Shown: positions 1-53,930 of the stretch, piece after piece
How the letters are laid out: each line of letters starts with the position of its first letter
How positions within the stretch are numbered: the first letter of the stretch is position 1
DNA from: Armatimonadota bacterium
GTDB taxonomy: Bacteria > Armatimonadota > UBA5829 > DSUL01
Length of the DNA stretch: 53,930 bases
Assembly: GCA_039811685.1 (NCBI GenBank)
Contig: JBDHZC010000010.1
Coordinates: forward strand, 1 to 53,930
Direction: 5' to 3'
Program-made: the position numbers and the translations under genes
Notes under the pieces: model-generated
Told to the model about the DNA's origin: nothing
Database searches by the model: none
What the model saw: the letters and a program-made list of their open reading frames with translations, nothing else

Positions 1-62
1 ACGTGACCTATCGTTCCTATGTTTACATGAGGCTTCGTTCGCTCAAACTTCTGTTTCGCCAA
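1..62 (-). CDS. tuf: Elongation factor Tu, N-terminal fragment (runs off window)
   Basis: Reverse complement from TTG at 62 translates (M)[20 protein letters not shown], the canonical EF-Tu N-terminus; directly downstream of tRNA-Thr(GGT). Confidence 0.97.
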   Translation of the reverse strand, partial: [20 protein letters not shown]

Positions 63-222
63 CTTCGTGTCGCTCCTATGAGATCAATGTTTTCTGCTGC
101 TCACCGGCGACCATATTGCCCAGGCCCGGCGCCAACAACTGTCTACTTCAGAACATGGTAGTGCCGACGGGTTAACGCCGACTGAAGGCTCTGCCAGATG
201 TCAGAGCCAGCATAAGAAAACA

Positions 223-294
223 AGCCCACGACGGGAGTCGGACCCGTGACCTCCTCTTTACCAAAGAGGTGCGCTACCACTGCGCCACGTGGGC
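223..294 (-). tRNA. tRNA-Thr(GGT)
   Basis: Minus strand GCCCACGTGGCGCAGTGGTAGCGCACCTCTTTGGTAAAGAGGAGGTCACGGGTCCGACTCCCGTCGTGGGC folds as a cloverleaf with anticodon GGT; CCA not encoded. Confidence 0.93.
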
Positions 295-375
295 ATCACA
301 CCGTCTGACCCTTGAGGATTTTACCGGTGTGCCGGCTCCTTGCCGGATTACCGGCTGCCTCTGGACGACGGCGGA

Positions 376-461
376 TGGTGGGGGGAACAGGATTCGAACC
401 TGTGTAGGCGTTCGCCGGCAGATTTACAGTCTGCTCCCTTTGGCCGCTCGGGCATCCCCCC
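376..461 (-). tRNA. tRNA-Tyr(GTA)
   Basis: Minus strand GGGGGGATGCCCGAGCGGCCAAAGGGAGCAGACTGTAAATCTGCC...GGTTCGAATCCTGTTCCCCCCACCA; long variable arm, anticodon GTA, encoded CCA. Confidence 0.97.
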
Positions 462-552
462 GCGCAAAGCCAGATCGACAGGCGAGCGCAGTTTATTTAC
501 TAATCAGCTATCGCACCGCGAACTCGGCAACAAAAAGCACCCACCGGGCGAT

Positions 553-612
553 ATTCTACTCCACTACCGGAAGGCGCTGCAACAGTCTACCATCTTGCGC
601 GCGCGTGTGCAA
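553..612 (-). promoter_or_regulatory. Tandem sigma70-like promoters for tRNA-Tyr/tRNA-Thr/tuf
   Basis: Minus strand TTGCAG-N18-TAGAAT (582-553) and TTGCAC...TAGACT (612-585) upstream of tRNA-Tyr. Confidence 0.5.
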
Positions 613-871
613 GAGTATCCTCGATATTATGGGCAATCCCGCACTACTTGTGAAGAGCAGCCTCTCACAGAACAAGCCGTATTGAGCACGAACTCCAAAG
701 CAGGCGCCTCTCCTTTGTGACAAGAGCCGCAGGACTCCGAAATCAGCCGCCATACCTCGCCACCAAGCTAGGCGTGCTGAGGCCCCATTCAGCAAGGCGT
801 TGTCTGTTGCTAGTGGCTGCAACGATGCGCAAAGCTAGCGAACAATTGGTCAGAAATGTTCAGAAAACCTC

Positions 872-900
872 TTGACAGGGCGGAGGAGCAGGACTACGCT
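872..900 (+). promoter_or_regulatory. Sigma70-like promoter pointing into the repeat array
   Basis: TTGACA (872-877), 17-nt spacer, TACGCT (895-900). Confidence 0.6.
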
Positions 901-1043
901 AACAAAAATAGCTCATCGCCGTATTGGGCGCAGGCCCGGCAAAGCGCCTGGTGGACCGCAACCCAATGCCGCCACTACCGCTAGCCTTCGGAGGGGGTGC
1001 AGACAAAATACGATGAATAAAGTAATAGTGCGGCTCTTGAATA

Positions 1044-1123
1044 TTTCGGGATTTCCGGGTTGGAGCCCGGTCTTATCCGGGTTCTGCAAGTCTCAATGTC
1101 CAACCCTCAAATCCCGAAACACC
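1044..1123 (+). repeat. Type A palindromic unit, copy 1 (forward), followed by a 40-nt tandem duplication of its right arm to 1165
   Basis: TTTCGGGATTTCCGGGTTGGAGCC - 30 nt - GTCCAACCCTCAAATCCCGAAACACC. Confidence 0.92.
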
Positions 1124-1268
1124 GAATAAGTCTCAATGTCCAACCCTCAAATCCCGAAGCACCGAGATTTTACTGTCGCCACTGCGTCCGCTTGGTGAGC
1201 ATCTGTTGGACGCCGGTGGGTTTACCTGGGGCCTTGGCGCTCGGTGTAAACACCACCCTCGACTGTTT

Positions 1269-1348
1269 GGTATTTCGGGATTTGAGGGTTGGATGTGATC
1301 GCTCTCGGAGTAACGGGCAATCCTGGCTCCAACCTGGAAATCCCGAAA
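1269..1348 (-). repeat. Type A palindromic unit, copy 2 (reverse, unique core)
   Basis: GGTATTTCGGGATTTGAGGGTTGGAT - GTGATCGCTCTCGGAGTAACGGGCAATCCT (30 nt) - GGCTCCAACCTGGAAATCCCGAAA. Confidence 0.92.
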
Positions 1349-1362
1349 TGAGGGGCGTGCCG

Positions 1363-1398
1363 TTCAATGCCTCCAGGTTGGGAAACCTGGAGGGATGA
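1363..1398 (+). repeat. Type B hairpin repeat, copy 1
   Basis: TTCAATGCCTCCAGGTTGGGAAACCTGGAGGGATGA; 10-bp stem CCTCCAGGTT/AACCTGGAGG. Confidence 0.92.
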
Positions 1399-1438
1399 CA
1401 AAATACGATGAAAAAAGTAATAGTGCGGCTCTTGAATA

Positions 1439-1518
1439 TTTCGGGATTTCCGGGTTGGCGCCCGGTCTTATCCGGGTTCTGCAAGTCTCAATGTCCAACC
1501 CTCAAATCCCGAAACACC
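1439..1518 (+). repeat. Type A palindromic unit, copy 3 (forward), right arm duplicated to 1560
   Basis: Same 30-nt core as copy 1; one substitution in the left arm. Confidence 0.92.
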
Positions 1519-1560
1519 GAATAAGTCTCAATGTCCAACCCTCAAATCCCGAAGCACCGA

Positions 1561-1898
1561 GATTTTACTGTCGCCACTGCGTCCGCTTGGTGAGCATCTG
1601 TTGGACGCCGGTGGGTTTCCCTGGGGCCTTGGCGCTCGGTGTAAACACCACCCTCGACTGTCCCGCCAATGTCGGCGACTTCGCTAGGAACATGAGAGGT
1701 CTTGGGTGGTGGCTGAGTACGGTGATCGGTGGCGGGATAATCGTCGGAGGGCCCATCAATTTCCAACCGACGCCGATATTCGGCGTGTTGCCGGTACCTG
1801 GGCCGCCGAACTGGCTAGGAGGGCAGATTGGACTCAATATAGGTGCTGGTGCTTGCTGGGCGTTCGTTTTGGAGGAATTCGAAGGCGGCCCGATCTAG
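1561..1898 (+). pseudogene. 5'-truncated gene fragment, possibly the C-terminal tip of a polymorphic toxin
   Basis: Open frame ending ...GGGIIVGGPINFQ...GGQIGLNIGAGACWAFVLEEFEGGPI*, Gly/Cys-rich and hydrophobic. Its upstream part is repeat DNA, and it is followed 2 nt later by a small membrane gene and an Rhs fragment. The toxin call rests on context. Confidence 0.45.
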
Positions 1899-1900
1899 CT

Positions 1901-2416
1901 ATGGAACCGATAACACGCGGACAAGGCCGGGCCACGGAACAAGCTGCTTTTCCATTGACCTTGGACTATCGCGGGTGGATGGTGTACGTGGTCGCCACCC
2001 ATCCTTACCAAGGGGCGCTGTGGCTGACGCTCGTTACGGTTTTTGCATGGTCGGATGGCCAGCTTGCGTTGCGGGGGAAGATACTGCTGGCCTTGGCCTG
2101 TCTAGCACTACTGGTCTACAGCCGGCGGACGGCCCTGCGCCTGCCGACACGAATCGTGCTGTATGACGATTATTGCGAACTGTATCGCCTGCACGGTGCC
2201 CCCACGCTTGTCCATTTGGACAGCGTCTTACACGTGAGGCAGGCGCACGTGTTTATACTCCACCTGTCCATTGTCTGGACAATGGTCGAGTACTGCGGGG
2301 ACAGCGGCTACAACTGGTTCTTTGTACACAAGAGGCTGCCCGGCTACGCGAAGCTCATGGCGAGAATAGCAGCCTGCAGGCCGGCGCGGGAGCCTGCCGA
2401 TGGAGCTACGGCGTAG
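1901..2416 (+). CDS. Small membrane protein, candidate immunity protein
   Basis: ATG at 1901 just after the TAG at 1896-1898; two hydrophobic segments followed by a beta-rich soluble tail (171 aa). Confidence 0.6.
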   Translation: MEPITRGQGRATEQAAFPLTLDYRGWMVYVVATHPYQGALWLTLVTVFAWSDGQLALRGKILLALACLALLVYSRRTALRLPTRIVLYDDYCELYRLHGAPTLVHLDSVLHVRQAHVFILHLSIVWTMVEYCGDSGYNWFFVHKRLPGYAKLMARIAACRPAREPADGATA

Positions 2417-2679
2417 ACGGCCAACTAACGAAGCTGACGTGGCCGTCGTCCTCGTCGCCGCAGGTACAGGTGCAGTACATTTACACGAAGAACGGCCTGC
2501 GCAAGGAGAGCAAGCTGGGAGACATGGGCAGTGGGTACTACGTGACCAGCTACAGTTATGACACCCAGAACAGGCCCGGCGCAATCAGCCATGCCTATGG
2601 TACAAGCGGGAGTCGCTTTGCCGGCGTGATCTACGACACGCTGGATGAGCTGGGCAACCCGAAGGTGGTCTATGAGTCA
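2401..2679 (+). pseudogene. Rhs/YD-repeat core fragment
   Basis: WSYGVDGQLTKLTWP...QYIYTKNGLRKES...TSYSYDTQNRP...YDTLDELGNP: successive YD-type repeats; no start codon of its own and cut off by a type A unit at 2680. Confidence 0.8.
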
Positions 2680-2759
2680 GGTATTTCGGGATTTGAAGGT
2701 TGGACGTGAGAACCGCCGAATCGCTGGAGAGCTATGGCTCCAACCTGGAAATCCCGAAA
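2680..2759 (-). repeat. Type A palindromic unit, copy 4 (reverse, unique core)
   Basis: GGTATTTCGGGATTTGAAGGTTGGAC - GTGAGAACCGCCGAATCGCTGGAGAGCTAT (30 nt) - GGCTCCAACCTGGAAATCCCGAAA. Confidence 0.92.
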
Positions 2760-2816
2760 GGAGGGGGACGCCGTGAAGTGGAAGAGCATTGACACTGGCG
2801 CAGGCTGCTACTGCAT

Positions 2817-2852
2817 TTCAATGCCTCCAGGTTCGGAAACCTGGAGGGATGA
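2817..2852 (+). repeat. Type B hairpin repeat, copy 2
   Basis: TTCAATGCCTCCAGGTTCGGAAACCTGGAGGGATGA. Confidence 0.92.
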
Positions 2853-2982
2853 ATATCGCAATCGTTGTACAGATCCCTCGGGGGTCGACTGCTCACAGAT
2901 TCCTCGTGGAGGTGGCGAGCAATGAACCGCGTGTTCCTGATCGTCCTGTGGTCTTTGGCATCTGTCGTTGAGGGGCGTGCCG

Positions 2983-3018
2983 TTCAATGCCTCCAGGTTG
3001 GGATACCTGGAGGGATGA
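2983..3018 (+). repeat. Type B hairpin repeat, copy 3
   Basis: TTCAATGCCTCCAGGTTGGGATACCTGGAGGGATGA. Confidence 0.92.
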
Positions 3019-3057
3019 AAAAACACCATGAAAAAAGTACTAGTGCGGCTCTGAATG

Positions 3058-3137
3058 TTTCGGGATTTCCGGGTTGGAGCCCGGTCTTATCCGGGTTCTG
3101 CAAGTCTCAATGTCCAACCCTCAAATCCCGAAACACC
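3058..3137 (+). repeat. Type A palindromic unit, copy 5 (forward)
   Basis: Matches copy 1 including the core; no arm duplication. Confidence 0.92.
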
Positions 3138-3170
3138 GAAAACAATGTCCTCCTGCGTGGCTGAAAAGAT

Positions 3171-3386
3171 GTGTGGTCAATGCGCCTGTCACTGAGGCCG
3201 ACGGGGCCGCCTAGCCGCAGCCAGCGCTGGGCGGCCTGCATCAACTTGGCGCTCGGCATAGCGGGCTTGTGCATGGCCACCGCCGGGCCAGCGGCGTTCG
3301 GTGCAAAGGAATTTGCCGTGGCGGGGCTAGCTATTGCCGGCATTGTGAATGTGGCCATCGGCGTCTATGTGCTTCTGCGGCGCTAG
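3171..3386 (+). CDS. Small two-TM hypothetical protein, candidate immunity protein
   Basis: 71-aa ORF with two hydrophobic helices ending LLRR*; follows a short ORF tail ending TGA at 3164. Start may be ATG 3180. Confidence 0.5.
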   Translation: MWSMRLSLRPTGPPSRSQRWAACINLALGIAGLCMATAGPAAFGAKEFAVAGLAIAGIVNVAIGVYVLLRR

Positions 3387-3399
3387 GTGCAGCCTTATT

Positions 3400-3428
3400 C
3401 CATCCCTCCAGGTGTCCTCACCTGGAGG
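3400..3428 (-). repeat. Type B hairpin repeat, copy 4 (inverted, diverged)
   Basis: CATCCCTCCAGGTGTCCTCACCTGGAGG: reverse-oriented B with a changed loop and intact stem. Confidence 0.8.
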
Positions 3429-3451
3429 AGGCGACGGGGCATATTCAGGTA

Positions 3452-3487
3452 TTCAATGCCTCCGGGTTGGGAAACATGGAGGGATGA
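3452..3487 (+). repeat. Type B hairpin repeat, copy 5
   Basis: TTCAATGCCTCCGGGTTGGGAAACATGGAGGGATGA. Confidence 0.88.
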
Positions 3488-3559
3488 AAGCAGCCTCGCG
3501 AGCCGGAGCGTGGTTAAGAGTCTTTTGGTGGGAAAAGCGAGGGGCTGGGCGGTGGCATA

Positions 3560-3631
3560 AGCCGACGACAGGAATCGAACCCGCAACCGGCTGTTTACAA
3601 AACAGCTGCTCTACCATTGAGCTACGTCGGC
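3560..3631 (-). tRNA. tRNA-Thr(TGT)
   Basis: Minus strand GCCGACGTAGCTCAATGGTAGAGCAGCTGTTTTGTAAACAGCCGGTTGCGGGTTCGATTCCTGTCGTCGGC; anticodon loop TTTGTAA. Confidence 0.95.
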
Positions 3632-3809
3632 AAATCGTGCGTGTACTGCGCGTATTCCGGCCCCATTTTAGCGCAAATCCCGGCGTTTGCAAACAGGATC
3701 GCGAACAAAGGTTATCCGTCTGAATCCATCCGATTCGGACGCCTGTACGTACGGCTGGAGTTACTACTCTACGGGTAGGTGTTTGACAATAAGAGGAAAG
3801 AACGAGGCG

Positions 3810-5024
3810 CTAGCCGCCTGTATAGCCACTCTCGCGCAGGGTCTGGCTCACCAGAGACAGCGGTAGCTCGTTCTCCAGCATCATGGCGATGACCGTCATG
3901 AATGGGGCGATGTGCGTAAAAAAGGTTTTGTACCCGCTGCACAGATAGTTCAGGCCAGGTTCGCCGTACGGGCTAAGGGCGAAGCGGTGTTTCGGACAGC
4001 CTCCGTTACAGGCAAAAAGCACCGGGCACTCGCGGCAATACCCGGGCAGCGCGTCCTGCTTTTCCGCTCCAAACCTCTGTTGGAACGGGGACAAAGCCGG
4101 CCTGTGAACTCCCTGAGTGCGAATATTGCCGAGATAGTGACCACTCTCCAGATACTCTTCACACGAGAAGATATCACCGCCGGCCTGAACAGAAACGTTG
4201 GCCCCGCACGTTCCGGCGTGTACGCAGAAGCTGGAAGTGCATCCGCGGAAGCTCTCCATCGCGGCATCAAAATGCTGTACGTGAATGCGTCCGGCGTCGT
4301 GGCTCACCCACTCATCAAAAATCCTGGTAAGGAACTCACCAAAGCTCTCCGGATCTACGGACCACGGCGAAAGCCTGTCTTCATCGACGTGCTCGACGCA
4401 GGGTGAAAACTCTATAACGCGCACCCCTTCTTCGCGCAGGAAGCTGTACACTTCAAGAGGTGACCCTGAGTTGACGGAAGTGATAGAGCAGCGAACGCGG
4501 CACCGCGCACCGGTGCGCTGCAGGCGCTTCAGGGCCCTGTAGGCCGTGCTGAAGCTGACGCCTTTTCCGGTAAGCCGATGGAGATCATCGTGCAGGCGGG
4601 AGGGACCGTTCAGCTCAATGGCCACATCGAAATTGTGCTCTGCCAGAAACCGGCAGGTGTCAAGGTCCAGGCCTTGTCCGGAAGTCAGCAGGGTGTTTGC
4701 GCAGGTAACAGACTCCGGCGAATGCTCTTTCTGAAGCTCGACGACTCTCTGAAAAAAGCGCACGCCGGGGTTTGGGGACTCAGCGCACTGCCAGGTGAAG
4801 TTAGCCAGCGGCCCCGAATACGAACTCAGATAGTCACGCACTGTCTGTGCGAGCAGTTCATCTGACACGGCGGCGCGTTGAGAGTCGTGCGGCAGAACAC
4901 CATTTCCGCCGCGAAACGGATGGAAAACGAGATTGAACGTTCCTGGTTTTGACGGCTCAGGCGTCTGTGATTTGTCCAGATCCGCCTTTGACGCGCGACG
5001 CCGCTGCTCTCTCATGACAGTCAT
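3810..5024 (-). CDS. Anaerobic sulfatase maturase-like SPASM-domain protein lacking the CxxxCxxC motif
   Basis: anSME-like body (FGEFLTRIFDEW, CVHAGTCG, GDIFSC, CRECPVLFACNGGCPKHR, LNYLCSGYK); no radical SAM cysteine triad at the N-terminus. Confidence 0.85.
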   Translation of the reverse strand: MTVMREQRRRASKADLDKSQTPEPSKPGTFNLVFHPFRGGNGVLPHDSQRAAVSDELLAQTVRDYLSSYSGPLANFTWQCAESPNPGVRFFQRVVELQKEHSPESVTCANTLLTSGQGLDLDTCRFLAEHNFDVAIELNGPSRLHDDLHRLTGKGVSFSTAYRALKRLQRTGARCRVRCSITSVNSGSPLEVYSFLREEGVRVIEFSPCVEHVDEDRLSPWSVDPESFGEFLTRIFDEWVSHDAGRIHVQHFDAAMESFRGCTSSFCVHAGTCGANVSVQAGGDIFSCEEYLESGHYLGNIRTQGVHRPALSPFQQRFGAEKQDALPGYCRECPVLFACNGGCPKHRFALSPYGEPGLNYLCSGYKTFFTHIAPFMTVIAMMLENELPLSLVSQTLRESGYTGG

Positions 5025-5165
5025 TAGACGCTTCTAAAGAGGCGTTCACGCTCAGAAGTTTTGCGTTTCTGTGCAGGAGTTGAGACCCTGACCGCAGGAG
5101 GGTGATAAGATAGTTGTTGCGCGCGGGCAAGCCTCGCACGCCAGACAGTTTGGGAGGATTAATCA

Positions 5166-6491
5166 TTGCCTAAGATCACCATGATCGGCGCTGGCAGCGT
5201 CGTTTTTGCGCGCAATCTCACGCGCGACATTCTCTCCTTTGAAGAGCTGCGGGACTCTGAGATCGCTCTGATGGACATTGATGAGGAGCGCCTGCGCGTC
5301 GCAGAGCTGATGGTGAAGAAGGTCGGCGAAGCCGCAGGGGGACATCCGAAAGTCACTGCGACGACGGACAGGAAGAAAGCGCTCGAGGGCGCCGACTATG
5401 CCATCAACATGATCCAGGTCGGAACGTATCCATCCACGGTCACAGACTTTGAGATTCCCAAAAAATACGGCCTCAAGCAGACGATTGCCGATACGCTGGG
5501 AATCGGCGGTATCTTCCGGGCGCTGCGGACAATTCCCGTGATGCTGAGCATGGCGGATGATATGGAAGAAGTCTGCCCTGACGTGCAGTTCCTTAACTAT
5601 GTGAATCCGATGGCGATGAACACTGGCGCGTGGGAACACTACACGGACATCCCGATTGTGGGGCTTTGTCACAGCGTTCAGGGAACGGCGGATATGCTGG
5701 CTGGCGATATTGGCGTACCGTTCGCAGAGGTCAACTACATTTGCGCCGGCATCAACCACATGGCGTTCTACCTGCGCTTCGAGCGCAATGGCGAGGACCT
5801 CTACCCGCTCATTCACAAAGTCTACGAAGAAGGCCGGGCGCCCAACTGGAACCGCGTCCGCTATGAGATGCTGCACAGGCTGGGCTACTACGTAACGGAG
5901 TCCAGTGAGCACTTTTCCGAGTACTGCCCTTACTTCATCAAGAATACGCATCCCGAATTGATCGAGCGCTTCAACGTGCCCATTGACGAGTATATCCGGC
6001 GCTGCATCGCGCAGAACGAATCCTGGGAAAAGATGCGCGATGAGATGATGCAGGAGGATATCAAAATTGAGATGCACAGATCCAGTGAGTACGGCTCCCT
6101 GATCATACACTCGATGGAGACGGGCATCCCGCGCGTTATTTACGGCAACGTGCTCAACGACGGACTGATTGACAACCTGCCGTACGATTGCTGTGTTGAG
6201 GTTCCATGCCTGGTGGATAAGAACGGTGTGCAACCGACGCCGGTGGGCGCCCTTCCGCAGCAGCTCGCAGCGATCATCCGCACAAACGTAAACGTGCAGC
6301 TTCTTACGATTGAGGCCGCGCTGACTGGCAACCGGGACCACGTTTACCATGCGGCAATGATGGACCCCCACACATCAAGTGAGCTGACGCTGGATGAGAT
6401 ATGGAGCCTGGTTGACGATTTATTCGAGGCTCACGGCGACATTATCCCGCCGATGAAGACGCGGTTCAAAAAGGCCGTGGCGACTGCATAA
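5166..6491 (+). CDS. melA: NAD+-dependent alpha-galactosidase, glycoside hydrolase family 4
   Basis: KITMIGAGSVVF, QTIADTLGIGGIFRALRTIP, LNYVNPMAM, GLCHSVQGT, TESSEHFSEY; GGAGG before a TTG start. Confidence 0.92.
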   Translation: MPKITMIGAGSVVFARNLTRDILSFEELRDSEIALMDIDEERLRVAELMVKKVGEAAGGHPKVTATTDRKKALEGADYAINMIQVGTYPSTVTDFEIPKKYGLKQTIADTLGIGGIFRALRTIPVMLSMADDMEEVCPDVQFLNYVNPMAMNTGAWEHYTDIPIVGLCHSVQGTADMLAGDIGVPFAEVNYICAGINHMAFYLRFERNGEDLYPLIHKVYEEGRAPNWNRVRYEMLHRLGYYVTESSEHFSEYCPYFIKNTHPELIERFNVPIDEYIRRCIAQNESWEKMRDEMMQEDIKIEMHRSSEYGSLIIHSMETGIPRVIYGNVLNDGLIDNLPYDCCVEVPCLVDKNGVQPTPVGALPQQLAAIIRTNVNVQLLTIEAALTGNRDHVYHAAMMDPHTSSELTLDEIWSLVDDLFEAHGDIIPPMKTRFKKAVATA

Positions 6492-6561
6492 AGTCTGCTG
6501 ACCGGGAGCATGAGGTGCGCCGCGCTTTTGCGCGGCGCATTCCGGAGAACAGAACCTTCTT

Positions 6562-7182
6562 ATGTCCGACCCACCATGGCTCGATTGGGCCAAGAGAATC
6601 CAGGCGATTGGCCAGACCGGCCTTTATTACGCCAAGGACCCGTACGACCGCGAGCGCTACGAGCAGATACGCGAGATTGCAGCGGAGATGGTGGCGTACG
6701 GCGCTGAAGCGGACGTGCAGCATGTCCGGGATATCTTCTGTGCAGAGACGGGCTACGCGACTCCCAAAGTAGATGTCCGGGGTGTTGTCTTTCAAGAAGA
6801 CAGTGTGCTGCTGGTTCTGGAAGCGCTCGACGGTAAGTGGACTCTTCCAGGCGGCTGGGCAGACGTCAAACTCAGCCCATCTGAAAACGCTGTGAAGGAA
6901 GTGTTCGAAGAGTCCGGCTACGAAGTGCGGGCGGAGCGCCTGCTGGCGGTCTATGACAGAGACAAACACCCCCACCCGCCCGGGCCTTTTCACATCTACA
7001 AGATGTTTGTGGAGTGCCGTATCGTCGGCGGTGAGCCACGCCCGAGCAACGAGACGCTGGATGTGCGCTTCTTTCCCGTGGACGACCTTCCGGAGCTCTC
7101 TATCAGCCGTGTAACTGAAGAGGAGATCGGGCGGCTGCACACGCTGGTATCAAATGGGGAGATGCGAGCTGATCTGGACTGA
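6562..7182 (+). CDS. Nudix hydrolase with N-terminal helical domain (YjhB/ADP-ribose pyrophosphatase-like)
   Basis: AIGQTGLYY...DPYDRERY, GYATPKVDVRG, Nudix box GGWADVKLSPSENAVKEVFEESG. Confidence 0.9.
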   Translation: MSDPPWLDWAKRIQAIGQTGLYYAKDPYDRERYEQIREIAAEMVAYGAEADVQHVRDIFCAETGYATPKVDVRGVVFQEDSVLLVLEALDGKWTLPGGWADVKLSPSENAVKEVFEESGYEVRAERLLAVYDRDKHPHPPGPFHIYKMFVECRIVGGEPRPSNETLDVRFFPVDDLPELSISRVTEEEIGRLHTLVSNGEMRADLD

Positions 7183-7273
7183 CGCTCTCGCGGAGCTTGT
7201 GCTATGCTGAAACTTAGCCGTAGCGACGCAGTGGTCAGCGTTGGTAACGACTGTTATCAGGGGAGAGACAAAT

Positions 7274-8044
7274 ATGCTCACAGCAGAACAACTGGATTTT
7301 TACCGCGAGAACGGCTATGTCCTCGTAGCAGGACTTCTGACACCGGACGAAGCGGCTTTTTACCGCACAGAGTGTCACGACCTCGCGGAGCGTTTGAGTA
7401 AGAAGCACAACATTGACGCAACGTGGGGTTCCGCGAGAGCGGCGGTGAAGGGAGCAGAGCAGACTGTGATTCAGCACTGTCACGACGTGCAGTTCCAGTC
7501 GGCCGCTTTCAGCAAGCTGCTGGTGGATGACCGTCTGACCGGCCCGGCTTCGGATGTGATCGGGTCACCAAATGTGCAGCTTCACCACACGAAGATGTTC
7601 ATCAAGCCGCCTGAGAAGGGCTCTCCCTTCCCTATGCACCAGGATCACCCGTATTTCCCCCATGAGCGTCACTCGATGATGGCTGCGATCTTTCATTTTG
7701 ATGACGCTCCGCTTGAGCGCGGGTGTGTGTGCGTTGTCCCAGGCAGTCACAAACTGGGCCCGCTGGAGCATTCGTCCGACGGCGGGTGGCATCTGCCCTT
7801 TGACAAGTATCCTCTTGAGGCGGCGGTGGCTTGTCCGGCGAAAGCGGGGGATGTGCTGTTTTTCAGCTATCTGACAATTCATGGCTCTGGAGTTAACGTG
7901 TCTGACAAGCCCCGGACGACGTTGCTCGTTCAGATGCGCGATCCCACAGACCCGATGACCGTCAAGACGCATCTGTCCCGCGGGCAGGGCATGATGCTGC
8001 GCGGGATCGATCCGCTGGCTAGCACAGCGCCAATGGGAGCTTAG
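7274..8044 (+). CDS. Phytanoyl-CoA dioxygenase (PhyH) family Fe(II)/2OG oxygenase
   Basis: MLTAEQLDFYRENGY, HQD, VVPGSH, AGDVLFF...IHGS..N...R. Confidence 0.9.
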   Translation: MLTAEQLDFYRENGYVLVAGLLTPDEAAFYRTECHDLAERLSKKHNIDATWGSARAAVKGAEQTVIQHCHDVQFQSAAFSKLLVDDRLTGPASDVIGSPNVQLHHTKMFIKPPEKGSPFPMHQDHPYFPHERHSMMAAIFHFDDAPLERGCVCVVPGSHKLGPLEHSSDGGWHLPFDKYPLEAAVACPAKAGDVLFFSYLTIHGSGVNVSDKPRTTLLVQMRDPTDPMTVKTHLSRGQGMMLRGIDPLASTAPMGA

Positions 8045-8072
8045 GGAACGGAAAATCCGTCACTTTATCCGA

Positions 8073-8104
8073 AGAGCCCCGCACCGCCGGGGCTCTTTGT
8101 CTTT
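8073..8104 (+). terminator. Probable intrinsic terminator
   Basis: AGAGCCCCG/CGGGGCTCT stem followed by TTGTCTTT. Confidence 0.65.
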
Positions 8105-8231
8105 GCGGAGGACGGCAGCAGTCCAACAGCGAGAAGCCGCGAGCGAAAGGTGACCGGACAATAAGGCCGGGCACTTGTATGAGCGTCTATTCAGTGCTAT
8201 TGTGTCCCGTAGGAGAGGATTACCATCCAGC

Positions 8232-9188
8232 ATGGCTGTGCAAAGGCGAAACCACAAACTACCAGACCCGGCAAGTGACGACTGTGTGATTCAGAGCATT
8301 GTCGATGAGCTGTTTGCGTCTTACGAAGAGCTCGGCGGCATCAATCATCTGGAAGGCATCAATCTGCCCAACCGCCAGACGGTCGAGGCCATCACGTACG
8401 ATCTGCTCAAGCTGGTCTTTCCGGGATTTTATGAGGAGACCCGTCTGCGGTCCAACGCCCTGCGCTACCACATCGGAGCGCGCGTCAGCTCTCTGACGGA
8501 ACGCCTCTCTCGCGAAGTCCAGAAGAGTCTCAACTACGAACGAGAAGCCGAGGTCTCAGAGAAGGATTCCCGCAAGATTGTCTGCGACTTTCTGCGCTGC
8601 CTGCCAGCCATCCGCAGCCTGCTGCAAAAGGATGTGCAGGCCGCCTACGAAGGAGATCCGGCGGCTATCAGCGAGGAAGAGGTTATTCTGGCTTACCCGG
8701 GAGTTGAGGCTATCGGAGTTCAGCGGCTGGCCCATCACCTTTACCAGCAGGGAGTCCGCCTGATTCCCCGTATGATGACGGAGATTGCGCACGCCAGCAC
8801 CGGTATAGACATTCACCCCGGCGCTTCCATTGGGGAGTATCTCTTTATCGATCACGGCACAGGAGTGGTGATCGGCGAAACCTGCTCCATTGGCCACCAT
8901 GTGAAAATCTACCAGGGTGTGACTCTGGGCGCGAAAAGTTTCAAGAAGGATGAGAGCGGCCGGATCGTCAAGGGTGGAAAGCGGCATCCGACCATCGAAG
9001 ACGACGTGACCATCTACGCAGGCGCGACAATCCTCGGAGGGGACACGGTCATCGGGCGCTCGTCTGTCATCGGCGGCAACGTGTGGTTGTTGGAGAGCGT
9101 GGCGCCCTACAGCCTTGTCACCTACGAAGAGGGCGAGACCCGCACTGTCAGCATGGTCAGCGATACAGAAGTCGGCGGGGGTATCTAG
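8232..9188 (+). CDS. cysE: Serine O-acetyltransferase (long EpsC-type)
   Basis: [49 protein letters not shown]. Confidence 0.92.
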
Positions 9189-9189
9189 G

Positions 9190-10020
9190 CTATCTGGAGA
9201 GCAGGGACGTCTGCCGAAACGCCTCCGATATACCTCTTAGATGCATCAAGTGGTCGTCTCCCGTGGTCCCTTCATAGGAGCGGACGTGAAAGCGCCCCAG
9301 GTCTGCCTTTGACTCCAGTGTCATTGCCGTTGCGTCCACGCCCGAAGCCGGAACCCGAACAGCGCCAACAGCCGCGATGAGGGCGTCGGCGGTCTCGATT
9401 GTGCTGGCATATGTCCCGGGGACGAGCTGTGAATGTGTGACAATCATCGTCCCGTTGTTCTGGGCAGCACGCTTCGCGAAGGCGACAAAATCTTTCATCT
9501 GAGTTGGATCAGGAACGCGATGGCCATTAACCGTCGCATAGCTCGCATAGAGTGAGTCCGCCAGGACCACATCCGTCACAAGAGAGAAGTACAGTGGCGA
9601 CTTCAGGATCTCTCGTATCGCGGCATACCCGGCACTGAAAGAGCTCAAGACCAGACGGCGTACGCGCAGTGGCCTGCCCTCCCGTGCTGACATTTTCTGC
9701 CTTGCTTCCACGACGATTTGCCCAAAAAGGCCTGAGTTGCTGAAGGGCTTCTGGTAGGCGCTCGACAACCCCGAGTAGTTGATGACAACAAGCGCCGCTG
9801 CTTTTCCGGAGCGGGTAAAGTTGGTTTTGACTGTATCGTCCGCTCCGTGAAAGTGAATCAGCAGATCCAACTGATTGCCTCGCGTACTGTAGTCTTCCGG
9901 AACGTAGAGCACACCCGTTGAGAGCGGATAGCGGGCATAGATGACGTCGTCTGCGTACGCCGATGAAACAAGGGCGGCTGCCGCACAGAGAATTATGAGT
10001 ACAGGGTTAGCAAAGCGCAT
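9190..10020 (-). CDS. Secreted alpha/beta-hydrolase-like hypothetical protein
   Basis: Signal peptide; IHFHG and nucleophile-elbow-like SSFSAGYAA; LADSLY. Confidence 0.7.
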   Translation of the reverse strand: MRFANPVLIILCAAAALVSSAYADDVIYARYPLSTGVLYVPEDYSTRGNQLDLLIHFHGADDTVKTNFTRSGKAAALVVINYSGLSSAYQKPFSNSGLFGQIVVEARQKMSAREGRPLRVRRLVLSSFSAGYAAIREILKSPLYFSLVTDVVLADSLYASYATVNGHRVPDPTQMKDFVAFAKRAAQNNGTMIVTHSQLVPGTYASTIETADALIAAVGAVRVPASGVDATAMTLESKADLGRFHVRSYEGTTGDDHLMHLRGISEAFRQTSLLSR

Positions 10021-10145
10021 ATTTCAGGTCCATTGTCCAGCACGGAAGGTTTCAGTCATTTCTGATTCCGCGCAAGTCCGGTAGTCAGTGACAGCTCCTC
10101 GGGCTATCATCCAGAGTAGTCAATACTTCAAGGATACCATGCCAC

Positions 10146-10982
10146 ATGATTCTCGGCGCTCACCGTAGCACTGCTGGCGGCCTGTGGAACGCGGCAGAGT
10201 CTGGCCGCGCGATAGGCTGCGATGCGATTCAGATTTTCACCCGGCAACCTCAGCGCTGGGCGCATCGCCCGATTGAGGACGCGGAAGCAGACAGGTTCCG
10301 GCAGGCTTGTGCAGACAACAACATTTCGTGCGTGGTGGCTCATGACATCTACCTGACCAATCTGGCTTCACCTAATGACGAGCTGCGCCAGAAGTCCCTC
10401 GACAGTTGCATAGACGAGCTCGGACGCTGCCAGAAGCTTGGCATCCCCTATCTGGTGATGCACTGCGGCTCGCATGAAGGCTGTGAAGAGGAGGTGGGAA
10501 TTCGGCGCTTCTCGGAAGCGGTTCAGCAGGCTCTGGATACCGGGAACGGCCCGGATGTGAAGATTCTGCTGGAAACCACAGCCGGTCAGGGCAAAGCGCT
10601 CGGGTGGACTTTCGAGCAGCTTGCCCGGCTCCTTGAGGGCATCAACCGGTCGCAGTCAACGGGCGCCTGCCTTGACACGTGCCACGTTTTCGCGGCGGGC
10701 TACGACATCTCAACGGCTGAAGGCTACAGCGAGACAATGCACAAGTTTGATAAAGTTATTGGCTTAAATCTGTTACACGCCGTGCACTGCAACGACTCCA
10801 AGAAAGCGCTGGGCTCCCGGCGCGACAGGCATGAGAACATCGGTGAAGGCGAGATTGGGGAGGAAGCTTTCCGGCAGCTTGTGAATGACTCCCGGCTGGC
10901 AGACATCCCAATTCTGCTTGAGACACCGGACCTGGAAAGACACGAGGAAGACCTGAAGAAGCTGCGCAGCTTTATGCTATAG
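10146..10982 (+). CDS. nfo: Endonuclease IV (AP endonuclease)
   Basis: LGAH.S.AGG, LLETTAGQG, CLDTCHVFAAGYD, HCNDSK..LGSRRDRHENIGEG, LETP. Confidence 0.95.
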   Translation: MILGAHRSTAGGLWNAAESGRAIGCDAIQIFTRQPQRWAHRPIEDAEADRFRQACADNNISCVVAHDIYLTNLASPNDELRQKSLDSCIDELGRCQKLGIPYLVMHCGSHEGCEEEVGIRRFSEAVQQALDTGNGPDVKILLETTAGQGKALGWTFEQLARLLEGINRSQSTGACLDTCHVFAAGYDISTAEGYSETMHKFDKVIGLNLLHAVHCNDSKKALGSRRDRHENIGEGEIGEEAFRQLVNDSRLADIPILLETPDLERHEEDLKKLRSFML

Positions 10983-11157
10983 CGCGCTCGAAGCGCACAC
11001 AACATTGGCGGGAGCGACGCTCCGGAGATGCGCTCGTGGGAAATAGAGGTCGAAAAAGCATGCCAGAGACGCAGCTTCAGAGTGTAGAATAGCGCTACCA
11101 CACATAGCCTGTACTGGAACATGCTTTGTATGCATGCGGTCGGACAAGGGGATTGAA

Positions 11158-11694
11158 ATGAAGAGAAGTGAAATTCGGCAAGCTCAGACCAGAGCGTTGG
11201 AATTCTTTGAAAAAGCCTCCATTACACTGACGGACGAAGAGAGAGCGCGGATCGAGGTCGCGGACTTTGGCCTGAACGACCTGGCAAACCAGGGGCTGGA
11301 GATTCTCACCTATGTGAACACCGAGCGGTGTTGCGCCAAAGAGCTTGTACTGTTCCCCAATCAAGCCTGCCCGGAACACATGCACCCGCCCGTCGGCGCT
11401 GACCCAGGCAAGGAGGAGACGTTTCGTTGCCGCTGGGGCGAGGTATTCCTCTATGTGGATGGTCCGCCGAGCGAGACGATCAGCGCCGAGCTGCCCTCAG
11501 AATGGTGTCGCGTGCGCAAAGAAGTGCACCTGAGACCGGGAGACCAGTATACGCTCACACCCGGAACCAAGCACTGGTTCAAGGCCGGCTCACAGGGAGC
11601 TGTCGTGTCTGAGTTTTCAACGCGCAGTCGCGACGAAGCCGACGTCTTCACAGATCCAAACGTGGTCCGGCTTCCAGAAATCGAAGAAGACTAG
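11158..11694 (+). CDS. D-lyxose/D-mannose isomerase (cupin)
   Basis: ADFGL, YVNTERCCAKEL, CPEHMHP, GKEETFRCRWG, HWFKAG, SEFST. Confidence 0.9.
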   Translation: MKRSEIRQAQTRALEFFEKASITLTDEERARIEVADFGLNDLANQGLEILTYVNTERCCAKELVLFPNQACPEHMHPPVGADPGKEETFRCRWGEVFLYVDGPPSETISAELPSEWCRVRKEVHLRPGDQYTLTPGTKHWFKAGSQGAVVSEFSTRSRDEADVFTDPNVVRLPEIEED

Positions 11695-11784
11695 CGCTGG
11701 ATTGAGCCTGATTTATCTGCGGGAGAATTCCGGCGGGCGATTTGTAGTAACTGAACACCTGCTACAGTGTGCAGGGAGAGTCAC

Positions 11785-12447
11785 ATGAAAGTGCTGGTGA
11801 CTGGAGCGGCGAGCATTCTCGGATCTGAATTTGTGCAGCGCTACGGCGACCAATACGATCTGCGCCTGAGCGATACGAATCCGTCTGACGTCTTGAGTTA
11901 CAGCCACGCCCAGGACTGGTGGCAGGGAGAGCTTGCGGATGTGAGCTTTGTTCAGGCGCTTGTTCAGGGCGCAGACGCCATTGTTCACCTGCCCTCTGGC
12001 CATGGAGCAGATGCCTGGACCGAAGCGCCTCTCCAGGAAAGGATGCTGATGACCAACAACGTGTTTCAGGCTGCCCGCGAAGCCTTTGTCAAGCGCGTTG
12101 TGACTGTTGCCTGCACGCAGAGTCCACCGGTAGCGAAGCTGGAGATGATGCCTCCACCAAACATATCCAGAGAGCTTCCAGGTTTGAAACGCGCGTTTGG
12201 AAGCTGGACTGAAGCTCTGTGTTCCGTTTACAGCGGAAAGGGCATCCAGTGCGCGGCAATCCGAATGGAGCCAGAGGCCCACTCCCTGGCAAGTTGCGCC
12301 GAGATTATCCACAACACGCTGCAGGCCGAGGACTTCAAATTGCGCATTCTCCAACCGGACCCTTACAACACGGAGGCATTCGTTGACGTCATTCGGCTTG
12401 AGCCTGATCTGCCGCAGGAAGCAGCGGGACACGCAAGAGGTTTTTGA
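11785..12447 (+). CDS. Degenerate NAD-dependent epimerase/dehydratase-like protein
   Basis: MKVLVTGAASILGS Rossmann start; colinear with the downstream paralogue but no YxxxK. Confidence 0.7.
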   Translation: MKVLVTGAASILGSEFVQRYGDQYDLRLSDTNPSDVLSYSHAQDWWQGELADVSFVQALVQGADAIVHLPSGHGADAWTEAPLQERMLMTNNVFQAAREAFVKRVVTVACTQSPPVAKLEMMPPPNISRELPGLKRAFGSWTEALCSVYSGKGIQCAAIRMEPEAHSLASCAEIIHNTLQAEDFKLRILQPDPYNTEAFVDVIRLEPDLPQEAAGHARGF

Positions 12448-12550
12448 GTATGCGCAGCAGTCACTCAGACGTACGATATGACTCTGGCGTATCCAATGAC
12501 GCACCCCGCGCGAGAAAGATAGTCCCTGTATCTGATGTGCTGGTGACAGA

Positions 12551-13261
12551 ATGAAACTTGTGGTTACAGGCGCGGCTGGCAGAATTGGGTCCACGTTTAT
12601 CAGGCTTTGCGGCACAAACTACGACCTGACACTCACGGATCGATGGCGCCCGTGGCAGGAACTATCTGATTCGAACTGGCTGATCGGCGACATCTGTGAC
12701 GAGAAGTTTTTGGCGGAGTTGTTTTGCGACGCCGACGCGGTGCTGCATCTGGCCGGCAATCCGGGCTGCCGTTCACCGCTGGAGGATCTCTGGAAGCCCA
12801 ACGTCCTTGGGGCTATGGCGGTCTTCAAGACAGCTTTTGAATGCGGTGTCAGGAGAGTGGTGTTCGCTTCGAGTATTCACTCCGTTCTGGGATACCCGCC
12901 GGGTGACCCTGTTCCGCCGGAGTGGCCCGCGCATCCGAGGAATCTCTACGGGGCGACGAAGGTTTTCGCTGAGCAGTTGTGCCGCGCCTACGCAGAGGCG
13001 GGAATGTCCTGTCTGGCCGTGCGAATCGGGGCCTTTTCTCCAGTACCTACCAATGGCGCGAGATGGCAGGGAGAAGGCGCGAGGCAGTTCATCAGCGAGG
13101 AAGACCTTTGCCAACTCCTGCACCGGGCACTGAATGCGCCGGAATCTTTGCGCTTTGGAATCTTCCACGGCGTGAGCGATAACGCGGAGAAGCGGCTCGA
13201 CATCACTTCTACCGTTGAAACGCTGGGCTACTCGCCAGTCCACGGCGCAGGCCCGCCATGA
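12551..13261 (+). CDS. NAD-dependent epimerase/dehydratase (uronate dehydrogenase-like extended SDR)
   Basis: VTGAAGRIG, HLAG, VFASS, YGATK, VRIG. Confidence 0.88.
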   Translation: MKLVVTGAAGRIGSTFIRLCGTNYDLTLTDRWRPWQELSDSNWLIGDICDEKFLAELFCDADAVLHLAGNPGCRSPLEDLWKPNVLGAMAVFKTAFECGVRRVVFASSIHSVLGYPPGDPVPPEWPAHPRNLYGATKVFAEQLCRAYAEAGMSCLAVRIGAFSPVPTNGARWQGEGARQFISEEDLCQLLHRALNAPESLRFGIFHGVSDNAEKRLDITSTVETLGYSPVHGAGPP

Positions 13262-13369
13262 CGGAAAAGTGAAGGCCCATCAACCTGCGGACAACTGGGA
13301 CGAACAGGCCAGGCGAGAGCCGCGCGCCTGCGGCTGGAATTTTCTCACCTTTCAAAAAGCAGTGCCGCT

Positions 13370-13801
13370 ATGTCTCGACTGACTGGGATTGCTATTCTAC
13401 TGGCGACGCTCGCTCCGGTCCCGGGCAGCTACTTTACGCTGATGGCTACGCTGCAGGCGACCGGAATCCACGACCTGCGCCAATTCTTCTCACAGGCCAA
13501 GGCTCACTCTCTCATCACGCACGGAGCAAACATAGACCTGCCGACGTGGGCTTTCTTGCTGATGGGCCTTCTGATCTGGTGTGTGGGACTGTACGTTTTC
13601 TATCTCATCCACATCTCGCAAAACACTCGTATCTCCAGCAAAGAAAAGCAGGCCTGGTACCTCACTCTTGTTCTCGGACACCTGGTCATGCCGCTTAATC
13701 TGATCGCCATGACGCGGTACTGGTACAAATCCATCTGGCGTCCATCGCCACAAGGCGATCTGCGGGTGATTGAGGACGCAACCTCCACGAAGCAGACTTG
13801 A
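13370..13801 (+). CDS. Hypothetical membrane protein
   Basis: 143-aa ORF with about three hydrophobic segments, co-oriented with its neighbours. Confidence 0.65.
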   Translation: MSRLTGIAILLATLAPVPGSYFTLMATLQATGIHDLRQFFSQAKAHSLITHGANIDLPTWAFLLMGLLIWCVGLYVFYLIHISQNTRISSKEKQAWYLTLVLGHLVMPLNLIAMTRYWYKSIWRPSPQGDLRVIEDATSTKQT

Positions 13802-13944
13802 CTTTGGACGGTGACACAAACTGACAAAGTGATGACAGGCCGGATATGCCGCGAGATAATGGCCGTCTTGTTCAGTTGGCGTACACTATAGAAAGGTGAG
13901 GGCAGCTCACGCAGTGATCGCCCGCACAAAGAGGAGGAGGTCAT

Positions 13945-14853
13945 ATGGCTCTCACAGACGAGAGGCTCCACGATCGGGGCCGATTATGTATCAGCGACGA
14001 AGAAAAGCAGGCGTTTCTGGACAACGGATTTCTGGTTCTGAAAAACGTCCTCAGCGCGGAGGAATTGAAGCAGATGCGCCAGGCTATGGACAGCCTGATG
14101 GCGCCCGCGACGCATCATGTTCTCGACGATCCAGACTACTTCTACTCTCCGGGCCATAAGACCGGCCGCAAAGTGTTGAACCGCATCGAGTACGTCATCG
14201 ACAAGACAGAACCAGCCAAAGCGCTGCTGGGGCACCCGTTTATTCTGCGCTCTGTTGAAAAGATTATGGGGCCGGACCTGATTCCGACCTGGGACTCGAT
14301 GGTTCTGAAGATGCCGGGAGAAGGCATTGTCGTGCCCTGGCACAGAGATGCAGGGGTCGAGCAGCAGGGCGATACGCCCATCTTTAATGTGGACTTCTAC
14401 CTGGATGACGCCGATCTGGACACTTGCCTGTGGGCCTACCCTGGCAGTCAACGCTGGCCTCAGGAAGACATTGACGCGATCGTTAGGCGGGAGGGCTTTG
14501 CAACCGAGGGCGCGACGCCCATTCCAATGGAAGCCGGAGACGTGCTGTTCCACAATATCCTAGTGCTGCACGGCTCCCCGCCTAACTCCTCAGATAAACT
14601 GCGGCGCGTGGTCTATTATGAGTTCCGCACCGCCCACACCGAGAATGAAATCGGACCGCACGCACCCAGCTACATCCCACTGAAACAGAAGGTGCTGATG
14701 CGCTGTCTGGAAAAACGCGCTGCGTGCGAATACGCTGGGGAAGAAGAGGCTTTCGTGTACCAGCCGCCGGCTCCGTGGAATGTCAACTGGACGCCAGGAG
14801 AAGAATTGGCAACCTACAGGTACCCACACGCGCAGTACTGGCGCAATCAATAA
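13945..14853 (+). CDS. Phytanoyl-CoA dioxygenase (PhyH) family protein
   Basis: FLDNGFLVLKNVLS, WHRD, PGSQ, AGDVLFH...HGS..N...R; strong GAGGAGG RBS. Confidence 0.9.
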   Translation: MALTDERLHDRGRLCISDEEKQAFLDNGFLVLKNVLSAEELKQMRQAMDSLMAPATHHVLDDPDYFYSPGHKTGRKVLNRIEYVIDKTEPAKALLGHPFILRSVEKIMGPDLIPTWDSMVLKMPGEGIVVPWHRDAGVEQQGDTPIFNVDFYLDDADLDTCLWAYPGSQRWPQEDIDAIVRREGFATEGATPIPMEAGDVLFHNILVLHGSPPNSSDKLRRVVYYEFRTAHTENEIGPHAPSYIPLKQKVLMRCLEKRAACEYAGEEEAFVYQPPAPWNVNWTPGEELATYRYPHAQYWRNQ

Positions 14854-15120
14854 CGGCCATTTACGCTCAGGCCTTCAATTAGAGATACCTGCCCGGGCCG
14901 CCATCTCTCCCAGTGAGTTGTAGATGTGCGGCCCCAGGCTCACCGCCTCATCTTCAGCAAGGCTGACTCCTCACACGTGTGACAGAGCATAAGCTCAGCG
15001 CGTCTGCTCCAGCCGCTGCTCAGACGCCAGCGACCGCAGTTTCTTTTGTCCAGCGCAGAACGCTCTATCCTCCAAATCTTTGCTCATCTGCCGAAAATAG
15101 TACTCAACAGGAGCTGCGCA

Positions 15121-16032
15121 ATGGACAATAGCACCAATACAGACAAGACAATCGTCATCGTTGACGACGATCCTGAGATGATCCAGCTTGCCACGGGAAC
15201 ACTGGAGGCTAAAGGCTTTCGTGTGTCACACGCAAAGAGCTATGAAGAGTTCTTTCAATCTTCGGGACAAACGAACTCCACTACCGATATTTTTGTGTGC
15301 GAGGCGGCCCTGTTTCTCGTATCCCTTGACCTGAAAGACGGTCAGGGGCTGAAGATTGTTGAGTGGCTTCAGGGGTGTGAGCGATGGGCGGATGTCCCGA
15401 TCACAGCGTTGGTCTCGGAAGAAACTCTGCCACAGGTACTTCCCGCCTCATACTTCGGCGCGCACGAGTATCTCGTGAAGGATATTGACGCCCAGACTCT
15501 CTCCCGGCACGTGACGCATACACTCAAAGGGATCGCGCCAGCGTTTGGGTCCGAGCTTCCTTCGGTCACTTTCAGCCTTGCCGATCTGCTGGCCAAAGAA
15601 ATCAGCCGGGCCAAGCGCACGGACTTGCCAGTTTCGTTGATGATGTGCAGTTTTGTGCCTGTCCCGGCTGCCTCTCACCATCTCAGGCACGGCATGGACG
15701 CGCAGTGGGCGGATCGGGCCGTGGAGATTTGCCGCAGAAGCATCCGCGAATGCGATACAGTCCTCAGCGTTGGACGGGACACATTTCTGGCAATTCTTCC
15801 GCTGACTGCCAAGCCGGGACTGTCCGTCATCGAAACGAGGCTTCACGACAATCTGCGCCATCACCTGAGGGCTGCAAAAACGGAGTTTGGACAAGATATC
15901 CAGCTTGTCAGCGCCGGGGCATGCGCCCCTGAGGAAGCGGAAGACTGGCGCACGTTTGTTGACCTTGCGCGTATCCGGCTGCGAGTGGCCATTGAAGACC
16001 GCTGCCGGCCTTCAGAGCCCCGTGCTGCATAA
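15121..16032 (+). CDS. Response-regulator receiver plus degenerate GGDEF domain protein
   Basis: IVIVDDD receiver start; EISRAKR..LPVSLMM, RECD and GRDTF in place of GGDEF. Confidence 0.8.
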   Translation: MDNSTNTDKTIVIVDDDPEMIQLATGTLEAKGFRVSHAKSYEEFFQSSGQTNSTTDIFVCEAALFLVSLDLKDGQGLKIVEWLQGCERWADVPITALVSEETLPQVLPASYFGAHEYLVKDIDAQTLSRHVTHTLKGIAPAFGSELPSVTFSLADLLAKEISRAKRTDLPVSLMMCSFVPVPAASHHLRHGMDAQWADRAVEICRRSIRECDTVLSVGRDTFLAILPLTAKPGLSVIETRLHDNLRHHLRAAKTEFGQDIQLVSAGACAPEEAEDWRTFVDLARIRLRVAIEDRCRPSEPRAA

Positions 16033-16108
16033 AAGACCACTCTGGCCTTAACGGCCTGGAACCGGCTATAAGAGAGTGTCATTCCAAAAGCGCTCAGGAG
16101 CCGGACAT

Positions 16109-16900
16109 TTGGCCAACTTCACTGCCGAAAAGCAATTTCTCCTCGATGTCTCCCGCGAAGCCGGGGCTCTTCTTCTCAGCTTTTTCGGGCATATCAAGAC
16201 ATGGGAGATCAAATCCAGCCGCGGCGATATTGTCACCGAAGCCGATCGCGCTGCTGAGGATCTGGTTCTCACACGTCTGGAAGCTGAGTTTCCAGGACAT
16301 AACCTCCTGAGCGAAGAGCGCGGGTGGGTGCGCCACGATGAGGCCGCACCGATCTGGGTGCTGGACCCGCTGGATGGTACCCGCAATTTCGCCCTGGGCA
16401 TTCCAACGTTTGCAGTTTCTCTTGCATGCCTGGTCAACGGACGCCCTGTTCTTGGAGCGATCTACGATCCCGTTCACGACGATATGTACCTTGCTCAGGC
16501 AAACTGCGGAGCATGGTTGAACGAAAACCGCCTTACCGTCTCTGATCAGCCTGACCTCTCTGAGGCAATGGTCTCTGTAAGCTGGTCTCCCAGGCGCAAG
16601 GACAAGGAACTCTACATCCGCACCGTGAACAGGATCAACGCGCACACGTCGTGGTTTCGCAGGATCGGCTCGGCGGCTATGGTGATGGCTTATCTGGCCA
16701 GCGGCCGATGGGACGCCTACGTTCAGGGTGGGATCAACCCGTGGGACATTGCGGCTGGAGTGATCCTGATTACCGAAGCGGGCGGCATTGTGTCCGACTT
16801 CCAGGGCGAAGATGTTGACATCCTCTCGGATGATATCAACCTCCTGGCCGCAAATCCAGCAATCCACAGACAGCTTGTGCGGGAGATTATGGCTGACTGA
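16109..16900 (+). CDS. Inositol monophosphatase family protein
   Basis: VTEAD, SEE, WVLDPLDGTRNF, RRIGSAA, WDIAAG. Confidence 0.92.
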   Translation: MANFTAEKQFLLDVSREAGALLLSFFGHIKTWEIKSSRGDIVTEADRAAEDLVLTRLEAEFPGHNLLSEERGWVRHDEAAPIWVLDPLDGTRNFALGIPTFAVSLACLVNGRPVLGAIYDPVHDDMYLAQANCGAWLNENRLTVSDQPDLSEAMVSVSWSPRRKDKELYIRTVNRINAHTSWFRRIGSAAMVMAYLASGRWDAYVQGGINPWDIAAGVILITEAGGIVSDFQGEDVDILSDDINLLAANPAIHRQLVREIMAD

Positions 16901-17033
16901 CCTTCGGCAACCACTCGCGCAAGGAACACTGCGTTTCTCCTGCAGTCCGGTTCGAAGAGCGTCGCGTTGACTTGACAGTGCGCGCAACGAGTGCCATTCT
17001 CCTCTTGAGGAGCGCACTGGAGGTTAGCGTGTT

Positions 17034-17657
17034 ATGAGTGAGTGGCTGACGACTGAAAAGGCTCAGGAGTATCTGGGACGCGCGGAGGGCATCCCGCACA
17101 GGCAGGAAGGCGAAGCGGTACTTCTGGAGTTTCTTCCTTCGAGCGCCAGGCGCGTTCTGGATCTGGGCTGCGGCGCAGGACGCATGGGCAAGGTTGTGCT
17201 GTCATCTCTACCTGAGATAGAGCTCGTGGGGCTGGATTTTTCTACAGAGATGCTTAAAAAGGCGCAGGAAACCTTCAGAGAAAATCCCGGCGTTCAACTG
17301 ATCCTTCACGATATGAACGACGCGCTGCCGGAGATGGGTCAGTTTGACGTGGTCGTATCGTCCTTCTCAATCCACCACCTGCCGCACGAGCGCACCCGCA
17401 CGCTTTACAGAGAAGTCTATGACATTCTGAATCCGGGAGGAGTGTTTCTGAATCTGGAGCACGTGGCCTCTCCAACGCCTGAGTTGCATCAGCAGTTTTT
17501 GGACAAACTGGGCAAGGCCAAGGACATGACCGATCTCTTGCAGGACGTCGAGACTCAGCTTGGGCTACTGAGACAGACCGGCTTCGAGCAGGTTGACTGC
17601 CACTGGAAGTGGCGCGAGCTGGCGCTGCTTGCCGGCCAACGGAGCAACGCCAGCTAG
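17034..17657 (+). CDS. Class I SAM-dependent methyltransferase
   Basis: VLDLGCGAG, LDFSTEML, FDVVVSSFSIHH, LNPGG. Confidence 0.92.
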   Translation: MSEWLTTEKAQEYLGRAEGIPHRQEGEAVLLEFLPSSARRVLDLGCGAGRMGKVVLSSLPEIELVGLDFSTEMLKKAQETFRENPGVQLILHDMNDALPEMGQFDVVVSSFSIHHLPHERTRTLYREVYDILNPGGVFLNLEHVASPTPELHQQFLDKLGKAKDMTDLLQDVETQLGLLRQTGFEQVDCHWKWRELALLAGQRSNAS

Positions 17658-17666
17658 GAACTTCAG

Positions 17667-18698
17667 CTACGGCAAACGGGAGCGCCGCAGAAAAGCGCCC
17701 GCGAGTCCGGTCAGCCCGACCAAGAGGGCGATTGCGCCTGCAGGCTCGGGAACCACTCCAACAACCCGTCCCTGGGCATTGATACCATAGGCGATGCTAT
17801 AGGTTCCGTAGAGTGTCCCGAGATCATTCACGGTGGCGCCCTGCCAGAGAATCGCATGCGTGACTATTGACGAAGACGCAAGGTAATCCCCTGGGAATAT
17901 CTCCTGCGAGAAGCCGACTATCTGCCCACTGTTGTTGATGGCATAGGCTTTGCTCCACAGTCCATCCATGAAGCTCAGCCTGCGCATACCATTTGCGGAA
18001 TCCCACGAGAAAGCTTCCGGCTTGTTGGACAGAGTGAAGCGGTAGCCGACGACCTGCCCGGAGTCATTGATCGCCTGTGGATAGACGTTGACGCCGAGGT
18101 CCGTCACGACGCCGTTATCCCACACAAATCCGCGCCGGTTTACCACACCAACAACCTGCCCTGCGTTGTTCAGGCCAAAGGCCTGGCTGGCAAGGTCCGC
18201 CGGAAAACCCAGAGAGCTTACGACGCCAGAGTTCCATAGTGACGCGTTCATCACGCCCGCGGTTGTCATGGAGAATCCGGCTGCGACTCCACTGTTGTTG
18301 ACGGCGGTCGCCATCCCCTGCGCTCCTCCCAGTGTGGGGAGTTCCTGACGAACGCCCCCACTCCACAACACGGGCTTTATCAGATCGTGGGTGGTCTTTC
18401 CAAAGCCGGCCACCTGGCCGGTTGCGTTAATGGAAAGAGCCAGAGAGCTGGCATAGCCTGTGGAGTCCAGCAGTGACATGGAGCCACTGTCCCAGACCGC
18501 CGCGAATCCACCCGAGGAGCCCGCAATCTGCGAGTTATCGTTGATGGCTCTGGCTACAGTGTCGAGACCAAGACCGGTAAAGGCCCCGTCCCAGAGAAAG
18601 CCTTCCTCTGCTTGCGCTGAGGGAGCGACAACAGCCAACGCGACGAGCGCAGAAGCGCAAAGACATATCAGAGTCGAGCCAGAGTGGGCGATTTTCAT
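17667..18698 (-). CDS. PEP-CTERM surface protein with HAF-type extracellular repeats
   Basis: Signal peptide; repeated AINDSGQVVG..AF.W...DLGTL units; C-terminal VPEP + TM helix + RRSR. Confidence 0.88.
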   Translation of the reverse strand: MKIAHSGSTLICLCASALVALAVVAPSAQAEEGFLWDGAFTGLGLDTVARAINDNSQIAGSSGGFAAVWDSGSMSLLDSTGYASSLALSINATGQVAGFGKTTHDLIKPVLWSGGVRQELPTLGGAQGMATAVNNSGVAAGFSMTTAGVMNASLWNSGVVSSLGFPADLASQAFGLNNAGQVVGVVNRRGFVWDNGVVTDLGVNVYPQAINDSGQVVGYRFTLSNKPEAFSWDSANGMRRLSFMDGLWSKAYAINNSGQIVGFSQEIFPGDYLASSSIVTHAILWQGATVNDLGTLYGTYSIAYGINAQGRVVGVVPEPAGAIALLVGLTGLAGAFLRRSRLP

Positions 18699-19004
18699 GA
18701 ACTCCTCCATCTGCAACGTGCAGGCTGCCTGTGAGCCTGTTGGAGTGTGCGATTTACGTGCTTCAGCACAAGCTTTGGCGAATTCGCCCGCCTTCTTTAG
18801 TGTGATAGGCTCAGATGAGGGGGCAATGTGAGTGAATTTCGTGCCCAAACTCTCTCGCAAGAGATCGAAGGTGAGGAAGCCGGACGGCACAGACGGGTTT
18901 GGGGCAGGTATCAGGAGTGTGCGCCGCAGTCTGGACGCAGAGCTACGGAGGCGCGTCCGTGTCCTGATGTGGGGCAATCAGACAGCGAGCGAGTTGGAGA
19001 AGGT

Positions 19005-19478
19005 TTAGCGCAGGCTACTGCCGTCTGAGCGCCAGCCGTGGTCCGCCTGCCGCACTAGGCAGACGTATTGGAAAGTCCTGCATGCACCCTCGGGCGTGTC
19101 ACAGGGAACGAAACATGAGGCTGAATACAGACCCGGCGCAACTTCCTCGATATCCCAGCAGTTGTAAGCAGGAAAGCTGACAGAGCGTAGTTCTGGATGG
19201 TTTGCGCGGGCGTAGTCTTGACTGGTTCGCCACACGGCGTAGGTGTGTGCACTCAGCGGCAGAGCGGCGCTGGCTTGTGGCGGCCGAGCCTCGCTCAGAA
19301 TACCAAAGCGCACGGAGAGCAGCAACGCCAGGATGATCATACCGATGACCCACCCGAGAATCTGTCCCGAGCTCAGCTTTCCACGGAACAACAGATGATC
19401 ACTGGCGATCTGAACGCGGCCGTCAGATGTCAACATGACTCTTCGCCGCCTTGTAAGATTGTGCTCTCGCGCTTTCAT
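19005..19478 (-). CDS. Hypothetical single-pass membrane protein
   Basis: 157-aa ORF, one TM helix and a Cys-containing extracytoplasmic domain. Confidence 0.55.
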   Translation of the reverse strand: MKAREHNLTRRRRVMLTSDGRVQIASDHLLFRGKLSSGQILGWVIGMIILALLLSVRFGILSEARPPQASAALPLSAHTYAVWRTSQDYARANHPELRSVSFPAYNCWDIEEVAPGLYSASCFVPCDTPEGACRTFQYVCLVRQADHGWRSDGSSLR

Positions 19479-19598
19479 CTGCCGTTGCCAGCCTGTCTCT
19501 GTCCTCGCCGCATGACCGAATGCTGATTAGACGCTGGTAACAGCGCCAATCTTCACACGATTTCGCGGGTTTTCCGAGGATAGAATTGGGCAGGGCAG

Positions 19599-20786
19599 CT
19601 AGACGGCAGAAGAGAGTTCCTCGCCTTGAGAACTCAGCTGTGTAGTGGCCACGGATGATAGCGGAGACGAAGAGCGCAAACGAGCCAGAATCAACAACTC
19701 TTCAGTGGCGTCTGCGCTGTAAGTGCGCTTCTCGTGATCAGCGTCAGCTCGAAAGCGTTTGAATGGAATACGCGTTACGGAAACTGAATCGCGCCCGGGG
19801 CGTGATTTTGAGGAGACTACTGTTTCCGCTGAATCACTGACGGCTCCAAGCAGTTGGAGAAGCGTCGCTTCGGGAACAAGACCTTCATTGTTGTAGGAGA
19901 ACAGGACATAGTCGGCGCGCGCCTCAGAAAGTAGCGCGGTGAACGCTTTCTGCGCAGTGCTGGCGAGTGAATAGGCGGACCTGTGGCTTTCAGCCGGGCG
20001 CAGTCCAGTCAAGCCACGAGGCTCGAACTCCTCCACGTCCCAGCGCGCCAGTGTCTCGAGAATGTGATAGTTCGCGCTGTACTGGCGGGCGTTGTAGGGC
20101 GGATCAATGTAAATAAGTGTAAACGGCCCGGGCTGTTCTCGTAACAGCGCCAGGCTGTCCTGACAAAAGGCGCGATGGCCCTGGACAGCGGACTCCTGCG
20201 GGCGTAGCGCGACAAGCTGTAGCGGCTTTTCCGCTGTGGCTTTCAGATGTTTGAGATAGGCGCCGTAAACAGAGGCGGTATTTGCCACCCGGTCAGCGCT
20301 CTCGATAACACAGGCGACCAGCCAGAAATACTCTGACTCAGTGATCTGTTCAATACTGCGCCATAGTTCTATGGTGTCTCTAATCTGTTGCAGGCGCAGA
20401 CCGTTTTCCCGGCTGAAGTACTGCCGACCCGCAGATCCTCCTTCACAGTAGTGCTCATAGAACTCACCTTTTCTTCCGGGGAGCGTCTGGAGATACGCAA
20501 GAACAGTCTCACAGCGCGGGTGTCTGTTGACGTCCTGTTGCGTGGGCAATGTGAGTCGCGGGAACTCGGGCAGCCTGTTCTGCTCAATCAGAGCAGCGTT
20601 TGTGACATAGGCGTAGCGCTGCCAGTCGTTAGCCCAGACTGTGTGCCCACGTCTTTTCAGCAGTTTGCCGACAGCTCCAGTGCCAGCAAACAGATCGAGC
20701 GCAATGCCCGAGCGTGGAACGCCGTGCTCATCGAGCACGCGCTCAATCTCCGGGAGAAGACTGTGCTTTGATCCGATATAGTTCAC
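19599..20786 (-). CDS. DNA adenine methyltransferase (D12/FokI-like class)
   Basis: NYIGSK, DLFAGTG, ANTASVYGAYLK, YIDPPYN.RQY..NYH.LET, SYNNEG. Confidence 0.92.
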   Translation of the reverse strand: MNYIGSKHSLLPEIERVLDEHGVPRSGIALDLFAGTGAVGKLLKRRGHTVWANDWQRYAYVTNAALIEQNRLPEFPRLTLPTQQDVNRHPRCETVLAYLQTLPGRKGEFYEHYCEGGSAGRQYFSRENGLRLQQIRDTIELWRSIEQITESEYFWLVACVIESADRVANTASVYGAYLKHLKATAEKPLQLVALRPQESAVQGHRAFCQDSLALLREQPGPFTLIYIDPPYNARQYSANYHILETLARWDVEEFEPRGLTGLRPAESHRSAYSLASTAQKAFTALLSEARADYVLFSYNNEGLVPEATLLQLLGAVSDSAETVVSSKSRPGRDSVSVTRIPFKRFRADADHEKRTYSADATEELLILARLRSSSPLSSVATTQLSSQGEELSSAV

Positions 20787-20823
20787 TGCTACTTGAGAAA
20801 GCTTAGCTCAGACAGAGATCATG

Positions 20824-20853
20824 AAAAAGGCGGGTGGGATCCCTCCCACCCGC
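20824..20853 (-). terminator. Intrinsic terminator downstream of nrdJ
   Basis: Minus strand GCGGGTGGGA-GGGA-TCCCACCCGC followed by CTTTTT. Confidence 0.75.
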
Positions 20854-21062
20854 TGGCCTCGCTTGCGCTGCAGCCCAAGGGCGATCACGCACGGGCGCGT
20901 CACTTCTCGCGCGTGTCCACACCGTCCCTGGCCCCTCGTTTTCTGTTCCAGTCCCCAGAGTCACCCCTGTGGACTTTTGCTCTCAGGAACAAAACCCCTG
21001 AGAGCACTCCTCCAGCGGCAATTTTACCGCCGGAGGCTTGAGCTCGGGCTTCGATTTCGAGC

Positions 21063-23891
21063 TCAGGAACACCCGCTCTGCGTGCCGCAATTCGAGCACT
21101 TGTAGCAGCTTCCGCTGCGGAGCATGATTGCTCCACACTCCGGGCACGGAGGGGCGTCCTGCTGCTGCTGAATTGTCGACAACACACCGCCGTCTCTTGG
21201 AGGCACGGTAGAGGCAGACGTAGGCGTGGTGTCTGTTGTGAGAGCGGGGCGGTTCACAACCCCAAGACTAGACCTGGCTTCCGCCGACAGGAACTTGACA
21301 CCCAGCCAGCGGAAAATATAGTCCACAATGGACTTGGCAATAGGAATTTCCGGATTGTTGGTCATTCCGGCCGGTTCGAATCGCATGTGGCTGAACTTGG
21401 TCACGAGCGTATTCAACGGAACACCATATTGAAGCGACAGGCTCACGGCTGTGGCGAACGAATCCATCAATCCGGAGATTGTGGAGCCCTCCTTGGCCAT
21501 CGTCAGGAAGATCTCTCCTGGTGAGCCATCTTCGTACATCCCGACTGTTATGTAACCTTCGTGCCCCGCCACGTCGAACTTGTGAGTAATAGAGGCTCTT
21601 TCGACCGGAAGACGCCGGCGGTACGGTTTTCGCTCCTCTTTGGACTTTTCGTCCTCTTTGAGCGCCGTGTTCAGCGGCTGAGTGCGTTTGGAGCCGTCCC
21701 GGTAGATGGCAATCGCCTTCAGACCGCCATGCCAGGCTTCGATGTACGCATCTTTGATGTCGCCTGGTGTGGCGTCCTGCGGCATATTGACAGTCTTGGA
21801 GATCGCCCCGGATAGGAAGGGCTGCACCGCCGACATCATCCGGATGTGTCCTCTGTAGTGGATGCTTCGGTTGCCGTTGTAAGGTTTGAATGCGCAGTCA
21901 AATACCGGCAGGTCCTCGTCTTTGAGATAGGGAGCGCCTTCTATAGTGTCATTCGCATCTATGTACTTGACAATCTCCTGAACCTGCTCACCCGCATAAC
22001 CCAGCCTGTTCAGCGCCAGCGGGACTGTGCCGTTGACGATCTTCAGCATCCCGCCGCCCACCAGCTTCTTGTACTTCACCAGGGCGATATCCGGCTCAAT
22101 GCCGGTCGTATCGCAGTCCATCATGAAGGCGATGGTTCCCGTGGGCGCCAGGACCGTCGTCTGAGCGTTGCGGTAGCCAAAGCGACTTCCAAGGTCCACA
22201 GCTTCATCCCAGGAACGGCAGGCGGCTGCGCACAGAGACTCCTGCGTGGTAGAGGTGTCAATTCCATAGGCGGCGTCGCGATGCATCCGCATGACGTTGA
22301 GCATCGGTTCCTGGTTTTTCTCGAAGTAGCGGAACGGGCCAACAGCCGAGGCAATCCGGGCCGACTGCGCGTACGCCTCCGCGCACATCAGAGCCGTAAC
22401 CGCCGCCGCAAAGCCCCGGGCGCGGTCGGAGTCGTAAGGTACGCCGTTTGCCATCAGGAACGCTCCCAGATTGGCATAGCCCAACCCGAGAGGCCGAAAA
22501 TCGTGGGAGTTTATGTCGATCTTCTTGGTGGGATAGCTGGCATTGGAGACGACGAACTCCATAGCGCTGATGGTTATCTGGCAGGCGTGCCGGAAGGCTT
22601 CCACGTCCAACTCACCGCTTTCGGTGCGGAACTTCATCAGGTTCAGACTGGACAGATTGCAGGCGGAGTCGTCCAGGAACATATACTCGCTGCAAGGGTT
22701 GGAAGCATTGATGCGCGCGGTGTTCCTGCAGGTGTGCCAGCGGTTGATGGTGCTGTCAAACTGCATACCTGGATCTCCACAGATCCAGGCCGCGTCAGCA
22801 ATTGCGTCCATCAAGTCTGACGCGTTGTACGTGTTCATTACCCGCCCGTCTGTGACCGCATGCGTCACCCACGGCTTGCTGTCCAGAACACTCTGCATGA
22901 ATTCATCTGTCACCCTCACAGAGTGGTTGGCATTCTGGAACTGCACGGAATCGTATGCGCCGCCGGGAACGTTGAAACCGCCGTCGTATCCCGCGTCAAT
23001 AAGAGCCCAGGCTTTCTTCTCCTCTTCGGCCTTCGACTTGATGAAGTCCATAATATCCGGATGGTCACAGTTGAGGATGACCATCTTGGCCGCCCGCCGT
23101 GTCTTGCCGCCAGATTTGATAACGCCGGCAAACGAGTCGTAGCCACGCATGAAGGAAACCGGCCCGCTGGCTGTTCCTCCACCCGCCAGCAACTCGCGGC
23201 TCGACCGGATCGTGGACAGGTTAGACCCGGCGCCCGATCCCCACTTGAAGAGCATCCCTTCCGTCTTGGCCAGGTCCAGAATGCTGGACATCGTGTCTTC
23301 AACAGAGTTGATGAAGCATGCCGAGCACTGCGGACGCTCTTCAACGCCACAGTTGAACCAGACCGGTGAGTTGAACGCCATCATCTGATGCAACAGCAGA
23401 TGCTTTAATTCATCCCGGAACGCGTCCCGGTCGGCTGGCGAGGCAAAGTAACCGCCCTTCTGCCCCCACTCTGTCATGGTGTTGGCAACGCGCCCGATGA
23501 GCTGACGCACGCTGTGCTCACGCTCTGGAGTGCCTGTCTGCCCGCGAAAATACTTGGAGACTACTACGTTTGTCGCCATCTGGCTCCAGAAGGATGGCGC
23601 CTCAACATTGAGCTGTTCGAAGACCTTCTCACCCTTTTCATTGGTGATTACGGCGCTGCGGGTCTCCCACTCCACCTGGTCAAACGGGTCTTCGCCTTCG
23701 CGGGTGAAAAAGCGCTTGAACCGGACTCCCGCCAGTTCCGCAGAATCGCTGGTGTAACGGGCGACTCCACTCCCGTTGACGAAGTCCTTTGCTTTTCGAT
23801 CTGAAACTTTTTCGGTCATCTTATCATCCGATACCGCGTGCGCATCCGAGCCTCGCTCAGCGTGCGGATCCAGGGAAACGTTCGCATCCAT
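21063..23891 (-). CDS. nrdJ: Vitamin B12-dependent (class II) ribonucleotide reductase
   Basis: FNSPVWFN, QCSACFI, SNPCSEY, LGLGYANLG, LAPTGTI, SGAISKTVN, YRDGSK; C-terminal TSCPD-like domain and CPECG...CSNCG zinc ribbon. Confidence 0.96.
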   Translation of the reverse strand: MDANVSLDPHAERGSDAHAVSDDKMTEKVSDRKAKDFVNGSGVARYTSDSAELAGVRFKRFFTREGEDPFDQVEWETRSAVITNEKGEKVFEQLNVEAPSFWSQMATNVVVSKYFRGQTGTPEREHSVRQLIGRVANTMTEWGQKGGYFASPADRDAFRDELKHLLLHQMMAFNSPVWFNCGVEERPQCSACFINSVEDTMSSILDLAKTEGMLFKWGSGAGSNLSTIRSSRELLAGGGTASGPVSFMRGYDSFAGVIKSGGKTRRAAKMVILNCDHPDIMDFIKSKAEEEKKAWALIDAGYDGGFNVPGGAYDSVQFQNANHSVRVTDEFMQSVLDSKPWVTHAVTDGRVMNTYNASDLMDAIADAAWICGDPGMQFDSTINRWHTCRNTARINASNPCSEYMFLDDSACNLSSLNLMKFRTESGELDVEAFRHACQITISAMEFVVSNASYPTKKIDINSHDFRPLGLGYANLGAFLMANGVPYDSDRARGFAAAVTALMCAEAYAQSARIASAVGPFRYFEKNQEPMLNVMRMHRDAAYGIDTSTTQESLCAAACRSWDEAVDLGSRFGYRNAQTTVLAPTGTIAFMMDCDTTGIEPDIALVKYKKLVGGGMLKIVNGTVPLALNRLGYAGEQVQEIVKYIDANDTIEGAPYLKDEDLPVFDCAFKPYNGNRSIHYRGHIRMMSAVQPFLSGAISKTVNMPQDATPGDIKDAYIEAWHGGLKAIAIYRDGSKRTQPLNTALKEDEKSKEERKPYRRRLPVERASITHKFDVAGHEGYITVGMYEDGSPGEIFLTMAKEGSTISGLMDSFATAVSLSLQYGVPLNTLVTKFSHMRFEPAGMTNNPEIPIAKSIVDYIFRWLGVKFLSAEARSSLGVVNRPALTTDTTPTSASTVPPRDGGVLSTIQQQQDAPPCPECGAIMLRSGSCYKCSNCGTQSGCS

Positions 23892-24119
23892 TCGGACACC
23901 CCCCACTTCTATAAACGTCTTACAAACTTAATTTGCCCACTCTGGCGCACCGGGTATCACCCTTCATCCTGTTGAAGGAGCCGCTAAGGCTTCGGCGAGA
24001 TACACGCGGCTCCTGGATTGGGGCAATGCACTCGTGTCGTTTCTACGGCACAGGCTCTCAAGGCCGCCGCGCAGGCACGTTAAGTCTATAGGACATTGTA
24101 TCTCTCGTCAACTACATTT

Positions 24120-24166
24120 ACGCAATATATTGGGGATTTTTTTTAGCGGACTAGCACATATTGTGA
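24120..24166. promoter_or_regulatory. Tandem NrdR boxes upstream of nrdJ
   Basis: ACGCAATATATTGGGG (24120-24135) and CTAGCACATATTGTGA (24151-24166), 31 bp apart, resembling the acaCwAtATaTwGtgt consensus. Confidence 0.8.
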
Positions 24167-24321
24167 TTGTCTGTCAAAGTTTGTTGAGACAAATATAGTC
24201 TTGACCAGGAAATCGTTGGCGGAGAAACCTGCGGGTGCAGCCAGTGCGCACGGAGGCTCAAGAAGAGGCCGGAAACTAGCGCATGCAGCGCAGCGGATGT
24301 CTAGATCGGTAGAGGTTTGTT

Positions 24322-24363
24322 GAGCCGTCCCGCTACAGCAGAAACATCCGAGCGGGACGGCTC
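24322..24363. terminator. Strong hairpin downstream of the 24412-26109 gene
   Basis: GAGCCGTCCCGCT...AGCGGGACGGCTC 13-bp inverted repeat; no clear U-tract. Confidence 0.45.
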
Positions 24364-24411
24364 GAGACTAAACCACAGCAGAAGACGCTGAAATGACCAG
24401 AAGGTTGAAGG

Positions 24412-26109
24412 CTATTTCCTCCAGACTTCCGGTATGCGCTCCCAGTCTTCCGGTAGGATTGCCTCACCTGTGCCGTCAACACCGGTCAGGAAGTAAAGCG
24501 AGGGCACGCCCAGCTCAGGCTGCACCTGCATATACTCCCTCCACTCTTCAACAGTGGGCATACTTGAGTTGTCGCAGTCAATAAGCCAGTCCGGATTTGC
24601 GATCCGCGCCAGCTTCTGACGGTGCTTCATGATTTTGACAACTCCCCGCTGCAGAGCGCTGATATCGTTGAGGCGCAGCATGTCGGTGACATCGGCAAAA
24701 TAGGGGTTGGCGGCATGCGTGATGATCAGAGCGTCGGGCTTCACCTTCTTCGCTTCGTCGTAAATGATCCAGTGCAGCCTCTTCAGCAGCTCAATTCCCC
24801 AGAGGTCTCCGTGAAGCTGGAAGATGTGGCCGACTGGCATACCGTTTGTCCAGTCCACCTTAAACCCGTCAGCGCCATAACACCCCTGCTCGTCAGACAG
24901 CATTCGGCGTATGGCCGCGCGAAGCCGCGCCTCGTAAGCGGGGTTCGAGGGATCGACACAGACAGGTTCCCCGTCCTTTCGGACACACTCTTCATCTGGA
25001 AGGCCATCGCGCGTCCAGCATCCGAACCAGAGAATGACTTTGCGTCCGATCGCATGCTGGCGATCAATCCATCCGCGCATGTCCGGCCACTTTTCCGGGT
25101 CAGCCTCAAAAGTGGCATAGTGCCGCTGCCACTTGTCGTCTATAACAATCGTCCCAGGATTCAGCCGGCGCTCGTCGAGCATTTGCAGGAATTGATCGTA
25201 GACATCCTGGCGGGCATACAGCGCTCCCGCACCTCCGCGAGCAACCGCGGTCATATTCTGTTGTCCCCAACCGCAGAAAATGGGCCGCTTCCACCAGTCC
25301 GGCTGTTGGCGCACAGGGCGGTGAACAAGCTGATTATCGTATAAGTATTGGCAGCAACTCTTAACAGCATTGTACTCATCGTCCGCTACACAGAAGACGA
25401 TCCGGGGCGAATCCCACCGCCCGGAAACCCGGGTCTGGCCGTCGTACTGCACGCGCAGCTTGAACTGATTTCCAAGCGGCCAATGCTGGAAGTAGGTGAA
25501 GCCGTACTGTCCGGGATCTGGCGCCAGCCCTGCGCCCACCCATGCGCCGTCACTGCGCTGCCAGGCATAGGCCAGTGGCGCCGGAATAAACAACCAGTGA
25601 CTGTTCTCTTCTGGTGAAGTCGGGAAATCTGACGTCGGGCCACTTGTGCCGTCGATGCAGGCGTACTCCCACGACTTGTGATAATGCCTGTCCAGCATAG
25701 AGACTTCGCTGGTGAAAACGGTGTCAAAGCGATAAAGCGCAGCGGGGCCCCACGGGTCCTCTTTGCCCTCGAAGAAGTCCAGTGACTCTATACAACCCTC
25801 GCCCTCCACAGAAACGCGGTAGGCTATCGTGTCTTCAGTGCACTCGAAGGTAAATGTCTTAGATGTCCATCGGCTGCTGCTAGAGGTCCAGACAAGCGAT
25901 ATCGCGTTGTCCTTGTGAGTAATTTCAGGGCCGCGAAGTCCGTGCGAGACATCTTCTTCACCAAGCGGACCAGCCAGTCCAGACACGACCCTCAGATCAG
26001 CGTAGTTGCGGCCGTCAACGTAGAGGCTGGCGGACCTCTCATCTGACAACACCAACATCCATCGCCGCGCTTTTATGGCCGGTTTGCCGAGATACTCAAT
26101 TTGCTGCAT
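24412..26109 (-). CDS. Putative glycoside hydrolase (GH27/31/36 clan-like TIM barrel)
   Basis: FCGWG, IVIDDKWQ, DPEKWPDMR, GADGFKVDW, RLND; start at MQQIEY after an AAGGAG RBS. Confidence 0.75.
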   Translation of the reverse strand: MQQIEYLGKPAIKARRWMLVLSDERSASLYVDGRNYADLRVVSGLAGPLGEEDVSHGLRGPEITHKDNAISLVWTSSSSRWTSKTFTFECTEDTIAYRVSVEGEGCIESLDFFEGKEDPWGPAALYRFDTVFTSEVSMLDRHYHKSWEYACIDGTSGPTSDFPTSPEENSHWLFIPAPLAYAWQRSDGAWVGAGLAPDPGQYGFTYFQHWPLGNQFKLRVQYDGQTRVSGRWDSPRIVFCVADDEYNAVKSCCQYLYDNQLVHRPVRQQPDWWKRPIFCGWGQQNMTAVARGGAGALYARQDVYDQFLQMLDERRLNPGTIVIDDKWQRHYATFEADPEKWPDMRGWIDRQHAIGRKVILWFGCWTRDGLPDEECVRKDGEPVCVDPSNPAYEARLRAAIRRMLSDEQGCYGADGFKVDWTNGMPVGHIFQLHGDLWGIELLKRLHWIIYDEAKKVKPDALIITHAANPYFADVTDMLRLNDISALQRGVVKIMKHRQKLARIANPDWLIDCDNSSMPTVEEWREYMQVQPELGVPSLYFLTGVDGTGEAILPEDWERIPEVWRK

Positions 26110-26266
26110 ATGCGCTCCTTTGATCTTTTTAGTCGAAGCAGTGTGCCATGTCCAAACCTCAGGCTGCACGGTACTTTTGTCCCGTTTTGCAGGGCGATAG
26201 AGATTGCTAGAATAAATACTGAAGAGGTGGGCCAAAGCAAAGCACACTGAAGGAAAAGGGGCAAAT

Positions 26267-27343
26267 ATGTCGGCGATGACGGGACGTGAGCGGATACTTG
26301 CGACGTTGAAGGGCGAACGGCCGGACAAAATCGGGCGCACGGAGAGTCTGTGGTCCGAGACGGTCTGGACATGGCAGAGCCAGGGGCTGCCTGCCGGCGA
26401 TATGGCAGACACCTTCAGTTGGGATTTTGGAGGGTTGCCGGGGCCCGACATGAGCCTGATGCTGCCCCCGGAGATCATCGAAGAAACTTCCACTTATGTG
26501 CATCAGCGCGATACCAACGGCGTGGAGCGCAAAGACTGGAAAATGGAGTCTGGCCATACACCGCACTGGCTGTCTCACACAGTCAACAATGGCGCTGACT
26601 GGCTGGCGTACAGGGACCGTCTGACGCCAGACGCCATCCGTCTCAACCCAACGGCGATGGAAACCTACACACATTTGCGCGACCGGGGGCGATTCATTCA
26701 CTGGACGAGTTGTGAAGCCTATGAGTGCGCGTGGCCGGTGTTCGGCCAGGTGAACATCTTCACTATGATGATGGAAGAGCCCGAGACGCTGGCTGACGTA
26801 TTCACACGCTACACTGATCTGATCATCTCACTGGCGCAGCAGACACTTGACGCTGGCATTGACTTTGACGGGGCGTTCTTCTACGGAGACGTCGGGTATC
26901 GGAACGGCCTGCTCTTCTCCCCAAAGATCTACGACGCTCTGCTCTTCCCGGCGCACCAGAAGATGTGCGCTTTCTTCAATGGACTTGGTAAACCCGTTAT
27001 CCTCCATTCCTGCGGACAGATCAAGTCGTTGATTCCTCGCTTCATTGAAGCCGGGTTTTCCGCTATCCAACCGCTGGAGGCCAAGTGCAATCAGGACATT
27101 CGCGAACTGCGCGAGCTACATGGCAGGCAGATTACTTTCTTCGGAAATATGGACGTGCGGGCGCTGTCGGGAACGCGCGACGACATTCGCGCAGAGGTCA
27201 TGTCAAAGTTGGAAGCAAGCGCTACAGAGGGAAGCTATATCTTCCATTCCGACCACTCCCTGCCACCAACAGTGTCCCTGGAGAACTACAAATTTGCGCT
27301 GGAAGTGCTGGATGAGTTCAACAATCAGCACTTTGGAAATTAG
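26267..27343 (+). CDS. Uroporphyrinogen decarboxylase/MtaA-like family protein
   Basis: MTGRERILATL, YGDVGY..GLLFSP, LHSCG, FFGNMD, YIFHSDHS.P. Confidence 0.85.
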   Translation: MSAMTGRERILATLKGERPDKIGRTESLWSETVWTWQSQGLPAGDMADTFSWDFGGLPGPDMSLMLPPEIIEETSTYVHQRDTNGVERKDWKMESGHTPHWLSHTVNNGADWLAYRDRLTPDAIRLNPTAMETYTHLRDRGRFIHWTSCEAYECAWPVFGQVNIFTMMMEEPETLADVFTRYTDLIISLAQQTLDAGIDFDGAFFYGDVGYRNGLLFSPKIYDALLFPAHQKMCAFFNGLGKPVILHSCGQIKSLIPRFIEAGFSAIQPLEAKCNQDIRELRELHGRQITFFGNMDVRALSGTRDDIRAEVMSKLEASATEGSYIFHSDHSLPPTVSLENYKFALEVLDEFNNQHFGN

Positions 27344-27600
27344 CTGAGCTTCAGTCATTCGAACTCCATACCGCCGTGGACATCCGGAAATCATATTTCG
27401 CCCTTCACACGAGAGCGTGGTATGATTAGGCAGAGGCGGATTGCGGCGGCTCTACGGTGAGAGCGTTTGGCCGCGATACAGGCAGCCCGCGCCCAACGCA
27501 CAGATTTCTGGCCTCTGAGGATACATGTGATGAGACGGGCGGCTGCGTGGCGATGGCCGCTAGCTCCTGCTTATGACCTGTAACGAGGAATATTCCGACC

Positions 27601-30264
27601 ATGTCTGCTTTTAGATTCTGCGCGTTTCTCGCCGCGGCGGCAGCGCTCTTCTGCGCTCCGGCCCTGGCCCTCAACACAGATGGACGTCTGAAAGGCCCTC
27701 TTGACCCACCGAACGATCCGGCCGGATATCTGGTGGGAGTGTCAAGCGCGCCTATGGGGATACAGCGACAGGGGGCTTCCTCGACCGGGACATATGGCAA
27801 CGGCCTCACTTTTTCGTCCGAGCCTGTGGGTTACTGGGGATTCGATGTCCTGTCAGGGACGTATGCGATTGGCGTAGGACACAAGGATCAGTTTCCGCGG
27901 ATGTTCGTCTTTGGGGTGGCAGCGGGAACCACCTACCTGCGGATAAGGGAGAACCCGGACTACTATCCGGTTGGTTTCGACTATTACCCCAGCCCGGCTC
28001 AGGAGTTTGTCCAGTCCTTCGAAGCCCTTGGAACGTCCGTAACTTCGGTCTCGGTCAAGTTTGCGACATCCCAGACGGCTAACGCCACCATTCACTCCGT
28101 GTCTATTGACCCACAGCGTAACCAGACTATAGGAGCGCAGATTGGCCCCGCGCGGGTGCTTCAGGGAAGCTTCAGCAATGACTCAATGGCAACGTGGAGC
28201 GCAGGCGAAGTCCCGACCGTCCCCGGCCAGTATTATGCGGTAAAGTTTCGTCGTAGCGATGGCAACAACTTCCAGGTCTATTACTGCCGGGTGCGAGACT
28301 TTGGCGGAGAGGCCTTTCCCGGCGGACGGCAGTGGTACGGCGCGACCCAGACGGCTGATGCGCTCAAAACGGTCATTGGCATGGACACCGACGGCGCCAC
28401 GAGCACAATGAATACCAGCATCGCCAACAGCCAGATTACCTTCCAGGGTGTGACCGTCGCAGGACAGACCTTCACGGCCAACGGAACCAGCCTCATCGGA
28501 GTGCATTTCCTTGCGGGCAACGTCGCAGCGCAACCCGACATGGAGGTGGCGCTTTTCCAGAGCCCGGGCTCTGGCGGGATGGGCGCAAACCAGGTGGGGC
28601 CGTCGAAGTTCGTCAGGGCGATTGACAATAACGGACGGACTGTTGCCACGTGGTTTCCGGGAGAGGCCCCGTTGACACCGGGGCAGCAGTACTATGTACG
28701 AATCAAACGAGTCTATTCTAATACTGGATTTGCGATCTGGCGCACGACGACAGATGAGTACGCCGGCGGTCAGGCCTATATTGACGGCGCAGCGCAGAAC
28801 TACGATCTGAGCGGCCTGATAGCGCTTGAGACCTCACCTGGAAGCGCCACAATGCAACCGGTCTCCGTCAGCACACCGATCGTGACGGCGCGCACACCTT
28901 CCTCAGCGACTGTGAGCTGGAGCACAGATGTGCCCTCAACAGCTACAATTCAGTACGGGTCCACAACACCCTACACCTCCAGCGTCAACGACTCAAACTC
29001 TACAACCAGTCATTCAGTCACGCTGACGGGTCTGTCTGCGGCGACCGAGTATCACTTCCGCGTTGTGGCTTCGGCTTCGGGAAAGCGAACGGCACGTTCA
29101 AAGGACCAGACGTTCGTCACGGAGACTACAGCTCCCAATCTGCTTGCCAACCCGGGATTTGAGACCGGAAGCCTCTCCCCATGGGTGGGCTACGGTTCAG
29201 ACGCACCCGGCATCAATAACGGGCAGGGACTGGGCGGGCTTGGACCGCGCACAGGCTCCAAGTACGCCGGACGCGCCTATGGCGCTGGTGGCAGACGAAG
29301 CTACACAGGCATGTATCAGACTGCTTCTGTGCAGCCGGGTCTGCCGGTGACGTTCAGAGCGTGGCTGTACACGTACCAGCTTGACGGATTTGACCGGCCC
29401 TACGATATGATGGTCGCTGGCCGAGTGGGTATTGATCCAACCGGCGGCACAAATCCTGGAAGCTTCAGCGTGATCTGGTCGCCCCTGAGCGCATCCCAGG
29501 ACTGGTTTGATGTGTACAGCAGACCCTCACGCTACCACGATCTGACAGTCAGGACGGCGCCGACTGGATCCACGGTGACAGTCTTTATGGAGGCCGGCCA
29601 AATCAATCTTCCGGGAAGTGGCGTTAACTCCGGTTCTATCGCTTATGTCATCTCTGGATGGGACGATGCGTACCTGTCGCAGACTGCTCCCCAACAGCTC
29701 AGCAGACTTGGCGACGTCAAAGCGCTGCCGGATGGGACCAGTGTGAGCATTCCCGACCTGGTGGTAACCGCGAGCAGCACTCAGCTTGGAGCGAACTACG
29801 TGGAAGCGGCAGACCGCAGCAACGGTATTCGCGTGGAGTCGGACTCTGTGTTTGCGCTGGGAAGCCGCGTCACAGTCGCAGGCGTACTGAGCACAAAGCA
29901 GAGCGGTGAGCGTTATATCGCAAACGGCACACTCAGCAGCAGTGTCGCTGGAGCTGAGCTTACCAGCCTGGGCGCAAAGAACGCCGCTCTTGGAGATCTG
30001 GGCGGTGACAGTACCGGACCGGGCAATGTCGGGATGCTTATGCGAACGTGGGGAACAGTGGTTTCTGGAGGTGGCACTACCTTCTATCTGACGGACGGGT
30101 CGCCCACGGGAGACTTGAGAGTTGACCTGCCAACAGGCGTCCTGCCGCCGGTCGCCGGAACACAGGTGGAGGTAACGGGCATCGTCCGGCTTCAGGGTAA
30201 CTCACCGGAAACAGCAACCATCCGCCTCAAGGTGCGGCAGGCGTCCGACGTTAAGCCTCTTTAG
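27601..30264 (+). CDS. Large secreted modular protein (FN3-like, CBM-like, C-terminal OB-fold-like repeats)
   Basis: Signal peptide; SATVSWSTD..HSVTLTGL...YHFRV (FN3); NLLANPGFETG (CBM-like); tail YVEAADRSNGIRV...NVGMLMRTWG.V...FYLTDGS. Confidence 0.8.
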   Translation: MSAFRFCAFLAAAAALFCAPALALNTDGRLKGPLDPPNDPAGYLVGVSSAPMGIQRQGASSTGTYGNGLTFSSEPVGYWGFDVLSGTYAIGVGHKDQFPRMFVFGVAAGTTYLRIRENPDYYPVGFDYYPSPAQEFVQSFEALGTSVTSVSVKFATSQTANATIHSVSIDPQRNQTIGAQIGPARVLQGSFSNDSMATWSAGEVPTVPGQYYAVKFRRSDGNNFQVYYCRVRDFGGEAFPGGRQWYGATQTADALKTVIGMDTDGATSTMNTSIANSQITFQGVTVAGQTFTANGTSLIGVHFLAGNVAAQPDMEVALFQSPGSGGMGANQVGPSKFVRAIDNNGRTVATWFPGEAPLTPGQQYYVRIKRVYSNTGFAIWRTTTDEYAGGQAYIDGAAQNYDLSGLIALETSPGSATMQPVSVSTPIVTARTPSSATVSWSTDVPSTATIQYGSTTPYTSSVNDSNSTTSHSVTLTGLSAATEYHFRVVASASGKRTARSKDQTFVTETTAPNLLANPGFETGSLSPWVGYGSDAPGINNGQGLGGLGPRTGSKYAGRAYGAGGRRSYTGMYQTASVQPGLPVTFRAWLYTYQLDGFDRPYDMMVAGRVGIDPTGGTNPGSFSVIWSPLSASQDWFDVYSRPSRYHDLTVRTAPTGSTVTVFMEAGQINLPGSGVNSGSIAYVISGWDDAYLSQTAPQQLSRLGDVKALPDGTSVSIPDLVVTASSTQLGANYVEAADRSNGIRVESDSVFALGSRVTVAGVLSTKQSGERYIANGTLSSSVAGAELTSLGAKNAALGDLGGDSTGPGNVGMLMRTWGTVVSGGGTTFYLTDGSPTGDLRVDLPTGVLPPVAGTQVEVTGIVRLQGNSPETATIRLKVRQASDVKPL

Positions 30265-30321
30265 GACCGGTCAGCAGAGGACCAGGCAGCGCGTGGCGCG
30301 CCGCTAAGAGTGCAGCGTTTC

Positions 30322-31353
30322 TCAGGCGCGCGGTGTTACTATAACGCCGTCGAAGAGCGAAGCGTTGGATTTGACGCGGCATGCCCGCCCAACGACGCAG
30401 CGCTCAATGCAGGTGTCGCGCATAACTGCAGCTTCCGGCCACAGCACGCTCTGGCGTACAGTGGCTCCTGACTCCACCACCGCCCCGTCCGCCAGGACGG
30501 AGTATTCGGCCACAGTGGCGCCAGCTTCGATACGGCAGTTGTTACCAATGACGACGGGATATTCGATGGTCGCGGTCTCATCAATCTCGACGTCTTTGCC
30601 CATCCACACAAACTTCTTGACTTCCTTGTAGTGAGGCTTCACAGAAAGACGGCCGTCCAGCACGTCGTTGTGCGTCTGTCTGTACTCTTTGAGATTTCCG
30701 ATATCCCGCCAGTAGGCAGACGTCAGAATTCCGTACAGACGCATCTTACGCTCCAGTAGCAGTGGCAGCAGATCGCGCCCAAATCCATAAGGCACGCCTC
30801 TGGGAATCAGATCCAGCACTTCACGCTCCAGAAAATAGACTCCTGTATTGGCAGCGTTAGAGAAGATGACCTCCCCTTTGGGTTTCTCGAGGAAGCGCGT
30901 CACACGCCCTTTATCGTTAAGCAGTGCGATGCCGTACTCCGAAGGGTCCTCTACCAGGGACAACGCGATAGTGCACAAAGCCTTCTTCTCTTTATGCGTT
31001 CGCAGTATGCGAGACAGATCAAAATCCGCCAGATCATCCCCACCGATAACCAGAAATGTATCGTCAAAGAAATCTTCAACCAGTTTCACAGACCCAGCGT
31101 CTCCCCAGAGTCTCTCCTCCTCTGAGTAGCTGAGTTTGACGCCCCATTTGGACCCATCCCCGAGTGAGTTTCTGATCTGGTCGCCCAGGTAGTGCAGGTT
31201 GACCATGATCTCGGTGACGCTGTGGCGGGCGAGCATCTCAATGATGTGCACAATGTTGGGCTTGTTGACAATGGGCACAAGCGGTTTCGGAGTGGCCCGT
31301 GTAAGGGGATCGAGGCGGCTGCCCACTCCGGCAGCCAGAATCATGGCTTTCAT
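30322..31353 (-). CDS. NDP-sugar synthase (mannose-1-phosphate guanylyltransferase-like)
   Basis: MKAMILAAGVGSRLDPLT..PKP, FLEKP, YWRDIG, hexapeptide tail. Confidence 0.9.
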   Translation of the reverse strand: MKAMILAAGVGSRLDPLTRATPKPLVPIVNKPNIVHIIEMLARHSVTEIMVNLHYLGDQIRNSLGDGSKWGVKLSYSEEERLWGDAGSVKLVEDFFDDTFLVIGGDDLADFDLSRILRTHKEKKALCTIALSLVEDPSEYGIALLNDKGRVTRFLEKPKGEVIFSNAANTGVYFLEREVLDLIPRGVPYGFGRDLLPLLLERKMRLYGILTSAYWRDIGNLKEYRQTHNDVLDGRLSVKPHYKEVKKFVWMGKDVEIDETATIEYPVVIGNNCRIEAGATVAEYSVLADGAVVESGATVRQSVLWPEAAVMRDTCIERCVVGRACRVKSNASLFDGVIVTPRA

Positions 31354-31450
31354 CTAGTTACAATTACACCTCAAAACAGCGATTTTGGAGCTGGCCGCGC
31401 CAGGTATGCACAGCACTATTTATGGCCAGGTAGCCAGGCTCTCTACAGGG

Positions 31451-32584
31451 TCACGGACTTTTGACGGACGACCCGGCTTTCTGAAACTCCAGAATCGCCT
31501 CGCTCACCCGTTCCACCGCGCCTTCGGGGAGGTCCGGGTGAATCGGCAGTGACAACACCTCGCGGCACGCGCGCTCTGCGTTTGGAAGGTCGCCTTCACG
31601 ATAGCCATACCGCTGATAGGCGGGCTGCAAATGCAGCGCGCCCGGATAGTAGACGGCTGAGGCCATCTCACGGGCTTTCAGAAACTCCTTTAGACTGTCG
31701 CGCTGTTCAAGGCGAATTGTGTACTGGTGCCAGACGTGTGTATTACCCTCTATGACGCGCGGCACGTGAATACCACTTCCTTCCAGCATTGAAGTGTAGA
31801 TCTGCGCGTGGCGTTGCCGCGCCTGGGTCCAGTCCCGCAGTTTGCGCAGCTTAACGCGCAGTACAGCCGCCTGAATCTCATCCAACCTGCTGCACCATCC
31901 GATGTCCTGATACGAATAAGTCCCACCGGAGCCGTGGAAGCGCAGAGAGTTAATCTTATCCGCGATGTCTTCGCGGTTGGTGAGCACCATTCCACCGTCG
32001 CCGTATGCGCCGAGATTCTTCGTTGGGAAGAAGGAGAGCGTTGTCGCCGAACCCCATCCGCCGACACTGACGCCACGGTGCTCCGCGCCAATCGCCTGTG
32101 CTCCATCCGCCACCAGCGCCAGGCCGTGCTTGTCAGCGACTCCTTGCAGCGCAGTCATGTCCGCCATCTGCCCGTACAGGTGCACTGGCAAAATCGCCTT
32201 CGTGCGAGGGGTAATGCGGCTTTCCACAAGGGCTGCATCGAGATTGAAAGTGTCAAGATCAATGTCGACGTAGACAGGGACTGCGCCGAGCTGAGAGATG
32301 CTCTCAGTGGTAGCGACAAATGTGAAAGGAGTGGTGATAACCTCATCGCCCTGGCCGACTCCGCAGGCGGCGAGGCTGAGCGTAATGGCGTCCGTACCTG
32401 AGGCGACCCCCACCCCGAAGCGCGCCTGATTCTCACGCGCGATCTCCTCCTCAAGGAGAGACACATTTGGCCCCAGGATGAAGCGGCAAGACTCGAGAAC
32501 GCCTTTGAGCGCATCGTCAATCTCGCTCTTCTGAGCCTCGTACTGGGCGTGCAAATCCGCCATCTGAATGCGCATGGGTGGCAA
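31451..32584 (-). CDS. DegT/DnrJ/EryC1/StrS sugar aminotransferase
   Basis: SGTDA, PVHLYGQ, DGAQAIG, SFFPTKNLGAYGDGG, SRLDEIQAA. Confidence 0.93.
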   Translation of the reverse strand: MPPMRIQMADLHAQYEAQKSEIDDALKGVLESCRFILGPNVSLLEEEIARENQARFGVGVASGTDAITLSLAACGVGQGDEVITTPFTFVATTESISQLGAVPVYVDIDLDTFNLDAALVESRITPRTKAILPVHLYGQMADMTALQGVADKHGLALVADGAQAIGAEHRGVSVGGWGSATTLSFFPTKNLGAYGDGGMVLTNREDIADKINSLRFHGSGGTYSYQDIGWCSRLDEIQAAVLRVKLRKLRDWTQARQRHAQIYTSMLEGSGIHVPRVIEGNTHVWHQYTIRLEQRDSLKEFLKAREMASAVYYPGALHLQPAYQRYGYREGDLPNAERACREVLSLPIHPDLPEGAVERVSEAILEFQKAGSSVKSP

Positions 32585-32622
32585 AACCTCGCCTTTCTCA
32601 GAATTTTTTGCCGAGGGTGGCT

Positions 32623-33720
32623 TCAGCTTCCGGAGATTCGTGTGCCGAAGCCTATCCGGCTGCCAGAAGCCAGAACAGCTTTCGCGGAAATCGCCACGTT
32701 GTCCTCAACAAAAACGTCTGTATCAACGATGCAGTTCTGTAGATGGACGCTCTTCCCGATGGAGACTCCGTCCAGAATCACGCAGTTTTCCAGAACGCAG
32801 CCTTCATCCAGGCTGCAACCGGCCCCAACAGTCGTGCACCCTTTCAGCTCTACATTGGCCTGCAGTGTTGTTCGGCGTCCAACGTGCACGGTCGGATCAA
32901 TTCGGGCGCTGGACGCAACATCCACATCGCCCATACTCCACCAGCCGTCTGCCGTCCTCTCTCCCGAGAGCTTTGCGTCCACGTCTCCCGAAAGAAGCGC
33001 GCGGTGCGCTTCCATGTACTGCTCCGGACGTCCGATATCGAGCCAGTAACCGCTGGAGCTCACAGCGTAGATCCCTTTGTCTTCGGCGGCGAACAGCGGA
33101 AAGAGCTGGCGTTCGAATGAATAGGGTGTGTTTGAGGGGACGTCACGAAAGATAGTGGAATCCAGAACATACATTCCGGCATTGATATACTCCGTGCCCT
33201 CCTGCTCCACTACTCCTTGCGCCAGCTTGCGCTTCTGCTCTTCGCTTGGCTCGCGGAACTCCTGTACCTTGCCGTTGTCATCAGTGATAATAACCCCGTA
33301 CGGGCTTGGAGAAGGAACGCCAAACAGCGTCAGGGTGATGCGCGCGCCCTTCTCTTCGTGAAAGCGGCGCACAGCGCTCAGGTCGAAGTCGGTGAGCACG
33401 TCCCCATTGAAAATCAGGAGCGTGTCATCCTCAAAGTACTCTTCGGCGTTTTTGACAGCGCCCGCCGTGCCGAGCGGGACATCTTCCAGCGCATAGTGCA
33501 TTTTCACGCCAAACGCACTGCCGTCTCCGAAGTGTCCCTGGATCATCTCCGCCATATAGTTTGTGCAGAAGATGATTTCGTGTATGCCGTGCCTCTTGAG
33601 CAGCTCAACCTGATACTCAAGAAACGGTTTGTTCACGACCGGAACAATCGGCTTCGGCCGAAGATAGGTCAGAGGGCGGAGCCTGGTTCCTGGTCCGCCT
33701 GCGATAATGACGCCCTTCAT
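32623..33720 (-). CDS. NDP-sugar synthase (mannose-1-phosphate guanylyltransferase-like), second paralogue
   Basis: MKGVIIAGGPGTRLRPLT..PKP, PLGTAGA, NGD, INAG.Y, YWLDIG. Confidence 0.9.
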   Translation of the reverse strand: MKGVIIAGGPGTRLRPLTYLRPKPIVPVVNKPFLEYQVELLKRHGIHEIIFCTNYMAEMIQGHFGDGSAFGVKMHYALEDVPLGTAGAVKNAEEYFEDDTLLIFNGDVLTDFDLSAVRRFHEEKGARITLTLFGVPSPSPYGVIITDDNGKVQEFREPSEEQKRKLAQGVVEQEGTEYINAGMYVLDSTIFRDVPSNTPYSFERQLFPLFAAEDKGIYAVSSSGYWLDIGRPEQYMEAHRALLSGDVDAKLSGERTADGWWSMGDVDVASSARIDPTVHVGRRTTLQANVELKGCTTVGAGCSLDEGCVLENCVILDGVSIGKSVHLQNCIVDTDVFVEDNVAISAKAVLASGSRIGFGTRISGS

Positions 33721-33962
33721 TCGATACTGGGTCACCTCAGTGAAAAATTTAACAGTCGGGTTGGGACAGTTATACCCGATAAGCGTCTGTCATGGCATTC
33801 GACAATGCAGAGCGTGCACTCACCATGCGGACGCTGCTTTTGCGGCCCGGATGACAGCGATGCCCGCGGCCGATACTAACACAGAAGTAATGCGCATTAA
33901 TAGAGGAAATCAGCAGAAGAATCGCCAAGCAATCGGCATTCAGAGGGAGATAGTTGGCAAAT

Positions 33963-35243
33963 ATGAAAATGCTTGTTTTTCTGATTGGGCTCACCACGGC
34001 CTGGATGATGGGCGCTGGCGTAGCCTCAGCTATAACACTGAAGACGCACGGTTCCCAGGAAGCGCTTACGGCAGATGGGAAGCCCGTCTTCCCTATTGGC
34101 TTCACGCGTGCGCCGGAGCCGGGAGCGCTGACTCCTGATGGGAAGAACGGTTACGAAGAGCTTGCACAGTACGGCTTTGTCTTTCATCGGGTGGATGCCA
34201 ACAACTGGGGACCAAAAACCGAAGCGCAGGTTGACATCATTCTGGAGGAATCCGCAAAGTACAGACTGTACGCGGCGCTCTCAGTTCCTGATCTGGTTCG
34301 CATAGGGCCCAACGCAGTGAAGAAGCAGGCAGAGTTGCGGCGGGTGGTGACCAAGTATCGGGACAATCCGGGCATGGGCCTGTGGAAGGGCGACGACGAG
34401 CCGGAATGGGGCAAGCACCCGGTGCGCGACCTGATGCCTTTCATCGACACTGTTCACGAGCTGGACCCGGCGCATCCGGTTTGGATTACGCAGGCGCCTC
34501 GCGGGACTATCGAAAGCCTGAAGGCGTACGACGCCACCTACGACATTGGCGCCATAGATATCTATCCGATCGGCTATCCCGCCGGCGTGCATTCCCACCT
34601 GGCCAACAAGAATATCAGCGTGGTTGGCGATTATGCGCGGTGGATGCAACAGATTACCGGAAATAAGAAGCCCTTCTTTATGGCGCTGCAGATTGCATGG
34701 AGCGGCGTAGTTAACGAAGGAAAAACGCTGCGCTTCCCGACTTTTCACGAAGAGCGCTACATGGCGTACCAATCCATCATCAACGGAGCGCGCGGGATCA
34801 TATTCTTCGGCGGGTCATTGCGTCCGGCTCTGAATGAACGGGATAGACAACTAACGTGGAACTGGACGTTTTACGACAACGTCCTGAAGCGCGTGTTGCA
34901 GGAACTCAAACCGGGCAGCCCGGTTTTTCCAGCGCTTATCGCTCCGTCGTCCAAAGCCAAAGTGAAGGTGGAGATAGTAACTGGCGAACCAGGTAAGGAG
35001 AGAACGCAGGCCGCCGGAGATCAGGTGGAAGTCCTGGTACGCGAGGCTGGAGACTACGTCTTCATTCTCGCCGCCAAGCGAGAGGGAGACACAGTCCGTG
35101 CGCGCATCTCAGGCGTACCGGCCGTTGACCAGCAGACGCAGGTGCTCTATGAAGAGCCGCGCTCGGCTACCGTTCAGAGTGGCGTGTTGACGGACTGGTT
35201 TGCGCCTAATGAAGTGCATGTTTATCGCATGAAGAAGCAGTAA
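33963..35243 (+). CDS. Secreted putative glycoside hydrolase (TIM barrel)
   Basis: Signal peptide; DGKPVFPIG, WKGDDEP, DPAHP, DIYP, YQSIINGARGI. Confidence 0.7.
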   Translation: MKMLVFLIGLTTAWMMGAGVASAITLKTHGSQEALTADGKPVFPIGFTRAPEPGALTPDGKNGYEELAQYGFVFHRVDANNWGPKTEAQVDIILEESAKYRLYAALSVPDLVRIGPNAVKKQAELRRVVTKYRDNPGMGLWKGDDEPEWGKHPVRDLMPFIDTVHELDPAHPVWITQAPRGTIESLKAYDATYDIGAIDIYPIGYPAGVHSHLANKNISVVGDYARWMQQITGNKKPFFMALQIAWSGVVNEGKTLRFPTFHEERYMAYQSIINGARGIIFFGGSLRPALNERDRQLTWNWTFYDNVLKRVLQELKPGSPVFPALIAPSSKAKVKVEIVTGEPGKERTQAAGDQVEVLVREAGDYVFILAAKREGDTVRARISGVPAVDQQTQVLYEEPRSATVQSGVLTDWFAPNEVHVYRMKKQ

Positions 35244-35294
35244 GCTGCAGTGCGGCAAACGAGTTGAGAATCCTCGCCTGACGGAGAAGATCTT

Positions 35295-35323
35295 GGGGCA
35301 GCGCGTTTCAGACGCGCTGCCCC
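35295..35323. terminator. Hairpin between convergent genes
   Basis: GGGGCAGCGCGT-TTCAG-ACGCGCTGCCCC, 12-bp perfect stem. Confidence 0.6.
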
Positions 35324-35386
35324 TTACACTAAGCACCAGCAGAGAGACTGCCGTCGTCTCCCCGGCCTCCTGAAAACGACTGAGAA

Positions 35387-36229
35387 CTAAGCGGTCTGTA
35401 ATGCCGCGAGCTTGTTCGCGAACTCGCTGGTGATGCTGATCACCCAGTTCTCGATATCGGGATCGGGCAGAATCGCATCAGGTTCATAGACCACGCGCGC
35501 CTCGTGGTTTTCCACGTTTGCGATTCCCCGCCCGATGATATTCTTCTGGAACATCTGATCATAAGCCACAAGCACCGGAATCACAATCGCGATCTCCTTG
35601 GTGTCCAGGACGCGGTTAATCGCTTTGGTGGTCTCGTCCGGGTTGTAGTGCGCAATGTGTCCGCACCATCCGTAGCTGTGCTCGCTGATTCCGACAGCCT
35701 GCTTCACATGCTCAGCCACCTTGCTGAACAGCTCACCCCACTCCTTGTCAAACGTCGCGTCGCCATAGCCTATCAGAACAAGTCCCTCCTTCTCCGGATT
35801 GCGGGACAGGTTCCTGGCTCGGCGCAGGACGTTTTTCGGAAGCGTGTTGGAGAAGTCCAGTAGCGGAGTCAGATGAACGTTAGCCGCAGGCTTGTAGCGC
35901 TCGATTTTTTCGGCCTCCAGCTCGGCTATGATCTCGGGATTATCCTTCTGCCCAATGATGGTGGGAATATCGTCCAGCGAGTGCGGACTGACCGTCAGGA
36001 AAATTGGCACGATGACTACGTCGGTGAAGCCCTCCGCATCAAACGCCTTCATCTGTGAGGCGATGGAAGGCTCGGTGTACTCCATGTGGGCGGTCTTGAT
36101 GCCTGTGATTAGGCCTTCAGCAAGAATGGAATCGCGCACTCTGGCTTCAAGATCCAGAAGAGCGTTTCTCCACGTTTCAGAATGCGAACCATGATTTACC
36201 AGCAACAGGCCGAGTTTTTGCGTAGTCAA
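35387..36229 (-). CDS. CbiX/SirB-like chelatase family protein
   Basis: LLVNHGS, MEYTEPSI, VPIFLTVSPH...DIP. Confidence 0.78.
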   Translation of the reverse strand: MTTQKLGLLLVNHGSHSETWRNALLDLEARVRDSILAEGLITGIKTAHMEYTEPSIASQMKAFDAEGFTDVVIVPIFLTVSPHSLDDIPTIIGQKDNPEIIAELEAEKIERYKPAANVHLTPLLDFSNTLPKNVLRRARNLSRNPEKEGLVLIGYGDATFDKEWGELFSKVAEHVKQAVGISEHSYGWCGHIAHYNPDETTKAINRVLDTKEIAIVIPVLVAYDQMFQKNIIGRGIANVENHEARVVYEPDAILPDPDIENWVISITSEFANKLAALQTA

Positions 36230-36393
36230 AGAGGCTGCTTATTCCTTTCGTTTCGCTATGTCTTACCTTACGGACAAAAAGACGGGTATTGAGCGACACT
36301 TCGTTCAGAGCAGATTCAGGAGCGTCACAGCGGCTTGAGGGAGACGAGTCCCCGCGGCGCGTCCGCGATCATGGTGCGTGGGTCCGGGTCTAT

Positions 36394-36870
36394 TCACTCG
36401 TGCTGGCCGCCCGTGCCCCGGGGCTGATACGTTCCGGCTTCTGCCCGGAACGCAACGGAAAGACGGTTCCACCCATTAATGGCGATAATCGCCACGCTTA
36501 GATTTACCAGCTCTTGCTCGTCGAACTGCTGCCTGGCTTCGCTGTAAACTTCATCCGGAACTTCCGTCTCGGATACCAGCGTCAGCGCCTCCGTCCAGGC
36601 CAGAGCGGCGCGCTCACGCTCAGTGTAAAACTGCTCAGCTTCACGCCAGGCGTTCAGCAGATACAGCCTTTGCTCTGTCTCACCCGCAGCGCGAGCGTCC
36701 TTGGAGTGCATGTCCAGACAAAAGGCGCATCCATTGATCTGCGATGCCCGCATTTTCACAAGCTCCAGCAGCGAAGGCTCCAATCCACTTTTGTGAATGT
36801 ACTCTTCCAGACCGCGCATCGCGTGGACGGCCCCTGGAGCCGCCTTTGCATAGTTGATTCTAATCGCCAT
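36394..36870 (-). CDS. Carboxymuconolactone decarboxylase/AhpD-like protein
   Basis: LELVKMRASQINGCAFCLDMH, ERAALAWTEALT, INGWNR. Confidence 0.93.
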   Translation of the reverse strand: MAIRINYAKAAPGAVHAMRGLEEYIHKSGLEPSLLELVKMRASQINGCAFCLDMHSKDARAAGETEQRLYLLNAWREAEQFYTERERAALAWTEALTLVSETEVPDEVYSEARQQFDEQELVNLSVAIIAINGWNRLSVAFRAEAGTYQPRGTGGQHE

Positions 36871-37205
36871 CTTCAGTCTCTCCTGCGTACCGCAAACCTG
36901 CTTGCAGAGTCTTGCGACACAAGAATAGAAGCCGCGCTCACGGATTTCAACTGAGTTCTCACACAGAGTATATGTCCTTTGCACTCTGCCTGGCAATACG
37001 GAACTGCCCGCCTCGCACGCAGACTACAGACCAGAGACAGCAAGGGGGCGGTACGCGGGAAGAACACCTACGCATAGAAGCGCCCAGCTCCTGTAAAATG
37101 CCGTTGGCGACTTTTCAGACGGGTCCGTTTATGTAAAGCGCTATCAGAGGACTGCCGCCTCCACGCGTCGAACGCTCCCGCACCATTTGTCCTGCTTGGA
37201 AAACT

Positions 37206-39737
37206 ATGATAGACGCTCAGACGCTTCCCGAACTCATCGAGAATGCCAGCCGCACCTACGCCTCCCGACTTGCCTACATCTGGCGACCACAGTTCCGGGC
37301 TCTCAAGTATACGTGGAGCGACATGGGGCGTCTGGCACGTCAAGTGGCGCATATACTGGAAGACCACGGCATCCACAAAGGCGACCGCGTGGTGATCTGG
37401 GCCGTAAACTCACCGTTCTGGGTAGCAGCGTTCTACGGATGTCAGATGAAGGGCGCCGTAGCCGTACCTCTGATGCCGCAAAACACCCAGGACTTCGTAC
37501 GGCTAATCTGCGACTTTACGGAGGCCAGGCTCATTCTGAAATCGGCCTCTTTGAATCCGGGAGAGACGGACACACCACAGATCAACATCGAGGAAGCGCT
37601 TCTCGCAGGAGACATTGAGGAGAGCTTCGCCCGTGCCAAAGTAAGCCCCGAAGATCCGGCGCAGATTCTGTTTACCTCCGGCACTACCGGCAATCCGAAA
37701 GGCGTCGTTCACAAGCACTCCAACCTGCTGGCCAACGCGCGGGACATTTTTGCTCTGAATATCCTGCGCGACAACGACCACCTGATGAGTTTTCTCCCGC
37801 TCGCGCACGTCTTTGAGCAGATTCTCAGCCTCTACGTATGCCCAATGGCGGGGGTACCGGTCACGATGGCGGCTTCGCTATCGGGTCTGCACATTCGCAT
37901 GTGCCTGGTCGAAGACAGCCCGACATTTATGACCAGCGTACCAGAGTTCCTAAAGCTGACTGTGGAGCGAATTGAGGCAAAAGCAGAGCAGCAGGGCAAG
38001 CTGGACAGCCTGCACTCGCTGTATCACCTGGCTCCAAGGCTGCCGATGTGGCTGAGGCGGCGTACGGCAAGGCCGATTCTGCGGCAACTCGGAGGACGGC
38101 TGCGTCTGGTAGTCTCTGGAGGCTCGGCTCTTGATCCAGATGTCGGGCGCAAGTGGGAAGCATTCGGCATTGTGGTGCTGCAGGGGTACGGTGCGACAGA
38201 GACTTCTCCGGTGATCAGTGTCAACCGTCCGTCAGGGCGCAAGGTTGAGTCTGTAGGGCTGCCTCTTCCGAGTGTTCAGGTGCGAATCGCGAGTGACGGA
38301 GAGATTCTGGCGCGCGGGCCAAACGTGGTGGACGGCTATTACAAACGTCCCGAAGAGACAGCCGACCGATTCAAGGACGGCTGGTACTACACAGACGACC
38401 TGGGCGAGATTGACAAAGATGGACACCTCCATATCAAGGGTCGAAAGAAATTTCTGATTGTCACACCCGCGGGGGAGAACATTTACCCGGAAGACCTTGA
38501 AGCTGAGCTGCACAAAGAGCCAGAAGTGAAAAGCGCGACGGTAATCGCCTGGAAACCCGGCGGACGATTTGAGGTGCATGCCGTTCTTCTGCCAAACCCG
38601 GGTGAGGCGATTGAAAATGCGCAGGCAGTAATTGAGCGGGTCAACGTGCGCCTTCAACCTCATCAGCGGATTCAGGGCGTGAGCGTCTGGGACGGAGACG
38701 ACTTCCCGCGCACCGTCACGCGCAAAGTCAAGAAAAACGAAGTGCTGGCGTGGCTGGAAAACCGCCAGAACGGCAGTCTGACTCGCGCGACGGCAGTCGC
38801 AGCCGGGGCTGTGGAGCTGGCTATCGCACAGGCAACCGGGATACCCACGGCTGAAATTACCCCTGACAAGCGGCTGGAAGCGGACTTGAAAATGGACTCT
38901 CTGGGGCGGGTTACGCTGGCCGGGATTTTGGAGGAAGAGCTCGGAGTGTTCATTGACGAAGGGCAACTTCAACCCAACACGACTGTTGCGCAGATCAAAG
39001 AGATCGTCGAAAAGCGGGAACAGAAAGAGGAACGCTACGAGTTTGATCAGAGACCTCTGACTCCCCGTGCGATCTTCTGGCGAGGGTTGTGGCAGAAGCT
39101 GCTCGTCTGGCCATTTGTCCGGCTCTTTGCGACAACTCACACGCGGGGTCTTGGAAATCTGGAAGGGCTGCAAGGCCCGATCCTGTTCTACCCCAATCAC
39201 GTCTCCCCCATTGACGGAGCGATCGTTCTCAAAGCGCTTCCTTCGCGCTTTCAATCAAAAACGGCGATTGCGGCTGCTACAGACGTGGTGTTTGAAAACC
39301 CAGCAGTGAAGTCTCACGTTAGAACGCTTCAGACGCTTTTCAACGTGTACCCGTTCTCACGAGAGTCGCAGGTTAGGTCCTCGCTTGAGTACACCGGACG
39401 CCTTCTGGACCGCGGGTTTTCCATTATGCTCTTCCCGGAAGGTCATATGGCGAGGGACGGGAAGCTACAGCCGATAAAGCTGGGGGCAGGGTTGATAGCG
39501 GTGGAAATGGGCGTACCCGTAGTCCCGATTGGAGTCGCCGGAGTCGAAAAGATGGTGCCCGCAAACGCCGAGGGTCTGATGATGCCGCGCAGAGCCAGCG
39601 CCACGGTTGTTATCGGCAAACCCCTTACGTTTATCCGGGAAACATCCTATGAAGACGCAGCCACACGCATTCATGAAGCGCTCCGCGAGTTGTTGCCCGA
39701 ACAGTACAGAGACAACGCCGAGAAAGCAGTGGACTGA
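37206..39737 (+). CDS. Long-chain acyl-CoA synthetase + acyl carrier + PlsC acyltransferase fusion (Aas-like)
   Basis: FTSGTTGNPKG, QGYGATE; carrier motif DLKMDSL; acyltransferase NHVSPID and FPEG. Confidence 0.9.
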   Translation: MIDAQTLPELIENASRTYASRLAYIWRPQFRALKYTWSDMGRLARQVAHILEDHGIHKGDRVVIWAVNSPFWVAAFYGCQMKGAVAVPLMPQNTQDFVRLICDFTEARLILKSASLNPGETDTPQINIEEALLAGDIEESFARAKVSPEDPAQILFTSGTTGNPKGVVHKHSNLLANARDIFALNILRDNDHLMSFLPLAHVFEQILSLYVCPMAGVPVTMAASLSGLHIRMCLVEDSPTFMTSVPEFLKLTVERIEAKAEQQGKLDSLHSLYHLAPRLPMWLRRRTARPILRQLGGRLRLVVSGGSALDPDVGRKWEAFGIVVLQGYGATETSPVISVNRPSGRKVESVGLPLPSVQVRIASDGEILARGPNVVDGYYKRPEETADRFKDGWYYTDDLGEIDKDGHLHIKGRKKFLIVTPAGENIYPEDLEAELHKEPEVKSATVIAWKPGGRFEVHAVLLPNPGEAIENAQAVIERVNVRLQPHQRIQGVSVWDGDDFPRTVTRKVKKNEVLAWLENRQNGSLTRATAVAAGAVELAIAQATGIPTAEITPDKRLEADLKMDSLGRVTLAGILEEELGVFIDEGQLQPNTTVAQIKEIVEKREQKEERYEFDQRPLTPRAIFWRGLWQKLLVWPFVRLFATTHTRGLGNLEGLQGPILFYPNHVSPIDGAIVLKALPSRFQSKTAIAAATDVVFENPAVKSHVRTLQTLFNVYPFSRESQVRSSLEYTGRLLDRGFSIMLFPEGHMARDGKLQPIKLGAGLIAVEMGVPVVPIGVAGVEKMVPANAEGLMMPRRASATVVIGKPLTFIRETSYEDAATRIHEALRELLPEQYRDNAEKAVD

Positions 39738-39847
39738 ATACAGAAACGTCGTTTCGACAAGCTATGATGTGAGTTAGCGGAGCAAGACACCTTAGAGCGC
39801 AGCGCCCGGTCAAAGCTGACAGCCCTGCTGAGTTTGCGTTACAATAG

Positions 39848-41143
<1,296 letters not shown>

Positions 41144-41162
41144 CCGCGCGCGCATTTCAGCG

Positions 41163-41912
41163 GTGAAAGCGCCAGTTCGCATTCTGGGTCTGCCGGTTCA
41201 CCCGGTGTCACGGGGTGAAGCGATTGAGGAGATCCGGCGCTTTGTCGCTTCTGATGAGCCACATCTGATTATCACAGCAGACGCGAGCGCCCTGATGTTC
41301 GCCCGGCGCGACCCGGAGTTCCGCGACATCTTTCAGCAGGCGTCTCTGGTCACGGCTGATGGCGCTGGTGTTGTCAGCGCCGTGAAGCTGGCCGGTGTGC
41401 CAATCCGGGAGCGCTGCAGCGGTGTTGAACTGGTGGACGATATCGCCTCGGAGGCGGCAGAACAGGGCTGGGGAGTTTACCTGCTTGGCGCCGCGCCCGG
41501 CGTTGCCGAAGCCGCTGCGGAAGAGCTGCGACGCCGGCATCCGCAGCTCAGCGTGCGTGGCTGTCACGACGGCTTCTTTGCCGACAGCGACGCGGTGGCA
41601 GAGAGTATTCGAAACTCAGGCGCAAGCATTCTGTTTGTGGCGATGGGAATGCCGCGACAGGAGAAGTGGTTCTGGGAACGGCGCGACCAGCTTGGTGTGA
41701 AGGTGGCGATGGGAGTGGGTGGCAGCTTTGACGTGTTGAGTGGTCGCGTGCGCCGCGCACCGCCCTTTTTTCAGAAGCACGGACTCGAATGGTTGTACCG
41801 TTTTGTGTGCGCGCCTCGCAAATCTTCCCGCAAGATTGTCCTCCTGCCGATATTTGCCGGACTGGCTATCGCTGAAGCCAGACGCCGAAGGAAGCACAGC
41901 GAACGGCCATAG
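41163..41912 (+). CDS. WecB/TagA/CpsF family glycosyltransferase
   Basis: ADGAGVV, ERCSGVEL, VAMGMPRQEKW, MGVGGSFDV, RAP..FQKHGLEW.YR. Confidence 0.93.
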   Translation: MKAPVRILGLPVHPVSRGEAIEEIRRFVASDEPHLIITADASALMFARRDPEFRDIFQQASLVTADGAGVVSAVKLAGVPIRERCSGVELVDDIASEAAEQGWGVYLLGAAPGVAEAAAEELRRRHPQLSVRGCHDGFFADSDAVAESIRNSGASILFVAMGMPRQEKWFWERRDQLGVKVAMGVGGSFDVLSGRVRRAPPFFQKHGLEWLYRFVCAPRKSSRKIVLLPIFAGLAIAEARRRRKHSERP

Positions 41913-41971
41913 GACGCGGCCGTTACACGGTATCAGTCTGGTTGGTCGGATAGAAATCTTACAGAGACCCT

Positions 41972-42880
41972 ATGACAGATAATAAAGTTCTAATTGTCGG
42001 AAGCGTTGGACTTGACGCTCTCACAACCCCTTTCGGTCACGTTGACAGAGTGCTGGGAGGCGCGGCAAGCTACTCTTCTGTGGCCGCGAGCTATTTCGCT
42101 CCAGTGTCAATGGTCGCAGTTGTTGGCCAGGATTTCCCGGCAGAGAATGTGGAGCTGTTCAAAGCGCGCGGGATAGATGTGTCTGCGCTTGAAGTCAAAG
42201 ATGGGGAGACTTTCTTCTGGGCGGGTGAGTACGGAGAAGATCCGAATCAGGCCATCACCCATGCGACTGAGCTCAACGTCTTCGCGGACTTCAAACCGAC
42301 GCTGCCACCCTCCCACCGCAGCCATCCTTTTGTGTTTCTGGCCAATATCGACCCGGTGTTACAGCTTGACGTGCTCAATCAGGCGGACAGTCCAGAGTTC
42401 GTCGCAAGCGATACGATGAACTTCTGGATTGCAAGCAAGAAGGATGAGTTGCTGGAGGTGCTGAAGCGCGTAGATCTATGCCTGATGAACGATGCGGAAG
42501 CACGAATGCTGACCGGTCAGAAACTGCTCGTTGACGCGGCGGATGCGATTCTGGCTATGGGGCCAAAATACGCCGCCATAAAGAAAGGCGAACACGGAGC
42601 GCTGCTGTTCGGGGAAAACACGCATTTTTCTGCTCCGTCTTTTCCATTGCGGCAGATCGTTGACCCCACCGGTGCGGGAGATTCGTTCGCCGGCGGATTG
42701 GTCGGCTATCTGGCAAGTACCGGTGACACTTCTGAATCGAGCATCCGGAAAGCTGTCGTTTACGGCAGCACTGTGGCTTCTTTTGACGTGGAGGACTTCA
42801 GCCTGAGGCGTCTGGCAAGCCTTAGCAGAGAAGACATCCAGAATCGCTACGATCTTTTCACAGAGATTGCGCGCTTCTAG
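41972..42880 (+). CDS. PfkB-family kinase
   Basis: GSVGLD...TPFG, LGGAASY, KKGEHG, DPTGAGDSFAGG. Confidence 0.92.
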   Translation: MTDNKVLIVGSVGLDALTTPFGHVDRVLGGAASYSSVAASYFAPVSMVAVVGQDFPAENVELFKARGIDVSALEVKDGETFFWAGEYGEDPNQAITHATELNVFADFKPTLPPSHRSHPFVFLANIDPVLQLDVLNQADSPEFVASDTMNFWIASKKDELLEVLKRVDLCLMNDAEARMLTGQKLLVDAADAILAMGPKYAAIKKGEHGALLFGENTHFSAPSFPLRQIVDPTGAGDSFAGGLVGYLASTGDTSESSIRKAVVYGSTVASFDVEDFSLRRLASLSREDIQNRYDLFTEIARF

Positions 42881-42885
42881 GCACT

Positions 42886-43386
42886 TCAGTGTAGCGTTGT
42901 AGAGACGCCGCCGGAGCTACTTCCTTCTCCAAATCCATAAGCCAGAGGATGCGGTGCAGAGGACGGCGGACAAAGGGACTTCTCGGCGTGGGCAATTGTG
43001 CCCTGAGGTCTAGCGCGCTCAAACTCCAGCTTGTCGCAAAATGCGCGAACAAGCCCCATCCCAAAGCCCCCAACGCGCATCTCTCCGCCAAAATCCGAGC
43101 GCAGTGACCCCGGCTCCGCCACGTCCTGAGTGTCAAAGCCCTGCCCTCTGTCCTCGACAACAACATTGACGTGATCAGGATGCAGCTCAATTCTCACGAA
43201 AAACCGGTTGTGTGTAGCCTGTGCGTGCCGGACGGCATTGGCACAGAGCTCACCAAGGACAAACTCGATGTCCTCTGCGACAGTCTCCTGCACCTGCAGA
43301 TCTTCGAGCAGTGTTCTGCCCATCAACCTCGCCGTGCGCACACACCGCGCTTCACCCGGAAGGTCAAGGGTCAATGCAACAATCAT
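42886..43386 (-). CDS. RsbW-like anti-sigma factor (HATPase_c)
   Basis: ELCANAVRHA, VEDRGQGFD, GGFGMGLV. Confidence 0.85.
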   Translation of the reverse strand: MIVALTLDLPGEARCVRTARLMGRTLLEDLQVQETVAEDIEFVLGELCANAVRHAQATHNRFFVRIELHPDHVNVVVEDRGQGFDTQDVAEPGSLRSDFGGEMRVGGFGMGLVRAFCDKLEFERARPQGTIAHAEKSLCPPSSAPHPLAYGFGEGSSSGGVSTTLH

Positions 43387-43476
43387 ATCGCCTCCAGATC
43401 CGGCTGGCTGAGAAAGCGCACCGGATGCTTCTGACGCTATGAATTTACCCTCGGAGCGCTGGCTGCTAACCGTGTC

Positions 43477-43998
43477 TCAAGCCTGATTGCGCTCCCAGAC
43501 AGAGCGGACTTCCTGCAATCCGAGGGCAACGATCTCGAAGGTGTTGGAGAGGCAGCGCAGAACACGGGCTTCGGAAGCCAAATCACCCCGATTGAACGTG
43601 GAGGCGATGTAATAGGAGGACTTGCCCTGAGAGATGTAGTCCACCAGGTGATCTTTCTGCAGGGAGGACTGCAGGAGACGCAGCGCTTCCGGGTACACAC
43701 CCGCCCAGAAGAGCGTAAAATCTCCGATGTGCTTGTGAACTTCCCGTTCCCGCTCATCCGGCCCGCAGCCTGGTCGAGACTCAGTCTGCTGCAACATATC
43801 CGCAACTTCGTAAAGCGGCTGGTTCGCGAGGTCTTTGATGCGGTAAATGCGATCGAAGTGGGCGAACTCCGTCAGCATCTGCGCCAGATAATGCGCCAGT
43901 TCACGATCACTGAAGCCGAGGCGAGACGCAAAGGTGTCAGTAATCAGGCCGTGAAAAAGCGCAAAGAGCTCACTGCGTTGGGAGTGCTCCGAAGTCAT
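43477..43998 (-). CDS. Conserved-looking hypothetical protein
   Basis: Helical ORF with EREVHKHIGDFTLFWAGVYPE and DYISQGKSSY; fits between co-oriented genes. Confidence 0.7.
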   Translation of the reverse strand: MTSEHSQRSELFALFHGLITDTFASRLGFSDRELAHYLAQMLTEFAHFDRIYRIKDLANQPLYEVADMLQQTESRPGCGPDEREREVHKHIGDFTLFWAGVYPEALRLLQSSLQKDHLVDYISQGKSSYYIASTFNRGDLASEARVLRCLSNTFEIVALGLQEVRSVWERNQA

Positions 43999-44122
43999 AT
44001 GACATTTCCTCCACGGGGAGATTTCACGGGGCAACCGTGGGCAATGCCGGCCGAGGCGGTGCGCGGCGCGTTGGCCGATAGCTGTGAAGTTTACAGCTCG
44101 GCCGATGGCCGCCCCTATGGTT

Positions 44123-45283
44123 TTATTTTGCCCCTAAAGCAGGTGTTTTTCTATATAAAGATTCGCGCAGCTCCTCCAGCACTTCAGGATTGGTCTCACG
44201 CGAGGCGCAGTCTTCCAGCGCCGCAAATGCCTCTTCAGTGGCAATTTCTCCCAGAGCCCACGCCGCATGAGCGCGCACGATGTGGCTGTCGTCGCGCAGC
44301 AAAATGTCGCGTAGAGTTGGAAGGGCGGCCGGTTCCCGGAGATTCCCCAGCGCGATACAGGCATTGCGCCGCAGGCGGTTGCGTCCTATCCACCCGGCGG
44401 AGCTGGTCTTGAGGGTCTGCTCAAATTCCGATTTCGTCATATTGAGAAGACGGATGAGGTCAACTGATGCGGGCATCGCGCCAGGCTCAAAGGAGAGAGA
44501 GGACGCTGGCTCGGAGTTGTCGTTCTGCGGGCAGACTTCCTGACAGACGTCGCACCCGAAAACCATGTTTGACATAAAATGCCGCAGCTCACGTGGAACG
44601 ATGCCGCCCATCTGCGTGAGATGTGAAACGCAGCGGTTGAGGTCAACCTGGTAGGGGGAGCGAATAGCGCCTGTGGGACACGCCGACATGCACAGCGCGC
44701 AATCGCCACAGTGGTCCTCGACTATGGGAGGGTCGTGTGGCAGGTCAACGTCGGTGATAATCTCGCCAAGAACCACCCAGCTTCCAAATCGTGGCACAAA
44801 AAAGCACGCATTCTTGCCGTACCAGCCCAGCCCGCTCGCATGGGCGGCCGCTCTGTCCAGCAGAGGGCCGGTATCGTGCAGGATTCGCGTCCGAGCTCCT
44901 GGCGCCAACTCCTGCAGACGTCCGGCAACAATCTCCATCTTCTCCCGGATAACAATGTGATAGTCCCGGCCTCTGGCCAGACGCGCGCTCAGCCCGAGTA
45001 GCTCTCCAGGCTGTCGCGGTTCAGGCTCAACTCCCCGGCGATAGGGCAGAGCGCACGCGATGATGCTTCTGGCGCCCTCCAGCAAGGCTTCAGGATGACA
45101 GAACTTCTCCTCACTGCCTTCCACAAGCCCGTAGTGCCCGGCATAGCCCCTTGCGATGCGCTCCCGCAGCCTTTCTGCGGCTTCAACGAGGGGCGCAGCC
45201 GGACCTATAGCCAGCCCTGCAAGGCCGACCGACTGTGCCAGGCTCTTCAGTTCGCTGGCAATTTCCTGAGGATGGACAGACAT
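44123..45283 (-). CDS. queG: Epoxyqueuosine reductase
   Basis: ARGRDYH, DTGPLLDR, GLGWYGKN, CGDCALCMSACPTGA, RCVSHLT, FGCDVCQEVCP, HEAT-repeat tail. Start uncertain (45283-45337). Confidence 0.92.
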   Translation of the reverse strand: MSVHPQEIASELKSLAQSVGLAGLAIGPAAPLVEAAERLRERIARGYAGHYGLVEGSEEKFCHPEALLEGARSIIACALPYRRGVEPEPRQPGELLGLSARLARGRDYHIVIREKMEIVAGRLQELAPGARTRILHDTGPLLDRAAAHASGLGWYGKNACFFVPRFGSWVVLGEIITDVDLPHDPPIVEDHCGDCALCMSACPTGAIRSPYQVDLNRCVSHLTQMGGIVPRELRHFMSNMVFGCDVCQEVCPQNDNSEPASSLSFEPGAMPASVDLIRLLNMTKSEFEQTLKTSSAGWIGRNRLRRNACIALGNLREPAALPTLRDILLRDDSHIVRAHAAWALGEIATEEAFAALEDCASRETNPEVLEELRESLYRKTPALGAK

Positions 45284-45457
45284 ACTCGTCATGATAGCCA
45301 TCTGAGCAACTTTCACGCCTGCACGTTTGTGCTGCATTCAGGACTGTCTGCGACAGAGAAACTTACTTCATTGCACAGCCTTTTGCGCAGGAAAACTGTA
45401 GAATTTGCGTCACCTTTTGCGAGAGTGATACGCAGATGAAAATTCTCGTTTCATAGA

Positions 45458-45471
45458 GAAAAGCGCTTCCA
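45458..45471. promoter_or_regulatory. Candidate LacI-family operator
   Basis: GAAAAGCGCTTCCA, imperfect palindrome centred on GCGC, ~80 bp upstream of the prepilin-like gene. Confidence 0.45.
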
Positions 45472-45551
45472 GTCTGCAACGATTTGTGCTATGGTAACAG
45501 TAGCAGACATGCTCCAACGGTGAGTTCACTCTGGTTCGAAGGAGAGAGATA

Positions 45552-46277
45552 ATGTCAGCGAACACTCGACTGTCCGCTTCTGGCCGAAGCCATCAGAACG
45601 AAGGCTTCACGCTCATCGAGCTTCTTGTCGTAATCGCGATTATCGCGATTCTGGCTGCTATTCTGTTTCCCGTGTTTGCTCGGGCAAGGGAGAAGGCGCG
45701 CGACGCCGCCTGCATCAGCAACGTGAAACAGCTTGGCACAGCGTTCCTGATGTATGCAGACGACAACAACGGGCGTCTGGCGCCCCTTGAAGCCTATTAT
45801 ATGGGCAACGATGAGCCAGGCGCCGTCATCGCCTACACCAAAGACAAACGTATCTCCCAGTGTCCCTCCCTGCGCAAGATTGAGCGGCCCTCCGCCAGCG
45901 GCATGCAGCGCCCGTGGAGCTACACCATCAACTGTTATTGCGTGAACACGGGCGCCAAAGGCTTCTGGGACGCCAACCCTCAGCCGAGAAGAGACCTCGG
46001 AGTCCCGATAAGCCTGTATTCCCAGCCTTCCAGAACTCCCTACATTGTGGAGGAGAACAAGGATCCGAATGCCGGAACGCCCACCATCGCAAATGACAGC
46101 GCCTTTATCGGCGTGGACACTTCCGCCGACCGGCACAATGGACAGGCCAACGTCTTTTTCCTCGACGGACACGCAGGCAAAGTGCCCGGCCTGCAGTCGT
46201 GGCAGAACGGAAAGTGGCCACCCGGACGATATGCGCCGGGGGATGACTGGCTTTTCCTGGGCCCTGGCGTTCTGTAG
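45552..46277 (+). CDS. Prepilin-type N-terminal cleavage/methylation protein with H-X9-DG C-terminal motif (DUF1559-like)
   Basis: [52 protein letters not shown]. Confidence 0.92.
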
Positions 46278-46413
46278 CTCAGTTTTAGACTGCGGCTGCT
46301 GAAGCAGGAGAACAGGACAGCGTCGCCAAACTCTTTGAACGCAGGTCCGTGCCCGTCCCACGCACGGGACTCTGGCCAAATCACCGGGCCTGTGTGCGAG
46401 TCTATTCGTCATT

Positions 46414-47451
46414 ATGACTTCCCGTGAACGCGTTATCCGAACACTCAGTCATCAGAGTGTTGACCGCGCGCCCCGCGACCTCTGGATGCTGCCTGGTGTC
46501 GTTATGTTCAGGAGCGACGGTCTCGAGCGCATCTACAAGCGCTTCCCGCAGGACTTTGTCTTTCCACCGTTTCGCTATGGGCCGGCGCCGCGCGCAAAAG
46601 GTGTGCCGGCTGTGCGCGGAGAGTATTCTGATGCGTGGGGCGTCGTCTGGCGTGTTGGAGAGACCGGCGTCATTGGAGAAGTCAAGGAGCCCATCCTCAA
46701 GACCGAAGCCGATATCCTGGCCTATAAGCTTCCGTGGGAGCTGCTGAACGAGGCGGACGTCTCAGAGGTGGACAGCTTTTGCGCAAAGACAGACGCATTC
46801 TGCAAAGCAGGGACTGACGTGCGTCCCTTTGAGCGCTTTCAGTTCCTGCGTGGGACTGAGGCCGCAATGATGGACCTGGCCTCTGGCGACGAAGCGGCAA
46901 TGGGACTACTTCGTCGCCTGCACGACTACTACTGCAAAGAGCTGGAGATCTGGACAAAGACGGCGGTGGACGGTGTCGGCTTTCTGGATGACTGGGGGTC
47001 GCAGAACAGCCTGCTGATTTCCCCCAACATGTGGCGTGAGATATTCCGCCCGTTCTACAAAGACTACTGCGACATTTTGCACGGCGCGGGCAAATGGGTG
47101 TTCTTTCACTCAGACGGTCACATCGAGGCCATCTATCAGGACCTGATCGACATCGGCATCGATGCCGTCAACAGCCAGCTTTTCTGCATGGATATAGAAA
47201 GCGTGGGCGAGCGCTTCGGTGGCAAGATAACCTTCTGGGGAGAGATTGACCGGCAGTATGCGATGACTACTGGAAGCCCGGAGGACGTCAGGCAGGCGGT
47301 GTACCGCGTTCGAAGAGCGCTGGATAAGAGTCAGGGCGGAGTCATCGCACAGTGTGAGTGGGGGAATGACACGCCTGAAGAGAACGTGGCCGCGGTATAC
47401 GAAGCCTGGCTGGCGCCGCGTGAAGCGTTTGCGACAACACCTGTCAGTTGA
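46414..47451 (+). CDS. Uroporphyrinogen decarboxylase/MtaA-like family protein
   Basis: MTSRERV, DAWGVVW, LRGTE, DDWGSQ..LLISP, FHSDG, FWGEIDRQ. Confidence 0.85.
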   Translation: MTSRERVIRTLSHQSVDRAPRDLWMLPGVVMFRSDGLERIYKRFPQDFVFPPFRYGPAPRAKGVPAVRGEYSDAWGVVWRVGETGVIGEVKEPILKTEADILAYKLPWELLNEADVSEVDSFCAKTDAFCKAGTDVRPFERFQFLRGTEAAMMDLASGDEAAMGLLRRLHDYYCKELEIWTKTAVDGVGFLDDWGSQNSLLISPNMWREIFRPFYKDYCDILHGAGKWVFFHSDGHIEAIYQDLIDIGIDAVNSQLFCMDIESVGERFGGKITFWGEIDRQYAMTTGSPEDVRQAVYRVRRALDKSQGGVIAQCEWGNDTPEENVAAVYEAWLAPREAFATTPVS

Positions 47452-47475
47452 GCGTGCGGTGTACGCAGCGCCGGG

Positions 47476-48291
47476 TCAGCCTTTGATCCCTGAGAAAACC
47501 ATGCCGCGTACAAAGTAGCGCTGGGCTGCAAAAAAGATCAGGAGAACAGGCAGCAGAACGCACACCGAAGCCGCCATCAGCAGGTGATACTGCGTACCGT
47601 GCAGAGACCGGAAAGAGTTCAACCCAAGCGCCAGAGTCTTGGTCTCTACGGACTGAGTATAGATCAGCGGGCCGAGGAAATCGTTCCAGTGCCCCACAAA
47701 GCTGAACACAGCTACCGTCGCCAGGGCAGGCTTGGCCAGTGGGATGGCTACGGTGCGAAAGACTCCCAGCGGCCCGCATCCGTCAATCTTCGCCGCATCC
47801 TCCAACTCACCCGGAATCGTCAGGAAGAACTGTCTGAGCAGGAAGATATAGAACGCGCCGCCGCCGAAAAACGCCGGCACAATAAGCGGGCGCAGCGTAT
47901 CAATCCAGTGCAGGCGCGCAAACAGGATGAAGGTGGGGATCAGCGTGACCTGCGCAGGTATCATCATGGTGGAGATGACCAGAACAAACAGCGCATCCCG
48001 CCCGCGAAAGCGCAGCCGCGCAAATCCGAAAGCCACCAGTGAGGCTGACACAACCTGTCCGATCAACGCAAGTGAAGTCACAATAAGCGTGTTCTTCAGA
48101 AAGATGTGAAACGGCAACACTGTCAGCGCTTGCGGGTAATTCCTCCACTCCAGACGCTCTGGAATCCAGGGGCGATTGATTGCCATAACCTGGTTGGCCG
48201 GTGTCAGAGAAGTTGAGACCATCCAGAGAAACGGGATGAGGAAGAGAAAACCGAGCGCAATAAGGCAGATGTAGCGCAGAGCTGTCTTCAT
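47476..48291 (-). CDS. Carbohydrate ABC transporter permease (MalG-like)
   Basis: LLRQFF..IP.ELEDAAKIDG EAA motif, WNDFLGP. Confidence 0.93.
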   Translation of the reverse strand: MKTALRYICLIALGFLFLIPFLWMVSTSLTPANQVMAINRPWIPERLEWRNYPQALTVLPFHIFLKNTLIVTSLALIGQVVSASLVAFGFARLRFRGRDALFVLVISTMMIPAQVTLIPTFILFARLHWIDTLRPLIVPAFFGGGAFYIFLLRQFFLTIPGELEDAAKIDGCGPLGVFRTVAIPLAKPALATVAVFSFVGHWNDFLGPLIYTQSVETKTLALGLNSFRSLHGTQYHLLMAASVCVLLPVLLIFFAAQRYFVRGMVFSGIKG

Positions 48292-49169
48292 CCGTAGTGC
48301 ACCCAGCGCTTCGACAACCGGAAGTTCAGCAGTGTCAGAAACAGAATGATGACAAACAGCAACCACGCCATAGCCGAGGCGTACCCCAAGCGGAAGTACA
48401 CGAAAGCGTTCTGGAAGAGGTAGAGTACATACAGCAGCGTTGCATGCGACGGCCCGCCGTTGGTCATGATGAACGCGGCCGTGAAAACCTGAAAGCTGGC
48501 TATGACGGCCATCACGAAGTTGAAAAAGATGACAGGGGATAGCAACGGTATGGTCACATGGCGGAACTGCTGCAGACTCCCCGCTCCGTCCAGAGTGCTG
48601 GCTTCATAGAGCTCTTCCGGGATATTCTGTAGCCCTGCAAGAAAGATCAGCATTGCCCCGCCCGCGCCCCAGAGACTCATCAATATTAACGCTGGCATAG
48701 CCCAGTGCACGTCAGAGAGCCACAGCGGCGGGTGCTTCGTAAAAAGCCGGAGAAAGCGGTTGATGAGACCAAGCTCCGGGTTGAACAGCCACATCCACAG
48801 CATCATCGTCGCAACACCAGAAGTTACGCTTGGCAGATAGAACAGCGTGCGGAACAGCCCCATCGCCCGCAGCTTCTGATTCAACAGAAGCGCCAGACCC
48901 AGAGCCAGACACAGCCCCATCGGCACTGAGACTACAGCGTAATAAGCCGTATTGATGAGCGACTTTATGAGCAGTGGGTCGCGCGCGAGGCGGCGATAGT
49001 TGTCAAGCCCTGCAAACTCAGGGCGAGTGATGGCATCCCAGTGCGCGAAGCTCAGACCAAGGGAGAAGAGAATCGGTCCGGCGGCAAAGATGACGAAGCC
49101 CAGCACCCATGGGCTGACAAACAGCCACCCGGCGAGAGCTTCGCGGCGAGATAAGGATGTAGTTTTCAC
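48288..49169 (-). CDS. Carbohydrate ABC transporter permease (MalF-like)
   Basis: FRTLFYLP, LAGLQNIPEELYEASTLDGA, GYASAMAW. Confidence 0.93.
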   Translation of the reverse strand: MKTTSLSRREALAGWLFVSPWVLGFVIFAAGPILFSLGLSFAHWDAITRPEFAGLDNYRRLARDPLLIKSLINTAYYAVVSVPMGLCLALGLALLLNQKLRAMGLFRTLFYLPSVTSGVATMMLWMWLFNPELGLINRFLRLFTKHPPLWLSDVHWAMPALILMSLWGAGGAMLIFLAGLQNIPEELYEASTLDGAGSLQQFRHVTIPLLSPVIFFNFVMAVIASFQVFTAAFIMTNGGPSHATLLYVLYLFQNAFVYFRLGYASAMAWLLFVIILFLTLLNFRLSKRWVHYG

Positions 49170-50446
49170 GGCCTCTCTCTCAAAACCTGATTCACGGTCC
49201 GTGTAAACTCCTTGCAGACATCCTCAACCGGACGAATTCCCAGAAAAGCATCATCCAGAATCGTCAAAGCCTCCGAGTAATCCGCGAACTGAACTGGAGT
49301 TGGCGCGGTCCGCGCGTAGGCGACTGCCTCCAGAAAAGCGCTGTCATGCTCGGGTGTCTGAGGACCTTTGAGAGCTCCTGGCGCCAGTGCGACAGGCTTG
49401 TAGGCAGGGATCGCATTCCCAGCCTTGATATTCGCGAATGCAGCCTCACGTCCGGAGAGAAACTTCAGGAACTCCCAGCTCTGCTTTGGGTGTCTGGTAG
49501 TGCGCACAATGGCATTGCATCCCCATATCAGCGTCGTAGCCCGCCTGACTTGGCGGGGAGGAGGCGCGACGTCCCACTTGAACGGGATCATGTTGAACAT
49601 CGACTTGTACGCATAACGGCTGTTGCAGATCATCGCAACCCGGCCCGAAGCGAACAAATCGTCCGCAGACTGCCCTGCGCCCTGCCCGGAAGCCGGCGCG
49701 ACGTGCATCCGGGTGGCCAACTCCGTGTAGAAGCGCAAACCCTCAACGGCGGCCGGCTTATCCATGAGGCATCTGCTTTCGGATCTGTCCAGAATGGAGC
49801 CTCCGTTAGCCCAGACCCATGCAGGCCAGCGATTGTAGCTGTTTTGGGTTACAAAACCAAACTGCTCCGGATTGCCATCGCCGTTCTCATCTACAGTCAA
49901 ACGCCGGGCGGCACGGACGAAGTCGTCCCACGTCCAGTTAGCACTCGGATAGGCGAGATTCGCATGGTCGAACAGATCGCGGTTGTAGAACAGAACAATA
50001 GTCGAAAAATCACTTGGCAGGCCGTAGAGGCGGCCTTTGACGCGCATTCCATCCAGCACCGGCGCAAAATAGTCCTGCAGACTGAGAGACGGGTCTGATT
50101 CAGCCAGGAACTCCACATCCAGGAGCAGGCCCTTGGCGGCGAAATAAGGATAGTCCACCTGAGTGAAGTGGACGACATCCGGAGGGATATCCCCAGCAAT
50201 CAGCGTCAGCAGCTTCGCGTCATAGCCAGTGTCTCCCAGACTTGCGTTCAGCCTGATTTTGATATCCGGGTGCTGACGCTCAAACTCTGGGATGAACTCT
50301 TCGCGATAGAGCTTCAGGAATTCCGGAGTGGCAGGTGCATACCACTCGATCACGATGCGTCCCTCGTCCTGTGCCAGGTGTCTCGCGCAGCCGCCGTACG
50401 CGCACAGCGCGGCAAGAACCAGCAATGGCCAGCTCCGACGCCTCAT
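49166..50446 (-). CDS. Sugar ABC transporter substrate-binding lipoprotein
   Basis: Lipoprotein-like signal, FERQHPDIKI, PPDV, LFYNRDLF, WTWDDF. Confidence 0.92.
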   Translation of the reverse strand: MRRRSWPLLVLAALCAYGGCARHLAQDEGRIVIEWYAPATPEFLKLYREEFIPEFERQHPDIKIRLNASLGDTGYDAKLLTLIAGDIPPDVVHFTQVDYPYFAAKGLLLDVEFLAESDPSLSLQDYFAPVLDGMRVKGRLYGLPSDFSTIVLFYNRDLFDHANLAYPSANWTWDDFVRAARRLTVDENGDGNPEQFGFVTQNSYNRWPAWVWANGGSILDRSESRCLMDKPAAVEGLRFYTELATRMHVAPASGQGAGQSADDLFASGRVAMICNSRYAYKSMFNMIPFKWDVAPPPRQVRRATTLIWGCNAIVRTTRHPKQSWEFLKFLSGREAAFANIKAGNAIPAYKPVALAPGALKGPQTPEHDSAFLEAVAYARTAPTPVQFADYSEALTILDDAFLGIRPVEDVCKEFTRTVNQVLRERP

Positions 50447-53400
50447 CAGCGCCCGGCTGCAGGTTTGAACACTGTTGCGGGGGTACTGCTCAGCGACGCT
50501 CCAGGCCCAAAGTCTGATATGTAAACATAGGAGACGCCGTCGCGGTTGAGGTCCGAGAACAACGACGGCGATCTGTCCTTGTCGAGTGAGAAAGTGTTGG
50601 CGGCCTTATCAGCGTCCGCGATGACAGCGGCGTGCTGATAGTCCTCACTGAGAGCAAACATCCCGGTGTAGCTCCTGGCCTCGAACTGGTTATAAACGCC
50701 TCCTATGCGCTCCTTGGAGACGATGAGCTTTCTGCCTGCATCCCACGCTGCTCTGTAGCGTCCCGTGATGATAGGAGTCGCGCCGAAGCTGAGAACATAG
50801 AAATCGCCTTCCTTCGCAACGTCGCTGACTGTGTAAGACGCGGATGCGCTCCCGTTGTTCACAAACACGACGTCCCCGCGTCTGGGACGCCAGCCTCTCA
50901 CCCACACCCTGCCTCCGGGATAATCCACCTTCTCTACCAGAGCCTTTAGGCCAACCTCATTGCGGACAAGGCGACCCTTTGGCCGCTTCAGCGAACCGCT
51001 TCCGGCCAGATACCCCTTGCCAGGGAGCTTTTCAGGATAGGCAGCGAAGCTGGCATCCATTGAGACTCCATCTGCATAGACCGCCTTTCGTCCGCTTCCG
51101 TTGACATAAATACGCCAGATCTGCCCGCCTTTCAAGCGCACCACACAACCGCCGGCCAGCGGAGTATCGGCGTCCATCCGTTCGACGGATTCGACTGCGA
51201 CGCTCCCTTTTTCGACGTCAACAACTGCCAGATAAAGAGCCGGCTCCCGGCCGCGCCCCCGCAGAAGAATGTATGGGATGGAGTCGGGGTAGCCCGGTTT
51301 GACCGGAGGTTTCCCATTTGCGACGATGACTTCGTCGAAAGAAAATCGGGGAAACCAGGCAGACATATTGAACCCGTCGTCATCGGTCCAGTCGAAGCGG
51401 TTCACTTCGGACGGCTGGTACCATTTGGGGTCTGTCATGTACTGATAGCCTGAAGACATGGGCGGGTCTGCGTTATCCGGACCAATTTCCGGTCCGGCCA
51501 CACTCCCTCCCTGTTGCGCTTTGAGAAGCTTTTCTCCCGTAGAAAACACGCCAAATGGCAGACCGTGAAAGCTGTAATCCCTCACGCTCCCCGCATCCAC
51601 GTAGAAAGAGTCAATCAGCAGCGTGCTTTTCTCACCCGTATCCAGAAGAGCCAGCGTTCGGCGGTAATCTTTGACAGGGCCTTTCCACACACGCGGAGCC
51701 TGCGCTTCGGCCAGTTTCAGCCCGGGAAGATCTACAAACTGCGTCAGATTTCCCGCGCTAAGGCTGTCCTGCGCCTGCTCGTCAAGCATAACGCAGTAGT
51801 GGCTCGGGGTGTTCTTTATCCAGTAATCCGCGCGGGGACCCCAGTGGGACGGGTAGCCAAGATCGGTCAACATATCACGCTCGTCCATGTGATAGCTGAT
51901 GGTAAGGCGGTCCTTGTGGCCGTGAGAAGCGCCGGTCGCTCCGTAGTACATTGTGGCGGAGCGTTTCGTCGCGCCGTCGTCCAACTCCAGAATTGCCAAC
52001 CCATAGCCACCGAGATTCCTGGTGAACGGCGCGTTCGGAAATCGCGAAGTGTGTGCGGCGGTCTTGTTGGAATCTGCTGGCTTTTCAGGCATCCGGCTCA
52101 TCAGGGCCGGGCGATCCAGGTCGCCTTTGCGCAACACAGCAGCACAGTACGGGTCGCCAAGGTGCGATGCGCCGAACTCCAGCACATCCTGCTGAATGAG
52201 ACGCGGGGCGCCTTTGATGTCTCCTGCGCAGTCTCCAAGCCGGGGCGAGAGAGTGTCCAGAACTCGAACCTGAGAAGGCCCGCGGCAAATCTGCAGCCAT
52301 TTGGGATCTTTCACAATGTCAACATTGAGCTGTCCAAGGTTTTCCGCCGCAGCAACCATCCGTGAGTTCCAGATGCTTGAATAGCTGAGCGAGCTTTCTC
52401 CGCCAATCCCGTCACGGTCGAAACCATTGAAGAACGTAAACTCCAGATCGCCATCGCCTTTGAGCATCCAGTCGATCATCTGCTGGGTCGTGGCGCCTCT
52501 TGCGGGGTCGGAGTTGTCCAGCACAAGCGCTGCAGTGGACAAAGACCCCAACTCAAACTTGTTACCCCAGATCTTCTTCTGAAAAATGTCTTTGACCTGT
52601 ACCTGGAGGATATCCTGTTCAATCGCTTCCCTCGGATTGAAAACACCTTTGCTGCTCAGAAAGGCGCGCAGCGCTTGATCGGTTTCTAACACAGGGAAGA
52701 CGGCATCGTAAGCGGAGGCGAAGACAATTACGACCGAGTTTTCCCAGATGTAGTCGAGGATCCTCCCGTTGATGGCGGCTGGCCATTTGCCGTTGTGGTA
52801 AGCCTGGGTGCGGTAGTCCATTTTTGGATAGACCTGGCTGATGCGAGCCAACGCAACGGCGCACGCGTGCGCATACCTGGAATCACCTGTGATTATGTAG
52901 CTGTTGGCACAGGCATTCAGTGCATCAATGATATTGTGACGCCACAGTTCCCAAAAAACGTAGTGCCCCACAAACCAGTAACGCTTGCCGTCTTTCGCGA
53001 CGTAACCGAAACCGTCGTCCACGTATGGCTGCGTCGTATCAAGCTTCTCTTTTCTCCCACCTTTGAGATAGGATCCGAAGTCGTTTGAAGGGTAGAATTC
53101 CTTGCCCACCGGACACTGAACTTTGAAGGGTTTGTCCGGGGACATAATCCATGGATAGTGCCCGCCCTCCTTGAATATCTGATCGCCGTGGACCGGACAT
53201 CCGACGCCAAAACAGACATTCAGGGCGCGTGGCAGATCAGCGTCAGGGATCAGGTCCCATATCTGCTCGTCGCTCATTTCAGCCAGCCGCTTTGCCTTAC
53301 TGAGAATGGCATCTTTTTGACTCGCGTAATCGGTTCTGGCTGCGCGCGCCCTGATGGTGGCGATCTGGGCATCCGTGTAGTACGTTCGACCAGCCTTGGC

Positions 53401-53475
53401 GTGTACACCGCGAGCCAGCACTGACACTCCAAGGATCACTGAGAAAAGAACGAAGACAAAATCAGATGGCCTCAA
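50446..53475 (-). CDS. Secreted heparinase II/III-like polysaccharide lyase
   Basis: Signal peptide after GGAGG/TTG; alpha-toroid region with ESSLSYS; HGHKDRL, DLGYP, TPSHYCV. Confidence 0.78.
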   Translation of the reverse strand: MRPSDFVFVLFSVILGVSVLARGVHAKAGRTYYTDAQIATIRARAARTDYASQKDAILSKAKRLAEMSDEQIWDLIPDADLPRALNVCFGVGCPVHGDQIFKEGGHYPWIMSPDKPFKVQCPVGKEFYPSNDFGSYLKGGRKEKLDTTQPYVDDGFGYVAKDGKRYWFVGHYVFWELWRHNIIDALNACANSYIITGDSRYAHACAVALARISQVYPKMDYRTQAYHNGKWPAAINGRILDYIWENSVVIVFASAYDAVFPVLETDQALRAFLSSKGVFNPREAIEQDILQVQVKDIFQKKIWGNKFELGSLSTAALVLDNSDPARGATTQQMIDWMLKGDGDLEFTFFNGFDRDGIGGESSLSYSSIWNSRMVAAAENLGQLNVDIVKDPKWLQICRGPSQVRVLDTLSPRLGDCAGDIKGAPRLIQQDVLEFGASHLGDPYCAAVLRKGDLDRPALMSRMPEKPADSNKTAAHTSRFPNAPFTRNLGGYGLAILELDDGATKRSATMYYGATGASHGHKDRLTISYHMDERDMLTDLGYPSHWGPRADYWIKNTPSHYCVMLDEQAQDSLSAGNLTQFVDLPGLKLAEAQAPRVWKGPVKDYRRTLALLDTGEKSTLLIDSFYVDAGSVRDYSFHGLPFGVFSTGEKLLKAQQGGSVAGPEIGPDNADPPMSSGYQYMTDPKWYQPSEVNRFDWTDDDGFNMSAWFPRFSFDEVIVANGKPPVKPGYPDSIPYILLRGRGREPALYLAVVDVEKGSVAVESVERMDADTPLAGGCVVRLKGGQIWRIYVNGSGRKAVYADGVSMDASFAAYPEKLPGKGYLAGSGSLKRPKGRLVRNEVGLKALVEKVDYPGGRVWVRGWRPRRGDVVFVNNGSASASYTVSDVAKEGDFYVLSFGATPIITGRYRAAWDAGRKLIVSKERIGGVYNQFEARSYTGMFALSEDYQHAAVIADADKAANTFSLDKDRSPSLFSDLNRDGVSYVYISDFGPGASLSSTPATVFKPAAGR

Positions 53476-53698
53476 AATATAACCTCCGCGGAACCGGTTA
53501 CAGGGACTGGGGCAGGTTACCAGAAAAACGAATCTGAGTCCAGAGACCTGCGAACGCAGCGCACGAAATTGGCGCCGTTCTGTTTGTGGGCTGAACTTGT
53601 GCCAAGCTGACCAGTCAACGCGAAAACTTGCGTGAAGTAGCGCGCATCCTCTGGCATATAGAAGGTGGTAAACTGTTGGACTTTTCACGGTTCTGTGC

Positions 53699-53727
53699 TT
53701 GACCGGGGAGAGTCGCAGGTGTAAACT
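53699..53727 (+). promoter_or_regulatory. Sigma70-like promoter
   Basis: TTGACC-N17-TAAACT upstream of the ORF at 53867. Confidence 0.55.
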
Positions 53728-53866
53728 GGGAGCACATTCCTCTAACGGTTGGTCGTTGCCTGGTAAGTTATACGTGTAACTACATCGGATTGCACATCCG
53801 CGCGGGTGCAGCGGCTACCGGGAGTCCAGGATACAGTATCACGGCGCAAGCCAAAAGGAAAGCGAC

Positions 53867-53930
53867 ATGGGAAAGCTGTTTAGCTTACTTGTGCTGTGCT
53901 TTGTAATGGCGGTGGCAGCCAGCGTGCCAT
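53867..53930 (+). CDS. N-terminus (signal peptide) of a secreted protein, runs off window
   Basis: AAGGA RBS; MGKLFSLLVLCFVMAVAASVP. Confidence 0.6.
   Translation, partial: MGKLFSLLVLCFVMAVAASVP

Follow-up and report, generated by a model that had tools for sequence, protein, structure and literature searches.

The tRNA-flanked repeat array described here, from a 53,930-nt stretch of an Armatimonadota genome (contig JBDHZC010000010.1; hereafter the window), is most probably an Rhs orphan toxin-immunity remnant that has been overrun and eroded by selfish palindromes of the REP/REPIN-RAYT kind. What is left comprises a 5'-truncated toxin tail together with an open reading frame (ORF) in the position of an immunity gene and the beginning of the next rhs fragment. 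The repeat families A, B and C are REP/REPIN-type palindromes, a form of selfish DNA that is already known, found here in a new setting, and nothing points to a novel machinery for capturing genes. Coordinates are collected in Table 1.

A lineage-specific insert in a tRNA cluster

The initial annotation, made from the letters alone, had pointed to the interval between tRNA-Thr(TGT) and tRNA-Tyr as one worth comparing among strains; it measures 3098 bp here versus 52-198 bp in six relatives, and this ~3-kb region is a lineage-specific insert in a tRNA-Thr/Tyr/Thr cluster. An Rfam search returned three tRNAs only. The GC content of the array (0.53-0.62, versus 0.57-0.60 for the contigs) displays no skew. 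The annotated order of promoter, A, B and cargo was reproduced, including the exact spacings of 57 nt and 130 nt, and the placement of all recognisable cargo on the plus strand agrees with the ORF listing, in which every recognisable ORF of the array is in that orientation.

Table 1. Features of the array and related elements on other contigs (positions without a contig prefix refer to the window)
Feature	Position	Strand	Remarks
tRNA-Tyr(GTA)	376-461	-	left insert border
Duplicated block	1002-1266	+	99% identical to 1397-1661 (family D1)
A copies	1044-1119 (+), 1273-1348 (-), 1439-1514 (+), 2684-2759 (-), 3058-3133 (+)		
A-ii hairpin	1269-1348	-	type upstream of RAYT-A remnants; 87% identical to C5:23560-23682
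RAYT-A 5' UTR remnant (GAGGGGCGTGCCG) fused to B hairpin (1363-1398)	1349-1398	+	
B copies	1363-1398, 2817-2852, 2983-3018, 3398-3433, 3452-3487		3398-3433 is reverse, variant B'
A-i hairpin with linker before and 40-nt right-arm duplicate after	1399-1561 (hairpin 1439-1514)	+	
5'-truncated Rhs C-terminal toxin domain	1566-1898	+	stop codon 1896-1898
171-aa ORF, two hydrophobic segments	1901-2416	+	immunity-gene position
RHS/YD-repeat core fragment	2398-2676	+	3' end cut by A-iii
A-iii hairpin	2679-2759	-	type upstream of intact RAYT-A
RAYT-A 5' UTR and first 15 codons (GTG at 2773)	2760-2816	+	ends at B
B (2817-2852), 116 nt, UTR remnant (2969-2982), B (2983-3018)	2817-3018	+	
Linker and A-i (3058-3133)	3019-3133	+	right end of decayed RAYT unit
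Cys-rich mini-ORF, 16 codons	3145-3195	+	overlaps 71-aa ORF
71-aa ORF, two hydrophobic segments	3171-3386	+	weak DUF3040 match only; unique in genome
B'/B inverted doublet, REPIN-like	3398-3487		38-nt arms, 30 nt apart
tRNA-Thr(TGT)	3560-3631	-	right insert border
RHS remnant	C3:184323-184463		ends at B'
RHS remnant	C3:186212-186370		in A/B/C cluster
RHS remnant: toxin tail and immunity homologue	C11:46163-46632		start 3 nt from B-like hairpin
Modules of shared build	1566-2676; C3:183762-184485; C11:46011-46664; perhaps 3145-3386		

The A family and its transposase

A is a 76-nt hairpin of fixed polarity (CC arm, 34-nt spacer, GA arm) with three spacer subtypes, A-i, A-ii and A-iii. The genome contains 15 complete copies and 34 half-sites at <=2 mismatches, with none for the control pattern read backwards, numbers far in excess of chance. 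Folding energies of the hairpins lie between -12 and -23 kcal/mol, with z-scores of -4.4 to -5.8. The mapped plus and minus order of the A copies bears out the annotated alternation of A, unlike the repeats of CRISPR arrays and integrons. Of the 53 genomes of the class, 19 contain the A pattern; among the 5 genomes of the window's own family, none does. As many as 363 A half-sites are scattered over many contigs of another genome, G035, where 24 of the 26 listed complete copies lie >2 kb from the next listed copy, whereas in the present genome the 15 complete A and 21 B occupy about 10 clustered places.

An intact RAYT gene on contig C5, RAYT-A, is bracketed by A-iii(-) and A-i(+), and a second RAYT gene is located on contig C3. 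The NCBIfam model for REP-associated tyrosine transposases, NF047646, is matched along its entire length by both proteins (E 3.2e-21 and 1.9e-21), with scores of 75.8 and 76.5 bits, just below the 80-bit curated cut-off; their Pfam Y1_Tnp match is also below its cut-off. The best match among solved structures is 4ER8 (TnpA-REP), and the motifs MPTHVHLLV / YIHANPVRRGLV and MPEHIHVLV / YMHNNPVKRGLV correspond to HUH and Y-x-H-x-N-P. Assignment to the IS200-type TnpA was rejected, as the IS200 model gave E-values of 0.11 and 0.0024 versus ~1e-21 for the RAYT model.

Full A-type hairpins flank four of nine non-self RAYT-A orthologues (54-66% identity) and A-like arms adjoin seven of the nine; orthologues with inverted flanking A were found in four other genera. 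In the same manner, C hairpins abut the C3 RAYT, and C-type pairs flank 5 of its 11 non-self relatives. The commonest 16-mers in the flanks are present in 9 and 12 copies for RAYT-A and in 4 and 8 copies for the C3 RAYT, a modest excess given that 99% of 3000 random 200-nt windows have <=3 copies. The proposal that the enzyme for A is encoded in trans is upheld by RAYT-A on C5, which is paired with A through its inverted flanks. The genome has seven 5' remnants of RAYT-A, including that at window positions 2773-2816, along with 3' remnants on C9 and C5, and another genome, G039, contains 66 RAYT-A matches, partly in tandem arrays. Because one intact copy coexists with remnants here and G039 has so many matches, RAYT-A behaves like an insertion sequence (IS), not like a single-copy gene.

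The B and C families

B is a 28-nt REP-like hairpin with 21 sites at <=3 mismatches in the genome (backwards-read control, 0), and it recurs in 7 of the 53 genomes as dispersed singletons; no enzyme was found to go with it. A 40-nt linker joins B to A-i three times in the window. Composite blocks extend beyond the array: 2677-2853 is found again at C11:880-1055 (93% identity) and C3:183617-183791 (91%), 3398-3451 is 91% identical to C3:184455-184508, and the build of the B'/B doublet matches double-hairpin units at C5:72-81 kb. The third family, C, flanks the second RAYT on C3. B and C both end in GATG/CATC.

Decayed RAYT units between the cargo

The initial annotation had read the A hairpins as brackets around cargo. 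The 57-nt spacer that it listed proved to come from a dead RAYT-A copy, of which it retains the 5' UTR and the first 15 codons, and the blocks running from a minus-strand A to a plus-strand A are therefore decayed RAYT units, with the cargo being the DNA between them; the brackets are accordingly inverted. Window positions 2676-2816 are 91.5% identical to C5:24563-24703. The window holds two or three such units, at 1269-1521, at 2679-3133 and possibly, as a right end, at 1002-1119. The earlier statement that no RAYT is in the window holds for intact genes but not for dead 5' pieces of RAYT-A, which are present. A is the terminal hairpin of an IS-like unit laid out as A(-), rayT, A(+), of which one intact example is that on C5, and the rayT of the window units has been destroyed by insertion of B hairpins.

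The block at 1002-1266 opens with a 42-nt linker and A-i (1044-1119), continues with a 40-nt tandem duplicate of the right arm at 1127-1166 and closes, at 1167-1266, with sequence copied from the first ~100 nt of the Rhs toxin tail. Since it duplicates 1397-1661, the first annotated cargo is a mere copy of the start of the second.

An Rhs origin of the second cargo

The second cargo was assigned to Rhs from the outset, and this is borne out, the cargo comprising a toxin tail, a gene in the immunity position and a YD/RHS fragment. Homology to the C-terminal toxin domain of a 1937-aa RHS protein of relative G002 spans positions 1566-1868 (E 4.7e-8), and the open frame of that protein also contains RHS repeats; a pairwise alignment gives 33% identity across 104 aa (E 5e-8) and lies wholly after the protein's DPAGL motif. 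The DPxGL motif is absent from the toxin remnant because the 5' end of its ORF is cut by A-i. The adjoining 171-aa ORF agrees in position, size and its two hydrophobic segments with a 156-aa ORF of G002, at a similarity of only E 0.13, and a search for sequence relatives returned only the ORF itself, leaving feature-based leads; from its position and build it is predicted that it may be an immunity gene. The RHS fragment, which alone scores below the Pfam cut-off, shares 40% identity with the G002 RHS protein (residues 1416-1512) and has 21 matches in a library of 1.84 billion proteins, with PF05593 carried by all five long matches scanned. For the 71-aa ORF farther downstream, no match was found in the Rhs loci of relatives.

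The arrangement resembles the Rhs loci of relatives (G002:C69 and G004:C1:2.19-2.23 Mb), in which RHS repeats are followed by a toxin domain, a small membrane ORF and the next rhs fragment; the order of the parts agrees with that in G002. Unlike intact loci, it is devoid of the DPxGL junction and of most of each toxin ORF, and has repeat clusters instead. There is no intact rhs gene in the assembly, and the cargo is single-copy, no segment occurring twice apart from the local 265-nt duplication.

Toxin remnants and repeats co-localise

All five RHS remnants of this genome are located inside A/B/C clusters, as the claimed association of the two had it, and four of five truncated RHS ends abut a repeat, in line with the observation that fragments stop at repeat boundaries. 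The immunity homologue of the module on C11 is 38% identical (E 1e-15). Eight RHS-locus regions of the A-rich genomes G035 and G030 (~80 kb) contained no A and no good B, with one weak B-like match at three mismatches, and these data give no sign that intact rhs genes are targeted. Remnants that lie in clusters and end at repeats are also expected from cassette shuffling. Decay in situ requires an earlier Rhs insertion within the tRNA operon, and there is no evidence for one.

It is conceivable, but in our judgement unlikely, that the hairpin-bracketed segments of toxin tail and immunity gene are mobile cassettes of a dedicated or semi-dedicated system, excised and reinserted by RAYT or by host recombination between REPIN copies, so that the lineage would accumulate and rearrange orphan immunity genes at a number of loci, a tRNA operon among them, and the system would function much like integrons or the recombinase-associated rAID-1 immunity arrays of Bacteroidales. 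Three or four modules at three loci are indeed built as repeat, toxin tail, small ORF, an optional RHS fragment and repeat; one of them sits in the tRNA spacer that is so short in relatives, the recognisable ORFs of the window share one strand, and composite repeat blocks have been copied between loci at 91-93% identity. RNA-library contigs of two studies contain 1288-1618 and 3111-3447, indicating presence and not proving transcription. Cassette exchange is nevertheless at odds with the finding that, the local duplication aside, each cargo segment is present only once, and the brackets are mixed (A/A, B/B', A/B' and B/C) instead of forming a single defined pair of ends. In other genomes A and B are dispersed singletons, and both are absent from intact RHS loci; the window is without a tyrosine recombinase (the only two PF00589 matches of the genome are on C2), the GC content is unskewed and the promoter is weak. 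Moreover, toxin ORFs exceed immunity ORFs three- to fourfold in length, so that five random insertions falling entirely in toxin parts would be unremarkable (p ~0.25-0.3 by our own estimate). The trans-mobilised capture system proposed in the initial annotation finds no support here: the cargo is single-copy, intact RHS loci of G035 and G030 are without A or B, and the A copies of G035 are dispersed as singletons. Were cassette exchange real, it would amount to a collection of immunity genes built on REP elements, not on a tyrosine recombinase.

Comparison with known systems

In the BIMEs of enterobacteria, REP units that alternate in orientation are combined into mosaics through fixed linkers. 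The array is similar in that palindromic units alternate and are joined by recurring linkers, such as the 40-nt sequence found three times here, but its families are unrelated, its units enclose transposase remnants, and kilobase-scale gene fragments lie between them.

As in REPIN/RAYT systems, the hairpins are composed of two inverted arms, and a different family flanks each RAYT in inverted orientation. Classical REPINs are abundant and dispersed, whereas the elements of this genome are low in copy number and clustered; the individual arms are not palindromic REPs in their own right, and a GTAG tag was not observed in the repeats. RAYT-A is multi-copy and IS-like, unlike classical RAYTs, which the cited part of PMC5581495 describes as single-copy. 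The assertion that the array matches no known system does not stand, given that the repeats are of REP/REPIN type with RAYT genes and that similar clusters have been reported: REPINs of P. fluorescens SBW25 form clusters of mixed families, with tandem copies that include flanks, beside RAYT genes, according to the cited portion of PMC3116915. A literature search combining the host phylum with RAYT or REP returned, by title and start of abstract, no paper about RAYTs among those listed.

The cited part of bioRxiv 10.1101/471110 gives as hallmarks of rAID-1 a XerD-like recombinase at the 5' end, genes that all point in one direction and cargo of low GC content. The array shares with rAID-1 and integrons co-directional small genes at immunity-like positions with repeats between them; the repeats here are dispersed mobile palindromes, not co-oriented attC-like sites. 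Classification as rAID-1 was discarded for lack of a XerD-like recombinase and of a GC skew, co-directionality being the only shared hallmark, and an integron was discarded because there is no IntI and the repeats alternate. The spacings of 30 to 1170 nt, the mixed orientations and the two repeat families exclude a CRISPR array.

Promoter, transcription and assembly

A TTGACA-17-TACGCT sequence is present at 872-900 on the plus strand, as annotated, but its -10 element matches the consensus at only three of six positions and the site was not called by a promoter scanner, which reported 4 promoter-like sites versus 1.9 +/- 1.3 in shuffled sequences. We regard it as very unlikely that the array is mainly a transcribed regulatory or RNA element, whether as a non-coding RNA led by a promoter or as several hairpin terminators and stabilisers acting on the tRNA operon or the small ORFs. 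The hairpins are stable, RNA-library contigs overlap the hairpin-rich parts, and a minus-strand promoter-like site (654-626; 10/12 matches) is located upstream of tRNA-Tyr; still, Rfam recognises nothing besides the tRNAs, the hairpins are not followed by T-runs, they recur beside transposase genes, at unrelated loci and in other genera, and the contigs reveal neither the strand nor the ends of a transcript.

The pieces 416-1048, 1524-2705, 2824-3003 and 3111-3427 recur in two independent assemblies of sludge metagenomes, each with no more than one difference; one assembly adds 2679-2805 and the other 3460-3588. Because these assemblies reproduce the pieces and break only inside repeats, the local junctions are real, the order of repeated blocks being independently unconfirmed. 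An artefact of collapsed or chimeric repeats is scarcely credible, even though the assembly is of metagenome type (15 contigs), several contigs end in A elements (C9 end, C11 start) and short contigs cannot check the order of repeat-bounded blocks, since unique blocks with their run-in to the adjoining repeat recur in two independent studies and half or more of the sampled words of the stretch are present in 14 listed runs (20 holding rows, 12 studies).

Proposed erosion of a toxin locus by selfish palindromes

For erosion of an Rhs remnant by selfish palindromes, the following course can be envisaged. By analogy with E. coli TnpA-REP, the HUH/Tyr enzyme would cut and rejoin single-stranded hairpin DNA, allowing the hairpins to spread, and their insertions would be tolerated in non-essential toxin remnants. 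Recombination or deletion at the many copies would then have removed most of each toxin ORF and generated local duplications, leaving segments with a repeat at either end. Selection or chance may account for the survival of the ORFs in the immunity position.

An odd-looking array would thereby be explained without a new mechanism, and the analysis adds a record of three REP/REPIN-like families and two RAYT genes from a lineage that has received little study. The co-localisation of all RHS remnants with repeats makes the choice between erosion and shuffling testable. Under erosion, the array would be a clear case in which palindromes dismantle polymorphic-toxin loci while ORFs in the immunity position stay intact, which bears on the persistence of orphan immunity genes.

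An insert between tRNA genes

The interval between tRNA-Tyr and tRNA-Thr(TGT) spans 3098 bp in the window. The initial annotation had proposed to compare this interval across strains, and in six relatives of the same family and class, which carry the same three tRNAs, it measures only 52-198 bp, so that ~2.9 kb are lineage-specific. The relatives' tRNA spacers align to the window only through chance-level matches of 7-12 nt, and the insertion point therefore cannot be placed; an Rfam scan recovered the three tRNAs and nothing else.

At least 14 sequencing runs contain no less than half of the sampled words of this stretch, and the 20 entries containing it wholly or in part represent 12 studies, mostly of sludge or bioreactor metagenomes. 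Its unique blocks, each running into the neighbouring repeat, also appear in contigs from two independent DNA studies, differing at 0 or 1 positions; four of the blocks occur in both runs and two others in a single run each. In two studies, contigs built from RNA libraries include 1288-1618 and 3111-3447 among other pieces, indicating presence only, without strand or transcript ends; both RNA runs lack cover on 534-1001 (the proposed promoter and leader) and on 1938-2873, which is no evidence of silence. Three joints (462>3571, 1123>2679 and 2853>3398) and two go-back joints, each found in one contig, were left out; their shorter side comprises 30-35 letters in tRNA or repeat sequence, and their most likely source is other organisms or further copies of the repeats.

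The TTGACA-17-TACGCT promoter initially placed at the head of the array is present as a motif but is not a strong one: its -10 element is poor (3/6), a promoter scanner did not call it, and promoter-like sites show no enrichment (4 versus 1.9 ± 1.3 in shuffles). The best promoter-like site of the region, at 626-654 on the minus strand (TTCACA-17-CATAAT, 10/12 matches), lies ~165 nt upstream of tRNA-Tyr and could drive this gene, now parted from tRNA-Thr(TGT) by the insert.

Three families of hairpin repeats

Sequence comparison and repeat mapping recovered all the repeats initially described, in the same order and orientation. Repeat A is a 76-nt hairpin of two 21-nt arms and a 34-nt spacer, with a folding energy of -18.5 to -23 kcal/mol (z -4.7 to -5.8), a fixed polarity (CC arm first, GA arm second) and three spacer subtypes (A-i, A-ii and A-iii). 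Repeat B has a 9-bp stem, a 6-nt loop and a GATG tail, and also occurs as inverted doublets, both at 3398-3487 and in double-hairpin units on contig C5 (72-81 kb) of the same genome. There, seven such units punctuate a gene array (C5:72018-80706), each an inverted B-like doublet (CATC-stem-loop-stem, ~28 nt, stem-loop-stem-GATG), a REPIN-type build of the B family. The window contains no member of the third family, C, whose arms (GATGCTGCGGGAAT) enclose a 38-39-nt spacer.

Genome-wide, 34 A half-sites (15 complete hairpins) and 21 B hairpins are gathered at ~10 places on contigs C1, C3, C5, C9, C10 and C11, whereas backwards-read control patterns gave no match. Contigs C9 and C11 each break off within an A element. 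The commonest 16-mers of the genome (29 copies, outside the window) tile a ~36-nt unit resembling a CRISPR repeat. Across the class, singletons of B are present in 7 of 53 genomes and the A pattern in 19 of 53, the latter reaching 363 half-sites, mostly isolated hairpins over many contigs, in one relative (G035). The A pattern is found in none of the five genomes of the window's own family; together with near-identical arms across families, this suggests horizontal spread.

Within the array, positions 1002-1266 recur at 1397-1661 (265 nt, 99%), and a B-linker-A-i block at 1349-1521 recurs at 2969-3140 (95%). Published REPIN clusters, as described in PMC3116915, consist of a REPIN repeated in tandem along with its flanking sequence and of ordered mixtures of two families, with one cluster beside each RAYT; the duplication and the recurring block fit this description. 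At the end of contig C9 (135631-136152), a tandem duplication of A-i and a 3' remnant of the RAYT-A transposase gene (237 nt at 98.7%, period 285 nt) resembles the 265-nt duplication of the window.

Features of the array and related loci. Positions without a contig label refer to the window; contigs belong to the same genome unless stated.
Feature	Location	Orientation	Remark
tRNA-Thr(GGT)	223-294	minus	window start
tRNA-Tyr	376-461	minus	
tRNA-Thr(TGT)	3560-3631	minus	
A-i	1044, 1439, 3058	forward	
A-ii	1273	reverse	
A-iii	2684	reverse	
B	1370, 2824, 2990, 3459	forward	
B'	3405	reverse	B variant
C hairpin pairs	C3:184559-184624 and 185235-185300		~12 further pairs on C1, C3, C5, C11
RAYT-A 5' remnants	2773-2816; C11:960; C11:193; C3:183711		cut after the shared codon
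RHS remnants	window		two
RHS remnant	C3:184323-184463		preceded by Cys-rich tail and lipoprotein-like ORF; ends exactly at B'
RHS remnant	C3:186212-186370		preceded by ORF with two membrane segments; C hairpin 75 nt away
RHS remnant (toxin tail)	C11:46516-46632		joined to immunity homologue C11:46163-46516; tail start 3 nt from B-like hairpin
RAYT-A-rich stretches	genome G039, C41:1-4500; C87:14000-20000		

Association with REP-associated tyrosine transposases

The genome encodes two HUH/Tyr proteins, one on contig C5 (RAYT-A) and one on C3 (C3 RAYT), which share 31% identity and have E. coli TnpA-REP (4ER8) as their best solved relative. Both match the NCBIfam model of REP-associated tyrosine transposases end to end (E 3e-21 and 2e-21), scoring just under its curated cut-off, yet far above the IS200 model. 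RAYT-A has a reverse A-iii on its upstream side and a forward A-i on its downstream side; its orthologues in other genera (54-66% identity) likewise have A-type hairpins at their ends, with full hairpins at four of nine loci and A-like arms at seven. Three loci related to RAYT-A were uninformative. The 16-mers flanking RAYT-A have 9 and 12 copies, against three or fewer in 99% of random windows. The C3 RAYT is directly abutted by C hairpins, and C-type pairs flank 5 of its 11 non-self relatives, at five loci in four other genomes. This gene is also bracketed by B' and B, but B was rejected as its cognate repeat because C hairpins abut the gene and its orthologues; no enzyme was found to go with the B family. 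Flanking A and C hairpins, matches to the RAYT model and over-represented flanking 16-mers are properties that define REP/REPIN-RAYT systems.

The 57 nt noted initially between a reverse A and B proved to be the RAYT-A 5' UTR and first 15 codons, cut by B and 91.5% identical to the start of the intact gene. The same composite of A-iii, RAYT start and B recurs on C11 (93%) and C3 (91%), and the genome holds seven RAYT-A 5' remnants altogether, with 3' remnants on C9 and C5. These observations indicate that A(-)...A(+) encloses a decayed transposase unit, which inverts the bracketing initially assigned: the supposed cargo is the DNA between successive decayed RAYT units. In four 5' remnants the break follows one shared codon (GGCTGCTACTNCAT), the interrupting element being B in three and A-ii in the fourth; this position may be a favoured point of insertion or cleavage within RAYT-A. 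One further remnant is cut by C. RAYT-A has multiplied as a whole unit, in an IS-like manner, in contrast to classical RAYTs, described as single-copy in PMC5581495. In genome G039 (same class, 68% complete), 66 tblastn matches to RAYT-A were found, many head to tail, one contig bearing at least five copies with a 681-nt period and 98-99% identity; such tandem amplification is unusual, since RAYTs are described as single-copy.

Rhs-derived fragments in the interleaved DNA

The gene fragments between the repeats are unique in the genome. They were first read as ORFan junk, as the 171-aa ORF also seemed to lack relatives, and this reading was dropped after exhaustive searches found Rhs relatives. 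A word-index search matched the 171-aa ORF only to itself and gave no match among longer proteins for the toxin tail and YD fragment, the index being limited to 2000 residues; HMMER and tblastn later found relatives of the latter two. Pfam gave only weak hits for the nine window ORFs scanned. The segment 2398-2682 has 21 protein matches, including long multi-repeat ones, and PF05593 is present in all five long matches scanned. Within the class, the only matches to the RHS fragment are RHS genes from a sister genus in that family, at 42-43% identity. The toxin tail (1566-1868) matches the extreme C-terminus of a 1937-aa RHS open frame of genome G002 (E 4.7e-8; pairwise 33% over 104 aa), the same frame matched by the RHS fragment. 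This match falls wholly after the DPAGL motif, and thus in the variable toxin domain. Downstream of the RHS gene, G002 has a 156-aa ORF containing two membrane segments, then an orphan rhs fragment, which is the succession of tail, 171-aa ORF and RHS fragment seen here; the 171-aa and 156-aa ORFs have no detectable sequence similarity. The claim that the second group of fragments derives from an Rhs locus, which was to be checked against such loci, was thus essentially right. The first fragment duplicates the first ~100 nt of the toxin tail, whereas the third (3145-3386) was not identified by Pfam or against relatives' Rhs loci, and tblastx of 462-3560 against these loci gave no match for 462-1001 or 3141-3400.

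Rhs remnants coincide with repeat clusters

The assembly has no intact RHS gene. With ORFs of relatives' Rhs loci as queries, we found five RHS-derived remnants, all inside A/B/C clusters, which cover an estimated 0.6% or so of the genome. It had been considered that A and B might be abundant genome-wide elements without enrichment at toxin-fragment junctions; they are indeed of REP type, but clustered rather than abundant, and four of the five truncated RHS ends abut a repeat within 12 nt. The co-localisation does not stem from a preference for rhs genes in themselves: eight regions with intact RHS loci in G035 and G030 (~80 kb) are free of A and of any good B, even though these genomes carry ~180 and ~34 A copies. 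Remains of other mobile DNA are nested in the clusters as well, for example a 178-nt IS110 5' fragment wedged between A-i and A-ii beside RAYT-A (C5:23778-23955). It is 100% identical to the 5' end (C11:48123-48300) of an intact copy of this IS110-family element lying right after B and C elements, which suggests that the IS inserts at these palindromes.

Passive decay, with selfish REP-type elements eroding orphan Rhs DNA, is the best-supported reading and, in our judgement, a likely one. IS-like RAYT units and solo hairpins would have entered non-essential Rhs orphan DNA, further REP-type elements nesting into the RAYT units; the HUH/Tyr protein, by analogy with its family, would cleave single-stranded hairpins. 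Recombination or deletion at the many copies would then have removed most of each toxin ORF and created local duplications, leaving intact immunity-position ORFs between stubs of toxin. Decay in place would require the earlier insertion of an island inside the tRNA operon; alternatively, a repeat-bracketed Rhs segment may have been imported there by recombination between REPIN copies or by a RAYT. Recognisable synteny was lacking between the flanks of the G004 and G002 Rhs loci and the clusters of this genome. Import shades into the initial proposal of a trans-mobilised system that captures and shuffles toxin and immunity fragments, which we consider quite improbable: only repeat composites, and no cargo, are duplicated between clusters, no tyrosine recombinase lies near any of them, and the array has no GC anomaly. 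The closest published analogue of such capture would be the recombinase-associated immunity arrays of Bacteroidales (10.1101/471110); three of the four features taken from that source as defining them are absent here.

A literature search, judged by titles and the openings of abstracts, returned nothing relevant tying Armatimonadota to RAYT or REP. Elements of this type (REP/REPIN with RAYT, arranged in BIME-like clusters) are known, as is cargo of this type (orphan Rhs modules); the families are new. Of all the results, the co-localisation of RHS remnants with the repeats, which is genuine, is the most interesting.

Follow-up and report, generated by a model that had tools for sequence, protein, structure and literature searches.

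The closest described relatives of the hairpin studied here, called B, are the REP/REPIN elements with their RAYT genes, which to our knowledge have been studied almost solely in Proteobacteria, and the IS200/IS605 insertion sequences, whose HUH/Y1 enzymes act on subterminal hairpins in single-stranded DNA. IS200/IS605 elements insert without target duplication (see also PMC6006769). According to the accessible text of Di Nocera et al. 2013 (PMC3733652), most REPs carry a GTAG or CGTC tag, and RAYT-like genes have REPs at their flanks in some cases and longer inverted repeats in others (the TIRYT/TIRtron arrangement); Armatimonadota are not mentioned in that text. The window, which is the whole 53,930-nt stretch of DNA analyzed, comes from the metagenome-assembled genome of an uncultured member of this phylum (3.42 Mb, 97% complete, 15 contigs, several of them ending in the repeats described below). 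Here it is proposed that B is probably a REP-type element, its hairpin family being the cognate flanking repeat of one RAYT clade ("epsilon") of the HUH/Y1 superfamily. The observations that carry this proposal are the anatomy of the hairpin, the spread of its family among genomes, the position of such hairpins beside epsilon RAYT genes in four other genomes, the gain or loss of B-like blocks at orthologous sites of a related genus and the lack of target duplications.

B is polar and folds as single-stranded DNA into a unit of 36-40 nt, with a 5' tail (TTTC)ATC, a 10-bp stem CCTCCAGGTN and a 4-nt pyrimidine loop TCCN, a loop reading that holds with the tail placed 5'. Among 43 distinct B-type copies from the loci analyzed, A6 and C8 of the tail never vary and T7 is present in at least 90%; the unconstrained apical pair covaries (A-U 17, U-A 17, G-C 3, U-G 1, other 5), with a covariation score reached by none of 500 shuffles, and the stem sequence is conserved between bacterial families. 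Four of the five window copies have fold energies between -9.8 and -12 kcal/mol (z between -4.3 and -5.3), and an extra 4-bp outer stem is present in three of the four close copies, the one at 1363-1398 being without it. As in E. coli REP with its TnpA-REP (PDB 4ER8) and in the REPINs of Pseudomonas fluorescens, the unit is an imperfect palindrome of small size that bears a conserved tag on one foot only, a design of one-end tag plus stem-loop also seen in the GTAG and CGTC superfamilies as described in the accessible text of PMC3733652; however, the one-sided tag of B is (C/T)ATC, and neither GTAG nor CGTC was found at either foot. The B system also shares the HUH/Y1 family and the lack of target duplication with IS200/IS605 elements and their miniature derivatives (PATEs), but B is a single hairpin of 36-40 nt instead of distinct left and right ends, no common target motif or conserved target tetranucleotide was found adjoining it in the window's genome, and one of the RAYT-like genes of this genome, R1, is only a weak match to the IS200 models.

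The window has four near-identical copies of B, defined as 36-mer matches with at most three mismatches (0 expected from 100 shuffles), and one diverged inverted copy, for a chance expectation of 0; the exact stem pattern occurs twice within the window. A first-pass annotation had listed five copies, and while the hairpin is real and four of them are close, the fifth (3398-3428) is only 74% identical, inverted and with another loop. Copy 1 (1363-1398, minus strand, no mismatch, -10.7 kcal/mol, z -4.3) reads on its tagged minus strand TTGTCATC-stem-loop-stem-CATTGAAC, with a RAYT leader remnant (1349-1362) on one side and a 40-nt spacer followed by a hairpin of type A2 on the other. Copy 2 (2817-2852, minus strand, one mismatch) adjoins a RAYT 5' remnant. 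Copy 3 (2983-3018, minus strand, one mismatch) is a segmental duplicate of copy 1 with both flanks in common, the block 1349-1432 being duplicated at 2969-3052; because they lie within one duplicated block, copies 1 and 3 are not independent insertions. As proposed earlier, B does behave as a discrete short hairpin unit that lacks target duplication. Copy 4 (3452-3487, minus strand) has two mismatches, both in the stem (CCGGG...ACATGG), and folds more weakly (-5.1 kcal/mol, z -2.3); an identical variant is found at C3:187375, with unrelated flanks on both sides. Copy 5 (3398-3431, plus strand, -11.9 kcal/mol) has the loop variant GTGTCCTCAC, which is also present at C3:184462 and in other genomes, and lies inverted to copy 4, the two forming a 93-nt doublet (3398-3490) with the tails pointing outward. 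The occurrence of B as singlets and as inverted doublets of this orientation, including seven 92-nt doublets at C5:72-81 kb, is a further likeness to REP/REPIN-RAYT systems.

The first 3.5 kb of the window form one locus of accumulated A, B and C hairpins and RAYT gene remnants. It includes A1 hairpins at 1273-1348 (plus strand, 76 nt), followed by the RAYT leader TGAGGGGCGTGCCGT (1349-1363), and at 2684-2759 (plus strand), preceding the RAYT 5' remnant, as well as an A2 hairpin at 1044-1119 (minus strand) with more copies at 1439-1514 and 3058-3133. A tRNA gene at 3560-3631 (minus strand) bounds the repeat-rich stretch; with those at 223-294 and 379-461 it gave the only Rfam matches in positions 1-8000 (RF00005; 70.8, 68.6 and 57.3 bits), no family matching B. 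Two 265-nt copies, 1002-1266 and 1397-1661, make up a plus-strand duplication spanning 1002-1661; they are 99% identical and are parted by A1, the leader and B. The site at 991-1015, previously taken for an empty allele, is not a clean one: the duplication starts at the right edge of B, the 13 nt leftward resemble the left flank of B, and MAFFT aligns 964-1001 (plus strand) as a degenerate B (CAATGCC.CCA ... GGAGGG), so this stretch is ambiguous and may be either a B-less junction or a decayed copy. The organism occurs in sludge populations, 15 runs containing at least half of the sampled sequence words. When contigs of four public runs were placed on 600-4200, they were fragments ending at repeats, none of which bridged a B site lacking B; two joints were repeat-to-repeat joins, from one run.

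The RAYT 5' remnant beside copy 2 belongs to the clade called alpha (2773-2816, plus strand; V-KWKSIDTGAGCYC) and is broken off at about codon 15 from its GTG start. In the stop-to-stop frame, tblastn gives 76% identity to the intact gene R2 over 37 residues (2710-2820), cut at residue 37, and the remnant is also defined by the alignment of five such units. Homology to R2 and to the paralogous remnants ends exactly at the tagged end of copy 2, and none of the three frames after B (from 2853) has convincing similarity to R2 residues 38-70; as the sequence past B does not continue the RAYT gene, copy 2 is not a simple insertion. Four independent alpha-RAYT remnants stop at one point (...GGCTGCTACTRCAT), where three of them meet B and the fourth an A1 unit. 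B does lie inside the ORF at 2734-2925, as had been noted, but this supposed Cys-rich reading frame is the RAYT 5' remnant and not an independent gene, and none of the 44 ORFs scanned was a Pfam-supported ORF containing B.

The window's genome has two intact RAYT-like genes, R1 and R2, inside B-rich loci, together with many 5' and 3' remnants, a multiplicity that is IS-like, whereas RAYTs are usually described as single-copy (PMC5581495, accessible text). The RAYT-specific NCBIfam model NF047646 (146 positions; cut-off 80 bits) matches R1 over positions 1-146 (E 1.9e-21, 77.5 bits) and R2 over positions 8-146 (7.4e-21, 75.6 bits), and RAYTs of relatives score up to 113.9 bits. A whole-genome search with Pfam Y1_Tnp gave no match, a zero that is misleading because the RAYT-specific model picks up the two genes, and on R1 the Pfam model reached only 20.2 bits against a 23-bit cut-off; with the IS200 model NF033573, R1 reaches 18.1 bits (cut-off 55). 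The best solved relative of R2 is the E. coli TnpA-REP (4ER8), in an alignment spanning the HUH and Tyr motifs ("vimpthvhll" to "vvlpehmhci" and "nyihanpvrrglv" to "dyiyinpvkhgwv"), and R1 has the corresponding IMPEHIHVL and YMHNNPVKRGL; the tyrosine of the second motif is presumably the catalytic residue.

R2 is flanked by the A hairpins (76 nt) and R1 by the C hairpins (58 nt), which resembles the longer-inverted-repeat TIRYT/TIRtron arrangement in the accessible text of PMC3733652; B differs from the superfamilies described there in having neither tag. The A1 type lies upstream of RAYT, directly before intact R2, and the A2 type downstream. Six of the eight A1 units are preceded by TCA, unlike B with its lack of a target motif. 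A flanks its RAYT clade in the three genomic members examined (3/3) and in 7 of 11 metagenome loci, and a B-like hairpin was found in none of those 11 loci. The 10-mer TCCAGGTTGG is indeed common to B and the A arm; however, the suggestion that one enzyme acts on both A and B is not supported, since the RAYT clade that A consistently flanks is a different one. The A hairpins were also considered as integron attC sites. In attC, the outermost boxes are RYYYAAC (5' end) and GTTRRRY (3' end); A does have GTTGGAY and RTCCAAC boxes, but these are inner and in reverse order, and this identification was rejected.

Hairpins with the CCAGGT...ACCTGG core directly flank the epsilon RAYT clade in four other genomes. 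The gene of G035:C219 is preceded by two B-like hairpins, at distances of 67 and 199 nt, and its contig breaks off in CTCCTCCAGG, 26 nt past the stop; in G046:C26, where the RAYT is 55% identical, inverted hairpins are found on both sides within about 100 nt, with the tail GGAGGGATGA as in B; G032:C178 has a RAYT fragment with two hairpins; and G004:C3, from the same bacterial family as the window, has one upstream hairpin and five downstream ones, their core being CCAGGTG...CACCTGG. The inverted hairpins around a RAYT gene that define a REPtron, as in REP/REPIN-RAYT systems, were found in all four of these relatives and not in the window's genome. The earlier attribution to HUH enzymes of the RAYT type thus points to the right family, given R1 and R2 in B-rich loci and the epsilon RAYTs flanked by B-core hairpins, but the HUH gene flanked by B whose search had been proposed was found, with B-like hairpins, in other genomes only: no epsilon RAYT was found in the window's genome, where tblastn gives just R1 (34% identity) and R2 (25%), so that the cognate RAYT is missing from this assembly, as it is not in REP/REPIN-RAYT systems. 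In favor of the pairing, a B-like hairpin lies within 350 nt of just 2 of 24 other RAYT loci in B-holding genomes. Against it, none of the eight other RAYT loci of G032, a genome with 82 copies, has such a hairpin within 1.5 kb, and in G008, G050 and G010 (57, 15 and 10 B-like copies) the best match to the epsilon RAYT is just 30-35% identical.

Of 53 genomes of the class, nine contain the B stem pattern (82, 75, 57, 21, 15, 13, 10, 2 and 1 copies; control pattern 0), and in eight genomes a shorter core pattern clearly exceeds its control. With the strict pattern, B is present in 2 of 41 genomes against RAYT in 25 of 41, so that for the RAYT family as a whole the two show no useful correlation. 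The exact 24-nt stem of the window's genome had no match in the metagenome scan. This patchy presence among related genomes and the insertion without target duplication are again REP-like. In the related genus g6, B-like blocks have been gained or lost at orthologous intergenic sites: blocks of 97-185 nt containing a B-like hairpin are missing from one to three congeners at each of the three loci tested. Each block combines a B-like hairpin with a second hairpin variant and a further short repeat, a mosaic make-up in which they resemble BIMEs, although their composition is unrelated to the enterobacterial units. Filled and empty sites, whose search had been proposed, are clean in g6, while no clean single-hairpin pair was obtained for the window's own genome. 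No target duplication is clear at the three g6 filled sites, one possible ATT being unconfirmed at 86% identity, and no direct repeats were found at the edges of any of the 21 B copies of the window's genome, which bears out the earlier observation and distinguishes B from MITEs and other IS-derived miniature elements.

Those 21 copies are grouped in about six loci, fewer and more clustered than REPs spread through extragenic space; 18 of them have an A or C hairpin no more than 1.5 kb away (placed at random: mean 0.25, maximum 3, in 2000 trials). Such clustering with other repeats would also be expected if B were not itself mobile here but a passive passenger, spread by segmental duplication and by homologous or illegitimate recombination in repeat-rich "scrapyard" loci. 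This explanation is unlikely, yet several copies do share a flank with another copy and as segmental duplicates count against mobility: those at 1363 and 2983 have both flanks in common, those at 2824 and C11:886 share 110 nt on one side, with C3:183762 arranged alike, and those at C3:185750 and C11:46639 have one common flank; the cognate RAYT is also not found in the genome. What it does not explain is that the tail-side (5') context is unique in 20 of the 21 copies (ungapped comparison), that homology between the paralogous units stops exactly at the tagged end, that the copy 4 variant recurs unchanged at a second locus where neither flank is related, and that relatives with 57-82 copies have them dispersed over many contigs, with presence differences at orthologous sites. 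It is improbable, too, that B is mainly a landing pad for other elements, such as A-flanked RAYT units or the IS110 family, instead of a transposase substrate. Insertion of IS elements into REPs has precedent in the accessible text of PMC8450116, an A1 unit abuts half a B at C11:281-301 (the junction of ...CCTCCAGGTCA with GGTA), an IS110-family gene (C11:48238-49494) lies between a complete and a partial B that are inverted to each other, and at four non-epsilon RAYT loci (R1, R2, G035:C35 and G008:C60) B-like hairpins stand immediately beyond the cognate ones. However, this IS110 copy is inside a C-type hairpin and not B, most B copies are without an inserted element, and neither the multiplication of B nor its two-sided flanking of epsilon RAYT genes would be explained.

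Roles in mRNA 3'-end stabilization, protein binding or translation have been credited to REPs (PMC3733652, PMC3479197), and the covariation of the apical pair, the conservation of the stem across bacterial families, the GGAGG that the right arm carries beside ATG and the isolated copy C1:311143 between the convergent genes GH116 and Usp could indicate a functional hairpin kept by selection. We consider this doubtful in the extreme, since GGAGG is 1 nt from ATG, too near for a ribosome-binding site, most copies sit among gene remnants away from intact genes, Rfam gave no matching family and the stem is not followed by a run of T on either strand, which also rules out a canonical intrinsic terminator. 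The first-pass annotation had noticed a likeness to CRISPR repeats; to the CRISPR repeat of this genome it is restricted to the tips, with TTTCAAT... at one end and ...GATG.AA at the other, and it is barely conceivable that B is a solitary or degenerate CRISPR repeat: the real arrays of this genome (C2 near 637 kb and C13 near 11 kb) use an unrelated 37-nt repeat, GTTTCAATCCACACCGCCCCCGAAGGGGCGATGCAAC, with a different stem, B is never regularly spaced at 60-80 nt, and the CATTGAA end is particular to the window's genome, being missing from the B-like copies of other genomes.

For B as a REP-type element, a mechanism can be proposed by analogy, in which the RAYT would cleave the hairpin, folded from single-stranded DNA, at its tagged foot and rejoin it elsewhere, giving new copies. 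A cut at this foot would account for tail-side DNA that differs in nearly every copy and for the other side being sometimes co-carried. With no epsilon RAYT assembled, the 21 copies would be either an orphan, decaying population or one moved in trans, and they have accumulated, along with hairpins of types A and C and broken RAYT genes, at a small number of loci that tolerate them. There is a slim chance that B moves without its own RAYT through a non-cognate one, and that B or its enzyme preferentially breaks rival RAYT genes at one site; if true, the broken genes would be a case of interference between competing REP-RAYT systems in one genome.

B is probably a further instance of a type of mobile DNA already described. 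In Armatimonadota, each of the hairpin families A, B and C is paired with its own RAYT clade, and these pairings are conserved across families of the phylum, and one hairpin family persists without its enzyme in the assembly. The repeat system explains where the contigs of this genome break, and the small Cys-rich ORF is a product of it and not a gene. The locus offers a test case for the specificity of RAYT-hairpin recognition, for the fate of a REP population after the loss of its transposase and for competition between REP systems.

The genome containing the window has 3.42 Mb in 15 contigs with ~58% G+C, and the window covers contig C10 from its start to 53.9 kb; the public runs containing this organism are sludge and wastewater metagenomes. 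The 36-nt hairpin B was found four times in the window with two mismatches or fewer, at 1363, 2817, 2983 and 3452 (none expected from 100 shuffles), and its exact stem CCTCCAGGTT...AACCTGGAGG occurs twice. A fifth copy, at 3398-3428, has a different loop and the reverse orientation. In single-stranded DNA every copy folds to a stem of 10 bp capped by a 4-nt loop, and three of the four close copies have an outer 4-bp stem beyond a small internal loop. The copies at 1363 and 2983 belong to a single duplicated block. The repeat-rich stretch 1-3631, with which the contig opens, is bracketed by two tRNA genes at 223-294 and 379-461 and a third at 3560-3631. It includes a YD-repeat-like ORF fragment (2173-2709; ...YSYDTQNRPG...YDTLDELGNPKVVYES), truncated by an A1 hairpin at 2684, for which Pfam gave no family, as well as two small upstream ORFs (1395-1898 and 1901-2416) with no Pfam match. 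Contigs C9, C10 and C11 each terminate in A or B repeats, so these repeats break the assembly.

The genome has 21 copies of B, 20 from a 28-nt pattern with three mismatches or fewer and one with a 7-nt loop: five on C10 (1.3-3.5 kb), six on C3 (182.9-187.4 kb), five on C11 (0.9 kb and 44.5-48.1 kb), three on C5 (4.6 kb and 23.5-24.8 kb) and two on C1 (82.4 kb and 311.1 kb). These loci also hold hairpins of two further families, A (76 nt, arms TTTCGGGATTT/AAATCCCGAAA) and C (58 nt, arms CTGCGGGAAT/ATTCCCGCAG). An A or C hairpin lies within 1.5 kb of 18 of the 21 copies (random placement: mean 0.25, maximum 3 in 2000 trials), a figure that is a description and not a test, since the B copies are mutually non-independent. 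Also, C5:72019-80710 carries seven repeats of ~92 nt at gene junctions, which are doublets of B-type hairpins in which TTCATC-CGCGCAGGTGTCCTCACCTGCGC and CTCCAGGTGGGGACACCTGGAG-AGATG are separated by 31 nt and the tails, the conserved (TTTC)ATC at the 5' side of the stem, point outward. The doublets probably correspond to the 'E' element noted earlier in this genome, and E would then belong to the B family as a REPIN-like unit instead of being private.

Pfam Y1_Tnp gave no match in the whole-genome search. The NCBIfam model for the REP-associated tyrosine transposase (RAYT, an HUH enzyme) found two genes, R1 (C3:184680-185144) and R2 (C5:24136-24582), both scoring slightly below the cut-off (R1 reaches 76.5 bits, E 1.9e-21, against a cut-off of 80). 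On reading of the locus, R1 carries IMPEHIHVL and YMHNNPVKRGL, and it has a weak score of 20.2 bits against Y1_Tnp. The closest solved relative of R2 is the E. coli TnpA-REP (4ER8, E 7e-5), in an alignment spanning the HUH and tyrosine motifs. C hairpins stand on either side of R1 and A hairpins on either side of R2 (A1 upstream, A2 downstream), with B copies immediately outside them at C3:184462 (R1) and at C5:23560 and 24754 (R2). R1 is part of a 4.5-kb island (C3:182918-187398) having a B copy in direct orientation at each boundary, both followed by a similar stretch of ~40 nt (...gggcaggaggtgagg.cg.gtggctg...) that resembles a duplicated junction. On C11:48037-49594, a transposase gene of the IS110 family (Pfam DEDD_Tnp_IS110, 1e-35; Transposase_20) lies within a C-type hairpin, with a full B on one side and a partial inverted B on the other; pieces of this element (276-278 nt) were found at C5:23685-23961, within the R2 locus, and C1:213576-213851. 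The A1 units (window 2684 and 1273; C3:183622; C5:23603 and 24620; C11:67, 207 and 973) start at GGTA, and the TCA preceding six of the eight is a possible target or cleavage motif of the alpha-clade RAYT.

The Cys-rich ORF at 2734-2925, where the first-pass annotation saw B lying in frame, is a RAYT 5' remnant and not an independent gene, as indicated by R2 homology and a common remnant end point at B. By tblastn, R2 matches window 2710-2820 (76% identity over 37 residues); other 5' pieces of this kind are on C3 and C11, and C5 and C9 carry 3' pieces. When five units are aligned, they share a start, GGTATTTCGGG in the A1 hairpin, followed by a leader and the first RAYT codons (V/L-KWK.ID.GAGCY). 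All four RAYT remnants stop at ...GGCTGCTACTRCAT, where three join B and one joins another A1 unit; past this point, the intact R2 reads ...ATCACCGGCACC. The DNA past B differs from copy to copy, B being the breakpoint of the RAYT remnant, and a 265-nt duplication starts at the B edge. The proposed empty allele at 991-1015 proved ambiguous, as 990-1001 is similar to the RAYT leader found before B at 1349-1362, whereas MAFFT aligned 964-1001 to B itself.

Outside this genome, the strict B pattern was present in two of 41 relatives' genomes, and the stem with a free loop in nine of 53 genomes of the class (82, 75, 57, 21, 15, 13, 10, 2 and 1 copies, the 13 being in the window's genome; control pattern, 0). 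A scan of public collections gave 17 loci from five MAGs; two of these MAGs, labelled Armatimonadota or uncultured bacterium, have many loci. The collected loci yielded 43 distinct B-type copies, oriented by the ATC beside the stem, with the consensus (Y)ATC-CCTCCAGGT-N-TCCN-N-ACCTGGAGG. The search pattern fixed the stem sequence and left the apical pair free, and this pair covaries (A-U 17, U-A 17, G-C 3, U-G 1, other 5). In the window's genome, the other foot of B is frequently CATTGAAA, a feature specific to this genome that lengthens the palindrome. B is not a CRISPR repeat, a comparison that the first-pass annotation had proposed: the genome's real arrays (C2:636984-637400 and C13:11017-11350) share a 37-nt repeat, GTTTCAATCCACACCGCCCCCGAAGGGGCGATGCAAC, with a different stem, and regular spacing of B copies was never seen. 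The first seven and last few bases of that repeat are similar to the B tips in the window's genome.

For three B-like loci of G008, a genome of a related genus, the orthologous intergenic site of congeners lacks a block of ~143, 97 or 185 nt (L004 vs G010, G051 and G052; L002 vs G010 and G050; L010 vs G051). No target duplication was evident at these three loci, a possible ATT at L002 being unconfirmable at 86% identity. Besides the B-like hairpin, each block holds a second hairpin variant plus a further short repeat. Among the B copies of the window's genome, ungapped comparison found shared flanks for one pair on the tail side and three pairs on the other side, and an identical two-mismatch variant occurs at window 3459 and C3:187375 amid unrelated flanks. 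These patterns fit a reaction in which a RAYT would cut and join B at its tagged foot. The E. coli RAYT recognises REP DNA in its single-stranded form and cuts at the tag, according to a passage of PMC3733652 citing earlier work.

RAYT genes are present in 25 of 41 relatives. A 35-row tree, built without fragments from every RAYT locus of the B-holding genomes and, for the other genomes, from their top hits only, recovered an alpha clade (R2, G035:C35 and G032:C169; support 100/98), a gamma clade (R1 and G035:C100; 97/97) and an epsilon clade (G035:C219 and G004:C3; 98/92). A-type hairpins are on both sides of all three alpha genes, and C-type hairpins on both sides of both gamma genes. Among 11 metagenome loci coding alpha relatives (contigs of 1-2.9 kb, two near-identical), seven have complete A-like hairpins and none a B-like one. 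The epsilon gene of G035:C219 has two B-type hairpins 67 and 199 nt upstream, and its contig ends within an apparent further copy. In G004:C3, from the same bacterial family as the window, there is one B-type hairpin upstream and five in tandem downstream, with the core CCAGGTGAGGACACCTGG identical to the window variant at 3408-3425 and a different lower stem. G046:C26 (55% identical) has inverted B-type copies on both sides, tails outward, ending GGAGGGATGA like those of the window, and the RAYT fragment of G032:C178 has two B-type hairpins. A B-like hairpin lies no more than 350 nt away at two of 24 non-epsilon RAYT loci in B-holding genomes; R1 and R2 also have one nearby. No epsilon RAYT gene was found by tblastn in the window's genome, and the best matches in G008, G050 and G010 have 30-35% identity. 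The earlier suggestion of an HUH enzyme of the RAYT type therefore stands in outline, given R1 and R2 and the B-type hairpins flanking epsilon genes in relatives, while the proposal that A and B share one enzyme does not, since A flanks alpha genes and B-type hairpins flank epsilon genes.

In PMC3733652, REPs are described as palindromes of 20-40 nt, mostly with a GTAG or CGTC tag, and RAYT genes as having either REPs or longer inverted repeats on their flanks; RAYTs are described as typically single-copy (PMC5581495). The name Armatimonadetes is absent from both texts. Full-text literature searches gave no paper combining Armatimonad* with "repetitive extragenic palindromic" and, for Armatimonad* with "RAYT", none whose title or abstract deals with this topic. 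B is best explained as a REP-type hairpin whose family is tied to one RAYT clade.

Follow-up and report, generated by a model that had tools for sequence, protein, structure and literature searches.

In the 53,930-base stretch of Armatimonadota DNA analysed here (the window), a cluster flanked by two tRNA genes holds five complete copies of an 80-nt unit (type A), two half units and two truncated 5'-end pieces of a gene for a REP-associated tyrosine transposase (RAYT). The preliminary description, made from the letters of the window, had reported five units at positions 1044-1123, 1269-1348, 1439-1518, 2680-2759 and 3058-3137, each reading 26+30+24 nt when co-oriented. We recovered all five with this make-up, on the minus, plus, minus, plus and minus strands, respectively. 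The three cores (alpha, beta and gamma) also read as it had quoted them, and the three alpha cores are identical. The features of positions 1044-3137 are as follows.

1044-1123, minus strand: type A unit with an alpha core, the core type occurring on the 3' side of the transposase gene; single-stranded DNA fold z = -5.7
~1127-1163, minus strand: half unit, a tandem duplicate in which the tag and left arm are followed by the opening ~11 nt of the alpha core; arm CTTCGGGATTTGAGGGTTGGA, one mismatch
1269-1348, plus strand: type A unit with a gamma core, a type found 5' of the gene; fold z = -4.9
1349-1362, plus strand: remnant of the transposase-gene leader (TGAGGGGCGTGCCG), truncated at the start of a type B hairpin; from alignment with other beta and gamma copies
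1439-1518, minus strand: type A unit with an alpha core, within the second copy of a 265-nt duplication; from sequence and fold
~1522-1558, minus strand: half unit, second copy of the one at 1127-1163; arm-pattern match
2680-2759, plus strand: type A unit with a beta core, a type found 5' of the gene; from sequence, alignment and fold
2760-2820, plus strand: ribosome-binding leader (GGAGGGGGACGCC) and the first 16 RAYT codons (2773-2820, VKWKSIDTGAGCYCIS), then broken off; from tblastn
3058-3137, minus strand: type A unit with an alpha core; fold z = -6.9

Searching the window with the arm pattern at up to three mismatches gave 12 matches, every one of them inside 1044-3133, where shuffled sequence predicts 0.01 and none of 100 shuffles reached 12. 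Ten are the arms of the five units and two, at 1139-1159 and 1534-1554, belong to the half units. The 265-nt duplication (1002-1266 and 1397-1661) is 99% identical between its copies. The beta unit begins exactly at the end of an RHS-repeat-like reading frame, and the remnant behind it, at 2773-2820, matches the intact RAYT at 69% identity over 16 residues (tblastn; E = 0.05 taken alone). A GCCG noticed earlier about 8-10 nt beyond the arm does recur, at a distance of 10-14 nt. For beta and gamma units, this GCCG falls within a conserved leader (GGGGGACGCC-GTG) whose last bases are the start codon of the transposase gene or of its remnant. The cluster is a graveyard of RAYT element ends.

The whole 3.42-Mb assembly (G000) carries 15 complete units in three core families on 6 contigs, with 34 arm matches against none for the reversed-pattern control. 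All units have stops in the three frames of the tag strand, and the longest open frame across any of the 15 is 48-194 aa. The one spanning frame that was scanned, 1395-1895 across the unit at 1439-1518, had no Pfam match, and the ORFs neighbouring units gave only sub-threshold matches in the Pfam scan. The possibility that translation of an upstream gene enters the unit in a constant frame was rejected: the upstream open frames are mostly short and lie in differing frames. The repeats coincide with contig ends in the assembly and are crossed by spurious ORFs.

Anatomy of the hairpin

As single-stranded DNA, the five window units fold with z-scores of -4.4 to -6.9, and none of 200 shuffles folds equally well. 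Each fold has an 11-13-bp outer stem, a 2x2 internal loop with GA opposite GG, and a 7-8-bp inner stem. The conserved mismatch between the arms, pointed out in the preliminary description, is real and corresponds to this internal loop. From the 5' foot upwards, the unit consists of an unpaired tag (GGT or GTT), a 12-bp outer stem (R-TTTCGGGATTT paired with AAATCCCGAAA-Y), the internal loop, an inner stem of 7-8 bp (GGGTTGG-R paired with Y-CCAACCY) and a variable top of ~34-36 nt. In the consensus of 36 diverse units there are 20 pairs, and compensatory changes occur at three; for the public units in this set, the arm sequence was set by the search pattern. The GA/GG loop is present in 36 of 36 aligned units and in all window units, its conservation in the 32 public ones being partly by construction as the pattern fixed GAR and YGG. 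Likewise, an exact scan pattern selected the 128 public units, which accounts in part for the invariance of their arms.

The tag lies on one side only. A G-K-T-N sequence 5' of the hairpin was found in 140 of 141 units (GTTG in 68, GGTG in 54, GGTA in 14, GGTC and GGTT in 2 each, GTAT in 1), and GTAG in none of the 141. Its fourth base pairs with the base following CCCGAAA, as G-C, A-T or G-T. Neither arm holds its own reverse complement, and pairing is from arm to arm only, so that, unlike a REPIN in the strict sense, the unit does not consist of two REPs. The near-invariant arms and the one-sided tag point to a protein that recognises the sequence and not the shape alone. Judged from its sequence, the unit is probably what the preliminary description had also envisaged in outline, a folded DNA element recognised by a protein.

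The preliminary description had further proposed that a fixed core length with free sequence implies a molecular ruler. The length is indeed well kept. Measured from GGTTGG to CCAACC, the stretch is 36 nt in 97 units, 37 in 35, 35 in 5 and 38 in 3, so that 140 of 141 fall within 35-38 nt; one unit departs from the rule at 41 nt. The cores form 20 sequence clusters at a 75% identity threshold, which was adopted in place of 62% because shuffled cores reach 72% identity and nearly all cores merged at 62%. The ruler itself fares less well, as the same outer stem in relatives also encloses insides of a few nt to ~70 nt. These relatives show a graded series of hairpins of ~23, 33 and 43 to 75 nt, all built on one base stem. 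Descent by substitution, together with the need to keep the hairpin, is the most likely reason why the top varies so little in length.

The RAYT gene and its flanking hairpins

Aligning the DNA downstream of the beta units located the partner gene. It lies outside the window, at C5:24076-24606 of the same assembly, encodes a 177-aa HUH/Tyr protein and is the only intact copy of this RAYT in the genome. The protein has the HUH motif in IMPTHVHLL and the tyrosine motif in NYIHANPVRRGLV, and all seven aligned homologues keep H59, H61 and Y137 unchanged. It matches the NCBIfam model NF047646, 'REP-associated tyrosine transposase', at E = 3.2e-21 (75.8 bits) over profile positions 8-146 of 146. Its scores lie just below the curated cut-offs of both NCBIfam (75.8 versus 80 bits) and Pfam Y1_Tnp (16.3 versus 23 bits), and the orthologues in G035 and G038 clear the NCBIfam cut-off of 80 bits with 82.3 and 90.9 bits. 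The closest solved relative in sequence is the TnpArep 4er8_A (E = 4.8e-5). The AlphaFold model (pLDDT 89) has the same structure, a RAYT bound to a REP hairpin, as its top fold match (E = 6.3e-9, TM 0.63/0.68), followed by IS608 and ISDra2 TnpA; identity to 4ER8 in the structural alignment is 17%. A PF01797 search of the G000 genome returned nothing. IS200-type genes were considered as partners of the units and rejected, since the PF01797 matches in G032, G030 and G038 have no flanking units.

The gene sits between two units. A beta unit ends 13 nt before its TTG start codon and an inverted alpha unit begins 20 nt past its stop codon, so that the tags face outwards. This is the layout termed REPtron. 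The orthologue in G032 (55% identical; G032:C169) has the same layout, with inverted units on both sides. In G038, G035 and G030, the hairpins flanking the orthologues share the base stem (TTTCGGGA...TCCCGAAA) and have other insides.

Many other units of the G000 genome carry pieces of the gene. All five beta units in the genome are followed by the gene leader and the N-terminus, one of these genes being intact. The beta units at C3:183711, C10:2773 and C11:960 have remnants of 15-16 codons, and that at C11:281 shares a remnant (C11:193-149) with an abutting gamma unit. The leader is kept in all three gamma units of the genome, and behind the gamma unit of C11 lies an 11-residue remnant (C11:34-2) reaching the contig end. 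Besides the window's 2773-2820, C3 and C11 carry four further N-terminal remnants of 11-16 residues, each downstream of a beta or gamma unit, and C3 has a longer one of 36 residues. At the other end of the gene, the complete alpha units at C5:5808 and C9:135834 and a cut copy at the end of C9 adjoin C-terminal remnants. With so many units carrying bits of gene ends, they appear to be left over from several earlier copies of the complete element.

The units and the gene also tend to occur together among relatives. Arm matches were found in 18 of 41 related genomes, with 369 in G032, 70 in G030 and 47 in G038. A RAYT homologue (E <= 1e-5) is present in 14 of the 18 arm-positive and 4 of the 23 arm-negative genomes, which as relatives are not independent samples. 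All five genomes with at least nine arm matches have a homologue at E <= 6e-27. The association has exceptions on both sides: G029 has six arm matches and no RAYT homologue, and G037 has a homologue (E = 1.7e-31) and no arm matches. In G032 the ~185 copies of the unit are spread without gene remnants, and the closest RAYT of this genome, the one with most units, contains two in-frame TGA codons. G030 has at least two RAYT gene copies, 95% identical.

Interpretation and alternative readings

From the observed hairpin with its tag and internal loop, the motifs and fold of the gene product, the flanks of the gene in two genomes and the association among relatives, we consider it highly probable that the type A units are REP-like hairpins with a REPIN-like anatomy and serve as recognition elements of the RAYT, an HUH/Y1 single-strand transposase. 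By analogy with the E. coli, Stenotrophomonas and Marinomonas enzymes, the RAYT would bind the folded, tag-bearing strand, reading the tag and the stem irregularity, and would cut single-stranded DNA beside the hairpin. Such cutting could then lead to hairpins being copied or moved. We found 24 sequencing runs, all available as assembled contigs, and compared four of them with the region; their contigs show no excision joints, and assembled contigs cannot reveal rare excisions.

A bolder extension, which we regard as unlikely, is that the RAYT of this clade stands between two life styles and that the length of the top (35-38 nt in 20 unrelated clusters) is required by the enzyme or a host partner. 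The whole element of gene plus hairpins may still multiply in some genomes, as the gene copies of G030 and the relics of G000 suggest. In G032, the hairpin alone may have taken off, reaching ~185 copies beside a closest gene copy that is broken. If the top length were required in this way, the top would be a second contact point and a real 'ruler'.

Another possibility is that the units act mainly as RNA stem-loops, stabilising mRNA, ending transcription or controlling translation of the next gene. REPs are known to be co-opted for RNA-level roles, and such a role is compatible with a RAYT origin. Some observations fit it. The units directly precede a ribosome-binding site, the hairpin ends 13 nt ahead of the RAYT start codon, and the stems of beta and gamma units contain G-T pairs. 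In two metatranscriptome runs, contigs cover pieces of 1043-1897 and 2974-3604 with units included, and the same runs have zero depth at 600-1015 and 1952-2887 and almost none (0.66 in X16) at 2888-2991. One 224-nt contig of an RNA library spans 1294-1517 without differences, and RNA contigs also hold alpha units of other loci. Contigs from RNA libraries are, however, no proof of transcription and give neither strand nor ends. Moreover, both orientations of the unit occur within 2 kb, no Rfam family matches at gathering scores, nor at E <= 1 on 900-3550, and the copy number ranges from 0 to ~185 among relatives. Since the near-invariant arms and the one-sided tag also suggest a sequence read by a protein, we think it improbable that an RNA function is the main one.

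The inverted arms, the scattered copies and the copy number varying among relatives would also suit MITEs of a cut-and-paste transposase, with the arms as terminal inverted repeats, or attC-like sites bounding integron cassettes. In attC sites, a stem, a bubble, a second stem and a variable top follow one another, which the unit resembles, and small ORFs lie between units. However, the arms differ in a conserved manner (GAG on one side, CGG on the other), the tag is on one strand only, and the GTT/AAC boxes are in the inner stem and not at the outer ends, where attC sites have their RYYYAAC and GTTRRRY boxes. Mixed orientations within one 2.1-kb cluster and a distribution over six contigs are unlike cassette arrays. 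The flanks read show no consistent target duplication. One unit within a GGAGTTA microsatellite has a possible 4-6-nt duplication whose reading is ambiguous, and other candidate duplication flanks proved to be further outer-stem sequence. Among the G032 'solo' arms examined, no larger element combined these ends with another transposase; as candidates for a larger parent element, these arms were rejected, as most of them had a partner arm with a few mismatches or sat at contig ends. This makes MITEs or attC-like sites very unlikely.

The preliminary description had itself offered three options, namely a guide or spacer displayed in a stem-loop, a two-site recombinase substrate and the junction of two abutted element ends. 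Neither of the last two suits a unit that is one hairpin with a one-sided 5' tag and whose copies stand, mutually inverted, on either side of a single-strand HUH transposase gene. A guide, with the 30-nt core as an acquired or programmable sequence that brings a nuclease or recombinase to matching DNA in the manner of CRISPR RNAs or IS110 bridge RNAs, would account for conserved arms around a variable core of nearly fixed length and for 20 core clusters among 141 units. The proposed search for protospacer-like matches of the 30-mers went against it. The cores matched nothing in 50,697 phage and 72,556 plasmid records (E <= 1), no genome site outside units matches any core at up to six mismatches, and the unit is absent from the viral contigs searched. 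Within a family the cores differ by point changes, at 4-6 of 30 positions, as diverging copies do. This combination of diverged copies and missing external matches is what the preliminary description had named as speaking against its idea. In addition, the arms are inverted and not direct, their spacing is irregular, and the same outer stem occurs around insides of a few nt. HUH transposases are, to our knowledge, not known to use such guides. As repeats belonging to a transposase, the units have a variable middle that is not a guide or spacer, and of all readings weighed we give the guide reading the least credence, regarding it as extremely unlikely. With the RAYT reading, a striking repeat can be understood and no new guide or recombination system need be postulated.

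Comparison with known REP and IS200/IS605 systems

The AlphaFold model also brings out a likeness to the IS200/IS605 family, with fold matches to IS608 and ISDra2 at E ~1e-7 to 1e-5. The HUH/Y1 transposases of this family recognise imperfect sub-terminal hairpins on one strand. As in these elements, the gene appears to be present in several copies in G030 and to have had further copies in G000 in the past. The match to the IS200 model NF033573 is poor (E = 0.11), however, and the RAYT model fits far better. The two end hairpins of IS608 are read on one strand, whereas the flanking hairpins here are mutually inverted.

The REPINs and RAYTs of Pseudomonas fluorescens SBW25, as described by Bertels and Rainey 2011 (PMC3116915), resemble the present system in several respects. 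They too have conserved inverted regions around a less conserved spacer of maintained length, form a long hairpin with compensatory changes, occur both scattered and in tandem clusters, and flank a short (~500 bp) HUH/Tyr gene. In contrast to these REPINs, which are doublets of two REPs, the unit here forms a single long hairpin, with the tag GKT(R). The RAYTs of REPIN systems are described as single-copy in PMC3337134, whereas many G000 units carry gene-end remnants and the G030 gene occurs in at least two copies, 95% identical.

The group 2 REPtrons described by Corneloup et al. 2021 (PMC8266576), including the y and z REPs of E. coli TnpA_REP and the Marinomonas REPtron Ma, have the gene between REP hairpins, as here. 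According to that account, group 2 enzymes act on one folded strand only, an unpaired 5' tetranucleotide matters, and a bulge in the stem is needed for cleavage. A conserved stem irregularity is common to both, the GA/GG loop being its form in our units, and 4ER8, the best match of the modelled protein, is a group 2 structure. Our unit, known from sequence, is about twice as long as group 2 REPs (76-80 nt), with two stems and a ~34-36-nt top, and its tag is not GTAG. That work also describes long REPs, 38-42 nt in length, whose large loops are poorly conserved (PMC8266576).

In the GTAG-tagged REP superfamily surveyed by Di Nocera et al. 2013 (PMC3733652), a stem-loop likewise has an unpaired tag at one end. 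Its families differ in stem and loop, occur in either orientation and in clusters, are linked to RAYTs, and vary widely in copy number among species, all as seen here. The survey gives stems of 5-13 bp, loops of 2-20 nt and the tags GTAG, GYAG, GYRG, GTRG, GTMG and GTGG, with GTAG marking classical RAYT-linked REPs; for its two tag families it names Proteobacteria, Cyanobacteria, Chloroflexi, the PVC group, Chlorobi, Bacteroidetes, Spirochaetes and Thermotogae (PMC3733652). The present units differ from what is described there by GTTG, GGTG or GGTA tags, by a much longer hairpin and by their host phylum, Armatimonadota. The literature searched held no report of REP/RAYT in Armatimonadota, the phylum of this genome being given only by contig titles. 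Our results extend REP/RAYT systems to this phylum, with a non-GTAG tag and an unusually long two-stem hairpin, and the graded series of hairpins (~23 to 75 nt) offers material on how REPs grow into REPIN-like elements and how the transposase recognises them. The repeat is of a kind already known from other bacteria, and this hairpin with its tag is a new member of it.

Type A units in the window and in related genomes

The type A repeat pattern in the window is real and non-random. The five 80-nt units of the preliminary description lie where it placed them within 1044-3137; three are on the minus strand and the other two on the plus strand. In a common orientation, the 30-nt core of each unit separates a leading arm of 26 nt from a trailing arm of 24 nt. 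The window contains 12 matches to the arm pattern (≤3 mismatches), all between 1044 and 3133; the expectation from shuffling is 0.01. These matches include two half units missed in that description, which are tandem duplicates of the left arm and the first ~11 nt of a core of the alpha family (alpha, beta and gamma being the core families). The cluster is located between tRNA-Tyr and tRNA-Thr genes, with the following features in and beside it.

Features in and beside the window cluster
~1127-1163: half unit
~1522-1558: half unit
1002-1266 and 1397-1661: 265-nt direct duplication, 99% identical, each copy with one alpha unit, one half unit and ~100 nt of flank
2173-2709, plus strand: ORF weakly similar to RHS repeats (E = 0.0028, short of the cut-off)
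3810-5024, minus strand: 404-aa ORF with sub-threshold radical SAM and SPASM matches only
1363-1398, 2817-2852, 2983-3018, 3398-3428 and 3452-3487: type B repeats

The RHS-like ORF stops exactly where the beta unit starts, taking its last codons and stop from the unit, as though a YD/RHS-type gene had been interrupted by the beta unit or by a rearrangement. The 404-aa ORF may be a decayed maturase-like gene; its translation, read by eye, has no obvious CxxxCxxC near the N-terminus. Type B repeats form a hairpin of nine perfect base pairs, CCTCCAGGT-6 nt-ACCTGGAGG, in most cases with GATGA after it. A permissive search (≤3 mismatches, both strands) gives 70 matches in the genome, equal to 35 sites, of which ~25 resemble real copies and lie mostly in type A islands. 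A related hairpin, GCTCCAGGTGGGGACACCTGGAGA, recurs seven times at intervals of 1.2-1.9 kb at G000:C5:72018-80706 in the source genome (G000), with the same ~25 nt ahead of every copy.

In the whole source genome (3.42 Mb, 15 contigs, of which the window is C10), 34 arm matches were found against none in the control. They resolve into 15 complete units spread over six contigs, plus a truncated unit, another that is interrupted by a contig end, and the two half units. The cores comprise seven complete and two partial alpha, five beta and three gamma members, with 4-6 point changes per 30 nt between members of one family. With the additional copies, the three largely unrelated cores of the preliminary description become three families. 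Arm matches occur in 18 of 41 related genomes, including G032 (369), G030 (70) and G038 (47), and are absent from the other 23; G032, with ~185 units, is the relative richest in type A. In public genomes, a scan with the exact pattern gave at least 125 loci, nearly all in Armatimonadota MAGs among the matches listed. At three public Armatimonadota MAG loci (L058, L035 and L068), the type A unit of a high-copy genome is enclosed by longer outer stems, which come in two or more kinds. A further hairpin repeat, GCGGGAAC...GTTCCCGC, is interspersed with type A in that genome, where a (GGAGTTA)n microsatellite contains one type A copy.

Hairpin, tag and core length

Folded as single-stranded DNA, every window unit gives the same hairpin, with z-scores of -4.4 to -6.9. 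It consists of an 11-13 bp outer stem, a 2x2 internal loop, a 7-8 bp inner stem and an open top. The internal loop, GA opposite GG, was found in every unit examined, although the arms of 128 public units were fixed by the exact search pattern, so that arm and loop invariance there is partly by construction. Among 36 aligned units, the fourth base of a tag 5' of the stem covaries with its partner, the base after CCCGAAA (G-C 26, A-T 2, G-T 3), and inner-stem pair 7 also varies on both sides (G-C 17, A-T 4, C-G 2, G-T 3, broken 10). Structure prediction on the aligned units gave no structure common to the variable top, and Rfam holds no family matching the window units even at E ≤ 1.

The tag, G-K-T-N, is present on one strand only, in 140 of 141 units (among the matches listed), as GTTG 68, GGTG 54, GGTA 14, GGTC 2 and GGTT 2; the remaining unit has GTAT. 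This one-sided tag and the GA/GG loop are probably the features read by a transposase, by analogy with E. coli TnpA_REP. In published bench work (PMC8266576), TnpA_REP binds the folded REP strand alone, requires the 5' tetranucleotide and the stem bulge, and cleaves next to the hairpin, at a CT dinucleotide. The enzyme described below would likewise bind and cleave in a strand-, tag- and bulge-dependent manner.

The proposed fixed core length holds within the type A class, where length is kept while sequence drifts. In a scan that would have admitted 25-45 nt, the span from GGTTGG to CCAACC in 141 units was 36 nt in 97, 37 nt in 35, 35 nt in five, 38 nt in three and 41 nt in one, among the matches listed. 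These cores form 20 clusters at 75% single-linkage identity (shuffled cores reach at most 72%), and all lie at 35-38 nt except the one of 41 nt. Length constancy does not extend to the system as a whole, since the shared base stem encloses insides ranging from a few nt to ~70 nt. The kept length may reflect a requirement or mere descent with few indels, and the molecular ruler suggested earlier may stand as a testable detail. Bertels and Rainey (PMC3116915) make the same remark on REPIN spacers, whose length is kept more than their sequence.

A transposase gene between type A hairpins

A partner gene was located by aligning the DNA downstream of beta and gamma units, which shows a conserved ribosome-binding leader, a start codon and codons with synonymous changes between copies. 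Sequence and modelled fold identify its product as a REP-associated tyrosine transposase (RAYT), an HUH/Y1 single-strand DNA enzyme. The 177-codon protein carries the motifs IMPTHVHLL and NYIHANPVRRGLV, and matches the whole NCBIfam profile of that name (E = 3.2e-21, 75.8 bits against a cut-off of 80), which its orthologues in G035 and G038 exceed; Pfam Y1_Tnp matches weakly. Its nearest solved structure by sequence is E. coli TnpA_REP (4ER8), also the best fold match of its model (pLDDT 89, E = 6.3e-9), followed by IS608, ISDra2 and IS200 transposases. Two His and the Tyr are invariant across seven aligned homologues.

RAYT and RAYT-like genes
G000:C5:24076-24606, minus strand: intact RAYT gene, 177 codons, in the frame continuing from the leader in one copy
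G032:C169:30330-30860 (L152:1501-2031), minus strand: closest orthologue, broken by two in-frame TGA codons
G030:C65 and G030:C143 (L154 and L169): contigs that both terminate inside a RAYT gene
G000:C3:184704-185180 (L146:4181-4777): second, distinct RAYT-like gene

The second gene (NF047646, E = 1.9e-21, 76.5 bits) is 29-32% identical to the first. It is flanked on both sides by inverted GCTGCGGGAAT / ATTCCCGCAGC arms, with type B hairpins slightly farther out, and is directly followed by an N-terminal piece of the first RAYT, 36 residues long.

On the 5' side of the intact gene, a beta unit in the gene's orientation ends 13 nt before the start; on the 3' side, an inverted alpha unit begins 20 nt past the stop. 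The tagged feet of both hairpins therefore face outward. The arrangement recurs at the G032 orthologue (55% identical), where the 5' unit still spans 75 nt with a different inner stem (GGAGCG pairing with CGCTCC). In three other relatives, the hairpins flanking the orthologue share the base stem but differ in their insides.

RAYT-flanking hairpins in other relatives
G038: 23 nt, TTTCGGGAC-5 nt-GTCCCGAAA
G030: 43-nt form, same base stem
G035: ~95 nt, with ~70 nt between 11-nt stems

Counts of the short and middle forms built on this stem are 115 in G030, 58 in G032, 18 in G035, 4 in G038 and 0 in G000.

In the source genome, remnants of the gene accompany the units. All five beta units are followed by the leader and RAYT N-terminus: one with the intact gene, three with 15-16-codon remnants (including window 2773-2820), and one, at C11:281, with a remnant shared with an abutting gamma unit. 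All three gamma units retain the leader, the C11 copy running into an 11-residue remnant up to the contig end. C-terminal remnants adjoin two complete alpha units and the copy cut at the C9 end, and an alpha unit on C1 retains the spacer that follows the RAYT stop codon. The three window alpha units have a different flank with no recognisable RAYT remnant. By these positions, beta and gamma are the 5'-end hairpins of a single element made up of the gene and its hairpins, and alpha is its hairpin at the 3' end; the cluster in the window is an accumulation of such ends.

A RAYT homologue (E ≤ 6e-27) occurs in all five genomes with at least nine arm matches, and at E ≤ 1e-5 in 14 of 18 arm-positive versus 4 of 23 arm-negative genomes, counts that are not independent since the genomes are relatives. 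Against the link count G029 (six arm matches, no homologue), G037 (a homologue, no arm matches) and the TGA-broken closest copy in G032.

Other readings and known REP/RAYT systems

The preliminary description had also offered the cores as displayed guides or spacers. This reading was rejected: the region has no match in phage or plasmid collections, no unit lies in viral contigs, and the cores match nothing else in the genome. An attC site or a MITE is unlikely, as both orientations occur in one cluster and the arms differ in a conserved way; the flanks examined show no consistent target duplication, and no parent element was found among the G032 loci examined. A secondary role as RNA, of which REPs offer known examples, may also apply to the units. 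In two metatranscriptome runs, contigs span some type A units and some unique flanks, with little or no depth over other parts of the region, but such RNA-library contigs do not establish transcription, and their strand is not given.

The type A units and their RAYT are best explained as a further case of the known REP/RAYT kind, acting like a REPtron (a RAYT gene flanked by REP hairpins) with REP/REPIN repeats. A full-text literature search returned no report of extragenic palindromic repeats in Armatimonadota, and none of the RAYT/REPIN papers listed mentions Armatimonadetes. Repetition, hairpin, RAYT flanking, RAYT motifs and fold, and stem irregularity are all present. The tag differs from the GTAG of the REPs in PMC3733652, and the arms are not themselves palindromes, so that there is no strict REP doublet as in a REPIN. 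In addition, the RAYTs of REPINs are described as single-copy in PMC3337134 and bioRxiv 10.1101/119735, whereas there are signs of several gene copies here. The source genome holds many relics of both gene ends. In G030, the 5' halves on the two contigs are 95% identical over 458 aligned nt, upstream hairpin included, and several further C-terminal pieces occur. G030 thus carries multiple copies of the gene, an unusual state for a RAYT.
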